A stretch of DNA of 64,000 nucleotides from Ascoidea asiatica JCM 7603 (taxonomy: Eukaryota; Fungi; Ascomycota): assembly GCA_001600695.1 (NCBI GenBank), contig BCKQ01000007.1, forward strand, positions 455,184 through 519,183. Reading direction: 5' to 3'. Below are positions 1 through 64,000 of the stretch, one piece after another (positions within the stretch are counted from its first letter, which is position 1; every line of letters starts with the position of its first letter). The translations under genes and the position numbers were made by a program. The notes below the pieces were generated by a model, which made no database searches, was not told the origin of the DNA, and saw nothing but the letters and a program-made list of their open reading frames with translations.

Positions 1-313
1 TTTCATTTTCCATTTCTTATATCTTATTTATATATAATAATACATTTCTATTCTATTTAATTTTACCCAAAAATGTATGATTTCCTACAATATGATATTT
101 TACAAATTATGAAATTATTGATTAATGAAGTAGATATGATAATATAATGAAAAAATGAAAAATAAGCAAAGAATGAGATTAAAATATTTTTATAAGTGCA
201 GAAATGTTATTGATAAAATACAATGAAAATGAAGAGAAAAAGACTAAACTAAAAAAGAAAAAAATACAAAAAAAAAGAGAAGAAACAAAAAAATATTGAA
301 GAGAATACAAAAT

Positions 314-1528
314 TTATTTAACATTGATGAATATAGTAGTAATATCATCTTCTTTACCACCTAAATATGGTTGACCAGTTAGTCTTCTTAATTCTTCAGA
401 AAATGGACTTGGGAAATTTTCATCTAAACTTAATTCTCTAACATTTTTAACAAAAAGATTAGCAATTTCTTGGAAAGATAATTTTTTCTCAAGTACGTGA
501 TTTTTCAAGAATATTTCAATATCTTCAATTAAAATATTATCAGTAATACCATCAGTAGAGAATAAAACAATATCATCTTTTTTTAATTGAAATTTATATT
601 CATCAGCTTGTAAAGGGGAGTCCATTAAAAACTTTCTTTGTTGTTTTTTAGCATCATCTAATATATATTGGGGTATTATAGATAATTGATAAGGAGTATT
701 AAAACCATGAGTTTGAAATTTAGATTGAAAGATACATTTAAAATCTCTAAAGACAGAGACAGAAGAATCTCCTAAATTTGCAATTTTTATTTGGCCATTT
801 GGATTTAAAATACCTAAACAACAAGTAGTACCACCAATGTGAACTTTATTTTTAATTACAATATTTTTATAAGCTAAATTTAATAACATTCTAGGAGTTA
901 AAGTATTTAATTCTTCATTTGAAGAATTTTCAAATATATATTTGATTGAATTACATAACTCTCTACTAATTTGAGAAGAATCAAATCCCATTTCTGCCCA
1001 ACCACCAACACCATCAGCTACACCAACTGAAATTTGTTCATAAGATGGATCATCTTTTTCTGGGTTAAATTTTCTTTCGGCTAAATAATAATTATCTTCA
1101 CCTGTTGGAGAAACAACTTTTTTTTGATTTGATTTTTTCTTTTTTGAATTGAAAAAAGGATTTTCTTCTCTATCCTTTGGTGAGTAAGCTACAACTATAT
1201 CGTATTTGAATATAGATGAATCTGTAGAATGAGAAGATGAAGATGAAGACGATGAAGTTTGATGATATGAGGAATCTGAATTTGAGTTAGAATATGAAGT
1301 TGAGGAGTTAAACGAGGAAAAAGGATTTGAAGATGATGTTGAGAAATTTCTCGAATTGAAAAAAGTTTTTTTAATTAAAACTGCTTCTGAATTATTTGAA
1401 ATAGTAGTCAAATAAGATGATGATAAATTACTTTTATATCTGAATAAAAATTTTGAAGAAGATAAAACAAAACTGAATGATTTTGCAAAGCTGTTTGACA
1501 ATATAAAATTAGAATTAAGTATATTCAT
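314..1528 (-). CDS. PTC7: PP2C-type protein phosphatase Ptc7 (mitochondrial)
   Basis: 404-aa ORF with PP2C/Ptc7 motifs TGEDNY, GVADGVGGW, ANLGDS, QTHGFNTPYQLS, STDGITDN, GGKEDDIT; Ser/Phe/Lys-rich N-terminal presequence. Confidence 0.92.
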   Translation of the reverse strand: MNILNSNFILSNSFAKSFSFVLSSSKFLFRYKSNLSSSYLTTISNNSEAVLIKKTFFNSRNFSTSSSNPFSSFNSSTSYSNSNSDSSYHQTSSSSSSSSHSTDSSIFKYDIVVAYSPKDREENPFFNSKKKKSNQKKVVSPTGEDNYYLAERKFNPEKDDPSYEQISVGVADGVGGWAEMGFDSSQISRELCNSIKYIFENSSNEELNTLTPRMLLNLAYKNIVIKNKVHIGGTTCCLGILNPNGQIKIANLGDSSVSVFRDFKCIFQSKFQTHGFNTPYQLSIIPQYILDDAKKQQRKFLMDSPLQADEYKFQLKKDDIVLFSTDGITDNILIEDIEIFLKNHVLEKKLSFQEIANLFVKNVRELSLDENFPSPFSEELRRLTGQPYLGGKEDDITTIFINVK

Positions 1529-2242
1529 CTTAAGCTAAACCTAGATTGTAATTATTGCAAAGCAATGGGGGTATTTAATTATTCAAATATTTTAAATACT
1601 TTGATATCTAAAAATTGACGATTTGAATTTGAATTTAAAATTGAATTTGCTGAAAAAATATTTTAACGAAGAAGTTAAGTTTAAATACAGAAATGCCAAA
1701 AAGTCTTGGAAGCGATGAGTATGTTTGAGATATTATTTCACTTTTTAAATGAACAATAATATCCAGTTGAATGAAGGCTGATTTTATGGAAAAGAACTCT
1801 TTTTTATTTTTTATTTTGCTTTTTGATTACCTTTATTTTTATCTTTAATTATTTTTCACCATCCAGTTTCAGCATGTCGAATTTCTTTTTGCATTTTTTC
1901 CTGTTATTTGCTTTTTTTTTGGTTTTCTGGCACTGATTGAGACTCGGCCGGAGCGGTGTCCAAGAGAAGCGACATCGGTTCGAGTTCTGGTTCGCGCGAT
2001 TATGGAACATGTTTTAAATGAGGTTTTTCATTTGCACCAACGAAACCTTCCAAGAAAATACAATCAACAACAAGATTATAAGAACAATTCGATATGAATT
2101 AAGAGAATAAAAGAAGATAAGAAAAGATAAGAGAAGACAATATCAGATAAGAGAAGATAAAACAAAACATATCTTGTATAGGTTATAAGAAATCAAAAAG
2201 ATCAGTTCCAGCTAGTTTCATAGAAAATAAATAGAACTCATA

Positions 2243-3373
2243 ATGTCTTTAGTTCAAAGAACCTTTTCTAGATCTATTTTTGATAATAATAGAAATATTT
2301 CTATAATTACCAGCAAATCAAATAAATTCAAATTCAATCAACTTAGGAGATATAATAACTATGGTGGCGTAGAAGGTGATGAATTTTCATTTGATATTCC
2401 AACTGTTGAATTGAGTTATGATAAACATAGTGAATATGACTCAAGCTTGGATCCCAAGGATATCAATAATCCAATTATAATATTGCATGGGTTATATGGA
2501 AATAAAAAGAACAATAGAACTGTTGCAAGACGATTAAGCTCGGTTATGAATAGAGACGTTTATTGTTTGGATCTAAGAAATCATGGCGATTCACCTAGAA
2601 TTGAGAGACATGATTATCCATCATTAGCTGCAGATGTTGAAAAATTTATAATTGAAAAAAAGCTTTGTAAAGATTCTTTGAATTCTAATACTTCAATCAA
2701 AAAACCAATTGTAATTGGTCATTCTATGGGTGCAAAAGTTTTAATGGCAATCATGTTAAGAAGAAATAAACCTGAGAATCAATTATTATCCTTAGGTATA
2801 AGTGTTGATAATTCACCAGTTGATTATAATTTATATCCAAAACATACAAATAATAAATTTAGTTTATATTCAAAATTATTGATTGATATTTCAACAAATA
2901 AAAATTTAAATTTTAAAAAATTAAAAGAATGTGATGAATATTTATCAAAATATGAAGAAAATCCTGCAATTAGATCATTTTTATTAACAAATTTAAAAAG
3001 AGATTCAAAAACTGGATTTTTTATTGAAAAAGTTCCATTAAAAATTATTTCAAATGCAATTAATTTTGGTTCAGTTTATTCTTGGCCATATGATTATAAA
3101 ACAAGAAGAAGCTTACAAAATATTTTATTCATTAGAGGTTCTAAATCAAAATATGTTGCTGATGATTATTTAATTAATATTGCAAATTTTTTTCCAAATT
3201 TTGAATTAAATGAAATTGATTCTGGTCATTGGGTAATTAGTGAAAAGCCAAAAGAATTTATAGAATCTGTTAAAAATTATATTGAATTAAAAGAAGAAGT
3301 TTTAAAAGATAATGAAGATGAATTAAATAATTATAAATCTGGTAATCCTTATGATAAAAATATTTTAAAATAA
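2243..3373 (+). CDS. Alpha/beta hydrolase, ABHD11/Imo32/Eat1 (ethanol acetyltransferase-like) family
   Basis: LHGLYG, DLRNHGDSP, nucleophile elbow GHSMG, SGHWV catalytic His; Arg-rich mitochondrial-type N-terminus. Confidence 0.85.
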   Translation: MSLVQRTFSRSIFDNNRNISIITSKSNKFKFNQLRRYNNYGGVEGDEFSFDIPTVELSYDKHSEYDSSLDPKDINNPIIILHGLYGNKKNNRTVARRLSSVMNRDVYCLDLRNHGDSPRIERHDYPSLAADVEKFIIEKKLCKDSLNSNTSIKKPIVIGHSMGAKVLMAIMLRRNKPENQLLSLGISVDNSPVDYNLYPKHTNNKFSLYSKLLIDISTNKNLNFKKLKECDEYLSKYEENPAIRSFLLTNLKRDSKTGFFIEKVPLKIISNAINFGSVYSWPYDYKTRRSLQNILFIRGSKSKYVADDYLINIANFFPNFELNEIDSGHWVISEKPKEFIESVKNYIELKEEVLKDNEDELNNYKSGNPYDKNILK

Positions 3374-3687
3374 TCATATATAAATATAAAACTTGAATTA
3401 TGAAATACAACAATTGTAAATGTATATTTGTATATGTATATGTATATAACTTAAATATATAACTTTAAACGTTTATATAAATAATAGACAATTAGACAAA
3501 ATTGACAAACTTATATATTTGTATATTTGCATATTTAACCCTTAAAAACCAAAACAAATAACCTAAAAAACTAATAATCTGCAAATAGTAAATACATAAT
3601 AATAATAATAAGAGTGAAAAAAAAGAAATAAAAAAGAAGAGGGTAAAAAAGTGACGATTTTAAAATTTTAACAAATTAATGAAAGAA

Positions 3688-4881
3688 TTAAATGAAAAAA
3701 TAAAAAATGGAAAAAACGAAAGATATTATGTAAAAATTTGAAATTTGGATATTTGAAGCAGCACTTGAAGAAGATGAAGTTGTAGACGAACTTGAAGAAG
3801 TAACTGAAGCTAATTTATTTGATTCAACAGTTTCTGAACTAATGACACTTTTAACAATTGAAGTTAAATCAGATGAAGAAATTGAAGAATTAGTTAAATC
3901 TAAATCATCTGAAATAAAAGTAAGAGTAGTTCCATTTGAATCAAATATAACACCACCTTTCATAGTTGCAGAAGTATTTCTTTCAATATAACCATAAACT
4001 CTTAAACCAGATTCAATATCATCAGTACCTTGATAATCATGAATTGAATTAAATAATTTAAGAGAATCAGTTGTATTTAAAATTTCAAAAATATCAAATT
4101 CTCCACAACCTGATCTCCAACATGAACAATTAGTTGATAAAGGATATTGAGAAGTTCTTGGAATTCTAGCATTTAATAACCAAATTGCAGGCATATTATA
4201 ATTAGTTGTATTTGAATCTGATTCATCATCCTCAGGCATTTGAAATTCGAATAAAAACATTTTTGTTGTACCATAAAAACCATAATAAGCAGGTATACCA
4301 TCTCTGTAAACACCACAATCTTTTTTTAAACCAGAATCTGGACATGAAACGTTTGAAAAAATTGCAAATTCTTCATCTGAAGGAATTAAAGTATCTTCAG
4401 ATAAAACTTTTGAGGTTTTTGAAAATGTTAATCCATCAGTATCAACATATGATAAAGCTTGGCCAAGACAATAAGAATCATCACCTTGATTACCCATGAA
4501 AGTTATATTATCTGCAGAAGAACCATCATAATAAGCAGATCTAGTCCAATCTTTATTATCTGAACCACCATAAACATAATTTTCAGAAGTATAAAAAGCG
4601 AATTTGTTTAAAATTGTTGGACCCCTGATATGAACAGATAATTCTTCATTTAAAGGAGAATTAGTTCCAGAGAATGAAACTGAATTATCAGATAAAGAAC
4701 AAGAACACGAATCTTCTGGGGTTCCATCAATTTTAGATACTTGATAATAAGTTCCTTCATAACCTAAATTTTCAAATTGTAAAACACCAGCTTGTTTTGA
4801 GGATGAAGAAGATTTAGATTTAGACTCGACTAAGGAGAATAATAATGGAATTAAGGATAGTGATATTAATTTTGAAAACAT
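3688..4881 (-). CDS. GPI-anchored GH16-like cell wall protein, Toh1(YJL171C)/Pga52/Tos1 family, copy 1
   Basis: Signal peptide; SPLNEELSVHIRGP, KMFLFEFQMP, MPAIWLLNARIPRTSQY, CSCWRSGCGEFDIFE; Ser/Thr tail and hydrophobic C-terminus. Confidence 0.88.
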   Translation of the reverse strand: MFSKLISLSLIPLLFSLVESKSKSSSSSKQAGVLQFENLGYEGTYYQVSKIDGTPEDSCSCSLSDNSVSFSGTNSPLNEELSVHIRGPTILNKFAFYTSENYVYGGSDNKDWTRSAYYDGSSADNITFMGNQGDDSYCLGQALSYVDTDGLTFSKTSKVLSEDTLIPSDEEFAIFSNVSCPDSGLKKDCGVYRDGIPAYYGFYGTTKMFLFEFQMPEDDESDSNTTNYNMPAIWLLNARIPRTSQYPLSTNCSCWRSGCGEFDIFEILNTTDSLKLFNSIHDYQGTDDIESGLRVYGYIERNTSATMKGGVIFDSNGTTLTFISDDLDLTNSSISSSDLTSIVKSVISSETVESNKLASVTSSSSSTTSSSSSAASNIQISNFYIISFVFSIFYFFI

Positions 4882-6299
4882 TTTGAATAGCTAATTATTT
4901 GAATAATTCTAATAATCTAAATTATTAATCAAGCTAATTATTAAATGAAGTTTGAAATAAATAAGAATTGAGTAAATTTTTCAACAAAATAAAACAAACA
5001 ATAATAAAATAGGGATTGATCAAGAGACAAGCTTATATTTAAGAGAAAGAATATAAATATTAATGTACTGAACTAAGAAAATTGTTTCTAAGAAGTATTA
5101 TTGTATGGAACGAATGGGAATTGTATTAATGAAATAGTGTAATTTAAATTGTAACTGATAGTGTTTACCAGTGTTAAACGGTGAATGAGTTAAAAATAGA
5201 AAAAGAAAGAGGATTTCAATAGAATTCTGCAGATTTCACGAAAGTTATCAATTAGACTCAATAGTAAAACAAGATTTTGGAAAATAATTGAAAAAAAGAT
5301 GCTGAGATAAAAGAAATAAACAATTGTCGAAAGAGGAACTACTTGGGCTTGCTTAGCACAGATCTCATAATCAAAGCAGATATCATTTTCAAAATCAGAG
5401 ATTAAAGAGTAATATGAGCTTCTTCAAACAAATTGAATAATATTTTCATAGTCATTATCATTATTATCAATATCATTTGTAGTCGAGTCAGTCAATTGGA
5501 TTTCAAATCTGAACGTTTGAATCGAATGATGAAGAGAAACAGTGAACCGGAAGCATAGCCAAGTCCCTGAGACAAGCTTTTTTTCTCTTTTGAAAGCTGT
5601 TTTTCCTTGTGTTGTGTTTTTGCTTGTATCAATTCATCACAAAACCCAGCCCATTTCTTTTACCTTCTTTCTTTTCTTCTTTCTTTTGTCTTTATTCCTT
5701 TCAATTTATTTTCTTTTCTTCTTTCTTTTTATTATTTTTATTTCTTTCTTTTGAGTAATTTTCTTTTTTTTTTTTCATTTTCTTGAGATTTTTGATTTTA
5801 TTCATGCAACTGTAAACATCACACTACTTTATAAAAAATTTTCATCATATATCTAAGGTTTTAATACACTTCAACATGCAGAAAAAAGAAAAAGCAGCAA
5901 AAAAACCATTTAAAGCGCCACGTGCTGAACACCAGCCACATAAAGCCACCGAATAATTCCAAACAAGTCAAGCAAAACTTTAATGATATTTGAAATATAA
6001 AAGGAAATAGCAGAAGAACAAGAAGAAGAAGAATCAAGAACAGGAAGGGAAAGTAAAGGGTAGACAAAAACAGTTTAATTGAATGAGTATAGTTTGTTTC
6101 ATGGAAGAGGTTCAAGAGAATAATTGAAGAAATAGCTTTAAAAAGTAAAACCCACCAATGACACTGTTTATTTTATCAATATTTAAAAAAAAAAAACTAA
6201 GAAATAGAAGAATTTTAAGAATTTAGAAATTTTTAAAGGAATTTAGGAGATAAAGAATAGAATAAATTAATAGTGATTTAAAGGAAATTTAAAACTGAT

Positions 6300-7523
6300 T
6301 TAAATAAAATTTAAAAAAAATATTAAAGCTAACATATTACCTATTATGAAGATTTTTGAAACTTGTTTAATGGAATAAGAAGCACCAGAACTGGATGAAG
6401 ATTCAGAATCAGAATCTGAAGAAGTTGAAGAAGATGAAGTAGTAGTAGTACTTGATACACTTGTTAATTCTTCGGTTTCAACATCATCTGAACTAATAAC
6501 ACTTTTAACAATTGTAGTTAGATCGGATGCAGAAATTGTTGAATTTAAATCTAAATCATCTGAAAGAAAAGTTATAGTTGTACCATCAGAACCAAAGATT
6601 ACACCACCTGTCATTGTTTTTGATGTTTGTCTTTTAATATAACCATAAACTTGTAAACCAGTTTCAATATATCCTGTACCTTGATAATCATGAATTGAAT
6701 TAAATAATTTTAAAGTTTCAGTTGTATTTAAAATTTCAAAAATATCAAATTCTCCACAACCACTTGTCCAACATGAACAATTTGATGATAATGGATATTG
6801 AGAAGTTCTTGGAATTCTTGCATTTAATAACCATATTGCTGGCATATCATAATTAGTTGCATCTGAACTTGTATTTGCTTCAGTTGGCATTGTAAATTCA
6901 AATAAAAACATTTTTGTTGTTCCATAAAATCCATGATATGCAGGTATATCATCTCTATAAACACCACAATCTTTTTTTAAACCAGAATCATCACAAGAAA
7001 TATTAGAATAAATCGCAAATTCTTCATCAGAAGCAATTAAAGTATCTTCTGCTAAAACTTTTGAAGTTTTTGAATATGTTAATCCATCAGTGCCAACATA
7101 AGATAATGCTTGTCCAAGACAATAAGAATCATCACCTTGATTACCCATGAAAGTTACATTATCAGCAGTACCCGAAGAACCATCATAATAAGCAGATCTT
7201 TCCCAATCTTCATTATCAGAACCATCATATTCATATTTTTCAGAAGTATAAAATGCAAATTTTTTTAAAATTGCAGGACCTCTAACATGTACAGAAAGTT
7301 CTTCATTTAAAGGAGAATTAGTACCTGAAAAACTAATTGCAGTATCATCTAAAGAACATGAACATGAATCCTCTGGAGTTCCATCTATTGCAGATACTTG
7401 ATAATAAGTTCCTTCAAAACCAAGATTTTCAAATTCTAAAACTCCTGCTCGACTACTATATTTTGATTCTACATTATGTATTAATAATGATATTAATGAT
7501 AAACTTATGTATTTTAAAAACAT
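6300..7523 (-). CDS. GPI-anchored GH16-like cell wall protein, Toh1/Pga52/Tos1 family, copy 2 (tandem paralog)
   Basis: Same motifs as 3688-4881 with long identical peptide stretches; signal peptide and GPI-type tail. Confidence 0.88.
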   Translation of the reverse strand: MFLKYISLSLISLLIHNVESKYSSRAGVLEFENLGFEGTYYQVSAIDGTPEDSCSCSLDDTAISFSGTNSPLNEELSVHVRGPAILKKFAFYTSEKYEYDGSDNEDWERSAYYDGSSGTADNVTFMGNQGDDSYCLGQALSYVGTDGLTYSKTSKVLAEDTLIASDEEFAIYSNISCDDSGLKKDCGVYRDDIPAYHGFYGTTKMFLFEFTMPTEANTSSDATNYDMPAIWLLNARIPRTSQYPLSSNCSCWTSGCGEFDIFEILNTTETLKLFNSIHDYQGTGYIETGLQVYGYIKRQTSKTMTGGVIFGSDGTTITFLSDDLDLNSTISASDLTTIVKSVISSDDVETEELTSVSSTTTTSSSSTSSDSDSESSSSSGASYSIKQVSKIFIIGNMLALIFFLNFI

Positions 7524-8876
7524 TTTAATAGATTTATTTTCAATTATTATTTTAATATTCTTCAGTAAAGTATGTTGAAAATATATTATGCTTTATTGAT
7601 TATTTAATGTAAAACTTTGTAAAACTATTTTTTATTATTGGAAATTAATATAATAATAATCAGTTGTTAAAATTGAAATAATATTCTTAATTGATAAAAA
7701 TATGGGAAGTTTTCAAAAAAAGAGTAAATAAAAGAATTGTCAAATAAAAAAGGGAATTGAATATATATATATATAAACCCTGCCTATATTTAAAGTATAT
7801 ACAGAATCTGTAATTTCAAGAAAAGATTAGCATTATTGTAGAAGAATATTCATTGATGTTTAATAATTCATCAGTTTCACCAAATATATATATTTTAAGC
7901 CATAATTTTGTTTTTTAAAAAGGCACAGTTAAAATGGAATTATTCTGTTAAAAAGGTATATTTCGATAAATTTGTTAGAAAAATGTATGATGGAAAAAGG
8001 AAATTTTCAATTGCCGGAACGCATATTCTTGCATGCCTTACACGATATTTAATGATTTTGTAACATTGAGTGCAAAAAAACAATCACACGAAACCAGTAA
8101 GCCAACTCGTAAGGCTATTTACAAGGCTAAGTAATTACAAAAACACTGGATTATTCAAACAGAATATTTAAAATTCTCAGTTAAAAATCAGAAAAATAAA
8201 GAAGGGAAATTAAAATGATTATGAAGACTCAAAAGACAGGGAGTGACTGGAGCTGAATTCCAGCGGTGTATCGATTTCGAAAAATACCGGTGAATCGCAA
8301 AGGCTGCGCTCAGTTGCCAAACACTGCTTGGTGAGGCCACGGGATTTGCCAGCAGCCATAAGCCTTTAAAAACAAATGCCGACTAGCCAATAATACGCGC
8401 TTTCAGAAAGCCTTTGCTGAGGCCCACTGTAGCGGAAACTCTGAAGGGGAATGAAAGCACAGATTCCCAAGAACAAGAAGCCGCAATGTAAACAAGCAGA
8501 AAACATTCTGAAAAAAATATCATCAATACTCTCGAATTTTTTAGTATCTTATTGAATATTTTGTGACGTTGGAGGACCTCATAGTATTTCTTGTGATAGG
8601 AAGTATTTAGTAGTGCCAAGGAATAATTTTGGCTAAGATTAAGCCATATAATTACTTTATGCGCGCAAAATGTATTACAGAAGGAAATGGTAAAGCGCGG
8701 GGCTGTATCCACAGCGATCCTGACCGGACCCGCGCTGTTTTGAAATTTCACTCTTTGCAACCCGCATATTCTCTGTCGTATACGATGTGTCTCCAAAAAC
8801 ATGCTCCTTTTCCGAAAAAAAACCATCTTTTCTTCGCTGAACTTCCAATAAAAGAAAATATAAAAAACAAGAACAA

Positions 8877-8948
8877 TCCGTGATAGTTTAGTGGCTAGAA
8901 TTGCCGCTTGTCGCGTGGCAGACCGGGGTTGAATTCCCCATCGCGGAG
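8877..8948 (+). tRNA. tRNA-Asp(GUC), variant with T-arm lesions (possible pseudogene)
   Basis: TCCGTGATAGTTTAGTGG...CTTGTCGC...TCGCGGAG followed by a T-run; T-loop reads GTTGAAT instead of GTTCAAT, and the T-stem has a C:A mismatch. Confidence 0.85.
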
Positions 8949-9233
8949 TTTCTTTTTTGCTATTGTTTTAGTTTTTTATTGTCACAATTTCAATGTTTTT
9001 TTTTAATTTTTTATTGCTTTTTGTTATAGTTTTTTCATTGATTCTATTTTGAAAGTATGTAATTCTAGTGCTTGGTTATACTAACTTTTCTTCTTAGCTT
9101 CTTTTCAACAAATGGGTTCTCTTGGTTTTTTAAATTATCATATAAAAGCAAAAACATTACAATTATTTAGAAATTTTCTATATATTAATTTACATTTGGC
9201 TTCTATTCACTCCATCCTTCTCAATATAAGTAA

Positions 9234-9304
9234 GCGTAAGTGGTTTAGTGGTAAAATTCAACGTTGCCATCGTTGGGCCCCCGGTTCAATTCCGGGCTTA
9301 CGCA
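9234..9304 (+). tRNA. tRNA-Gly(GCC)
   Basis: GCGTAAG/CTTACGC acceptor stem, anticodon arm CAACG-TTGCCAT-CGTTG, GGTTCAATTCC B-box, poly-T terminator. Confidence 0.96.
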
Positions 9305-9462
9305 CTTTTTTTTTTTGATGTGGGATTTTCTTTTTCCAGTTGAATTAAAATGCCGTGAACAATATGGGTTAATTTTAGGTTAACTTTTATTTTTTTTTCG
9401 TTGTTAAGCTCTTTCAAGAAACTGGTTGTAATATCATGAACTTTAACCAAACTCACAATTAA

Positions 9463-9573
9463 GGCATTGTGGCCGAGTGGTTAAGGCGAAAGACTTGAAA
9501 ACATTTGACTCCGTTCGGTGGTTCAGGACATCTTTTGGGATTTCCCGCGCAGGTTCGAGTCCTGCCAATGTCG
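9463..9573 (+). tRNA. tRNA-Ser(UGA) with 30-nt intron (9500-9529)
   Basis: GGCATTG/CAATGTC acceptor, anticodon stem AAAGA/TCTTT, loop CT-TGA-A|intron|A, long variable arm GGGATTTCCC, GGTTCGAGTCC, poly-T. Confidence 0.93.
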
Positions 9574-10054
9574 TTTTTTTTTTGCTTTCTTTTTTTTTGA
9601 GATTTTTGAAATTATAAATTAATATTTTTATAAAGAAAACAATTAGAAAAATACTTGAGCATTAAATGATATATAACTTTTATCGAACCAAAGTTCTTTG
9701 AAAACTATTACAATACTTCCAAGTTTTTTTACTTTTTTAGCCCCAATTGTTTGTGAAAGTTAAATTAGATGATATAAATAAAATTCTATTAGAGTAAATA
9801 AAATATATAAAGTAAAAAGAGTTGAATCTTTTATTATTAGATTGTTTATAATAATGCTGAGTTGAGAGAAAACAAAGAAAAAGATTAAAGTACATGAAAA
9901 GATAATGAGAAGATAAAGTGAGGAATTTTTTTGAGGAATGAGAAAAAGAAGTGAAATGATTCAAAACACCAAGATCAATAGTGAAAAATAAGGAAAATAA
10001 GGAAAAAAACAATAAAAAACAAAAAAAACAAAAAAATAATTTCAAATCAGTTCA

Positions 10055-11509
10055 TCATTTAATTTCAATTTTATCAATATATTCTAATTTGACATCTTTT
10101 TCATCCTTTAAGTTAATAATAACAAACCAAGCTGTAATTACACTAAGTCCAAATAATCCAAAATTGATTCCAACAGATACAAGAACTGGTGCTGAGGTAG
10201 AACTTATACCATAAGCAACTGCTCCACCTGCTGCTTCAACTCCTCTTAATATACTTGTATATCTTGGAACTTCAACTGATTTTGTTGCAATAAATCCAAT
10301 TAACCAAAAACAATAATTATATGTCATTGAAAACATTATTTGCCATATTATATATAATACCCAGCCTCTTGCAAATCCACTATCATTCCAATCAAATGCT
10401 GGACTAGTTTTTCTATTTTCATAATCTTTAACAACTACAATACCCCAAATCCATCCACCAAGATGAATTAAACTCATAAATATAAAACACCAAATTGCTC
10501 TTTTTTTAACTGAATATCTTTTCCAATCTAATACTGCTCCAAATATACCATTAAAAATAATTTGTGCAATTGCTGAAATTAATGATGCTAAAGCTCTTGA
10601 ACGAACTGAAAAAAATAAAGTTAAATATGCTGATGCAACTGGTAAAAGATATGTTGCATAAAAAAATATTGGTAATAATAATAATATAGTTTTTGAAAAA
10701 AATAATTTAAAAATTTCTTTAATTTCAATTTTTAAAGGTATATGAATTGGTGCTTTAACTTTAATTCCATCTTCTCTTTGAACTTTTTCTGGTGATGAAA
10801 GAAACATACCAACAAATGGTGCAAGTGTTTGTAATGCAACAAATACAATAAAAGTTTTCCAATCTAATTTACCTCTTTTAGTACCTGTTGAATTAAATCC
10901 AAGATTTATTGCTCCTCCAATTATTGAACCACTATTTCTATATGCTAACCAATATGCTAAATATCTACCTCTTTTATGAGGTTCTGGATAAAGTATTAAA
11001 ATTGCAGCTTCTGCTGCCCAAAATAATCCTGCCGAAACTCCACAAGCCCAAGCTCCAACATAAACAAACCATTCTGTACCATATCTATTATTTTGATAAA
11101 TTGATGCTGCATATATACAAAATCCAATAGTACCTGTAACTAAAGAGTATTTTAATCCAATTGAATTAATTACTAATGAACCTGTGAAACAGACAAGAAA
11201 CATCATACAATTTAAAATTGAATTTGCTCTAAGAACTAAATATGGTGTAAAATTTCCTGCACCTCCAGTTGAATTCATTGCATTATAAATTCCTGGTGCT
11301 AATAATGCTGTTATTCCAACAATTGTTATTTGAAAAAATGTTGATCTATAAAAATTTTTTTTCTCCAAAGGAACTGGAAGATTTGAATTAATTTCATCAG
11401 TGATTGAATTACTTTCACTTCCTAATTTTTCATTATCACTATTATTTTCATTATTCAATTCTGACTCAAAATCAATTTTTTCTTTATTTGACTGTAAATT
11501 TTCTGTCAT
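10055..11509 (-). CDS. UNC-93-like (DUF895) MFS transporter
   Basis: 484 aa, many hydrophobic helices; LAPGIYNAMNSTGGAG, GLFWAAEAA, YPEPHKRGRY, FSVRSRAL typical of fungal UNC-93-like MFS (the family includes the GlcNAc transporter Ngt1). Confidence 0.85.
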   Translation of the reverse strand: MTENLQSNKEKIDFESELNNENNSDNEKLGSESNSITDEINSNLPVPLEKKNFYRSTFFQITIVGITALLAPGIYNAMNSTGGAGNFTPYLVLRANSILNCMMFLVCFTGSLVINSIGLKYSLVTGTIGFCIYAASIYQNNRYGTEWFVYVGAWACGVSAGLFWAAEAAILILYPEPHKRGRYLAYWLAYRNSGSIIGGAINLGFNSTGTKRGKLDWKTFIVFVALQTLAPFVGMFLSSPEKVQREDGIKVKAPIHIPLKIEIKEIFKLFFSKTILLLLPIFFYATYLLPVASAYLTLFFSVRSRALASLISAIAQIIFNGIFGAVLDWKRYSVKKRAIWCFIFMSLIHLGGWIWGIVVVKDYENRKTSPAFDWNDSGFARGWVLYIIWQIMFSMTYNYCFWLIGFIATKSVEVPRYTSILRGVEAAGGAVAYGISSTSAPVLVSVGINFGLFGLSVITAWFVIINLKDEKDVKLEYIDKIEIK

Positions 11510-11890
11510 TTTTGATTCACTTCTTTAGGGTATTGTATATTTATAAGTTAAACCAAATCGAAACAAGAAAAATAGAAAAAAGAAATGATAACTTCATATT
11601 GAAAAATCATAAAGAGCTTATATACATCTATTTATATCCCTTCAAAGAAAAAAAAGAAAGAGAATGAACATTTTCAAATTATTGGTTTCAGTTTATATGT
11701 TTGTTACCTATTGTAAAAAAAAAAAAAAAAATAAAAGTCGTCGCGATGAAAATAACTGTGGTGTTTCTTTTTATTTTCAGTCTCTATTTTCCAGTTTGGC
11801 TACAATAGTGGAATAGTCAAAAAATATCAAAAATTATCAAAAATAATGAAAAATATCAAAAATGAAGTTATTTTTTTACTATTATTTTTC

Positions 11891-11941
11891 TTCCCGCTAA
11901 AACTTTCGGGGCGCCCGCATAAATCGGCCGATTTCCGGGGC
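11891..11941. promoter_or_regulatory. CGG/CCG-rich element in the divergent MFS/CMD promoter (putative Zn2Cys6 sites)
   Basis: CGG-N5-CCG at 11907-11917, plus CGGCCG and CCGGGG, within 50 bp of an otherwise AT-rich intergenic region. Confidence 0.45.
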
Positions 11942-12398
11942 TTTTTTCACTCTTTTCTCGTCCATAAGCTCTTTAATAGCCCGAAAACGCTACAAATAAT
12001 GCCTGAGTTTTATTCAATTAACAAATTTTCAGGGTCTGGTGGAAACTGGTTATTGTGGCAGAAAGTTGAGCAAAGTCAGATGATTGTGGGTGATTTATAA
12101 AGTGAATTTGCAACAGGAAATTTATTGTCCTATTTTATTGTATTTTATTTTATTCTATTCTATTATGTTATTTCGATGAGAATACTTCAATACGAATAAT
12201 ACGACTCCCCAAACTTTGTCCTGAGGTGAAGGGCATTTATTTCTAATAAAATGAAGGTTATAAGTGGAGCACTTGGCACTTACTGTTTTATTGTTCTTGA
12301 ATTCTTTTCAGATCAGTGAATAAATAAAAATAACACACATATTATTTTAGAGTTGAAAATTTTGTTAATTAATAACTAAATCTCAATCATTTACTAAA

Positions 12399-13124
12399 AT
12401 GTCTATAATAACTGAACGTCGTTCTGAGCTTGATAGATTTTTCATAGAATTAGAAGAAATCTATCCTAAAAATTCCACTGTGGAGAATCCATGGTATTTT
12501 ATTACTGCCTTAGCATTCACAATTCAAAGAAAATTAGATAAATTAGTCTATTTAGTTAAATATGTGTTAGAAAAAGATGAAGGGAACTTAGAAAAACAAA
12601 GAAGAAGATATACTATCATTAGGGAATCAATTTTTAAAACTGGTTGTTTATATGGAAATGCAGTAATGATAAATGCCTTAACTGCAGTTAATAAATCTAT
12701 TGATAAAAAATATATCAATACTTCAAGATCAAGAGATGCAAATAGGTCAATTGAAAATTTAAAAAAAGATGGTGATAAATATTTTTATAATTTATATGGT
12801 GATACAGTTGAACAAACTTTTGCAATTTTAAGAAATGTTTATCCAGATTATGAATATAGTGCAATTTCATTAATTTTTGGACCATTATTTGGTCATTTTA
12901 AAATTATAAATGAAATTGAAACTTCATATGCTATTTTTTCAACTTTTATAGCTTATAATTTACCTATACAAGCTGAATGGCATTTAAATGGTGCAATTAG
13001 AAATGGTGCAACCAAAGAAGAAGTTATGGCTGCGAGAAAAATTGCAATAATTGCAAGTGATGCTAATGAAAATGATGTTCCAATACCAACTGTTACTGAA
13101 AGAAAATTGACTTCGAAATTATAA
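12399..13124 (+). CDS. Carboxymuconolactone decarboxylase/AhpD-like protein (Pxp2-like) with C-terminal PTS1 -SKL
   Basis: IIRESIFKTGCLYG...INAL and QAEWHLNGAIRNGATKEEV CMD-fold motifs; no CxxC; ends KLTSKL. Confidence 0.8.
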   Translation: MSIITERRSELDRFFIELEEIYPKNSTVENPWYFITALAFTIQRKLDKLVYLVKYVLEKDEGNLEKQRRRYTIIRESIFKTGCLYGNAVMINALTAVNKSIDKKYINTSRSRDANRSIENLKKDGDKYFYNLYGDTVEQTFAILRNVYPDYEYSAISLIFGPLFGHFKIINEIETSYAIFSTFIAYNLPIQAEWHLNGAIRNGATKEEVMAARKIAIIASDANENDVPIPTVTERKLTSKL

Positions 13125-13172
13125 TTAATTTTCTTTTTAAATTTTATATAACTATATATCTATTAATCTATT

Positions 13173-13284
13173 ATTAGTCAATTAGTCAATTAGTCAATTA
13201 GTCAATTAGTCAATTAGTCAATTAGTCAATTAGTCAATTAGTCAATTAGTCAATTAGTATATTAGTATATTAGTATATTAGTCT
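13173..13284. repeat. 8-bp tandem array (ATTAGTCA)x10 + (ATTAGTAT)x3 + ATTAGTCT
   Basis: Read directly; lies between convergent 3' ends. Confidence 0.95.
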
Positions 13285-13356
13285 ATGTGTTTATGCGTCT
13301 ATATTTGGGTATTTACTAATTATTTATATTAACTAATTCAATTCAATCTTTTTTTA

Positions 13357-14286
13357 TTAAAATCTAGCTTTTGGTAATGGATAATAACCAAGTTTATTTA
13401 AAATTTCACCACCTTTTTTGAATTTATTTAATTGTTCTTGAGTTGCCCAAATCGGAGCCAATTTTTGAATACTCTGTTCAATTTCAGTTAATTCTCCATC
13501 ATTTATTAACCATGTATTACCATTTAAATTTGAATCAGTAGTAATTTGTAAAATTGCACTTGCAACTTGCTCTGGAGTATTTTTTGGTCCACCATTTGAA
13601 ATCCAATTATCACTTAATTCATTCATCATATAAGTTTTTGTAAAAGATGGAGCAATTGCATTTACTTTAAAATATTTGAATTTATTTGAATATGTTTGTA
13701 AAGTCCTTAAAACTCCAACAACTCCATGTTTTGCAGCTTTATATGATAATTGTCCTAAACCACCAAAATATCCTGAGGTTGAAGCAATTAATGTAATTCT
13801 TTTATTACAAATACCTTCATTAAAATTTTTTGATTTTTTAAAATAATAAAGACTTAATTTAACTATATTCATAACACCTTTTAAATTTATATCTAATGGT
13901 TTATAATTTGGTTTTTCTAAATAATTTGTAGATTTATTTATATTTTCATCTAAAAAATCTATAGATTCTAATATACCTGCAACTGGTATAACAACATCTA
14001 AAGAACCATAATTTTTAATTATATATTCAAATCCATTGATTAATTGTTCCCAATTTAAAACGTCACAATATAAATATTTTATTTTCCTAGAAGAATATCT
14101 TTCAATTAACAATTTTTCATATTCTATTGAATCATTTTTTAATAAATCCATGAATATCACAATTGCACCATTCTTGAGTAATAATTCAACTAAAGCTTTT
14201 CCAATACCACTACCACCTCCAGTAACAAGAACAACTTGATCTTTAATTCTGAAAAAATTTGAAGTATTTGATTGAATTGATGTCAT
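13357..14286 (-). CDS. Classical short-chain dehydrogenase/reductase (15-PGDH/AdhA-like), PTS1-like -ARF end
   Basis: TGGGSGIG Rossmann motif, YKAAK catalytic motif, acidic residue after beta-2 (FMD) suggesting NAD preference; ends PKARF. Confidence 0.88.
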   Translation of the reverse strand: MTSIQSNTSNFFRIKDQVVLVTGGGSGIGKALVELLLKNGAIVIFMDLLKNDSIEYEKLLIERYSSRKIKYLYCDVLNWEQLINGFEYIIKNYGSLDVVIPVAGILESIDFLDENINKSTNYLEKPNYKPLDINLKGVMNIVKLSLYYFKKSKNFNEGICNKRITLIASTSGYFGGLGQLSYKAAKHGVVGVLRTLQTYSNKFKYFKVNAIAPSFTKTYMMNELSDNWISNGGPKNTPEQVASAILQITTDSNLNGNTWLINDGELTEIEQSIQKLAPIWATQEQLNKFKKGGEILNKLGYYPLPKARF

Positions 14287-15308
14287 CTTGAATATTTTAT
14301 AAAAATTATGACTTGAAAAAATATGTATTTCTTTTTTTTGGGTTTCCAGATTTATTTTTACCTTTGAGAATATAAAAAGAGAATATTTTCTGAAATAGCT
14401 ATTTATTTATCAAAATATTGTCCTTCTTATTTTCGACTTAAATAATGAAGAAAATATGATTAGAGTCATTTCAAGATTCCATCTCATTGGCGATAAATTT
14501 GTTAATTCGAATTAATTTTACCGAGAAACAGCTGAAAAGAAAGGGTTTCTTCCCCTGACAATGAACTTTGAATTACTCTGAGGTTTATTCAAAGCTGTTT
14601 AAAATAAAGTGACTTGATATTACTTGTAATTATTCTAAAATATTGTCATAAATCATGCTTTATTTCAAATTCCTCATTGGGAATTTTTTTTCTTTCTCAA
14701 ATTCGTTTATTTTTTTAAAAAGTGTGGAGGTGAAAAATTCCCAAAACAAAGCAAAATCCCGCAAAGTTTCAAAGAAACCCGCAAAAAAAAAATCAAAAAA
14801 TCAAAAAATCAGATCCAAAGTTCTGGTCTCAAAATAAAACCCAATAATCTGGATTTTAAATATTTATCCAAGTGCATGGTCTCAAATATGCACGTGATTG
14901 TTTTTATTTTTTTATTTTTTTTTTCAAAAAAACTATTTGTATTTTTAAAGGAAAGTGAGATTTTTATTGAAAAAATGATGATAAACAAATCTAAATCCTT
15001 TTGAGAAACTGAAATCATGAAATAAGTGAGATTCAGTTCTTTACAAGAGCTTCAATAATGATCTTTGAGATTTGCATTAAAAGGTGCTTTTTAAATTCCT
15101 TTTAACATGTTTTTTTTTCAAAAAAACCAAAGCCATTAAGCTATTCCGATAATTCTTTTACATTTCCGAAATGGGTTTTTATGTTCAATCAACTTCTTTT
15201 ATTCAAGATTGAATAGTTGAATAAAAGTAATATTATTTGAGTATGTTCTGAAATAGTTATAAAATGCTAAATGACAATGAGTGGCTGGCAGAGTTTAAAG
15301 AGTGTGAA

Positions 15309-15315
15309 GGGTGCA
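15309..15315 (-). promoter_or_regulatory. Aft1/2-type iron-responsive element TGCACCC upstream of FET4
   Basis: GGGTGCA on the plus strand, ~930 bp upstream of the FET4 ATG. Confidence 0.45.
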
Positions 15316-15489
15316 AAAAAAAAAAATTCTTTTATCCTCCATTTTTTTCTTTGATTTCAAAAATATAACTATAATATTCTTAGTTATTCTTATTGAATTA
15401 TTTCTACATGAATATTTTATTATTATAATAAGGCCATAATCTGCTCAAAAGATGTCTATTTTTTTAATATTTAATAAAAATAAGAATAA

Positions 15490-15501
15490 TTTATTGTTCT
15501 C
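15490..15501 (+). promoter_or_regulatory. Rox1-type hypoxic operator YYYATTGTTCTC upstream of FET4
   Basis: TTTATTGTTCTC, a full match to the consensus. Confidence 0.45.
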
Positions 15502-16245
15502 AAGTTTGCTCGGGGTTTGAATTGATCCTTAATTTTTAATACTTCTCTAGAAGCATAAATAATATTATCTTCTTCAATTTATTATCTTTTTGATATTGAT
15601 TTTTTCTGGAAATTTAAGCTCAAACCTAATTTAGTAAAATAATCTCATTCAAACACTCTTTACTATATTTCAATGTTCTATACCCCCTATAAAAATTTCA
15701 ATCTAATGGTAACAGTTACAAAATAATATTATATTTATATATTCACTGGTTAATTCCTTTTAGAAATATAAGGTTAAATTTCTCAAAGGATATTTTTAAT
15801 AGTTTTCAGTAAATGCTACTTAAATTTTTTATCTAAATGATCAATTCACTTAAAATATAAAAGTTATTCTCTCCAATTAAACGGCATTGCTGAATATAAA
15901 GAGAAAAGCGTTTATTTAAAAGAGTATAACTGTTTACTCAGAAGAATTTGTTTTTATCACTATGTTTAATATTCTTCAACTTGGGTTTGCATCTGGTTTT
16001 GAAAAGTATTTGCAAGAGCATCTGTAAAAACTTTAGATTGAATAGATAACAAGGGAAAATATTTATTTCAAAAAACTGAAAAAAAAGGTATAAATATGTA
16101 TAGTATTTTCCCCCTTATTCAGTGTTTAAATTCTTAAATATTTTTGATAAGAATCATTATTATTGAAGAAAGATAATTATCATTCAAATCTAGTTAACTT
16201 ACAAATTTATTAACAATTTTTTCTTTAATACTTTTTAATATCAAT

Positions 16246-17904
16246 ATGGACAAGGAAAATTTAAAATCAAAATCAAAATCTGCTGGTACGGTTCTTAATT
16301 CCTCTGCTTCTTCTTCAAATTCTTTTGAAGGTCAAGAAATAGAAGCTGATAAAACAGGAAAAGATTACCATGGATGGGAAAAAGTTAGATATTATTTTAG
16401 ATCTCCAGGAAGATCATATTCTACTGTTTCATCTTCTACTATTATTACTGAAGACTATAAAAATTCTTTAGAAAAAGATTGTAATGGTGACCAAGCTTCC
16501 ATTAATCATTCCTTAGTTAAAAACCTTTTAGTTCCAAAATCAACAATATTTGGTAGAGCTTATGATCATATTACTAGTTGTGCTGGTAATTCACTTATAT
16601 TTTTATTAACTGTGTTGGTTATTATTGTTTGGGCTATATTAGGTATTGTATACGAAGCTCCTGATAATTGGCAAATTGCCATGCAAGATGGTAGTTCAAT
16701 TCAAGCATATTTATCCGATTCTTTGTTGATGAGACAACAACAAAATCAAGTTAGAGATTTATTACAATTAATTGCAGAATTAAGATCAGGATCAATTACT
16801 TATTTAAAAATGTTCAAAGATAATTTATCTTTTTCAAAATCAAAAGAATGCCAATTAACTAAGGATGAAATTGAAGAAATCAATAAAAAGGTCATATCTG
16901 AAGTTGGTGATGCAGAAAGTTTAAAAACTAATAATTGGTATGATTCAATTTCAAATATTGCTTCGAAGATTTTTGGTTCAATTTATTGTGTTATTTTATA
17001 TTGGATTGGAATTTTTATTTGGATTGGATTAGGTTCTTTACCTTATTTGAAATTCAATGATACATGGCAACTATATATTAATACTGCAGTTGCAGTTGAA
17101 ATTACTTTGGTTTCAATGTTTGTTCAAAATATTCGTCATAGACATAATATTTATGTTCAAAAATCAATTGCATTAGTAATAGCTACTGATTATGATGTTG
17201 AATATAAGCTTAGAAAATTAAGTGGATTTGAAATGCCTGGTGAAAGAGTTATTATAAATGGAATGAGTTTCACAAAAGGTGAAAGAGCTATTGAATATTA
17301 TGCTGCAATTATTGGTACAGGTGTAGGTATTGTTATTAGTATTGCTGTATTTGTAACATGGATTGCAATTGGTGAGAAAATGAACTTTTCAGATAATTGG
17401 TGGTTAATAATTGGTACATATACTGGATTAGTTGGTTTTATTGATGGCTTTACATTAAGATCTTCCTATTATCGTTATTATAATTTTATTTATGAACAAT
17501 TTAAAAAAGTTGAAAATGAAGATTGCAAATTATTAAACACTTTAAATATCAAAGAAGAAGATAATAAGTATAAATTAATTACAGAACATATTCCAATGTC
17601 TAGTAGATCTTTCAATTATAGAGCAAGTGCTTTTGTTGGTAGAATTTTTTCTAGTACTTTAGCAGTAGGAATTTCAGTTTTAGTTGTTATTGCTTTAATT
17701 TGTATTGCAAGTGCAATGAAATGGGAAACAACTGCTCAATTAATTTGTAATTCACCCACAATGATCATCGAAGGATTTTGTTTATTAGTTTTATTAGAAG
17801 GTCATAATCAAAACAATGCTCAATTAAGAGTTTATGTTCATGATTGCTTACAAAGAAAATTATATTTGCAATATTACATCAATAAAATGACAAAACTGAA
17901 TTAA
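16246..17904 (+). CDS. FET4: Low-affinity Fe(II) permease Fet4
   Basis: APDNWQIAMQDGSSIQAY..SLLMRQQQ, WQLYINTAVA, WWLIIGTYTGLVGFIDGF, QLICNSPTMIIEGF. Confidence 0.95.
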   Translation: MDKENLKSKSKSAGTVLNSSASSSNSFEGQEIEADKTGKDYHGWEKVRYYFRSPGRSYSTVSSSTIITEDYKNSLEKDCNGDQASINHSLVKNLLVPKSTIFGRAYDHITSCAGNSLIFLLTVLVIIVWAILGIVYEAPDNWQIAMQDGSSIQAYLSDSLLMRQQQNQVRDLLQLIAELRSGSITYLKMFKDNLSFSKSKECQLTKDEIEEINKKVISEVGDAESLKTNNWYDSISNIASKIFGSIYCVILYWIGIFIWIGLGSLPYLKFNDTWQLYINTAVAVEITLVSMFVQNIRHRHNIYVQKSIALVIATDYDVEYKLRKLSGFEMPGERVIINGMSFTKGERAIEYYAAIIGTGVGIVISIAVFVTWIAIGEKMNFSDNWWLIIGTYTGLVGFIDGFTLRSSYYRYYNFIYEQFKKVENEDCKLLNTLNIKEEDNKYKLITEHIPMSSRSFNYRASAFVGRIFSSTLAVGISVLVVIALICIASAMKWETTAQLICNSPTMIIEGFCLLVLLEGHNQNNAQLRVYVHDCLQRKLYLQYYINKMTKLN

Positions 17905-18464
17905 TTTCAACTTTTTTGCTCTATTAAATGAGCTTTTTAATCAAATTTTCTTAATTTTTTTAATTTTTCATACTTTTCCTAGTTTTTAAATAAAAAATTT
18001 CAATAAGTTTGTTACTTATTTTTTGTTGCTGAATCTTTTTTTTACTTGACGTTCTTTTTAATGTTCTTTTTTCTTTAATTATTTTTATTTTTTTGTTTTC
18101 TAAAGCTTATTTAATAAATTAACTTTAATATCAGATCATTCATTTATAAGTAAAAACAAAAAAAAATATATTCATCTTTTTTGTTGTATTTTCATAAATA
18201 AATTCAAAATTACTTCAACGAAAATAACTTTAGCGAATTATAATTAGTAGACATATTATTTACGAATTGCTTACTGTATTCACAAACAGTCTTCTTATCT
18301 ATTGGCCTGGAGTCCTTGAAACTAAAAATCGGCCGTTTTTGCTTAAGTTGAGCTGTTTTCATGGGTTTATTTCTAGATTTTTACGATATAAACGATAAAA
18401 TGTTAAAATAAAGTACTTTTATATAAAGTGAGAAATATAGAAACAATATTGAGTTTGTGTGAGT

Positions 18465-19627
18465 ATGAACAATAGTAGATATATTTTAAAAGAAACTAGA
18501 GATCCAGCAACAATACATTGGTGTCATTTACAATGTGGAGTTACATGGAAAGGTAAACTAAGTGAAGAAGCATTTGCTAATAGGGAGGATTATATTTCAA
18601 GCAAATGTGAAATTTATAAAATAAAAAGTAATGAAGATAATAATTTAGCTGGATTATTTAGGTATATAATGGTGGATGTTAAGAAAAAAGATAAAATTGT
18701 TGGAGCATGTGAGTTATTGGTTAGAAATTATTATAAAATTGATTTAAATAATGAAGGAAAAGAAAATTTCAGAGAAATATTGTCACCATGTGTTGGGTTT
18801 GTTCATATTTTGCCAGAAGAAAGACAAAAGGGAGTTTGTGAAAATATGATTAGTCAATTGAATAAAATGATTGAGAATAAATATGGTAAGGAAAGTTTTT
18901 CGACTCTATATTCAGGAGTAGGCGACTATTATAAAAGAGTTGAATATGATTCAAAGAAAACTGGTTTAGTAATGATTAAACCATTTGAAGACTTCAAGGA
19001 AATCATTGATAATAAATATTTATCAAATGAAAAATATAAAATAAGCTTGATTGATGATATAACTAGAGTTGAAAAACTAATCGAAATCGATATGGTAAGT
19101 CAAAAAAACTTGTTAAAAGAAGAGTTTGAAAGAGATTCAATTACAAGAATTGCCTGCATTCCTGAAATAGAAACATATAAAGTACATTTTGAGAAAGAAT
19201 TTTTCACAAATAAGTTTTTGAAAATCAACAGATCAAAAATATACGGATTGAAAATAGAAAATCTTTATACAAGAGAACTTTCAGGGTTTGTAATTTGGAT
19301 ATGTAATTTCATCCTGAATTACAAATTTTAAGATTATTTGTGAATGAAAAAAATTCGAATTTTAATAAAAAAGAGGAAATTTTCAGGAAATTAATAAATG
19401 AAACTAGAAAGTTTTCATATAAATTGGGAAATATAGATATTATAAAACTATGGCAAAGTGAAATTCCTTCTGAAATATATGAATCAATACTAGACTGGTT
19501 CAAAATTGATTTGAAACTTGAAACAGATGCTGAAGGTGGTGAATTACCTGCTATAAGATTCAATGATAGATCATTGAAGAACCAGAAATTTAAATGGGAA
19601 TATAATTAAAAATTCTGTTGGTTCTAA
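18465..19627 (+). pseudogene. Lyc1/YGR111W-like GNAT N-acetyltransferase, frameshifted and with a premature stop
   Basis: WKGKLSEEAFANRE, GNAT motif A (ERQKGVC), STLYSGVGDYY; frame change near 19305-19320; TAA at 19607 interrupts the family-type C-terminus WEYN*KFCWF*. Confidence 0.75.
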
Positions 19628-20152
19628 GTTTGTAATTGTGTGATTGAAATATATCATAAACTAATCATCCAAGCCATTTGGTAATGATAATGAATACACT
19701 TCACAATACAAATAAATAACCGTAAAATAAAATCATTTTCCATACTCTCGGCAAATGACCTCGGTGACTGTACGCAGCCATGCGTTTTGGTGACTTGACT
19801 AGAGAGCAGGATATGTGTACCGCTTCTTAGTGCACCAACTAGGATTTTGCGGGGTCGAACTGAGTGATGGACTGGGCAGTTTCCAAAAAATGCCAATATT
19901 GCCTAATTTGGAAATTTAGACGGAAAACGGAAATCGAACAATGGTTATCAATGCGGAAATCGACTGGGGGTGAGAAGAACTTCATCAAAGATAGAAGAAG
20001 AGATAAGTAAAAGTAAAAGATAAATGAGAGAGAGATAAACAAGAGATTAAGAAGAAGAGAATTGAAGAACACAATTAGAGAATAACCAATTGCCAAATCA
20101 AATAAACTATCGCTTTCAAAAGAAAAGCAAAGAACTATTTTAAACAAACAGA

Positions 20153-22279
20153 ATGCAGAGTACATCTATTCCAATTCCCATTCAAGAAACGGTGGGTAAT
20201 GAGATTCTTCTGAAAACAGATTTAGCTCCCTCAGATTCATCAAATATTACATTTCCTTTAATTCAAACAAATAAAACAGATAAGTCTTTGGGAAACAACA
20301 CAAATGGCTTTATGAATTTAAGGACTTCTATGCTTTCAGGATTACCACCTCATATCTTGTCAAAAATTATAGAAAAGTTACCTTTAGATAAAGTTTACTT
20401 ATTATCATTATCTCCATACACTGCAAAAATTTCAAATTCAAAATTATATAAAAATGTATTAATTTATAATAAAAATTATATCAATTTATTCACATTCTCA
20501 ATAACTTATATAATTGAAAAGAAAATTGATAAGCTTTTAATCATAGATTGCAATGATTTAAATCTTTTTAATTTCAATAATTTCATCTATATCAAAAATT
20601 TATTTTTTTTAATTCACTTAAAAATTAAATTAAATTTCGAAAGTTCAATGATGTCCAAGATTTTTAATAATTTACTCATTAATCAAAACTTAAATTTAAC
20701 AATTGTTCAATATAATGAATATGATTTTATTTATAAAAGTTATAATGTTTATCAAAATTATGATAAATTCTTGGATTCTTTCAGTCAAATTTTAGATAAC
20801 TTTAATTTAGCCAAAAATAATAATAATCATAATATTAATAATAACAATCTTACTCCTCTTTCAATTCATTTTAAGAATATTGATTTATCTCCTATAAATA
20901 ATTATGATAATTTATTTTCAAATAATTCAAATTTAACTGAAAATTTATTAAATTTAAATTTCAGTTATAGTAAATTAAATTGTTTATTAAATATAAATTT
21001 TAGACAAATTAATTCTTTGAATTTTTCAAATAATTATATCACAAATTTGAATAATAATTTTTTACCAAATTTAAAAAATTTAAAATATCTTGATTTATCA
21101 CATAATCAAATTGTTCATATGGAAGATTTAAATAACTTAATTAATTTAGAACATCTTAATCTATCAAATAATTCAATTTCATTAATTAATAATATAAATA
21201 ATTTAATTAATTTAAATCATTTAGATTTATCATTTAATAAAATTGATAATATTTTTGAAAATTCTTTAGGTTTCAATTTAGTTAATTTAAAATTTTTAGA
21301 TTTATCCAATAATAGAATAAGAAAGTTTATTTTATATACAAATTTATTAAGAAAATTGAATTTTTTAAATTTATCAAATAATTTTTATATTTCAGATGAA
21401 TCTTTAATTTATCTTAATGAACTATTCAACTTGAAGATATTAAAACTATCAAATTTATCAATAAATGATTTGAATAATTTTAATATAGATAATCTAAAAA
21501 ATTTAAACTTAATTGATCTATCAAATAATGACTTATCAGTTGGTAATTTATCTAGCAATTTAAATTTTTATGAAAAATTGTTTAAAATCAAGAATTTAAG
21601 TCATATTGATTTATCAAATAATTATAGATTGAAACTAAATTTCAATGAACTAATTAAGTTAATTAAGTTCAATAAAAATTTAAAAATTTTAAAATTATCA
21701 AATGTCTGTTACTCAATTGAAGAATCAAATCAGAATAATTTAGATTTACATAATACTAAACCAATTTATACCAATTTACAATTACTATATTTAAATAATA
21801 ATAAATTCAATAAAATTGAGAAAAATTTGTTTGATAATAATATTTTTTTCACAAAATTAAATGAACTAGATTTATCATCAAACATTTATATTAAAAAACT
21901 AGAAAATTTAAATAAGTTAAGTAATCTCAAAAAACTAATACTAAAAAATTTAACAATAAATAAAATTGAAAATTTGGACTTGGCTAATTTAATTTATTTA
22001 GATTTATCATCAAATAGAATTCATAAAATTGAAAATTTAAATAATTTATCAAAATTATTAGTTTTAAATTTATCTGAAAATCATATTAATAAAATTGAAA
22101 ATTTAAATAACCTAAAAAATTTGAAGATATTAAACTTGTCTTATAATCAAAATATAAAATTACTAGAAAACTTGAGTGGACTAACTCAATTGAAAAAGCT
22201 AATAATTAGAAATGGGTATAATAGTATTGAAAATATTAGACAATGCTATGTTTCTTATAAATTTGAAATTAGTTGTTGA
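20153..22279 (+). CDS. F-box-like + SDS22-type leucine-rich repeat protein
   Basis: LSGLPPHILSKIIEKLP F-box-like motif; many LxxLDLSxNxIxxIENL repeats. Confidence 0.75.
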   Translation: MQSTSIPIPIQETVGNEILLKTDLAPSDSSNITFPLIQTNKTDKSLGNNTNGFMNLRTSMLSGLPPHILSKIIEKLPLDKVYLLSLSPYTAKISNSKLYKNVLIYNKNYINLFTFSITYIIEKKIDKLLIIDCNDLNLFNFNNFIYIKNLFFLIHLKIKLNFESSMMSKIFNNLLINQNLNLTIVQYNEYDFIYKSYNVYQNYDKFLDSFSQILDNFNLAKNNNNHNINNNNLTPLSIHFKNIDLSPINNYDNLFSNNSNLTENLLNLNFSYSKLNCLLNINFRQINSLNFSNNYITNLNNNFLPNLKNLKYLDLSHNQIVHMEDLNNLINLEHLNLSNNSISLINNINNLINLNHLDLSFNKIDNIFENSLGFNLVNLKFLDLSNNRIRKFILYTNLLRKLNFLNLSNNFYISDESLIYLNELFNLKILKLSNLSINDLNNFNIDNLKNLNLIDLSNNDLSVGNLSSNLNFYEKLFKIKNLSHIDLSNNYRLKLNFNELIKLIKFNKNLKILKLSNVCYSIEESNQNNLDLHNTKPIYTNLQLLYLNNNKFNKIEKNLFDNNIFFTKLNELDLSSNIYIKKLENLNKLSNLKKLILKNLTINKIENLDLANLIYLDLSSNRIHKIENLNNLSKLLVLNLSENHINKIENLNNLKNLKILNLSYNQNIKLLENLSGLTQLKKLIIRNGYNSIENIRQCYVSYKFEISC

Positions 22280-24393
22280 GAATTAACAACAAAAAGCTAA
22301 TTTCACTGCTGAATTTTTTACATTTTTATTATTTTATATCTCTATTTCTATAATATATATCTACAATTATTATATCTATTTTTTATATCTACGTTTCATA
22401 CCTAAAAATTCACTAAATCCACTTTCTTACAGTAATAGACTATTAAAATTTCTTAATATAGTAATCTCCAAGATCATGTGCTTCTTACGTAATGAGAATT
22501 TAACTGTTGGCCTGTAAATTTGGTACCGATCTAATATACGCACTTGGACGCATGTGCCAGCTTCTTAATTGAAAGGGATTTTGCATAAATTGATTTGGAT
22601 TAATTAATCAACCTAAAAGCTGGTCAATAAATTAATTAATCAAAATTTCTTTTTTCACAACAGTGATTGATTAAGACAGTGATTATTTAAAACGGTTTCT
22701 AATTAAACCATTGATTAATTTTTCTTAATTGGGATAACTGATTGATTAAAGAGATGATTTAACCAGTCGGTAATATTGATTTACTGATGGGAGAATTGAT
22801 TTGCAACTACATTTTGTAAGCAGAAATCCCCCCTTCAAAGTTTATCATTTTTGGTAAAGTGATTGATTGATATAAATATGAAAACAGACTTTTTGAAAGA
22901 TTATTGATTTTTCCTTTGGTAGAGTTTTTGAATTGAGGCTTTTCTAAATTAACTGAAATAATTAGTAAAACTGTTTTGTACCTTATTTCAATATGGTTAC
23001 TATTTCTACTTGGTTTTAAAGCAAAAAAAATGATTATGAAAGCTCTTCCAACTCTCCATAAAATTTCTTTCGTTTTGGAATAGAAATATATTTTATAGAG
23101 AAATATATATTGTTTATATTCTTATGAATAATTTTACCACAGTTCAGCCATATTACATAAAAGCCTCTTTGAACTTTCCACTATGAATATGTCCAAAAGG
23201 CTTGGATGCTTCAACATTGGATTTAATTAACCTAGGAAAATAAAATTTATTACATTTTTGCCTATTAAAAAAAAGTACTCTCAATAAAATGGGCAAAGTA
23301 AGGTTTTCATTTTATCAATTTCAAGTTAAATAAATGAATAAAGGAGTATACTGTATGAATAAAAGTTGAAACACAAGTTTTAATTAAAACTCCATTAATG
23401 GAATTAATTGCAAAAAAATGTTGTTTCAAATGGTTTATTTTTGAATCAAAAGTTTTACTCTGAAAAAATTATTATTTACTGTTTAATAATAAACTGGTGT
23501 ATATTTACAATGAGTTAACAATAGCAACTATGAACTTTCCATACGGTTATGTACACTCGTAAAATCTTACTATGACAACATATAAATGTAACATACATAA
23601 TATGTTATAAACAATTGTGGTGAATGTCAACAGTTATCGATAAAGATAAAATTAAAGAAATTAGTAAAAACATTCAATACATACTGTATGTTAAGTAAAT
23701 TGGTGCCCTTCTTAATTAAGCCCAAATGTTGGAATTTATAATCCTTCTGTCAATTGATAACTTTATCAATTATTTTCTTAAGATTCAATTGTTAAAATTT
23801 GAAATAGATTTAACATGCCTCTTTTCTCAAACCTGAGAACCACATGATTAGTCAAATTTTATTTTTTTTTTCTTCAAGACTAAACTTTCATTTTGATTCG
23901 GCAATGAAAAGCAAGTCCAAAAATTCACTACTTACTTATTTTAATAAGTTAACCGAGCTAAAAAAATTGAATCTGATAAGAACCAATTTTTCATTAGATT
24001 CAGTTATTCAAATGAAAGAGATCTAATCAACAAAAGAAAAAAAAAATTGCTGATTTGAATGATTGTTTTTATCAAAATTTTTAAAAATATTTTCTACTGG
24101 CTAATACTTACTACCGCAATAGACTATTACTGCCAATAACACTACCATAAAAGTTTCTCATATATAAATGAAAGGTTGCAGGAAAATCCATTCTAAAAGT
24201 AGTCAGATCTTGCATAGAGTTAGGTAATTTTTAAAATATGTTGCAAATTTTAGAAAATAAAACTGAAAACTAAAGAATTCTGGTAAATCATTGTTTATTA
24301 ATTTTATGAACATTTCATGGGCAGGCAAAATGTAGAAATCTTTCATTGGCTGAAATATTATTTAACATTGAAAAATTTGAACCCATACCTTTC

Positions 24394-24404
24394 ACCTTAA
24401 AGGT
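24394..24404. promoter_or_regulatory. Zap1-type zinc-responsive element ACCTTNAAGGT
   Basis: ACCTTAAAGGT, exact consensus, ~780 bp upstream of the permease. Confidence 0.45.
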
Positions 24405-25186
24405 TTTGATCTAAATAGATATCATATTATATTTGATAAGTTATTTGGCTTTCCAAAGTTTTTTTTTTGCCTTTAAGCTCAAGCTCTTTATTGCCATAAT
24501 TAAGATTGCTGTGCAATGTTATTGGTAGCCGTAACTCCAAATCATCTGAACCGAAAGCTTATTTCAACTTTTTTTTAATATTTGCTTCTATAAAATTGGG
24601 TAGCGTACCGACAAGTTTCTAAAATAGCAAGAATAAAAATTAATATTATTGAAGCAATAATAATAAAAAATAAATTTGTCAATATACCTTTGAAACGAGA
24701 ACAGGTTTATTACTTGGGCTTTAATACTCAAATCTCAACTATGAATTACATCAATTGCTTGTAAATGATAAATTCTGAATAAACTTATTTTTATATTGCA
24801 TAAAGAAGCTTAGCAAAATTCCATATTGTTGATGAGATAAGAACATAGCAAAAATTTAAACACTTCCTATTTTTTCTAATAAAGGTATAAAAAACAAATT
24901 TTTGCAAATGTACCTTCATAACATAGAACTAAATTAAAGGAAAACTGAGTACTTTAGATCTATTTTTGATAATCATTTTGAACTATTTAAGTGCAAAGAT
25001 TTTTCTTTCCTTTCTTCCAAAAAAGATAGCTTTAGTAAATTTACATACAAGAGGTAAAATTCTTATTACAATAAATTTTTTTTTGATTTTTTGTGTTTTT
25101 ATTTATCTGGTAAACTATTTTAAAATTTAATATAGCAATCTAAATTGAGCAATTCTGGTAAAAAAATTTAAAAAAATATAAAAAAA

Positions 25187-26902
25187 ATGAGTCACAGTTT
25201 AAGTGAGAAAAAAAGTCCTGAGTATTCTATCAATGAAGCATCAATATCAACAGCAAATGCTAGAGAAGAAATAAATATAGAGTCGAAACTTGCAGACAAT
25301 GCTTTAGATAGAAGTTTAAAAGCAAGACATCTTTCACTTATTGCTATTTGTGGAGCTTTAGGTGTAGGTCTTTTAATTGGTACAGGTAAAGTATTAAAAA
25401 AGGCTGGACCTGGATCACTTTTTATAAGTTATAGTGTTGTTGGTTTCTTGGTCACAATTGTTATGACAGCCATTGGAGAAATGGCTACATACCTTCCAAT
25501 GCGCCAGAGTTATACTGGTTATGCATCGAGATATGTTGATCCATGTTTAGGATTTGCTTTTGGTTGGACAGTTGCCTGTGGAAATTTATTATCTCCTGCC
25601 GATGAATTTGTAGCAGGTGCAATGGTTATGAATTACTGGGTACCAACAGATAAAGTAAATGCTGGTGTTTGGGTGGCAATCATGATTGTTATGGCAAGTA
25701 TTATAAATTATTTTGGGATTAAATGGTATGGTGAAGTTGAATTTTGGATGTGTGCAGTTAAAATCATTGTCATTTTACTTTTAATGTTCTTAATGTTTAT
25801 TTTGATGTTAGGTGGTGGCCCAGATCATGATAGAAAAGGATTCAGATATTGGAAAAATCCAGGTGCTTTTGCAGAATATAAAAGTGGAGATGTTCATATC
25901 ACAGGCAGCACAGGAAAATTTGTTGCTTTTACTTCATCACTTGTTAATGCTGTTTTTGCCTATTTAGGTATAGAAGCAGTTGGTACTTTAGTTGGAGAAG
26001 CAGAAAATCCAAGAAGAAATATTCCAAGAGCAGTTAAGTTAAGTTTTTATCGTATTATTTTCTTTTATGTTGTTTGTACATTATTATTAGGTATGAATGT
26101 TGCTTATAATGATCCTTTATTAGCCACCGCTACTAGTTCAACAACTTCTGCAGCAGCTTCTCCTTTTGTTGTTGCTGTTAAAAATAGTAAGATTAATGGA
26201 TTAGATCATTTCATTAATGCATCTCTTTTGCTTTTTTGTTTTTCTTCTGGTAATACTGGATATTATAATTGTTCAAGAACATTATATTCATTAGCTAATA
26301 GAGGTCAAGCTCCAAAAATATTTATGTATACTAATAAAAGAGGTGTTCCAGTTTATGCTTTAGCACTTGCAATAGCATTTAGTTTATTAGGATTTATGTG
26401 TGTTAAAGAAAATGCGGATACTATATTTGGATATTTTGTTTCATGTATTTCATCATTAGGTGTTATGAAATGGATTAGTGTATTATTAAGTCATATTGGA
26501 TTTATGAATGCATTAAAAGCTCAAGGTATTGATAGAAATTCATTAATTTATAAAGCACCTTGTCAACCATATGCATCATATATTGGTTTATTTTTATGTA
26601 TACTTATTGCTCTTATTAAAAATTTTACTGTTTTCCTTGGTGATGATTTTGATTATAAGTCTTTTATTACGGGATATATTGGTATACCACTTTATTTAGC
26701 TTTTACTTTGGGGTATAAATTTATAATGAAATCTAAAAGAGTGAAATCAAGTGAAGCAGATTTATTCACAGGAAAAGATATTATTGATAGAGAAGAAGAA
26801 GAATTTCTTCAAGTTAAAGAAGCTAAAAAAGCAGAAAGAAAAGAATCGGGAAAGAAAGATTTAACCTGGTTATATGAACACTCAATTGGATATATTATCT
26901 AA
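25187..26902 (+). CDS. Yeast amino acid permease (YAT family), Dip5-like
   Basis: LKARHLSLIA, GEMATYLP, YASRYVDP, YGEVEFW, GGGPDHDRKGFRYWKNPGAF, GEAENPRRNIPRA. Confidence 0.88.
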   Translation: MSHSLSEKKSPEYSINEASISTANAREEINIESKLADNALDRSLKARHLSLIAICGALGVGLLIGTGKVLKKAGPGSLFISYSVVGFLVTIVMTAIGEMATYLPMRQSYTGYASRYVDPCLGFAFGWTVACGNLLSPADEFVAGAMVMNYWVPTDKVNAGVWVAIMIVMASIINYFGIKWYGEVEFWMCAVKIIVILLLMFLMFILMLGGGPDHDRKGFRYWKNPGAFAEYKSGDVHITGSTGKFVAFTSSLVNAVFAYLGIEAVGTLVGEAENPRRNIPRAVKLSFYRIIFFYVVCTLLLGMNVAYNDPLLATATSSTTSAAASPFVVAVKNSKINGLDHFINASLLLFCFSSGNTGYYNCSRTLYSLANRGQAPKIFMYTNKRGVPVYALALAIAFSLLGFMCVKENADTIFGYFVSCISSLGVMKWISVLLSHIGFMNALKAQGIDRNSLIYKAPCQPYASYIGLFLCILIALIKNFTVFLGDDFDYKSFITGYIGIPLYLAFTLGYKFIMKSKRVKSSEADLFTGKDIIDREEEEFLQVKEAKKAERKESGKKDLTWLYEHSIGYII

Positions 26903-28150
26903 GAGTAATTTTCTAATAATTTTTGACTAATATTACGTTATTATTATACCAAACTTTGTCTAAGTTTTTACTTTACGTCGGTATACATTCACTCCTTTAT
27001 GCTATTCAGTTCTGTTTTTTTTTCTCCATTTTTCAATTATATCCTCCAAGTTACTGTCAACACATTTTTTTATTAAACTTTTTATTATTATTAATATTAT
27101 CATCAACCTATTATTGAGTATCCAAGTAAAAATTGTTTTATCAATCAATTTTGATTATATTGTTCAATTACATCCTTATCATAAAATTATCTATCAATCC
27201 ATCCGAAAAATTATTATCAAATTCATCTAGATCATTTTACTATCTTTTTCAAAAAAATGCAATACTTAAGTAAATGATAAAACAAAGATATTTAAAACTC
27301 AAAACAACTTTATTTTTGGATTCAAATCTCAATCAAATCACTAGTCGCTCGCTTAATCAACCAATTTCAATTCTCTTTTGAATTTTGCTTATATTTGCTA
27401 AATTTTCTTTAGCAATACTTATTTATTTTTAATTTTTGCAATTACTTTATGATATTGCTTTTATATGGTCTCTTCTTTTTTTGCCCAGGAAAAGAAAAAG
27501 ACTCATTATTTATTAAAAATCATATATGTAATACAGTATAATAACTGAACATTATTTTTATTGTATTATGGTTTATTATGATTTATTACGGTATATTATT
27601 CCTTCTTTTAGCTTTTATGCCAAGTCACTCGCTTAGATTGTTTTTATTTTCTTACTAGCCATTGAAGTGTTTATTGAATCTATTCTTTGAATGCTTTTGG
27701 TTTAAACCTTTTTATAAAATTTTTATAATACTTTTTTATAGTACTTTTTTATAAATCTTTTTGCAATTCTCTTGCAAATCTTTTAAAATTATATTTTTCA
27801 TACTGTATGTATAAACTTCGATTAAATCGATCGAATTCGGCCAAGTTCCGACAAAATTATCTATTGCAAAATTATGGCAGGTGACTTCAAATAAAACCGA
27901 CTTTTAGACCCCTTTTTAGTATAAACCCGCAGTGCTGGGTTTCGAATGCTGGTTTCTGTCACTGTGAGAAGTATCAAACTGACAGAACAGGCGTAACATT
28001 AAGTGCTGGGTGATAGCACAGAGGAATTGATAATGGATATCCAGAATTCGATTCAGCAAAATCTTTAGAATCAACAAAAGATTTTCAAAAAAAATAGTAC
28101 AGTAGTATAAAAGTAATAATAGTAAGGATAATAAGAAATATAATAAGGAA

Positions 28151-29032
28151 ATGTCTTTATTTTTCAAGGCCCCTTTGGATATTGAAGTAAGATTAGATGG
28201 AGAAGATACTCGTCAACATGTAGAAGTTAAGAATCGAAAGGGAAGAAAAGAAAAATTACCATTATATGAGGATGGTGAATCTGTTAAGGGGCAAGTTACA
28301 GTCAGAGTAAGGGATGGACGTAGAGTTGAACATCATGGTGTTAAAATTCAATTAATTGGTACAATTGAAACTCATACAGATGGTTTAAATAATGATAATT
28401 TTTTATATTTAGTTCAAGAATTATCATCACCTGCAGAATTAAAACATCCAGAAAATTATCATTTTGAATTTAAAAATGTTGAAAAACAATATGAAAGTTA
28501 TAGAGGTACAAATGTTAGATTACGTTATTATTTAAAATGTATTGTTCAAAGAAAATCTGCAGATGTTGTAAGAGAAAAAGAATTATGGGTTTATGGTCAT
28601 CAAATTCCACCAGACACTCCAACAAGTGTAAAAATGGATGTTGGTATAGAAGATTGTTTACATATTGAATTTGAATATTCTAAATCAAGATATTCTTTGA
28701 AAGATGTAATAGTTGGTAGAATTTATTTTCTTCTTGTAAGATTGAAAATTAAACATATGGAATTATCATTAATTAGAAGAGAAACTATAGGTACACCTCC
28801 AAATCAAGTTTCTGAATCTGAAACTTTAGTTAGATTTGAAATTATGGATGGTGCTCCAGTCAGAGGTGAAGCTATACCAATAAGATTATTCCTTGGAGGT
28901 TTTGATTTAACTCCAACTTTTAGAGATGTAAATAAAAAATTTTCAACAAGAACTTTTTTGAGTTTGGTATTAATCGATGAAGATGCAAGACGTTATTTCA
29001 AACAAAGTGAGATAATTCTTTATAGAGAATAA
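28151..29032 (+). CDS. VPS26: Retromer subunit Vps26
   Basis: FKNVEKQYESYRG, KMDVGIEDCLHIEFEY, GRIYFLLVRLKIKHMELS, FEIMDGAPVRGE.IPIRLFL. Confidence 0.97.
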   Translation: MSLFFKAPLDIEVRLDGEDTRQHVEVKNRKGRKEKLPLYEDGESVKGQVTVRVRDGRRVEHHGVKIQLIGTIETHTDGLNNDNFLYLVQELSSPAELKHPENYHFEFKNVEKQYESYRGTNVRLRYYLKCIVQRKSADVVREKELWVYGHQIPPDTPTSVKMDVGIEDCLHIEFEYSKSRYSLKDVIVGRIYFLLVRLKIKHMELSLIRRETIGTPPNQVSESETLVRFEIMDGAPVRGEAIPIRLFLGGFDLTPTFRDVNKKFSTRTFLSLVLIDEDARRYFKQSEIILYRE

Positions 29033-29130
29033 TTGAATTGAATTGAATTGAATCGAATCGAATTGAATTGAATTGAATTGAATTGAATTGTATTGTATTG
29101 TATTGAATTGAATTGAATTGAATTGAATTG
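29031..29130. repeat. Pentanucleotide microsatellite (AATTG)x20 with AATCG/TATTG variants
   Basis: Starts in the VPS26 stop codon. Confidence 0.95.
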
Positions 29131-29381
29131 AAGTAATAAATCTTAGCTTTAACTAGTAATCTGAAATATACTTGTGTAGGTATGTAATAATTTCATGATG
29201 TAATGAAAAAAGAGACCCGAGTTTCTGGACTCGATTGCGATCCTTGATTTGGATAACTGTCAGGGTATTTTTGACTTAGTTGCTTGGTTTGTTATTAAAT
29301 AATTTATTATTTCTTTATTTCTTTAGTTATTTCTTTAGCTATTTTAATATATAATCATGAAAAACAGTAGATTATTTCAAA

Positions 29382-30128
29382 ATGAGTTCAAATGCAAATA
29401 AGGAAATTATAATTGATGAAAAAGATCCTGGTTATCCAAAATTAAAAGCTCCATATGTTAAATTATATACAATGGATACACCAAATGGTGTAAAAGTTTC
29501 AATTTTATTACAATTATTGAAAATTAAATATTATATAAGATATATTGGAATTTGGACTAATGTTCAAAAAGAAGATTGGTTTATCAATTTAAATCCAAAT
29601 GGTAGAATTCCAACATTATCTCATGTTAATTCAAAAGGGGAAAGAATTTCAATTATGGAAAGTGGTGCAATAATGTTTTATATATGTGATAAATTTGATT
29701 TAAATTTCAAATATCATTTTAAATTTGGTAGTAAAGAATATTATGAATGTTTACAATGGTGTTTTTTTCAAACTGGTGGTATTGGACCAATGCAAGGTCA
29801 AGCTAATCATTTTTTAATATATTCAAAAGAAAAAATTCCATATGCAATTGAAAGATATTTAAAAGAAACTAAGAGATTATATAATGTTTTACAAATTCAA
29901 TTAATTAAAAATAAAACTGGATATTTAGTTTCTAATCATTTATCAATTGCAGATATTATAAATTATGGTTGGGTTCAAGAATGTGGAGTTCTAAATATTG
30001 ATTTAAAAAATGAATTTCCTATACTTTATAAATGGTTTAATTCAATTGATTTATTACCTGAAACTCAAATTGGGTTGAATGCAACTGCCAATTATAAACC
30101 AAATCAAATTAATATGAATTCTATCTAA
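29382..30128 (+). CDS. Glutathione S-transferase, Ure2-like/nu (YfcG-like) class, no prion domain
   Basis: TPNGVKV, LNPNGRIP, ESGAI, GPMQGQANHF, LSIADI. Confidence 0.92.
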   Translation: MSSNANKEIIIDEKDPGYPKLKAPYVKLYTMDTPNGVKVSILLQLLKIKYYIRYIGIWTNVQKEDWFINLNPNGRIPTLSHVNSKGERISIMESGAIMFYICDKFDLNFKYHFKFGSKEYYECLQWCFFQTGGIGPMQGQANHFLIYSKEKIPYAIERYLKETKRLYNVLQIQLIKNKTGYLVSNHLSIADIINYGWVQECGVLNIDLKNEFPILYKWFNSIDLLPETQIGLNATANYKPNQINMNSI

Positions 30129-30248
30129 ATATTTTTTCCTTTCTCTAAATATAAGCTAAATATATATATATTATCTTATCTCTATCCATATACTTAAAAA
30201 AAATGAATAAAATATTAAAAAATATAAAAAATTAAAACTAAAAAATAA

Positions 30249-30321
30249 TGGACGAGTCCGGAGTCGAACCGGAGACCTTCTGCATGCAAAGCAGACGCGC
30301 TACCAACTGCGCTACACGCCC
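30249..30321 (-). tRNA. tRNA-Ala(UGC)
   Basis: Reverse complement GGGCGTGTAGCGCAGTTGGTAGCGCG TCTGC-TTTGCAT-GCAGA ...GGTTCGACTCCGGACTCGTCCA. Confidence 0.96.
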
Positions 30322-30787
30322 ATATATTATAAATAATATAAATGTCTTCCAAATAACAAAGTCACAAATTGACAAAAAAGAGGAACTTTTTGAATTTTTC
30401 TTGGCAGGCTAAAAACAAAGCCGACCCGGCTCCGAAGTGCCGCCAATCGATTTGAATCAAACGAAGTGAATAAATGATTGAATAATTGAATGAAATGGCA
30501 GTTAACGAATATAAATGATACCCTTTTTCTTTTTCAAGAAATTTGAAGTCTAACTCGAATAACTTATATTACTTTGGAAAGGATAACATGAACACTCTTT
30601 AGGAAAAGAGTATAACTAAAGAAAATACTGAATGGAAAGTTAAATGCTTTATTTTTTCCTTTTAAGTTTAGAGTGATATAATAATATCTTCATAGAATTA
30701 GTCAAAAAAATTGATTATGATTTCAAATAGTTTTCAAATTTATTAAAGAGAAAACATTTAACTAACCAATCTACTTCATTTCGAAAA

Positions 30788-31603
30788 ATGTTTGATGATT
30801 TTATAGGAATTTTAGAAAAGAAAAACCTTCAAATAAATAATAATAATAATAGTAAGATTATTAACAATAAAGATGATAAAATAAATAAAGATGATAAAAT
30901 AAATAATGATGATGAACATTTAAAATTAAATATAAATTTAGATGAGATTATAAATATTGATGAATTAAAAGATAAATTTTTAAATAAAGAAAATGAATCA
31001 ACTAAATTATATTCAAAATATTTAATTCCAACAAAAGATAAAAATTTCTTCAATGAATTTCCAAGAAAATCTTCTGATTGGGATAATAATCATCATAATT
31101 TTAATAGTGATTTTGAACCATTTTTAAAATGGTTTCCAATTTTCAGTCAAAATTTTTTTATAATTAATTGGTTATATCCTAATTTTAAAAAAGATTTAAA
31201 TTTATTCAATAAAATCGATAATAATAATATTATTATTAATGATAATGATGATAAATTAAAAATCTTATTTAATGCAAAACCAATTCCAACTAAATTTGAA
31301 AAAAAATTATGTTTCAATTTAAATGGTAATGGTTTATTTGATAAAAATGGTATTTGGTCTTGTTATTTTATAAATTATAAAAAATTATCAAAAAAATATA
31401 ATTTAAATATTAATCAAAAAGATAAAATTTTATCTAATTTTATTAATGATAATAATAATAATAATAAAAATAATAATTACAATGAAGAGGTTCTTAATGG
31501 AAATAAAAATCTATACTTCACAACTTTTAATGATTTCTTAAAATGGTCTCATGATAATCATACTCATAATCTAAATCATAACCTCAATCATAATCATTCA
31601 TAA
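30788..31603 (+). CDS. Mpm1-like (mitochondrial peculiar membrane protein) ORF, divergent
   Basis: PIPTKFEKKLC..LNGNGLFDKNGIWSCYF and LYFTTFNDFLKW resemble recalled Mpm1 motifs; rest is low complexity. Confidence 0.45.
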   Translation: MFDDFIGILEKKNLQINNNNNSKIINNKDDKINKDDKINNDDEHLKLNINLDEIINIDELKDKFLNKENESTKLYSKYLIPTKDKNFFNEFPRKSSDWDNNHHNFNSDFEPFLKWFPIFSQNFFIINWLYPNFKKDLNLFNKIDNNNIIINDNDDKLKILFNAKPIPTKFEKKLCFNLNGNGLFDKNGIWSCYFINYKKLSKKYNLNINQKDKILSNFINDNNNNNKNNNYNEEVLNGNKNLYFTTFNDFLKWSHDNHTHNLNHNLNHNHS

Positions 31604-32460
31604 TTAATTCATATTCTACATCAAATAATCTATATTCCATACTTAGTTATATATTTCATATTCAAATTCTATTAATTATTCACAATAAACTCGTCGACGA
31701 TTCAAATTTGATTGTTCATAACATTTATGCTTTTCGTTTTCAATCTATTTATTTTTTATTCATTATTTTCTATTTCAAGTATAAAACTATCTTTCACAAC
31801 CTTTACATCTTTTATTAAATTTGTTCTTCTAGTACAATGATCAACCTTTATATTTCAATCGTGATAGCACTAGCACTTGATCAATGCCAAAAGTGAAATT
31901 TAGCTTATTTATTTATTACAGATATTCTTTATATAAAAAAGGTTTTCTTTCATCATAATTATCATCATCAGCAATCAATCAACTATTAAAAATTCAAACC
32001 TATTTCAAACTATCACAGGTAATAATAATAATAATAATACTAGTACTAATAATAATTTTTTCTTCCATATCTAATAATACAACTACTAATGATAAGAATC
32101 ACCTAGATAATTATACAAATATCATTATTCCCAATAACAAAACAAGAAGATATGATTTTTTCTTTAAATTTTCATTTCTCAAATGATAAATCTAATGATT
32201 TAAAGAAAAATACCAACAATAGTGATAACAAAAATGAAAATTAAAACTTAAAGGTCCTGTATGTACAATCAAATTCTGTATTTTAATTCAATTAAAAAGG
32301 TAATACATCTACTAAAAAAATAGAAAAAAATGAAAATGAAAAAGTTGATGAAAAACCAAAAGAAAGTAAAGTTGAAGCAAAAAAATTAGTTTTTTTTTCT
32401 ACACTTTATACTCCAATACAAATACAACCATTACTATTTTGAATAATACTGAAAACAACA

Positions 32461-32700
32461 ATGATATATGTACTGGAAGAAATTGAATTTATAAAAAAAT
32501 GTAGTTTATTAAAGCTCAATAAAGGAAATAAACAATCAAGATTTTTATTGAGAGCAGAAGAGTCTGACAGAACTTTGTATAATAGTTTCTCAAATAAAAC
32601 AATTAATTATGACATTGTTGAAGAATATACTAAAGTTTCAACACTAATTGTTGATAAAGGTGGTAAACAGTCTTTTTATGTTCAAATGTTTTTATGTTAA
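32461..32700 (+). pseudogene. Decayed fragment resembling a Nup2-type Ran-binding domain
   Basis: LLKLNKGNKQSRFLLRAEESDRTLYNS...INYD...KVSTL.VDKGGK resembles a RanBD C-terminal half; stops upstream. Confidence 0.3.
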
Positions 32701-34831
32701 GAGCTAAAGATTATAGTGAATTAATTAAAATGATGAGTATTGATCAAAGATTTTATTGAACACATTATTTATATTTTTCACTCTTTCTTTATGATTTACA
32801 ATTTTTAATTTAGTCTTTCATTTTTTTTATCAATAATTGGATTATTATGTTAAACACGTATTTCCAAAAAAAATTTATTAATTCATTTCAATGAAATTCC
32901 ATTTAATAAACAAACAAACAAGCTCTTTATATGAATTGAAGGAAACGTAGTTGATTGTATTTTCTCTTCATTGAATTAAAACAATAGGTTCATGACTATA
33001 GAAAAATCAATAAGTAAAAGTTAAAAGCACTTTAAGGGCCAATGTTGCTATATAGACTGAATATCGAAATGGAACACAAATTCTAAAATGTACCATTGGC
33101 CGCTTAACATTTTTATAAAAGCAACCAAAGTAAATAAGGTTGCAGTGAGATACAGTAAGGATAACCTTAATTAACCTTAAATTTTTCATTATATTAAATG
33201 AGAAATTGAGGTATTTTTTGTACTCAAATTGCTAAATTTCATTATTTCTTGTTCTTTTCAATTTTTAAAAATCATTTATGTTTACTTTATTTTTCATAGA
33301 GAATTTAGGTATTTTCCATGGTTTCTCAACTCAAGTATTTAATATTCAATATCTGAGAATCGACATAAAAAGAGTATTTTCCTTTAACAGGGTTCTTATT
33401 TTTTTATTTTAATTTATACATCATTAATAATTGATTTGATCAAGTCTAGTCAAAAACTTATGATTCTTAAAATTAACCTTTCAAATTTAATTTAGTTTTA
33501 AATACAAATATCAAAAAAAAAAAGATGAAAATGAATATGAATATGATAACGAATGAAAACAATTAATGAAAAATCTCAATATGCATATAAATTGATAAAT
33601 AATGCTTTACTTCCAAATTTTAATGTTGAGGACTCAAAATTATTGATTAATGCACTATATTCCCCAAATAATTCTTACATCAGTCTTTTGCAGGAATCAA
33701 AAACTCAAATTTAAAGATATTTTTTTAATGATAAAATACAAATATAAAAAAGATCATTGACTCATGTTATTGGGATGTTTAATTTGTTTATTGATATGGA
33801 TGAACACTTTTTAATGTCATATATATCCAAAATTTATGTACATTCCCTTATTGAAACTTTTTTTAGTAATGGATCAAAGTTTTTCAGAAATTTATCAAAA
33901 TACATTTCTTCAATAATGGAAGATAAAGTTCAAATTGAAAATATCAATAATGATTTAAAACCAATTTTGTTAAAGTTTTTTTTTTGTGATTCTTTTAAAG
34001 TAAATTTTGATTTTTTTTATAAGTTTTCTTCTTCTAACTCACACTCCGGTAAAGATAAATTTATTGATAATTCTCGAGATAATACAACAAAAGACTTAAT
34101 GAATTCACTTGGTCTATTATTGACTCTTGGGGATGATAATATAACTCTGGTGTGAAATTTTTATTTTTGAGCTCTTTCTTGGTTCCTTGAAAGTTTGCTT
34201 GAAAACTTTGGTTAAGACTTTAATTGTCATCATCATAAATTTTCCATTCTGATCAAATCAATAAAAAAGGCAGAAAATAGAATCAAAGAAGAGAGGGAAA
34301 ATAAAAATGGTGTAAGATATCATTATTACTATTATTATGAACCAATGTATCTTGGTATGATTGCTATTTCAAAAAATCACTATAAATCAATTGTTCAATT
34401 AGCTTGATCAGCAAGAATTAATTATAAAAAAATTAGAACAAAAGCTTTTTTTCCACATTCCAAAGGAAATACCTCAAAGGGTTTGGATATCATGTTCCAG
34501 CTCCTGAAGAAGATGAACCAAACGATTTATGCCTTTTTGGTAAACAATATATCCCAATCGACATTTTTTCATAATCGAAAAATCAAAACCTTGATATGGT
34601 TAAAAACTGTCTTAAATTCATTTTACTTACTTTGTTTTATATACCAATTCACTTTATTTTATATAATTTAAAAGAGCATCGCTTTTATCATCATTTCACA
34701 TATTCCAAGCTATATAATTTGACTCTTCAAGATCCTTAGAGACCCTTTTTTGCATTTTTATTCAAATCGTCATTTAAACTGCTAATAATATTGTCCATTT
34801 CATAATTTTAACCAATTTAATAAGTTTAAAG

Positions 34832-35197
34832 ACAACTGTAAATGAAATTGCAATGTTATATTTTACATATTGTCCATTGACTGCTACTAATACCGTTGAT
34901 TCATATATTACTTCTAGTACTGTATCTAAATTGGAAGTTTCTAAGTCAGTTATAAAATAAAGTTCTTGTCAAATAATGATTGCAAATCATTAATTGTTAC
35001 AACTAAAGTAACTTCTTTATGTACTATAATTTCGAATGAAAAATTGATTCATATAACTTATTCTTCTTTTTACTGAAGCTTCAAATTTAAACATTGCAAG
35101 TTCTTCAGAGCATAAAATTACCTGCTCAAGCTTTACAGTTGATTCAAATTTAGGACCTTCAGGGACTTCAACAACATCAGATGCATTTAGTATTTAG
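34832..35197 (+). pseudogene. Decayed flocculin type-3 repeat (cell wall protein) fragment
   Basis: TTVNEIAMLYFTYCPLT...VIK*SSC/NNDCKSLIVTTKVT matches the TTVNG..YTTYCPLT / TITSCxxNxC repeat; contains a stop and frameshifts. Confidence 0.6.
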
Positions 35198-36094
35198 TCA
35201 ACTTTTAGTGATAAATAAGGATTTCATTTGATTGATTATTATTTGAAGTTATTTCAAATTTATACAGTTTTGCCCTGTCATTGTCGTATGATAGACTGGA
35301 AATGGGAAACCTCCTTACCTGCAATCCCTTTCAAAATCTGTACGTGGTTCATTGAAATACTCCAAAATTACTTCATAAATTTGACTTCTTGTATCCTCTT
35401 TTTTATTTTCTTTTCAAAGAATGAAAATTAAAAAAATTGATCAACAATGGATAAAATTGAGAAGACTTTCAATGTAAGATAGCTGGAAATAGAAAACAAC
35501 ACTTGTATCAAAGATTAATAATAACCTTTTTTTGAAAATTTTCTTTACCAGTTTTGTAAAATCTTGTAAGCTTTTCTGTTAGATGTTTTATTGCAAAGAG
35601 TAACTTGGAAGAGAAAATGAATATTCCTTTGGTTGAAAGTCAAAAAGATGTATTCGATACGTTTGAAAATAATAACGTTGATAAAGAAGTCAGTGAGGAT
35701 TGTTACAATGAAATGGAAGAAATAACAAATTATATGTTTGTTTCTTCCGTGGAAAAATTTGTACAGAATAGTATTCATACTGTAATTTAAATTTTTTTTT
35801 TTACTTTGGTTATATTGACCAAGTTCATCTCCCTAATATCTTTTTTTTATTTAGATGACTTTTCTTGATGGAAATCTTCATTACATAATTTAAGCTCGTA
35901 TTTTCTTGAATTAAAACCTTGTTTGCAAAACAATATTAATAATTTTTAGCATAAAGTTTGTTTATTGTGATTTGATATCATACTTTTATACTGAATATGC
36001 AATTTTTAAGCGATAACTAGCCTTTGTTTCATAATTTATTTTCAATTTAAATAAAAATTGATGATTAAGTTTAGATATCCATTGACACGAGGTT

Positions 36095-36449
36095 AGCTTA
36101 GGTATTGGAATTGCAAGTGAGGTAATGATTAAATTAATTCCAAGAAATTCTACAATTACAGGTAAATGAAATACCCGAAACTTTTTCAACCTCAACTTAT
36201 GCTGATAATCAACATGACGTTTTAATTGAAGTATTTAAAGGTCAAATTTCTAGAATAAAGGATTATTATATATTAGGTAAATTTGAATTATCTAGTATTC
36301 ATCCGACTTCAAGAGGTGTTCCTCGAATTGAAGTTACTTTTGATATTTATGATAATGATATATTAAATGTTTTTGCTTTAAAAAGCAGTACTGGTAAAAC
36401 TCGAGAAATTATTATTACTATGGTTCCCCCATTTGTTGAAGAAGGATAA
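36095..36449 (+). pseudogene. Cytosolic Hsp70 (Ssa-type) substrate-binding-domain fragment
   Basis: SLGIGIASEVMIKLIPRNSTI / ETFSTSTYADNQHDVLIEVFKG...LGKFELSSIHPTSRGVPRIEVTFDI...STGK, then PPFVEEG* (EEVD-tail relic); stop and frameshift near 36167. Confidence 0.88.
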
Positions 36450-36774
36450 TAATAATATAATTTGAGGTTTTAATTTTATTTTTGTTTTTTCATACATATT
36501 CTGTAAAGTAATAACGTTTTTCAATATTGTATTTTTTTGTTTGAAAAAAGTTAAAGAAAGGTTTATGCAAAGTAAAGTTTAAACAAATTCATAAGCAATT
36601 TATATTATATTATGAATCAATATATTTTTAATATTCAATTTTATAATCAAAAAACAATCAATTAAATATTTAATTCAATTCTTTTATTACATATGATATA
36701 AATATATACAATATATACAATAGTTTACATTCTACTTATATAAATATAAGTAAAATATAAAATGTACTGTAGAT

Positions 36775-38016
36775 TTAAGTTCTTCTATTATCTGGATCTT
36801 GTTCAACTTCAGTAAAATCTAATAAAACTGTTGGTTTAAAAGGCCAATAACCAAAATATTCAACAACTTTATTCATTTGTAGTGGAGTTAAATCCTTGAT
36901 TCTTATATCTAATAATGGTTTAATTTCATCTTCATTTTCAAACCATTCTAAAGCTCCAGGCCCTAATAAATTTAAATTTTCTTTTAATTTTCCAATAACT
37001 AATATACATAATTTTTTTGTAACAAATTCCCAATGATCTAAATCTATATTATGTGGTTTGGGGTTAATTTCAATTAAACATATATTTTTATTTCTTAATT
37101 GAGGTTTAACATAATCTTTATAATCTTCTGAGATTATATATGGATCAAATCTATATTTAAGATTTTCATCGATTCTTAATTTTTTTTCAGCAGATTCAGA
37201 AAGTGTTGAATTAATTAAGATTGAACTAGATTTTTTTCTTGAAATTTTTCCACTACTTTTTGTTGTACTTTTAGATGCTAATTTCATTTCAAAATCTGTA
37301 GTTGCAATTAAATTCATATCACTAAAAGTTTCTGCAAGTATTCCAGTTCTTGCTCTACCAATTTCTCCAGAACGTGCTAAAAGTTTTGAAGCTGTAGAAA
37401 CAGTTACCCAAACTAACATTTTTACAGAACCATATTTTTGAAGCCAACTTTTATTTGCTATACAATTTAAATATTGAACAATTAATGCATTTCCAACATT
37501 TGAAGTTAAATTTGCAGTAATTAAAAACGAATTATGAATTTTATCAAATGGTTTTGAATCTGGAATGAAAAGTTTTTCTTTTTCAACTAAATCTGTATAT
37601 GATTTCCAATTATAAGGATCTGCATCATATAATTTAAAACTTGCAAGATTTTCTTTTTCTCTTGAATTTTGGATAATTTTAATTTGATCAATTTGTGTTC
37701 GACTTTTATTCATTAAATAAAATTCTTTTGGTTTTAAAAAATTATATAAAGAACATTGAAAAGCTGGAAATGTTGAAAATAAATCTAAGATCTTAAGAGT
37801 AGGATCATGATCCAATTCACCATTTGATTTAACATTAGGAACATTATAAAGATCTTTTAAATGAGATAACTTAGTCTTAAATATATCATCGATCAATTCT
37901 TGATGTACAATACCATTTGTTCCAGATCTTCCACTTTGTTTAAATTGAGCAAGATAATCATTGTATAACAAAGGTTTAAATGCACGACCTAATATATCAA
38001 GAGCTTTCTTTGACAT
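36775..38016 (-). CDS. MTF1: Mitochondrial transcription factor Mtf1 (mtTFB)
   Basis: KsgA-like fold with DPYNWKSY, FLITANLT, LIVQYLNCIANKSWLQKYGSVKMLVW, LLGPGA, YWPFKP. Confidence 0.88.
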   Translation of the reverse strand: MSKKALDILGRAFKPLLYNDYLAQFKQSGRSGTNGIVHQELIDDIFKTKLSHLKDLYNVPNVKSNGELDHDPTLKILDLFSTFPAFQCSLYNFLKPKEFYLMNKSRTQIDQIKIIQNSREKENLASFKLYDADPYNWKSYTDLVEKEKLFIPDSKPFDKIHNSFLITANLTSNVGNALIVQYLNCIANKSWLQKYGSVKMLVWVTVSTASKLLARSGEIGRARTGILAETFSDMNLIATTDFEMKLASKSTTKSSGKISRKKSSSILINSTLSESAEKKLRIDENLKYRFDPYIISEDYKDYVKPQLRNKNICLIEINPKPHNIDLDHWEFVTKKLCILVIGKLKENLNLLGPGALEWFENEDEIKPLLDIRIKDLTPLQMNKVVEYFGYWPFKPTVLLDFTEVEQDPDNRRT

Positions 38017-39335
38017 CTTTCATTGAAAGTCTTTATTTGATTTAATTCCTGGTTCGAGAATAATCAAATATTGAAAAAGTTCGAATAGAAATTGAATACA
38101 AAGTTAGCTTCAGTCAAATATCACTGTAGCTGGCTCGTATTAAAAAATTCGTTCAGCAAAAACTTTTTTTCCAGACCCACAAAACTGGCGTCAATAATTT
38201 ACAGATTTTTACTTCCGACCGCGGATGGCTGTCATGGCGTCTTCCGTGGTTGCATGAAGCTGATCCGCCGGGAATCCGCCGCCAGCCTCTCGTTTTTTAG
38301 ATTTGGTTTCTGGTTTTAAATTTGCCGAATTCGCTCGTTTCACACACCTTTTTTTTATTTGTTTGCGATTGAGCAACGATAAGCTTTGAAATGAATGAAT
38401 GAAGAGAAGAGAAGAAATATATTGCAAGCTGAATGAGAATCAGAATTATCAATCATTAATCATTAATCATTAATCATCATAAATCTTAAAAGTTTCGGTT
38501 GCAATTGTTGAACCGAGTGAAGAAGAAAAGCCACTACTATTTAATCATTTGCTCATTTCAATTTCTAGCTCTTTTCTGGTTTTAATAACTTATCCAGATT
38601 TGGAAGAACAGTTCTCGAGGTACCATATTAACAGCAAATACACTTTCTTTAGGTTATTGATTTTACATCAGTCTGCTCCTTAGAAGCTGCCTCTTTTTCT
38701 TTCTTTTGCCTTGACTAACAAGTCATTAATTTTCATTAAAGGAAATCATATTAATAAATTTTGTAAATTAAATCTTAATTTAGGTGCTTTGCTGGTTAAT
38801 ATTCTGATTTTTGAAACAAATAAAAGAAAAATTTTGAAATTTGAACTGTTTGAGTAAATTATTCAAAAATCAAGGCTTTCAGAATCATTAATTGGTTAAT
38901 TGGTTAATTGGTTAATTAAAAGCTGTTGAAATAATCATCATCTTACATATTTTGTTATTCTGGTTTAATTAACCATTCAAAAAGAAATCAATCTCACATA
39001 TTTTCAATTTTTTTGACAACATAAATTAAATAATTCTGTCAAATATCATTTACTATTATCCAAATTATTATTGAAACAAATTCATTATAAAATATTTATT
39101 TTCAGATTCAAATTCAAATTCAGATTCATCTCATATATATTATGAATTTTTTCCTATAACATATTTAATCAAGTTTGCGAAAATAAATAAATTGGTCTTA
39201 TCACTTATTTTAAAACCACAGTCTTTTTTTCTATATTTTTTTTTAAAAATATTCAATTTCAAATAACTTATATTCCATCTTTCTTTTTTTTTCCACCTTT
39301 TTTTCTTTTTCTTTTTCTTTCTCAATCATTATTCA

Positions 39336-41354
39336 ATGATTTCCTCTAATTCAATTGATTCAAAAAAAAAATCTCATAAAAGAAGTTTATCATTACCTTC
39401 TTTCATAACTTCGAATAATAAAAATAATAATAAAAATAATATAAATGATATAAGAAAACAGCAAATTTCAAATTATAATAATATTAATGGTTTAAATAAA
39501 AAAATTAAATTATCTAAGGATAACTTTATTAATATCAATCATCATAGACATTCATCTTCAATTCAAAATAGTATAAGATCTGCAATTAAAAAAGATTCAA
39601 TTAATTTTAAAAATCAATTTTATAAAATAAATAGAAAATCTTCTGTTTTTTGGAAAAATCTAAAAAAAAACGTTTATAATAAAAAAATTTCAATTAGTCA
39701 AAGTAACAGTATATCTAATGCCAATAATAAAACTAATATCAACAATGATATAAATCTAAAATTCAAGTTTCCTTGTGATAATAACAATTTTAATAATAAT
39801 GGAAACAAAAGTCATAATATCCAAACAACTTTAAATCAAGATAATCTCAATTATTTCAATTATCTCAATTATTTCAATCAAAATGTAGAATCTTTTAGTA
39901 ATATAAATTTAAATTCAAATATAGGTAATTTATCTGAAAAATTATCTCAGACAAGTTTAAACTCTTCATTTCAATTATATAATGCAAAAGATTCAAGCTT
40001 AAATACTCAAATTTCAAACTCTTTAAGTACTTTACCTTCAAGTCTGAATACTCAGAATTATAGTTTTGAAATAGAAGATAAATCAATGATCTCAACTCTC
40101 AAAAATAAAAATGCAAGTTCTTATGATATTATTAATCCCTTATATGATTCAAAGCTAGATCTTACTTCTAATAATAAATTAGAAAATAAGAATAAAAATA
40201 AATTTAAGCCCGTCAATATATTATTAGTGCCTGAATTATTGGTAGTAATTTTGTCCTATTTACCTTCCATCTTGAAATCTTCGAATAATATTCTTGAATG
40301 TCTTCTTGTTAATAGTTTATGGTATAAAATTTCAAAAAAACTATTATTCAAAGAATTAATCCTAAAATCTGATTATAGCTTTTATAAATTTTATAAATTA
40401 CTAAATTTAAATACTGATACAAATGTTGATTTGAATACTGACTCAAAAACTATTCAATATTATAAAAATATGGTGAAAGATACCAAAAGTTTATCATTCA
40501 AAAAATTGAATAAAACAAAACAAAAAGAAGTCAATTTTTTACTAAATACATTAAAATTTAACAATATAACTTCATTGGAATTTTTTATTTGTTCAAGTGT
40601 ATATGCTCCTTTAAATTTTTTTGACTTAAATAGATTTCTGAACTTAAGAACTTTAATTCTTTCTGGTTCTCAATCAAATCAATTAAATGATCAATTTTTT
40701 ATCAGCATATCAAAAAAATTACCTTTTTTAGAGAAATTGGACATAAGAGCTTGTAATTATTTTACAGATAAGTCACTAATTGAAATATCTATCAATTGTC
40801 CAAATTTAAATTATCTTAATATCGGTAGATTTAATAATTGCAATAAACTAACTGATATTGGAATATCTGCAATTATTAAAAACTTAAAATGCCTAAAGGT
40901 TTTAGGATGTTCGGGTGCTTATATTAATGATAAAACAATTTGGAAAATAATTAAATATCAAAATAATAACCTAGAAAAATTATCAATCAATAATTGTGTT
41001 AAATTGACAAATTCCTCAATTCCTGAAATATTAGCATTTGACTATAGCTATAATTATTTACCTAAGTTGACGGTGTTAGAAATCAAATGCATTTTGAATT
41101 TCACAAATTTGAAATCCTTGATTAGGTTTAAAAACTATAGAGCATTAATTGGCAAACCAATACTTATAGAATTCTGTGAAGTCCTTAGAAAAAGAATAAT
41201 AATGCAGGAAATTGAGCTAAACTTGAACACTTCCATTCAATTCCTTAATGACATTTCAGATTGGTGCAATGAAGTTGATGAAAACGATGTGAACAAAGAT
41301 ATGGATTATAGAAGATTGATAACAAAAAAAAATAATTTAACTCTCAACAATTAA
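39336..41354 (+). CDS. AMN1: Antagonist of mitotic exit network Amn1 (F-box/RNI-like LRR)
   Basis: VPELLVVIL...CLLVNSLW..LFK, Cys-containing LRRs (LDIRAC, CPNLNYLNIGR), C-terminal PILIEFCE...NDISDWCN. Confidence 0.82.
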   Translation: MISSNSIDSKKKSHKRSLSLPSFITSNNKNNNKNNINDIRKQQISNYNNINGLNKKIKLSKDNFININHHRHSSSIQNSIRSAIKKDSINFKNQFYKINRKSSVFWKNLKKNVYNKKISISQSNSISNANNKTNINNDINLKFKFPCDNNNFNNNGNKSHNIQTTLNQDNLNYFNYLNYFNQNVESFSNINLNSNIGNLSEKLSQTSLNSSFQLYNAKDSSLNTQISNSLSTLPSSLNTQNYSFEIEDKSMISTLKNKNASSYDIINPLYDSKLDLTSNNKLENKNKNKFKPVNILLVPELLVVILSYLPSILKSSNNILECLLVNSLWYKISKKLLFKELILKSDYSFYKFYKLLNLNTDTNVDLNTDSKTIQYYKNMVKDTKSLSFKKLNKTKQKEVNFLLNTLKFNNITSLEFFICSSVYAPLNFFDLNRFLNLRTLILSGSQSNQLNDQFFISISKKLPFLEKLDIRACNYFTDKSLIEISINCPNLNYLNIGRFNNCNKLTDIGISAIIKNLKCLKVLGCSGAYINDKTIWKIIKYQNNNLEKLSINNCVKLTNSSIPEILAFDYSYNYLPKLTVLEIKCILNFTNLKSLIRFKNYRALIGKPILIEFCEVLRKRIIMQEIELNLNTSIQFLNDISDWCNEVDENDVNKDMDYRRLITKKNNLTLNN

Positions 41355-41797
41355 AATTCAACACCCAGCTATTAGTACCTGCTCTCCTGCATATTCCAAC
41401 TTTTCAACTTAATTATTAATATTTTTGCATATTTTTTTCATTTTTTTTTCATTACTTTTCAATTTACTCATTCTTGCTGAAAAATTGCTACTACATTCAT
41501 AATTGCATTTACATTTACTTATAAAATCTCCTTTTTTGCTATCTTTAATTCTAGATATTTTGTATTTTAAAATACTATTTTCCTTTTTTTTTTGCTCTTC
41601 AAATAAAGATTTATATATAAATACATATCCATATTTCGACCATACAATTATAAACCTTATATAATTCTATATATTGACCTGCAATACAACTAAAAGGTGT
41701 TCTATGAAAAAAAGTTTACCAATTTTTCTTACATTGTTTTCTAACAAAAGCAATATTATGAAAATATCAAAAATATTCATACAACTCAGAAGATCCC

Positions 41798-44700
41798 TCA
41801 AATTTCTAAAATAACTCTACTATGCCCACTCAGTTTTCTGTCTTTTTCAACTCTTGATCTTCTTCTATCCTTTCTCAATAATGTCTCTAAAGCCTTTGAG
41901 CTTGAAAAGAGTTCCACGATATACTTTCTAGTACTAGCTTTATATTTCGAAGTTTCCAATAAATACATTGCTCCCGAAAACGTATTCACCTGGTCAAACT
42001 TTTCCTTGTACTTGTTATTTAAAACTGCTAGCATTTTGAATCCTTGATTCATTTGCATTGGCACAGACAAATATGTTATAGCCTGTAAAATTTTTTTGAC
42101 TAGAGGGTCATTTGTTAGCATATTGCTCGAATTAGTATCATAGTAAACAGGAACTTTTTCATCCATTTCGCAGTCTCTATTATTATTCATATTTTCTTCT
42201 AAATCATTAGTATTATCATTATAATAATCATTATTACTGTCATTATCATTATTTTCATTATCATCATTATCATCATTATTATCATTATTTTCAGTATTTT
42301 TTGTAAAATCACTATTAAAAACAATATTGAAACCAGTGTCTGTATTTTCGTCGAAATGTTCCTTTTCATTTAAAGCACTATAATCTTTATGGGTATTTTC
42401 ATCATCAGAAAATTCAATTGCAAAATCGTGATTTGAACTTTCCAAGGGCGAACAAATGTTGTTATCGTCATAAAGTTTTTTGGATTTATCAAGAAGTTCT
42501 GGTTCTGATGAATGAATATTGGTACCAATCTCTGGAAGTATACCAGGCTGTAACGCAGAATCATTAATATTTATGACGTCTTCATCGCTTATAAAGTCAT
42601 CAACATCTGTTATAGCACCAGCAGATCCCTCTTCATCTGTTATATTTACTTGAGAAATTTTGTCAGATTCATTCAACTCATCCAAATCGCCATATTTATT
42701 TTCATCATCGGTTATTTCACTGTCAAGCTCATTTTCATAAGATTTAAAAGAGGAATTTCGATTAAATTGACTTTTCCTTTTTTCACTTTGCTTCTTTTTA
42801 TTTGCCTCTGATTCATGGTCAGATATATCATCAAAGTCTTCCATTTTCATACTTTGCAATACCTTTTGCTTTTTATTGTTATTCGAATATCTAGCCTCAA
42901 TAATATCAACATCGAAATATTCAGATAAATTTTTTGGTAGGCATATACCTATAGGCCTATTTAAAATATCAAAGGTCACTTCCCAATTGCATTCATCTAA
43001 ACATTCAAATCCCTCTACAGTTGAAGAAATTAGTCCTAAAACAAAATAGGCAACACCCTTTAAACTCCACACTTCTGAGCACCGACAAATATTGACAATT
43101 ATAGGTATTACCCCGGATTCATCAACTAATTCAATAGCGAGAGGTGATGAAGCAATATGCCCGATCGCCCATAAAGATCCTTTTAGTCTCAATATTTTGT
43201 TTGAATCTCTTTTCTCAGTTGCAAACCTTTCTATGGTATCAATAAATGATTGAAAATATGATGTTTTCAATAATAAATCTATTCCCTCGTTTGTTTTCAC
43301 CAATTCTCCAAAAAAATGATGGGGCAATTTTTTAGCTTGAAAAAATTCATTATAATCTTCAAACAATTGAGCATCATCTTCATCACCTTGTATATTTTTA
43401 TTGATATACCTATTTGGTCCAAAATTAGTATGTGTTATTTTTCTGGACTTATAAACTTTATTGATTCTAAACAACTGAAAAGGGGAATAAATTTCGTATA
43501 GAAGATTTTCAATATCAAGAGCATATAGCTCGTTTCTTTTATTAAGCCAATCATCCATTTCTCCTTCTATTAAATCGAACTCAGATAGATAACTGAATCC
43601 AATAGATGTAGATAAAAATCTTAATAGTAGGGGAGCTCCAATCATTCCTAATTGGTCTAACGAAGGCTTGTATTTTACAACTTCGTACATGTTTTCTGGG
43701 GTTTCACAATATGAGTCTAATATTTGGACTGCCTCATTACATACTTCTAAATCTTTATCAAACAATTGCGAAATTAATAAGTCAACTGCCCATTTTGAGC
43801 AAGATGGAATTCTTAATAAATCTCTTAAAAAATTTGTGCAAAAAAGTCGAACAGCTGTATCACATGAACATAAGGCTTTTGAAAAAATGATTCTCAAATG
43901 CCCTTGTTTTGAATAATCAAATTCAGGTAGAAAAGCTAAGATTAAATCTTCTCTGCCTCTTTGCTCTGTTATATGGTAAAGAATACTAAATATTTTCCAT
44001 TTTGATAATAATTCTATTCCTTTATGATCAGAAGATAAAACACCCAACATCCTAAAGTATCCCCCACTTAAACTTTTGGCTATATTTTTTTTCGAAAAAA
44101 TTGGATCATTTGCAGTTATATTACTATAAGGATCCACTTGGGCTAAACATTCTGCGATTTGAGGTAAAACTTTATTATCCTCCAAATACTTTAAACCTAC
44201 TGCTGTAGATAAAAACATCTTGAATAAAGCACATCCTGCATCGATATATTTTTCTGTATCTTTTCCTTTTTTGATCGAAGAGAATCTTTTTTTGAAGGGC
44301 CGTAAAAAGGACATTAATCTTTTTATAAATTTTGTTGTCTTTATAGCTTCTTCGAGCTTCTTAGGATTTGTCAATGCCCCGTTAGCTAAATCTATTATAA
44401 TATCAATCTTCCAAACCTCATAATTTTTGGTGCTTAACACATTAGAATCATATATAAGTTGTTTAAATTGCTGATCATCGATATTAGATGACATTTTCAT
44501 TATTAAATCTTTATTGAATTTATTCAAAGAATTCAATAATATCGGGGGAATATTATAGGTTGTTCTATCTTTTCCATATTTTTTTGAGTAAGAGTCTATC
44601 TGAAAAGCAGTAGAAAATGGTGCTAATTGGTAATCTAAAAAATTTCTAGAGGTTTTCATTGCTTGATAATCATTATTTATGATTAAATTTGGTAATTCTT

Positions 44701-47398
44701 CGAAAACATCACTAAATTGTTTAGATAAAAGATTTGAAGAGAGCTGAAATAATTCAATTATTAAACATATTGATTTATTTTTATTTCTTTGATCAGTACT
44801 ATTTACAGCAATATTCTCCAATCTTTTTGGTAACCCAGATTTAATCAAAATTGAAGTTAGCAATGCTGTATAATGATTAACTAAAGTTATTTGAGTATTT
44901 AAAGAGCTTGAAAGAGTTCCTTTTGTTAAACTTATATTTTTTTTATTTGGCTTATTTTTTATCATTTGTGGATTTTGTATTAAATTACCATTGTCAACAC
45001 TCATATCTATATCAATTGTTTTTATAAAAGGTAAAGGCTTTAAATTTAGTATATCTAATATTATATCCATTATTGAATCTCTTAAATGAACATTATTATA
45101 AATTAAACAACTTATTAATACTTTTATGGGTTCGAAATCATTATATGAAAATGCAATTAAACCTGGAAAAGTTTTCAAAAAACTTGCAATTATGAAAACA
45201 CTATTATTTAATTTATCAGTATTGAATTGAGTTTTATAAGTTAATAAATAAGTTAATAGATAATTTAAATCTCTACCATTTGATAGATATGCTCTATCTT
45301 TTGATAGATTTAAAACAGAAAGAATTGCAGAACCTGCGGTCGAAGTTAATTCAAAAGGTCCTTCAACTAAAATTTTCAATAAATATCTAAAACCCCTTGC
45401 TTCAAAAACCAAAGCAGGATTTAGAACAGATAATTCACACAAAGTTTCAATAGCAATTGTTCTTAGATCATCTTCATTATGATCACAAATTGAAATTATT
45501 GAACTTACAATTCCAACAGATAATTCAAAAGCTCCATTTTGAATTGAAAAATATTTTCTAATTAATTTTAAAGCTTGAATTCTTTCAATATTATTAAATG
45601 AGGAATTTTCTTCATTATTACATTTTGATAATGAAATAATTATAAAAAAATGAATTCTTAAAGAAATTATTAATCTTAGAGATTCTAAATCATTTATGAA
45701 ATATCTTGAGATTCTAAAACCAGTTGCAATAACTTCTTTTGATTTACTTAATAAAAAAGATTGAATTTTATGACCTAATTGACTAAAAACTAATTCTTTT
45801 GTAACTTCAGGATATTTTTTAAATATTATAATTAATTCATTTGATTTTTCAACAATAAGTTCTGGAGAAGAAGATTTTTCTGAAATTGAAGATAAAATAT
45901 CAGAAATTAATACAGTTGGACTTGAGAAATCTCTTGAATTATCTATTGAGTTTTCATTATCTGTTGGACTTATTGAACTGTGATTATCAATATCATTTAA
46001 TGGATCTTGAGAATTTTGAAATTCATTTATACTAAAATGATCATTACTTGTATTTAAATTAAAGTTTGAATTTGAATTAATATATGTATTTGTATTCATA
46101 TTTGTATTCGAATTTGAATTTGTAATTGTCATGGTATTTGAATTTGAATTTGAATTTGAATTTATATTTACATTTGAATTTGAATTTGAATTTGAATTTG
46201 AATTTGAGTTTGAATTTAAAATTGAAATTGAATTAAGATTAGGAGTTGAAATATGATGAGAATTAAAATTTAATAAAGATTTAGAATAATTTGGATTAAA
46301 ATCAATTGGACTTATTGGAAAATTTAATAAACTTTGAGTTGGAGGTTTTAAAGAAATTGGAGGATAAATAAATGAATTTTTATTATTATTATTAATATTA
46401 TTATCTTGTTGAATTTTCATTCTTTTTACAGCTTCAATTTTTCTTTCAATATTTATAATATTTCTATTTATATCATCTAATTGATTATTTGCATTTATCC
46501 TTCTTTCTATTAGAATATTATCATTATTAGAAACTTTTTTATTATCATGGTTGTCATGATAATCATGATATTCATGATCATCAAATTTTGTATTACTATA
46601 ATCTATATCATTTGAACTTTCATTACTATCTGAATCAATATGAGGTTGAATTTGAGATTGAGATTCTAATTGAGGTTTTGATTTTGATTTCGATTTTGAC
46701 TTTGATCTTGTTTTTATTTTTGATTTTATTGAAGTTTTAATTTCAGATTCAATTGCTTGTAAGAATTTTTCAGTACCATCTCTTAATTTTTTTTGTTTTT
46801 CTAATTTTTCAGATAATTCATTTAAATCATTATATGAAAACGAAGTTTTATTTTGTTTTATATTATTGGAAGGAAATTGATTACTTGTAGAACTTAGAAT
46901 AGATTGACTTAAATTTGGAGATTGAAATTGTATCGGTATATTATTATTGTTAGATTTATTATTATTTGATGGATTATTATTGGATAAAGGTTGTAAAAGT
47001 TTTGAGGAAGCTAATGGAGGAGGTTGTTGAAATATTGGAGTTGATTGATGATCATTATTATTTTGATGAAAAGTTTTGAAAGATTTATTTGAATTTGAAT
47101 TAGAATTTCTTTTTGAATAAGTTGAATTTATTGGAGGTAATAAAGTTGGAGTTTCTTCTAAAGTGTAAATATCCGAATTTAACTGATTTGCAATTTGAGT
47201 ATCAATTGTCAAACTTTGAGGTAGTTTAAAATCATTATCAGTGAATGTTTTACTATTGAAATTATTATTAATATTATTATTATTATTATTATCATAAATG
47301 CTTTTCATATCTTGATTATATCGCTGCTGAGATTTTTCAATGTTATTATAATTTGATGCATTGTCGCTTATATTATCTTTATTATTATTATTCATCAT
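41798..47398 (-). CDS. TSC11: TORC2 subunit Tsc11/Avo3 (Rictor)
   Basis: 1866 aa; HR1-like segment, ERIQALKLIR, TKFIKRLMSF.RPFKKRFS, LPQIAECLAQVDP, LPHHFFGELVKT.EG, LKGSLWAIGHI. Confidence 0.93.
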   Translation of the reverse strand: MMNNNNKDNISDNASNYNNIEKSQQRYNQDMKSIYDNNNNNNINNNFNSKTFTDNDFKLPQSLTIDTQIANQLNSDIYTLEETPTLLPPINSTYSKRNSNSNSNKSFKTFHQNNNDHQSTPIFQQPPPLASSKLLQPLSNNNPSNNNKSNNNNIPIQFQSPNLSQSILSSTSNQFPSNNIKQNKTSFSYNDLNELSEKLEKQKKLRDGTEKFLQAIESEIKTSIKSKIKTRSKSKSKSKSKPQLESQSQIQPHIDSDSNESSNDIDYSNTKFDDHEYHDYHDNHDNKKVSNNDNILIERRINANNQLDDINRNIINIERKIEAVKRMKIQQDNNINNNNKNSFIYPPISLKPPTQSLLNFPISPIDFNPNYSKSLLNFNSHHISTPNLNSISILNSNSNSNSNSNSNSNVNINSNSNSNSNTMTITNSNSNTNMNTNTYINSNSNFNLNTSNDHFSINEFQNSQDPLNDIDNHSSISPTDNENSIDNSRDFSSPTVLISDILSSISEKSSSPELIVEKSNELIIIFKKYPEVTKELVFSQLGHKIQSFLLSKSKEVIATGFRISRYFINDLESLRLIISLRIHFFIIISLSKCNNEENSSFNNIERIQALKLIRKYFSIQNGAFELSVGIVSSIISICDHNEDDLRTIAIETLCELSVLNPALVFEARGFRYLLKILVEGPFELTSTAGSAILSVLNLSKDRAYLSNGRDLNYLLTYLLTYKTQFNTDKLNNSVFIIASFLKTFPGLIAFSYNDFEPIKVLISCLIYNNVHLRDSIMDIILDILNLKPLPFIKTIDIDMSVDNGNLIQNPQMIKNKPNKKNISLTKGTLSSSLNTQITLVNHYTALLTSILIKSGLPKRLENIAVNSTDQRNKNKSICLIIELFQLSSNLLSKQFSDVFEELPNLIINNDYQAMKTSRNFLDYQLAPFSTAFQIDSYSKKYGKDRTTYNIPPILLNSLNKFNKDLIMKMSSNIDDQQFKQLIYDSNVLSTKNYEVWKIDIIIDLANGALTNPKKLEEAIKTTKFIKRLMSFLRPFKKRFSSIKKGKDTEKYIDAGCALFKMFLSTAVGLKYLEDNKVLPQIAECLAQVDPYSNITANDPIFSKKNIAKSLSGGYFRMLGVLSSDHKGIELLSKWKIFSILYHITEQRGREDLILAFLPEFDYSKQGHLRIIFSKALCSCDTAVRLFCTNFLRDLLRIPSCSKWAVDLLISQLFDKDLEVCNEAVQILDSYCETPENMYEVVKYKPSLDQLGMIGAPLLLRFLSTSIGFSYLSEFDLIEGEMDDWLNKRNELYALDIENLLYEIYSPFQLFRINKVYKSRKITHTNFGPNRYINKNIQGDEDDAQLFEDYNEFFQAKKLPHHFFGELVKTNEGIDLLLKTSYFQSFIDTIERFATEKRDSNKILRLKGSLWAIGHIASSPLAIELVDESGVIPIIVNICRCSEVWSLKGVAYFVLGLISSTVEGFECLDECNWEVTFDILNRPIGICLPKNLSEYFDVDIIEARYSNNNKKQKVLQSMKMEDFDDISDHESEANKKKQSEKRKSQFNRNSSFKSYENELDSEITDDENKYGDLDELNESDKISQVNITDEEGSAGAITDVDDFISDEDVININDSALQPGILPEIGTNIHSSEPELLDKSKKLYDDNNICSPLESSNHDFAIEFSDDENTHKDYSALNEKEHFDENTDTGFNIVFNSDFTKNTENNDNNDDNDDNENNDNDSNNDYYNDNTNDLEENMNNNRDCEMDEKVPVYYDTNSSNMLTNDPLVKKILQAITYLSVPMQMNQGFKMLAVLNNKYKEKFDQVNTFSGAMYLLETSKYKASTRKYIVELFSSSKALETLLRKDRRRSRVEKDRKLSGHSRVILEI

Positions 47399-48480
47399 TG
47401 AAATTGTGATTATCCTATAGATTGAATAATGTTATAGCTATTACAAGTTTAATTTTTCTTTTTTGATATCTATCTAAAATCGATTATTTTGATAATATTT
47501 GAACCAGTCTATATATTTATTTTCATTTCAAAGATTATTCTGTAATTCTTTTCTTGTTCTTTAAATGGTAAATGTTTAATTCTTATTTTAATTTCTGGAG
47601 TTATTTTAGGTCTTCAGAATCACAAGCTTCAAGTTTCGATAATAATTCATAAAACTTCAATAATCATGGTTTTTAAATCAAAATCAATGTCAAAACCAAA
47701 CCAAAGCCAAAGCCAAGCTTCAAGCATCTAAAATTTAGTTTCAGGCCTCCAAAACGTCAACGTTCCTGATTCAGTCAAGTACCATTGAACTGGTTCTTTA
47801 AAGATATCCATATTAGTCCGGAATTGTTTGAAGCGGATAAAAATATGGATTTTTTAAAAACCTACTAAAGTATATCCATGCTTAAGGAAAAAAGCGGAAT
47901 TAGGATTATCCGTAATTATGTGCTATTAGACAGCTAAAAGTCTGTTTATGTTACTTTCTGTATTGTATGCATGTTTTACACGGGACTTTGTTTTTGTGCG
48001 CATTTTTGATAATTTTGCGCTGGGTCTAACACAGGCAAGTGTTCTTACGTAATACTCGCTGCTCTGCTTAGTCACTCATTTGCAAGCAAATAAACAACAA
48101 ACAAAACAAACCTCCTTGAAATTTGATATCCAATATTATCCAATATAATCCATTATCTAATATATTATCTATCTTCAATATATATATCAATAAATAAAGC
48201 AAAACCAAAGCAAGAGGTAATATATTTTCTTAAATTAAGGTGATTGCAGTTACAATAGACATTTTAGTGATTCCAATTAGAAAAGTGAATGTTTAAAAGC
48301 AAAGAGTTCTCATTTTGCACGTTAATCTTCAACAATTTCATCTCCATAATTTCAAATATTACGGTTTATTATATAATCAAAAACCAAAAAATTAAATAAT
48401 TGCTGACTAACTAAATTTCAAATTCCATTTTATTATTTTAGTAAATCACTTCGCATAGATCATCTCAAAATAATTTAAAA

Positions 48481-49629
48481 ATGGATGATATAGATCCAAG
48501 ATTTAACGTTGTTAATGATAATGATAATGATGGCAATGGTAATGGCAATAATAATAATCTTTCTGAAAATGTGAATGTTAATATCGATGGTCATAGTAAT
48601 CAATCTAATATAAATAGTCCAAATAACCTTAGTAATGAAGGTAATAATTCCAACAATGATTCTAATAACAACAATGAACCTGGTTTGAATAATATACAAG
48701 TGGATGAAAGTACATTTGCTGATGTTGCTGCTGTTGCTGTTGCCGTTGCTGCAAATTCTGTTCAAAACGATCAAAATACTCAAAGTAATAATAACATCGA
48801 CAACAATATTACTGATAATATTGATAATGAAAATGTTTTAACTAATAATGAACTTGATGAGAATGACTTAAATAATGCAATTAATAGTATCAATAATAAT
48901 AGAAATAATCAAATTAATGAAACTAATAATGATAATAATAATCAAATTAATGATAATAAAATCATAAAATCTTCAAATTCAAAAATTGCTAAACCTCAAA
49001 AGAAGAAAATTGATAAAGTCAAAAATTATATTGAGCAAAATTTAGTTAATCATATACAACATCAAATTGAAATTCAAAATCAAAACCAAAATCAAATTCA
49101 GAATGAAAATGAAAATGAGAATGAAAATGAAAATCAAGTTCATGACGAAAATCAAAATCGAGACTCCAATCAAGATTCCAATCAAGATTCAAATACCCAA
49201 AAAAACAATCCAGATAATCAACAACTAGTTTTATCAACAATCAATGATGACAATGATAATAGTAATGATAATGATAAAACCACTTTAAAAGATAATGAAT
49301 TGCAATTACAAATTTCAAATAGAAATAATAATTCCTCTTTAGAACAACATTTTAATCAAATTACTCAAATTAATGATATTAATCAAATTTTTAAACCTTT
49401 AAATCCAACAAAAAGAGCTGCTCAAAATAGAAATGCTCAAAGAGCTTTTAGAAAAAGAAAAGAACAATATATTAAAGATCTTGAAGCTCAAGTAAGTAAA
49501 GTAAAATCTTTAGAAGAAGAAATTGATTATTTAAAAAAGGAAAATCAACAATTGAGAGATTATACTTTAGCTTTGCAATCTAAATTAATTAATGATATTA
49601 ATCCTCCTTCAATAAAATTAGATAAATAA
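48481..49629 (+). CDS. Yap-type bZIP transcription factor, KapC-like
   Basis: C-terminal PLNPTKRAAQNRNAQRAFRKRKE...ENQQLRDYTLALQSKL; Asn/Gln-rich N-terminus. Confidence 0.85.
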   Translation: MDDIDPRFNVVNDNDNDGNGNGNNNNLSENVNVNIDGHSNQSNINSPNNLSNEGNNSNNDSNNNNEPGLNNIQVDESTFADVAAVAVAVAANSVQNDQNTQSNNNIDNNITDNIDNENVLTNNELDENDLNNAINSINNNRNNQINETNNDNNNQINDNKIIKSSNSKIAKPQKKKIDKVKNYIEQNLVNHIQHQIEIQNQNQNQIQNENENENENENQVHDENQNRDSNQDSNQDSNTQKNNPDNQQLVLSTINDDNDNSNDNDKTTLKDNELQLQISNRNNNSSLEQHFNQITQINDINQIFKPLNPTKRAAQNRNAQRAFRKRKEQYIKDLEAQVSKVKSLEEEIDYLKKENQQLRDYTLALQSKLINDINPPSIKLDK

Positions 49630-50123
49630 TCAAAGTTTATCCATACTCTTCTATATCTATCCATATATACAGTATATGTTGTGTATCTTATTTTTACTTA
49701 TTTTCACTTATGTCATCTGAATTTTCTCTATTTTTTTCTTGATTTTTTTTTTCCTTATTTCTTTCTTTTCTTCTTTTCGTATTTGTTATTATTTTTTAAT
49801 ATTATGACAGTTTTAGATTATTGATATCTATTTTTATTTGTAATAAAAATATTATTTGTAAAAGAAAATAAAATGTATTATATAACTGCAATTTTCTCAA
49901 TTCAGTCCAAAAAACCACAAAATATAAATAATTAAGTAAATAAATAAATAAAGAAAAAGCTCAAAATGATTCAAATTTAAATGAAAGATAAAGTCTAAAA
50001 AAAAAAAGTGATTAGAGAACGTAATGAATGAAACTTATATAATAACAAATGTATAATGAAAAACGGGTAAAAAAAATGTATATAAGAGAAGTTTGAAAAA
50101 AAAAAAACTTGTATAAAATACAA

Positions 50124-53100
50124 TTAGTGTAGATTTCTACTTTCCCACGATAATACTCCTAAATGGTTTGATGATTCAGTTATATGCAATCTCTCTTGAT
50201 CACCTTTATCGATACCTGCTCCACCTGTAATTGATCTAACAATTCTTAACTTTTCTTCTTCATTTTGATCATCAAAATTAGTTTTTTCTCTTTTATATTC
50301 CGGCACATTTGGTGAATGGCCGACGGACATTCCAACTTTTACTAATGTTTCAATTTGAAGTTTTGAGTTATCAAGTAAATCTTCATCAAATTTCATAACA
50401 TTTTCATTGAATATTGTTAAAATCGTTGATCCTCCAAATTTAAAATATCCAATTTCATCTCCTCTTTTAATTTCATCATTTTCATTTACAGTTAAAACTG
50501 TTGAGCCGACCATCATTGCTCCAACACAAATAAAAATAATAGTGCCAAACTCTTTAGTCTTTATAGGTATTATGACTCTAACATTTTCCCCATAAACATC
50601 TAACTCACTTCTAATTGCCATTGGATTAACAGTATAATATTCACCTTCGATATGTTCAGGTTTTCCAATTATTCCACTTACAGGTGAATGAAATCTATGA
50701 TAATCTTGTGGTGCTAATCTTAATATACATAGAGAACAATTATTAAAATTATTATCGGATTTCTTATTTATTTTATTCCAGTTTTTTAGAACATCAGTAT
50801 GTTTACCTGCCATTAATTTTTGAATTGAAAAATCTTTCCCTTTTATCCATAATTCTTGAGCAGAGTTTATCGATTCAAATGCTGATAATCTACAATCTGC
50901 ACCAGAAACAACTATATTATCATTATCACCTTCAATCTTTCTTGCATTTGGTTTTAATTTTCTATAAAAGAATTCATTAAATGTTCTATAATTTTCAATA
51001 CCTTCTAAAAGACATTCACTCAAATCTAAATGATGAAATTTAATAAAGCTGGGAATATCTTTAGCAGATTTTAAACTATCATTTTTCTTACCTTGTTTTA
51101 AAGACATTTTTTTTAGAGTTTTTTGTACAGCTTTTTTTTGAACATTACCTTTATATAATAACCTCATTCCCAATCTAACGTAAACTGACATTTTTTCTTC
51201 TAAAATTATACCCGAATTTCTATCTTGAACTAATATATTTGCATTATTACTTCCCAAAGCATATTTACCAAAACTTACTTTAATAAATGCTCTACTGTAC
51301 CATCTTTTAGAAGCAAAACTTGGTGATACATAAGAAGCAGTTAATAATCTATCAACGGACCCAAAATCTTTTGATAAACAAATTGCAACATGAGTTACCG
51401 TATCAATATCAGATAAACTTGATAAATTATCCTGGCCACAAAATGGACAATTTTCTAATTTGATTAAAGTTTTTTTAGAAATTTGTCGAATTAATTCATC
51501 TAAAGTTCCATTGTAAATATTGTCAGAACTATTTCCTGAATTATTTTCAGAATTATTTCTTGAATTATTTGAGTTCTCACTTGAATTACTCAAACTAACA
51601 TTACTATTATTTTCATTTTTATTAAAAAGATTATTGATATTATTACTATTATCACTATTATTCTTGAAGTCTGGGACAGGTAATGATATTTCATTAGTGA
51701 TTAAAGTTTTATTAAATTTTTTATTTAGTTTATATTTGAATATATCTTCTAAAAAAAATATAACTTGATCAATAGTTAAAGAATTTTCATCATTTGATAC
51801 TTGACTATTAGAAATTTTTTTATTAAATTTTAAGGATGAATAATTAATTAGATTGGAAATTGAAATTGAAGAGCCTAAAGAATCTAAAGCAGCTAATAAT
51901 TCTAAAATTGAAAATTTTTGATCATCATTAAAATCAAATTGTTTTAAAATTTGATTCCAGAATAATAGTCTTAAATTTTCATAAGTGAAATATTTAATTT
52001 TGAAATTAATTTTTGATTTATATTTGTTTAAGTCTAATTTAGTTGAAGAGATAGTATGTAATAAATTTAAATTATAAGATTGAAATTGATTTTTTTTAGA
52101 ATATATTGAGTTTTGATAATTTTTAATAATTTCATTTAAAGATATTGAAGAAGTACCCACAGTATCATGTAAAGAAATATTATCTTTATCGAATACATCA
52201 AATTGTAAAATAAAATTTTTTTCATTTTCATAGATTTCAAAAGATAAAGTTTCATTGAAAGTTGGATTCAAATTATGTTTTTTGTGTTTTGTTTTAAAAG
52301 TTTTTTTACCAAAAGATAAAATCACAAATGGATCCATATCAAAACCAGTTTTAAGGAAGTTTTTTAAAGGAGGTAAATCAGTACATGAATCAATTTGAAT
52401 TATGATTGAACCTAAAATTTGTCTATTACTATTATTATTAATATTACTTGAAGTTTTTGAATTTTTAGAGATTTTCGAAGCTCTAGAAGCTTTAGATGAT
52501 TTTGAAGTCTTTGAATTTTTTGAAGATTTTGATGAACTACTTAAATTACTTGTATTACTTACATTCGATAAATTAGATATATTAGATACATTTGAAATAT
52601 TTGAAATATTGGATATATTACTTGAAGGGTTGATCATTAATTGTATAGGGTGATTATTAATATTGTTATTATTATTATTAATATTATTATTATTCGTATT
52701 GTTATTTTGAATATCCAAAGAGTTTTTTTTCTTTCTTTTTAAAGAGTTTGATTTTCTTAATTTATTTAAAGATAGAAAAGATTTTTTTGATTTGAATTGA
52801 TTGTTATTTAAGTAAGTATCATTAAGATCAGAGCCTATATTAGCATTAGCATTAGTATTGATATTACTATCATTATCAATGTCAATATCAATATCTGTAT
52901 CTGTATCATCCATTGATAAAACAGTTAATTGATTATTTAATTCTTTCAAAGTTGTATTATTCACATTTATTGAATTGAAAGAAGATATTGGAGATATTGG
53001 AATATGATTATTTTTATTGTTATTGCTATTGTTATTGTTATCGTTATTATTATTATTTTCTTCTTGAACAGTGTTGATAGTGATAGTTTTAGTTGATTCA

Positions 53101-54167
53101 GTGGTTAGAGAATTATTATTATTACTGAAATTACTTGTAGTGAAGTTAGTTATAAAATCAAAAGAATAAACGAAAAGATCATTAATTTTTAAAATTGAAT
53201 TAATCTGATTATTTAGAATTAATTGATTATTTGATTCATTATTTGCATAAAAAGATTTAAATTCAATAAAATTTTCTTTAATTTTATTTAAAGTGAAAAT
53301 ATAATCATTTAGAATAATTTTTTTTTTTAAACTTAAATTAAAATTAATTTTTAAAAAACCATTGATTTTTGAATTTAAATTAAATTTATTGTAAAATGCT
53401 AAAGAGGATATATATAATTTAAATAATTTTATATTTGAGATTATTGAATAATTAATTTTATCAAATTGATGAGAATTATTTGATTTATTAAATTGTTCAT
53501 CATTTTCATTAATATCATTAATATCATTTTCATTATTATCATTAGATTCATTAATTTTTTCAATTGAGTTAAAAATATTTAAAATATTTAATCTATATTC
53601 ACCTAAATAATTATCATTATTTAAATTATCATATAGAATGAAATATAATATTGGTAATTTTGGAGTACCATTATTATTCAAAAAGAATTCTAAGCTGATT
53701 TGAAAAGACTGTAATTTATTTTTTGAATTATTATTTAGATTATAATATATAAATGGACTCACTGAATTATCATTAAAATCGGAATAATAAATATATAATA
53801 CAGGGCCAATTGATTTTAATTTTGATATAGATTTTGGAATTGGTTTTGAATCAGAATTTGAATTCGAATTTGAATTCGAACTTGTCCTTTTCGATAAATT
53901 TGCAATTGATTTAACTTTTTTAATTGACTTTAATTTTGACTTCTTGGATACATTTGAAGTTGTAGAAGAGGTTGAAACTATTGAAGTTGGAGTTGTTGGA
54001 ACATTTAAACTGTTCTGGGGAGAATTATAAGCGTTAATATTGATACTATTAATGGTGTTGGTGGTAGTTGTTGTGGGTGTTGTCGTAGTTGTAGTTGATG
54101 AATGTGTGTTATTGACAATAACATCAACGATATCATGTACATTTATGGTAAGTACCAAATCTGACAT
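50124..54167 (-). CDS. PSD2: Phosphatidylserine decarboxylase 2
   Basis: C2 domain (GFDMDPFV...HNLNP.FNE), EF-hand-like segment, FNEFFYRKLKP, RLAPQDYHRFHSP, FKFGGST autocleavage motif. Confidence 0.95.
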   Translation of the reverse strand: MSDLVLTINVHDIVDVIVNNTHSSTTTTTTPTTTTTNTINSININAYNSPQNSLNVPTTPTSIVSTSSTTSNVSKKSKLKSIKKVKSIANLSKRTSSNSNSNSNSDSKPIPKSISKLKSIGPVLYIYYSDFNDNSVSPFIYYNLNNNSKNKLQSFQISLEFFLNNNGTPKLPILYFILYDNLNNDNYLGEYRLNILNIFNSIEKINESNDNNENDINDINENDEQFNKSNNSHQFDKINYSIISNIKLFKLYISSLAFYNKFNLNSKINGFLKINFNLSLKKKIILNDYIFTLNKIKENFIEFKSFYANNESNNQLILNNQINSILKINDLFVYSFDFITNFTTSNFSNNNNSLTTESTKTITINTVQEENNNNNDNNNNSNNNKNNHIPISPISSFNSINVNNTTLKELNNQLTVLSMDDTDTDIDIDIDNDSNINTNANANIGSDLNDTYLNNNQFKSKKSFLSLNKLRKSNSLKRKKKNSLDIQNNNTNNNNINNNNNNINNHPIQLMINPSSNISNISNISNVSNISNLSNVSNTSNLSSSSKSSKNSKTSKSSKASRASKISKNSKTSSNINNNSNRQILGSIIIQIDSCTDLPPLKNFLKTGFDMDPFVILSFGKKTFKTKHKKHNLNPTFNETLSFEIYENEKNFILQFDVFDKDNISLHDTVGTSSISLNEIIKNYQNSIYSKKNQFQSYNLNLLHTISSTKLDLNKYKSKINFKIKYFTYENLRLLFWNQILKQFDFNDDQKFSILELLAALDSLGSSISISNLINYSSLKFNKKISNSQVSNDENSLTIDQVIFFLEDIFKYKLNKKFNKTLITNEISLPVPDFKNNSDNSNNINNLFNKNENNSNVSLSNSSENSNNSRNNSENNSGNSSDNIYNGTLDELIRQISKKTLIKLENCPFCGQDNLSSLSDIDTVTHVAICLSKDFGSVDRLLTASYVSPSFASKRWYSRAFIKVSFGKYALGSNNANILVQDRNSGIILEEKMSVYVRLGMRLLYKGNVQKKAVQKTLKKMSLKQGKKNDSLKSAKDIPSFIKFHHLDLSECLLEGIENYRTFNEFFYRKLKPNARKIEGDNDNIVVSGADCRLSAFESINSAQELWIKGKDFSIQKLMAGKHTDVLKNWNKINKKSDNNFNNCSLCILRLAPQDYHRFHSPVSGIIGKPEHIEGEYYTVNPMAIRSELDVYGENVRVIIPIKTKEFGTIIFICVGAMMVGSTVLTVNENDEIKRGDEIGYFKFGGSTILTIFNENVMKFDEDLLDNSKLQIETLVKVGMSVGHSPNVPEYKREKTNFDDQNEEEKLRIVRSITGGAGIDKGDQERLHITESSNHLGVLSWESRNLH

Positions 54168-55151
54168 TTTGAGCCAGTTGAATAATTATAATGGAATATA
54201 ATCTGAGATAAAGATACATTCAAGTTGAATTGAACACAGAATAGACACCAATTGGGAAAAGAAATTGGAGGGAAAAAAGAAAGAATATAAATAATAAATC
54301 AGATCAATTCAAATCAAAGTAAATCAAAGCAAAAACTAGATAAAATTAAACCAGATCAAATATAAAGAAAGGTTTAAAAAAATTTAAAAAGAGTAGCAGT
54401 AACAATAATAATAGCACAGCAATAATAATCTGGTAACTTTACGTAGCAGCTGAAGTAAAAGTATAAGCCAACATGGCTGGCTGGGCTCGGCTGTCCCACT
54501 GGCAGTTTTTCCTTCTCGGTGGTCAAACAAATAATCATAATCACATGATGCAATTTAAAACCACTGAAATGGGTGTTATGTATTTGAAAGTATACAAAAA
54601 ACAGGAATACAGTAAAGTGCATACTACCATTTGTACGGTTGTAATGCATCCCGATGTATTTAATAAACCATTACACGTTTATATACCTTATTTCCATATT
54701 TGCGGATTTAATGTTGTTTGCAGTTTATTTTACAGTAACTGACAGCTATACACACTTACTAACATTAAAGTACACCAACTAGCATGTCCCCCAGTGCTGG
54801 TTTCTTAAAATTTTTTTTTCAGTTCTCAGAATTTGCAAATTGAAAAAAAGAAGCTTTAAATTATTTTATTTTAGTTGTTTTTGTTGTTTTTGTTATTGTT
54901 CTTAGAGATTGTTGACTTCACCAGATTATTAATCAAAGCTATTTATCTATCAAAGCTATTCATAGGATATATAATATTTAAATCAAAAGGTTTAACTATT
55001 CCTTAAGGTGATATTCCTTTCAGCGGTTTTCAACTAAAAAGATTCCATTCAACTGTTCTGCTCCTATTCCCAATTACCAATTTATCTTCAATATTTAATT
55101 TCAAATTCTTCACTCAATCAATTACTTTTATTATTTTCAAATATAAAAAAT

Positions 55152-56234
55152 ATGTTACAAATAGGAAAAAGACAGATTTCTGATTTGGATAATTCAAACA
55201 ATCACAAAAACTTTCCAAATAATATCAATAGTACTACTAATAATAATAGCAAAGATAATAGTAATTCTAATTCTATAAATATTACTGAAAATATAATGAA
55301 TAGTAATGATTTATGTTCAATTCCAAAAAAAAAAAGGTTATCAACTAATATATTAACAAATCAAATAAGCCTTGATGATTCAATTGATAAAAATTCAAAA
55401 GAATTTATATTCAATAATAAATTATATTCAAATTATATTAATCAAATTTTTACTCAATTTGACTTAAAAAATTATACTCCAATAAATGAATTAATAACAA
55501 AATTATCTTCAATTAATATTAATAAAATTTCAAATTTAAATTTATACTTAATTTTAAAACATTTGTCATTAAATATCTCAAAATTTGATAACTCAAATAT
55601 TTATATAAATAATTTAATTTTTAATATATTAAAATTATCTTCAATTTTAATTAAAAAAGATTTAGCTTTTATAAATAAAATTTTTATAAACTTTTTAATA
55701 ATTTTATTAACTTCATTACCAAAATGGTTTAATGAAGTTTTAAATTTTCTTATTTTAGATTTTAAAAAATTTAATTATTCAAATTTACTAAATATTCATC
55801 ATATTTTAATTAATTATATTTTAAAAATTATGCCATTACAAATCTTGAATTTGAATAAAATTATTATAAGAAACTTTCCAAATTTAAAATATTTATCACT
55901 TGATAAAAATTCTCTAAATCAAGTTTTAAATTATTTATCAAATTTATTTTATATATTGAATAATAATATAGATTTATCTCTACAAATTTACACAATCATT
56001 TTTCAACAATTAATTCATCTAGATTTAGAATTAACTAATTATTTAGATTCAAATGAAGATTTTGATATGGATGATCAAGATATCGATCAAGATATTGACG
56101 AAAAAGACATTGAACAGGACATTGATCAAGAAAAGGATCAAGAACAAATGGATGATGCGGTTGATAATCTTAATAATGAAACCAAAACTGTCAGATTTGA
56201 TCTAAATAAAGACAAAAACGATGCTAACGAGGAC

Positions 56235-56269
<35 letters not shown>

Positions 56270-57353
56270 GAATTTATCAGAAATTGAAGAATATATAGAA
56301 GATGATGAAGAAAATATAAATCAATTGATTTCTTCAAAATTAAATAATTTAGACTCAATAATTTTATTAATTTTGAAAAATTTTAAAGATAATACAACTT
56401 TTAAAAAAAATTTAAATTATAATTGGTCATTAATTCTATCAATTTTTAAATCTTATATTTTAAATACAAATAATTCAAAATCTATCCAATTTATCTTATT
56501 TTTTTTAACTCAAAATAATCCAATTTTAATTGATTCATTTCTAGTTTTTTTAATTGATTTATCTTTTTCAAATATCAATCTAAATTTAAAAATTAAATCA
56601 ATTCAATATCTTTCTAGTTTTATTTCAAGAGGTTCAAAAATAAATAAAAATCAAATTATTTTTATATTATCTTATTTAATTCAATGGTTAAATAACTATT
56701 TAATTCAAAGAGAATTTGAAATTAATGATGGTAATGGTGGTATGGATAGATTTAAACTATTTTATTCCGTATTTCAAGCAATTTTATATATATTCTGTTT
56801 TAGATTTCCAATTTTAAAAAAAGATTTAAATAATCAAGATAATGAGATAAATTCAAGTTCAAATTCCAATTCTAGCTCAGAATGGGAATTGGATTTAGAT
56901 AAATTTTTTCAAAATTTGATAATGAGTAAGTTTAATCCATTAAAATATTGTAATGAAACTGTAGTTTCAATGTTTGCAAAAATTGCTTATAAAGAAAATA
57001 TATGTTACTGCTTTTCAATAATTGAGCAAAATAAAAGAGACTCATTAAATTCAAATTTGAATTTAGATCAAGAGAATTCAAACTCAAACTTGAACTTCAA
57101 TTCAAAGTCAGTTTTAGGTTCAAATTCAAATCCAAATTCGAAGAATATCTCATTTCCAAACTCAAAATTAAATTTAACTTCTAAAAATCATAATAATAAT
57201 CTAGTTTTTTATTCAAAACAAGAATTTTTGGATTTACTTTCATACTTTCCATTTGATCCTTTAATCTTGAAGAAATCTAAAAAATTTATAAAGGATTATT
57301 ATATTGAATGGAATGATATCTCAAAGCATTACAGTAATCAATATGAAGACTGA
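55152..57353 (+). CDS. RRN3: RNA polymerase I initiation factor Rrn3
   Basis: Acidic loop, SKSIQF.LF, IQYLSSFISR, FYSVFQAILYIFCFR, SKFNPLKYCNETVV, SYFPFDPL. Confidence 0.92.
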
Positions 57354-58303
57354 TTTTATTAAAAACAATTTTTTTCCAAAATAAAACAAGCATACATTTT
57401 TATTCATTAACTTATTTAAGTCATTCAAGTCATTTTACTCATATAATTTATTTTACTCATTTTGACTCCTTTTGTCGTATTCTTTATTATTTGATTCATT
57501 CATTTCGTATTAAATTAGTTAATCATCAAAGTTACTTTATATTTATTCATTAAAAATAATTGATTATCTTTGTTTATGTCTGTTTGTCTGTTGTCTTAAT
57601 ACTTTTATAAATTACCTTAAATATCGTCAATAATAATAATTTAAAATCTGATATACACACTTTGGTTTCAGTATTTCAGTTTAATTTAGACTCTGGAACT
57701 AAAATATGTTTTAGGCTTAGCTACAGGTAAAAAATATTGGGTAATGTTAACTGGTTAATCAATAGCAACAAACAACAATAAAATTTAAAAAATATAGTGG
57801 TGTTCTTTTAAAATTACTTATTATCTTATTTTCAATTCATAGACTTTTATACATGATAAATAAATAATAATTACTTTTAAAACATATTTATAAATTGAAT
57901 GTCTGTGATATAAATACAGGATGTGAAATGACTAAAATAAACGATAAAACAATAAAACATGAGAAAAGCTCTTAAATGAAAACAAAGTGATAATCTGAAA
58001 TATTAATCAAAAGATAAAGTTAAACAAAATAAAAAAACATTAAACTTTAATGAAATTTATCTATGCCATAAAAGATACTAAATAATATCGAATGATAAAT
58101 GATTTGAACAAAGCAAAAAAAATAAAAAAAAAGTTGTTATAAAAGTTATGAACGTCATAAGAATTATTAAGGTTGGAAAAAAATGATAATTTGTCCTAAA
58201 AAGAAGTCAAAAAGCAAACCACTAAACTTGAATTATTCTAGGCACATTACAAGGTTTTATGCACTCATTTTCTTCTTAAATTTATATAAAAACATCATTA
58301 TTA

Positions 58304-58891
58304 TTAGTTTTCATAATTACATATATTGAAAGAAGAATGGTACACAAAAAAATAGTTTTTACAATTCAATATACCTATTTTTGAACCGTCACATTTTCTT
58401 ATACTTATACCAGGGAAAAGTTTATAAGAATTAGTTGTTGGATTATATGTTGTAGCATGTTTAAAGCAAAAAAATTGGCCTTCGTTTGTATTTAAAAAGC
58501 ATCTTCCTGAACAGATCAATTCTTCACAATTAGGATTTCTACATTCTCTATAATGATAAAAAAAATCTTCACAGCCTAAATGCTGAAAGTATTTTGAACA
58601 TGAACAGCAATATAAGTTTTCAAAAGGGAGTAATTCACTGAATTTTTCTTTAAGTTTCGTTTTTTCATCATTTCTATTATTGTTATTGTTATTGTTATTA
58701 TTATTTCTATTGTTGTTATTATTGTTATTGTTGTTGGTTTGATTTATATTATTGATATTATCATAATCAATGATTCTGTTCATCATATAATGGTAATTAT
58801 CAATTGAGCTATCAATGTTATTATTATTTTGGGGTAATGCTGAGTGAAACCCTTCTTTATTAATTTGAAGATTCACTGAATTCACATACAT
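58304..58891 (-). CDS. Hypothetical Cys/His-rich (zinc-finger-like) protein
   Basis: 195-aa ORF: poly-Asn N-terminal half, then CxxC...CxxxxC-x4-CxxxC-x10-CxxH. Confidence 0.55.
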   Translation of the reverse strand: MYVNSVNLQINKEGFHSALPQNNNNIDSSIDNYHYMMNRIIDYDNINNINQTNNNNNNNNNRNNNNNNNNNNRNDEKTKLKEKFSELLPFENLYCCSCSKYFQHLGCEDFFYHYRECRNPNCEELICSGRCFLNTNEGQFFCFKHATTYNPTTNSYKLFPGISIRKCDGSKIGILNCKNYFFVYHSSFNICNYEN

Positions 58892-61073
58892 GACTTTAGA
58901 ATTTGAGTAAGTGAATTATTTATAATGATATAATTAAATAGATTGAATTATATAGGAAAATTGTTTAGTATTTATACTAATAGATAATTGAATAAAATAA
59001 TGTTATAATCAGATAATTTAACAATTAGCAGTTGTTTGAGTAGTTGAATATTTGAATATTTGAATTTGAAAAATTGAAAAATGGAAGTCAAAATAATATT
59101 ATTTTAGTTATTTTCAAAAATTAAATAAATTTTGATAAAAAAACAAGTAATAACCGATAAATTTATATTAAAAAATATTTTTTTTTTTGTTTGATTTGTT
59201 TTAGGTTAATTTATGAATATGATTTTTAGTATTCATAATTCCAAAGAACTAAATCGTATTAAAAACATAAATTATAGAGAAAATTTAAGAGGTGTAGAAA
59301 AAACTAAGTAAATTTTTGATGATTTTTTGAACATTTTTGAAAAAGAGATATTTTCATTTGACTTGAAATAAAAAATAAAAAAAAAGAGTTTTTGAACTAT
59401 AATTGTTTGAAATTACTTTTTATTTTTTTCTTTATATGTTTAAACTTAACGTTGTCTGATTATACTGAACTTAAGAGAAATACTTTTAATGAGCAATGAT
59501 TTGAGGTTATTGAAAATGTTGGTGATTATGAAGAAGAATAAGAAGATGAAGAAGATTTAAAAAGTGTTTGAAATGAATATCACGATGATGGAAATATGTG
59601 TACTTTTAAACGAAGACTTATACATTATTTGGATTATTGAATAGTTTGTTTGAGTACAATTATATGAGTTTTCTGCAATATTCTGTCTTGTCATAATTGA
59701 ATCATATTATTATTATGCAAAGAAGATTTTTTTTTTTTGTTTGTTTGAAATAATATTTTATTTAATGTGAAATGTAAAATAATTAAGATAATTTTGTAAG
59801 TTCATAATGACATAAATTGATGGATTCATAATTTCATAATGTCATGAATTGCTAATTTCACCATCCTTGATTTGAGCAATCGTTTTGGAAAGTTGAAAGT
59901 TTTTATTTAAGTTGTTTTTAATTATAATTCAATTAAAGGTTATTGAATATATGAAGAGAAAGTATAATTCAATATAGAATTTCAGAGATAAAATATTATT
60001 TACTTTTATTTTGGAGTTGATTATTGGTAATAATCAAATATAAATGGTGATAAAAGAAGATGATTAAAGATGATTCAACAACATTGGAAACTTACTTTTT
60101 CATCTTTTCAATAACAGAAGTTCAAATTTAAATAAAACTTTGCTGTATTTTAGGAAAAAGAAGATGGAATAACGTTAGTTAGATAACTGTCTTAAAAGAA
60201 GAGTTTCTTCCCAAAGTTTCCAAAAATCAAGAGAAAATTCAAAAAGAAAAAAAAAAATCCCCTCAGATAAAAAGAGAAATACAAAGAAAAGAAAAGAAAC
60301 GACAAAAAAAAACGACAAAAAAAAAGGGCATATGCCAATATTATATTAATATTAGTATTAGTGGCATATACGACATAGTTCTGGAATTAGAACTCCCAGA
60401 CGCAGGAACAAAGCTCTTCCTGCAGTTGGATTACAATTTTGCGGAGTGTCCCGTGAGGACCCAAACTATGCACACTACACTGCAGTACTGTACTTTATTT
60501 GTGGTGGAGTTACAACAAAAATAGTGTTACTATGGCGATTAGACCTAAAACCTCGGAGATAACGAGATTCATGTTGTTGCCAGTAACAACTGATTAACAA
60601 CTAGCGAAAAATCTAAACAACTTATCAGAAACACAAAGAAAAACAGAATTTATGGTATTTGAGTGGTATTTGAAAACAGGTTGTATTCGGCGGTATCATT
60701 TTAACTAGTGAAAGGTTTATGCTTCACGTGCAAACAAAATCGCGTCCCTGAAAAAAAAGGAAATTATATTAACGTTACATCATTTTTAGAGGATCCGAAC
60801 AGTTTAGAAAGCTGGAGCAAATATATCAGACTAAAAAACAAAAATATTAAGCTATCGTTAAAAATTTCCCTAGTTTTTTTAGATTAAGATTTGAAACTTT
60901 AAACCAAGTAGACCTTACAAAAGCGGAAAGAAAATTTTACCGAATTATTTAAATATAGGTTCCATGAGATTGGCTTTTGATTGGCTAGAGCTCAAAAAAT
61001 GTCCTAAATGAATGGATTTTTCAGAGATTGAATAGAAATATATAGGTTAATAATTAAATAAAAACAATTGAAA

Positions 61074-61145
61074 TCCGTGATAGTTTAGTGGCTAGAATTA
61101 CCGCTTGTCGCGTGGTAGACCGGGGTTCAATTCCCCGTCGCGGAG
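61074..61145 (+). tRNA. tRNA-Asp(GUC), canonical
   Basis: TCCGTGATAGTTTAGTGG...ACCGC-TTGTCGC-GTGGT...GGTTCAATTCCCCGTCGCGGAG + T-run. Confidence 0.96.
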
Positions 61146-63021
61146 TTTATTTTTTTTTTTAGTTTTTTAGAATTTTAGTTTATTAGTTTCTTTCTTTTAT
61201 TGTTGTTTTGAGAGATAGAAGATATCTAAGGTTTTTAAATAGCTTCAATAAGCTCGATTTATTATCGAGTTAAAATAAAGAAAAGCAATTTTAGTTTCTA
61301 AATATAAAATGTAAAACATAAAATATTAATATACAAACTAGATAGTAATAATTGTAGTTTAGTAAATATTGAGTATTTTAAAAAAAAAAGTACAAAATAC
61401 AATAATAATTGCAGCAAGAACAATAAGCTTTCAAATTCTCAAAAGTGTAATAACAAATTGAGAAATGATTTATTTCTTCTTGAATCAATCGAAAAATTCC
61501 AAACAAATAAAATTTTAATTATTAAATTCTAAACATTAAATAGATTAAAGAATTACTTCTAGAATGTGGATATAAAGGGATGAAAAGTATTTGCTATATG
61601 GTTATAGAACTCAATATTGGCTGCTAAATTAGAATATTCGAATATATTTATATAAAGATAAACTATTCAAGTGGTTATCTATTTACTTATTATCAATCCA
61701 AGAAATGAATTCTTAACTATGTAAAATAAGTGCGCTACTTAAATTCTAGAATGTCGGGCTATGGTTCCGTAAATAAATTACGAGCCATGCTTCTTGGTGC
61801 CTTTCTTTCCGCAGCAAAGCTTAATTCCCTTGTATTGCCCCAACTTCACCAGAGTATACCGCTATTGCGTTGGCGAAGTTTTCATAATTGCGCCGACATT
61901 ACGCCGCTATTCCTCGTTGAACAACTTCAGATATTGCGTTTCGGATTATGCGCTTCACAAAATGAGTTTCAGGAAATGCGCGGTGCGTGAATCGCCCCAG
62001 GGCTGTGGTTTTGCATTGGTGAAAATAGCAGACTGCAGCTACCTGTGGCTGTAGATTTGGTGCTGTGCCCAGTGCTGCGTAGAATCTGCAGCTTGGCCTG
62101 GCTCTCTGTACACGATTGTCTATTTGGTCTCGAGGCCTGTCCATTTGGTTCAGTTTGTGAAAGTTGTTCAGGGTGTATTCCCATAGTTAAAGGCTGTTAC
62201 TTCCACAGAGCGAGTACAAATCCGTGGACAGCCCCTCTTTGTTGGCTCTCCTTTGCCCAATTCGTAATTTGAAGAAGCGTTTTAAGCCAGACGAACTTAA
62301 GATCTCTTACAATCTTATTCAGTCTCTTGTTCCTCACTCTTTTCCCATTTCTTCATTTATCCAGTGTCTATTCAAACAATGCTTTATTTCAATTGACCAT
62401 TGAATAAATAAATAAAGAATAAAGAATAAAGAATAATAACAAATTGGAGAAATTAGAAAAAGACAGGAAGAATAATATTCTAATTGAAAAAGAAACCCAT
62501 TATGATTAAATATACATTATTCCTATTAACTTATTATTTTCTCCTTTTTCAAAAAATTCGTAGTCTAGTTTTTTACAGTCTGCAATTTTGAAGTAAATTA
62601 CGAGCATGAAATTTGCAAAATTTATGAAATAACCAATACTTTTACTATGAAAAAAAGAATGCTATGAAAATAATACAAAGTTATCGTGTCGCAGCTGGCA
62701 TGCAAATATATTACAAAATAATTCACTCTGAACTAAATTTAACTTTTATAATAATTATTTCCCAGTATTTTGTAAAGAATACTACTGTACTAACTGATAC
62801 TTGATTTGAAATAAGACCTCCTACGGATAATTAATCCATAATATTTTATAGCAATAATTATTCTAATCTAATGAATCTTTTCAGATTTTTTGTATAAATT
62901 CATTGAATTCTTCCTTTTTTTTAAAAAAAGATTTATTTTCCTTTATTATTCTCAAATTTGAATCAAATCATTCATTACATATCATTATTTAATAAACTTA
63001 TTAATACAAACAATATCAATA

Positions 63022-64000
63022 ATGTCTTTCAATAATAATTCAGATAATTGTAAGTATTACATTCAATTTCAAATTCCAATTTCAATCCCAATTTTTACTT
63101 CAATAACTAACAGTCGTTTAATAGTCGAATATGATTTAGAAATCATTCAACAACCTGAAAAGGGTAGAATGAGTGGGTTGGGTGATAAAGATAGAAGATA
63201 TATATCTCCACCTCCATGTATTAAATTAAATGTTAAAGATAAATTTTCAAAAAAAAATATTCCAATAAATCAATTTTCGAACAAATATTTTTTTATTTGT
63301 ATTGTTACTTTATATGATCCTGAATCAATGAAAGATTTAACAATTATTAATTCAATTCCTCAAAATAAAAGAAAAAGAAAAAATTTAAATAAAAATTTAA
63401 AATCTAATTTAAAAAAAAATTCAGTTTCAAGATCAAGTATATCTTCTTCAAATAGTATATTTAGTATAAATGATAATGATAATAATAATATTACTCCAAG
63501 AAGTAGTATTTCTTCAAATGATGATGATATTGATAACTTTAACTGTAATAATAACAATAGTAATGGCCTAAATACATTAATATATGATAATAATAATGAA
63601 GAAATGGATTCTAAAAATGGTCCAATAAGGAATCTTAATGGTGAAATTATAAAAAATGGTGTAATTTTAGAGGATATAAAAAAACAACAAGGAATTTGGT
63701 TTATTTTTCCTGAATTAACAATTAGAATCCAAGGTACTTTTAAATTAAAATTTACTTTATTTAAAATTGAAAATATTGAAAAATTTTTAAGTCAATCATT
63801 AAATAATAATCTTAATATTAATACAATTCAATCAATTTGTGAAACATATTCAAATAATTTTAAAATTTTTATACCAAAAGAATTTCCTGGAGTTTCTAAA
63901 AGTACTGAATTAAGTAAATGTTTTGCAAATCAAGGAATTAAAATTCCAATAAGAAATTCAGAAAGAAAAAATTCAATATCTTCAAAAAAAAGAAAACTAA
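63022..64000 (+). CDS. velB: Velvet-family regulator, VelB-like; intron 63050-63124; runs off the window end
   Basis: Manual translation: EYDLEIIQQPEKGRMSGLGDKDRRYISPPPCIKLNVKD ... RNLNG ... GIWFIFPELTIRIQGTFKLKFTL ... FPGVSKSTELSKCFANQGIKIPIR; intron GTAAGT...ACTAAC...TAG. Confidence 0.9.
   Translation, partial: MSFNNNSDNCKYYIQFQIPISIPIFTSITNSRLIVEYDLEIIQQPEKGRMSGLGDKDRRYISPPPCIKLNVKDKFSKKNIPINQFSNKYFFICIVTLYDPESMKDLTIINSIPQNKRKRKNLNKNLKSNLKKNSVSRSSISSSNSIFSINDNDNNNITPRSSISSNDDDIDNFNCNNNNSNGLNTLIYDNNNEEMDSKNGPIRNLNGEIIKNGVILEDIKKQQGIWFIFPELTIRIQGTFKLKFTLFKIENIEKFLSQSLNNNLNINTIQSICETYSNNFKIFIPKEFPGVSKSTELSKCFANQGIKIPIRNSERKNSISSKKRKL

What the first reader, a model, noticed from the sequence alone, without database searches (positions are those of the whole stretch)
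63022..64000. VelB-type velvet regulator in a budding-yeast genome (not in the ORF track)
Seen: an open frame from ATG 63022 to the window edge carries both halves of a velvet domain (QQP..GRMSGLGDKDRR.ISPPPCIKL and GIWF...FPGV..STELSKCFANQGIKIPIR), split by a ~95-aa Asn/Ser-rich insert. Known: this split layout and these motifs are those of VelB. Velvet proteins (NF-kB-like fold) control development, spore maturation and secondary metabolism in filamentous fungi and are absent from S. cerevisiae, C. albicans and S. pombe. The neighbours (FET4, AMN1, MTF1, PSD2) are Saccharomycotina-type and the AT-rich codon usage looks native. Inference: this yeast retains a velvet-based developmental circuit, possibly reduced, perhaps linked to true hyphal growth or sporulation.
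Basis: partly seen in the sequence, partly recalled or inferred. Interest (0 to 1): 0.85.

Follow-up and report, generated by a model that had tools for sequence, protein, structure and literature searches.

The report
VelB-class velvet gene in Ascoidea-like yeast
This is a real, intact velvet-family (VelB-type) transcription-factor gene in a very AT-rich filamentous budding yeast, but it is one of about 19 velvet-like genes in that genome and such genes are already on record for this yeast group, so it is a sound but ordinary find.

Summary
The frame from ATG 63022 is a full velvet domain (Pfam PF11754, E 4e-58). It is interrupted by a ~93-aa Asn/Ser-rich insert at the same place as the 99-aa insert of Aspergillus nidulans VelB. 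The gene ends 191 bases past the window edge, inside an 868-kb contig. It probably has a 75-nt in-frame 5' intron. Sequence, fold and tree all place it in the VelB class.

The genome's closest relative in the databases is Ascoidea rubescens, so it is probably an Ascoidea-type filamentous yeast. The velvet set is expanded, not reduced. There are six VelB-class paralogues, VeA-like and VosA-like genes, and about 19 velvet-like loci in all.

This is not new in kind:
- Twelve velvet genes were reported for Saccharomycopsis fibuligera in 2016.
- A 2024 survey defined Saccharomycotina VeA, VelB, VelC and VosA clades.
- The A. rubescens relative is already annotated as a velvet factor.

I found no functional study of a velvet gene in any budding yeast. 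No RNA data exist for this organism. Earlier notes of this scan flagged other velvet genes of the same genome on other DNA, but not this one.

The parts
63022..63049 (+). Exon 1: ATG plus 9 codons and 1 base (MSFNNNSDN + T)
   Evidence: Sequence read directly. Paralogue L005 and A. rubescens ASCRUDRAFT_74661 have the same short-exon layout.
63050..63124 (+). Probable 75-nt phase-1 intron (GTAAGT ... AACTAAC ... TAG). It is in frame and free of stops, so the unspliced frame is also open.
   Evidence: Splice signals read. An intron sits at the same position, one codon before [D/E]Y[E/D]L, in L005 and in the annotated A. rubescens gene (L015:10017-10102). No RNA data were available to confirm it.
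63125..64000 (+). Exon 2, which continues 191 bases beyond the window to the stop at window-equivalent 64191 (G000:C7:519374)
   Evidence: L003:1393-2562 is a 389-aa ORF; window-to-contig mapping.
63130..63348 (+). N-terminal half of the velvet domain (residues 37-109 of the unspliced ORF). It includes DNA-binding loop A (GLGDKDRRY).
   Evidence: Pfam. The alignment to VelB and VosA pairs query K56, R58 and R59 with VosA K39, R41 and K42. AF2 pLDDT above 90.
63349..63627 (+). Asn/Ser/Lys-rich insert of about 93 aa (residues 110-202) that interrupts the velvet domain. It contains a KRKRK run.
   Evidence: Gap in the alignment to VelB, corresponding to VelB 131-235. AF2 pLDDT 41-57 with no secondary structure. 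Basic run found.
63628..63969 (+). C-terminal half of the velvet domain (residues 203-316)
   Evidence: Pfam. VelB alignment at 74 bits. AF2 pLDDT above 90 over most of the half, with one lower block (71-85) in a loop. 56% identity to A. rubescens 74661 over this stretch.
63985..63996 (+). KKRK run just after the domain, a possible nuclear localisation signal. It is followed, outside the window, by a disordered tail ending in DDCLDFLNFD.
   Evidence: The KKRK run and an [DE]FLNFD motif are shared with the A. rubescens 74661 tail. The roles as NLS and activation motif are inferred only.
61730..62300 (.). GC-rich island (40-51% GC) 0.7-1.3 kb upstream of the ATG, probably part of the promoter region
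   Evidence: Single copy in the genome, no Rfam match, and no excess fold stability. The A. rubescens relative has a comparable island upstream.

Best explanation
This is a native, intact gene for a VelB-class velvet-domain transcription factor, 364 aa spliced or 389 aa unspliced. The host is a roughly 25% GC, 20.3-Mb budding-yeast genome whose nearest database relative is Ascoidea rubescens. Shown here: the two halves of the domain fold into the NF-kB-like velvet beta-sandwich, around a disordered Asn/Ser-rich loop inserted where A. nidulans VelB has its 99-aa insertion. Three of the four basic loop-A residues needed for DNA binding in VosA are kept; the fourth is Gly, as in VelB. The gene belongs to a four-member subclade with A. 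rubescens 74661 and two paralogues of this genome, inside a set of six VelB-class paralogues and about 19 velvet-like loci. Inferred: the protein binds DNA as a homodimer or as a heterodimer with another velvet protein, either a VeA-like or VosA-like paralogue or another VelB-like one. It enters the nucleus through its own KKRK/KRKRK runs. It regulates a developmental programme such as hyphal, conidial or ascus and spore maturation, as velvet proteins do in filamentous fungi.
For: Pfam Velvet at E 4.2e-58 over the full profile. PDB sequence search ranks VelB 2.1e-36, VosA 3.6e-19 and VeA 4.8e-13, with the insert at the VelB position (Ahmed 2013, PMC3876986, gives VelB residues 132-231). The AF2 model has pLDDT above 90 for both halves and below 50 for the insert and tail. 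Foldseek's best match is the VelB chain 4n6r_B at E 1.5e-18 and TM 0.82 normalised to the target. An exhaustive HMMER search gives A. rubescens 74661 at 8e-62 as the top hit. Named relatives include Lipomyces, Limtongia and Dipodascopsis velvet proteins, Colletotrichum 'Velvet complex subunit B' and Exophiala RYP3. In the trees, the query clade has support 100/100. All six VelB-like paralogues group with named VelB/RYP3 and are split from this genome's VeA-like and VosA-like genes with SH-aLRT support of 99. The query matches the consensus in 48 of the 56 strongly conserved alignment columns that apply to it; the 57th is the start Met, which the exon-2 reference lacks. The intron position is conserved. 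Composition is native and there is no CTG codon. Two separate studies' read sets hold the stretch completely. Complex prediction with the VeA-like paralogue gave weak support: ipSAE 0.46 against a best control of 0.17, at least 35% of contacts shared between runs, partner pLDDT at least 54. That mark was reached by 51 of 78 solved complexes and 2 of 108 mismatched pairs, but passes at 0.60 or below are more often wrong than right, and a like complex is already solved.
Against: The otherwise invariant Cys of the ARMCG motif is Ser here, and seven other conserved positions differ. The trees contain no Pezizomycotina VeA, VosA or VelC reference rows, because named references could not be fetched; the outgroup is this genome's own VeA-like and VosA-like paralogues, classed only by their best PDB hit. 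With six VelB-class paralogues, the gene is a co-orthologue of VelB, not its one-to-one orthologue. Synteny (CK2beta next to the velvet gene) points to paralogue L005, not this gene, as the positional counterpart of A. rubescens 74661. The partner, the targets and the biological role are all inferred. The presence of LaeA was not tested, and a 2026 review says LaeA is absent from Saccharomycotina (PMC13006574).
Confidence: 0.85

Rival explanations
1. It is a neofunctionalised VelB-class duplicate that works on its own. It would act as a homodimeric activator, using its own nuclear localisation signals and an acidic-hydrophobic C-terminal motif, independent of any VeA/LaeA-type complex.
For: KRKRK and KKRK runs, and a C-terminal [DE]FLNFD motif conserved with A. 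rubescens 74661. Six VelB-class paralogues make subfunctionalisation likely. It branches first within its subclade and has no syntenic partner in the A. rubescens locus examined. LaeA is reported absent from Saccharomycotina (PMC13006574).
Against: The motif functions are guesses from sequence alone. VeA-like and VosA-like partners do exist in the genome. The one heteromer tested in silico got weak rather than no support.
Confidence: 0.3
2. It is a decaying or silent paralogue, a relic copy that is no longer used.
For: The family is large and some divergent members carry in-frame stops (C20:140428 and C11:563256). The query has a long terminal branch and Asn-rich composition. No expression data exist.
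Against: The open frame is complete at 389 codons and the splice signals are intact. The Pfam match is full length at 198 bits. The query matches the consensus in 48 of the 56 conserved columns that apply to it, as well as or better than its sister paralogues. The fold is predicted with confidence.
Confidence: 0.07
3. It is a contaminant, a misassembly or a recent horizontal transfer from a filamentous fungus.
Against: The window edge is not a contig edge: the gene lies at 518 kb of an 868-kb contig. Its GC of 20% and GC3 of 8% match the neighbours. Its closest relatives are velvet genes of A. rubescens and its own paralogues. It has yeast-type intron signals at a position conserved in those relatives. 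The stretch is held completely in runs of two separate studies.
Confidence: 0.02

Closest known systems
Aspergillus nidulans VelB (velvet complex subunit B; PDB 4n6r chain B)
   Same: It is the best sequence match among solved structures (E 2.1e-36) and the best structural match (TM 0.82). The velvet domain is interrupted by a disordered insert of about 90-100 aa at the same site. Loop A reads G-DKDRR and the C-terminal motif FANQGIKIPIR is identical. Overall size is similar, 364-389 aa against 369 aa.
   Different: The insert is Asn/Ser/Lys-rich rather than Pro/Gln/Gly/Tyr/Ser-rich. ARMCG has become GRMSG. This protein has KKRK-type basic runs and an acidic FLNFD tail. It is one of six VelB-class paralogues rather than a single-copy gene. 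Whether it pairs with VeA-like or VosA-like proteins, and whether LaeA exists here, is unknown.
Ascoidea rubescens DSM 1968 ASCRUDRAFT_74661 (annotated 'velvet factor family protein', 367 aa)
   Same: It is the closest relative anywhere: E 8e-62, 46-47% identity overall and 56% over the C-terminal half. It shares the phase-1 intron position, the KKRK run and the [DE]FLNFD tail motif. It also has a GC-rich island upstream.
   Different: No genes are shared within 10 kb either side. Its CK2beta neighbour maps next to paralogue L005 in this genome, so the relation is co-orthology, not a clean one-to-one pair.
Velvet gene expansion in Saccharomycopsis fibuligera (12 genes; Choo et al. 2016, PMC5106798) and the Sac-Tap-VelB clade of the 2024 survey (PMC10845976)
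   Same: This is the same phenomenon, a multi-copy velvet family dominated by VelB-like and VeA-like members. It occurs in yeasts that papers treat as close relatives (the Ascoidea and Saccharomycopsis genera; PMC8629427).
   Different: No S. fibuligera sequences could be fetched here, so shared ancestry of the duplications was not tested. This genome appears to carry more loci, about 19 when very divergent short ones are counted.
Histoplasma Ryp3 and other Pezizomycotina VelB orthologues (Vel2, VE-2)
   Same: An Exophiala protein named RYP3 and a Colletotrichum 'Velvet complex subunit B' fall in the same VelB-class side of the tree.
   Different: Identity is only 28-40%. Their roles in yeast-phase growth, conidiation and secondary metabolism cannot be transferred without experiments.

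Membership tests
Velvet family (Pfam PF11754) | Match to the Velvet profile above the curated cut-off and over its full length | tested here: met
   E 4.2e-58, 197.6 bits against a cut-off of 25, profile positions 1-236 of 237. The six-frame genome search gave the same result.
Velvet family (Pfam PF11754) | NF-kB/Rel-N-like beta-sandwich fold as in VosA and VelB | tested here: met
   AF2 model of exon 2 with a 50-row alignment: pLDDT above 90 for both halves. Foldseek against the PDB gives 4n6r_B at 1.5e-18, 4n6q at 2.1e-13 and 9i2s at 4.5e-08, with nothing else below 0.2.
Velvet family (Pfam PF11754) | Basic loop-A residues needed for DNA binding (VosA K37, K39, R41, K42; Ahmed 2013) | tested here: met
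   The alignment pairs K56, R58 and R59 with VosA K39, R41 and K42. The K37 position is Gly, as in VelB itself. DNA binding itself was not tested.
VelB class | Closer to VelB than to VosA, VeA or VelC | tested here: met
   PDB phmmer gives VelB 128.9 bits, VosA 72.3 and VeA 52.2. The query groups with named VelB/RYP3, apart from this genome's VeA-like and VosA-like genes (support 99). Caveat: no VelC and no Pezizomycotina VeA or VosA rows were in the tree.
VelB class | Velvet domain interrupted by a long disordered insertion between the two halves | tested here: met
   The insert at residues 110-202 aligns with the VelB gap at 131-235 (VelB insertion 132-231 per PMC3876986). It is predicted to be disordered.
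VelB class | One-to-one orthology with VelB | tested here: not met
   There are six VelB-class paralogues in the genome. The query sits in a four-member subclade whose internal order is unresolved (80/77). It is a co-orthologue.
Velvet complex (VelB-VeA-LaeA, or VelB-VosA) | Physical pairing with a VeA-type or VosA-type velvet protein | tested here: inconclusive
   VeA-like (L007, L009) and VosA-like (L010) genes exist. The predicted complex with L007 gave weak support, 0.46 against a best control of 0.17, and a like complex is already solved so the pass may come from memory.
Velvet complex (VelB-VeA-LaeA, or VelB-VosA) | Presence of a LaeA methyltransferase partner | not tested
   No LaeA reference sequence could be obtained. 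A 2026 review states LaeA is absent from Saccharomycotina (PMC13006574), but the same review also wrongly states that velvet proteins are absent there.

The most novel reading that the evidence does not exclude
The Ascoidea and Saccharomycopsis lineage may have rebuilt the velvet system into a large, LaeA-free network of about 19 loci, six of them VelB-class. In that network, VelB-type duplicates such as this one would have gained their own nuclear import signals and an acidic FLNFD activation motif. They would act as stand-alone regulators of the hyphal, conidial or ascus programme that sets these filamentous yeasts apart from ordinary budding yeasts.
Probability: 0.25. Interest if true: 0.55.

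Novelty: new member of a known kind. Interest (0 to 1): 0.28.

Why it matters
Velvet proteins are master regulators of development and secondary metabolism in moulds. Reviews as recent as 2026 (PMC13006574) still describe them as absent from budding yeasts. This gene is a clean example that some filamentous budding yeasts keep the family and even expand it. The value lies in the family rather than in this single gene. I found no paper in which a velvet gene of a budding yeast has been knocked out. This lineage, with true hyphae and a small genome, could show what velvet proteins do outside moulds and without the classic VeA-LaeA setting. The distribution itself is already published, so the present gene adds one annotated member and a gene model.

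Tried and rejected
1. Word-indexed protein searches were nearly blind here. Asn-rich low-complexity words swamped the candidate lists: 9 hits for the whole protein, 3 for the C-terminal half and none for the neighbouring RRN3. As a result I could not fetch named VeA, VosA or VelC references, nor confirm the organism with a housekeeping gene.

2. RNA evidence was not obtainable. 

3. Microsynteny with the A. rubescens locus of 74661 is absent: no shared genes within 10 kb either side. The CK2beta neighbour maps beside paralogue L005 instead.

4. I considered that the upstream GC-rich island might be an RNA gene or a repeat, and rejected both. It has no Rfam hit, fold z-scores of only -1.0 and -0.8, a single copy in the genome, and no blastn similarity to the A. 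rubescens island. Similar islands lie upstream of many genes.

5. Complex prediction with the VeA-like paralogue gave only weak support: 0.46 against a best control of 0.17. Passes at or below 0.60 are more often wrong than right. It does not identify the partner.

6. The supplements of the 2024 velvet survey hold no text hit for Ascoidea, Saccharomycopsis or Lipomyces, so I could not see whether this species was in that survey.

7. Spliced model. Searches and the fold used exon 2 by reference only (L003:1498-2559). The joined exon 1 plus exon 2 protein was sent to no search or fold tool. In one local tree script the query row carried the 10-residue spliced N-terminus. The tree built from the unspliced ORF gave the same placement.

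Full report
**Observation**

Pfam's Velvet model (PF11754) matches residues 37-313 over profile positions 1-236 of 237. The E-value is 4.2e-58 and the score 197.6 bits, against a curated cut-off of 25. The window is G000:C7:455184-519183. The frame continues past the window to a stop at window-equivalent 64191, giving 389 codons (L003:1393-2562). Contig C7 is 867,818 bases long. The gene was missing from an ORF list only because it runs off the window, not because it sits at a contig end.

**Gene model**

Nine codons after the ATG there is a GTAAGT at 63050, then an AACTAAC branch site, then a TAG ending at 63124. This 75-nt stretch is in frame and has no stop, so the unspliced frame also reads through.

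The same layout is seen in two relatives:
- In paralogue L005, splicing is needed to supply a start codon (ATG 1385, GTAAGT, TACTAAC, TAG).
- The A. rubescens gene ASCRUDRAFT_74661 has an annotated intron at L015:10017-10102.

In all three, exon 2 begins one codon before [D/E]Y[E/D]L. I therefore take the intron as real, which gives 364 aa. No RNA data could confirm it.

**Class**

Against the sequences of solved structures, A. nidulans VelB scores 2.1e-36, VosA 3.6e-19 and VeA 4.8e-13. The alignment pairs query 37-109 with VelB 59-130 and query 203-316 with VelB 236-350. The unaligned 93 residues therefore sit where VelB has its 99-residue insertion (residues 132-231; Ahmed et al. 2013, PMC3876986). 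That paper shows that VosA K37, K39, R41 and K42 in loop A are needed for DNA binding. In one search the query's K56, R58 and R59 align with K39, R41 and K42. The K37 position is Gly, as in VelB.

An AlphaFold2 model of exon 2 with a 50-row alignment has pLDDT above 90 for both domain halves. It falls below 50 for most of the insert and the C-terminal tail. Foldseek against the PDB returns only velvet structures below E 0.001: VelB chain 4n6r_B at 1.5e-18 (TM 0.82 by target), then VosA, then VeA.

**Relatives**

An exhaustive HMMER search of 1.84 billion representatives finds 2,257 proteins at E up to 0.001, but only 13 at E up to 1e-30. The top hit is A. rubescens ASCRUDRAFT_74661 at 8e-62 and 46% identity. 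The next hit drops to 4e-36.

Named hits include:
- a second A. rubescens velvet protein;
- velvet proteins of Dipodascopsis, Limtongia and Lipomyces;
- Colletotrichum 'Velvet complex subunit B' and Exophiala RYP3.

**The family in this genome**

The genome is 20.3 Mb in 71 contigs, and the window is about 25% GC. A six-frame search with PF11754 finds ten strong loci and four weaker ones. By motif and by best PDB hit:
- L001 to L006 are VelB-like.
- L007 and L009 are closest to VeA.
- L010 is closest to VosA.

A profile built from the divergent members adds five more short loci, four of them on contig C20. Two of the five (C20:140428 and C11:563256) carry an in-frame stop. The total is about 19 velvet-like loci.

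In a 52-row maximum-likelihood tree, all six VelB-like paralogues group with named VelB/RYP3 proteins. They are split from this genome's VeA-like and VosA-like genes with SH-aLRT support of 99. The query forms a clade with A. rubescens 74661, L004 (C12) and L005 (C4:419k). Support is 100 in the quick tree and 100/100 in a careful 18-row tree. Inside that clade the order is weak (80/77).

Synteny and tail motifs point in different directions:
- The A. rubescens CK2beta gene that flanks 74661 has its best match (81% identity) at C4:417606-418310, right beside L005. L005 is therefore the positional counterpart.
- The query and 74661 share a KKRK run and an [DE]FLNFD motif in their tails, which L005 lacks.

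I read the query, L005 and L004 as co-orthologues of 74661.

**Is it native?**

The gene has 20% GC, 8% GC3 and no CTG codon. Four neighbouring genes have GC3 of 8-16%. Pfam identifies the window's genes as ordinary fungal genes:
- FET4-like iron permease and AMN1-like LRR protein;
- two Tos1-like cell-wall proteins;
- MPM1, Vps26 and an amino-acid permease;
- MTF1-like, TSC11/RICTOR, a bZIP factor, PSD2 and RRN3.

The stretch is held completely by read sets from two separate studies of one organism. Contamination or recent transfer is very unlikely. I infer an Ascoidea-type lineage from three points. The best velvet hits are from A. rubescens. CK2beta and a RabGAP protein are 81% and 73% identical to A. 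rubescens. The intron position is shared. A housekeeping-gene search that could have confirmed the lineage returned nothing.

**How it probably works**

Shown here: an intact velvet DNA-binding fold of VelB type, with conserved loop-A basic residues and a disordered insert.

Inferred from the family (Ahmed 2013): it binds DNA as a dimer, either with itself or with another velvet protein.

One in-silico test paired residues 30-325 of the query with residues 15-315 of the VeA-like L007. It gave weak support: ipSAE 0.46 against a best control of 0.17, at least 35% of contacts shared between runs, and partner pLDDT at least 54. That mark was reached by 51 of 78 solved complexes and 2 of 108 mismatched pairs. 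Passes at 0.60 or below are more often wrong than right, and because a like complex is already solved the pass may reflect memory. It does not pick the partner.

The KRKRK and KKRK runs and the acidic FLNFD tail suggest nuclear import and activation functions. That rests on sequence alone. The biological role in hyphal, conidial or spore development is an extrapolation from filamentous fungi.

**What is already known**

- Choo et al. 2016 (PMC5106798) reported 12 velvet-domain genes in Saccharomycopsis fibuligera as a notable expansion.
- The 2024 kingdom-wide survey (PMC10845976) found velvet genes in part of the Saccharomycotina. [quoted passage not shown]
- The A. rubescens relative is annotated as a velvet factor in NCBI.
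- A 2026 review still states that velvet proteins and LaeA are absent from Saccharomycotina (PMC13006574). The belief persists, but it has been corrected in print.
- I found no functional study of a velvet gene in any budding yeast.

**Limits and compliance**

- The joined spliced protein was not sent to any search or fold tool; exon 2 was used by reference. One local tree script used the spliced N-terminus for the query row, and the unspliced row gave the same placement.
- The tree lacks Pezizomycotina VeA, VosA and VelC references, because named ones could not be fetched.
- LaeA was not tested.

**Verdict**

The idea of a 'reduced relic circuit' is wrong, because the family is expanded. The kind of finding is already published. 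It is a new member of a known kind, of modest interest.

Noticed in passing
window 61730-62300: A 570-bp island of 40-51% GC lies in ~20% GC intergenic DNA, 0.7-1.3 kb upstream of the velvet ATG. It is single copy, has no Rfam match, and folds no better than shuffled sequence. The A. rubescens relative has a 54% GC island at L015:8250-8750, 1.3-1.8 kb upstream of its velvet gene, with no detectable sequence similarity. Short GC-rich bins also lie upstream of most other velvet paralogues and of unrelated genes. It is probably a promoter feature of this genome.
   Followed up: partly
window 61074-61145 (+): A tRNA-Asp (GTC) gene lies inside the 4-kb ORF-free gap (58892-63021) between a 195-aa ORF with no Pfam match and the velvet gene.
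   Followed up: yes
window 60330-60760: A second patch of raised GC (35-42%) lies upstream of the tRNA-Asp gene, with no ORF of 100 aa or more and no Rfam match. It is unexplained.
   Followed up: no
L006 = G000:C1:656573-658771: This VelB-like paralogue has a velvet domain split by an insert of about 380 aa (domain halves at residues 5-193 and 577-789 of the open frame). That is far longer than the VelB-type insert.
   Followed up: no
G000:C20:140428-207741 and C11:563256-563708: A loose array of short (about 200 aa), very divergent velvet-like genes lies on contig C20 (140k, 174k, 198k, 202k, 207k), with one more on C11. Two of them (C20:140428, C11:563256) have an in-frame stop, which could mean a pseudogene or an intron.
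   Followed up: partly
G000:C4:417606-420424 (L020, L005) and L015:1918-11190: The CK2beta and velvet gene neighbourhood is conserved between A. rubescens and paralogue L005 on C4. Four VelB-like paralogues lie on C4 between 419 kb and 488 kb, with a VeA-like one at 559 kb.
   Followed up: partly
L003:2332-2559 (beyond the window) and P0001 tail: The C-terminal tail motif [DE]FLNFD, preceded by a KKRK run, is conserved between this gene and A. rubescens 74661 but is absent from paralogue L005. It may be an activation or partner-binding motif.
   Followed up: no
window 3688-4881 and 6300-7523 (-): Two Tos1/YJL171C-type cell-wall protein genes lie in tandem, with GC-rich bins at 8201-8800 upstream of the second.
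   Followed up: no
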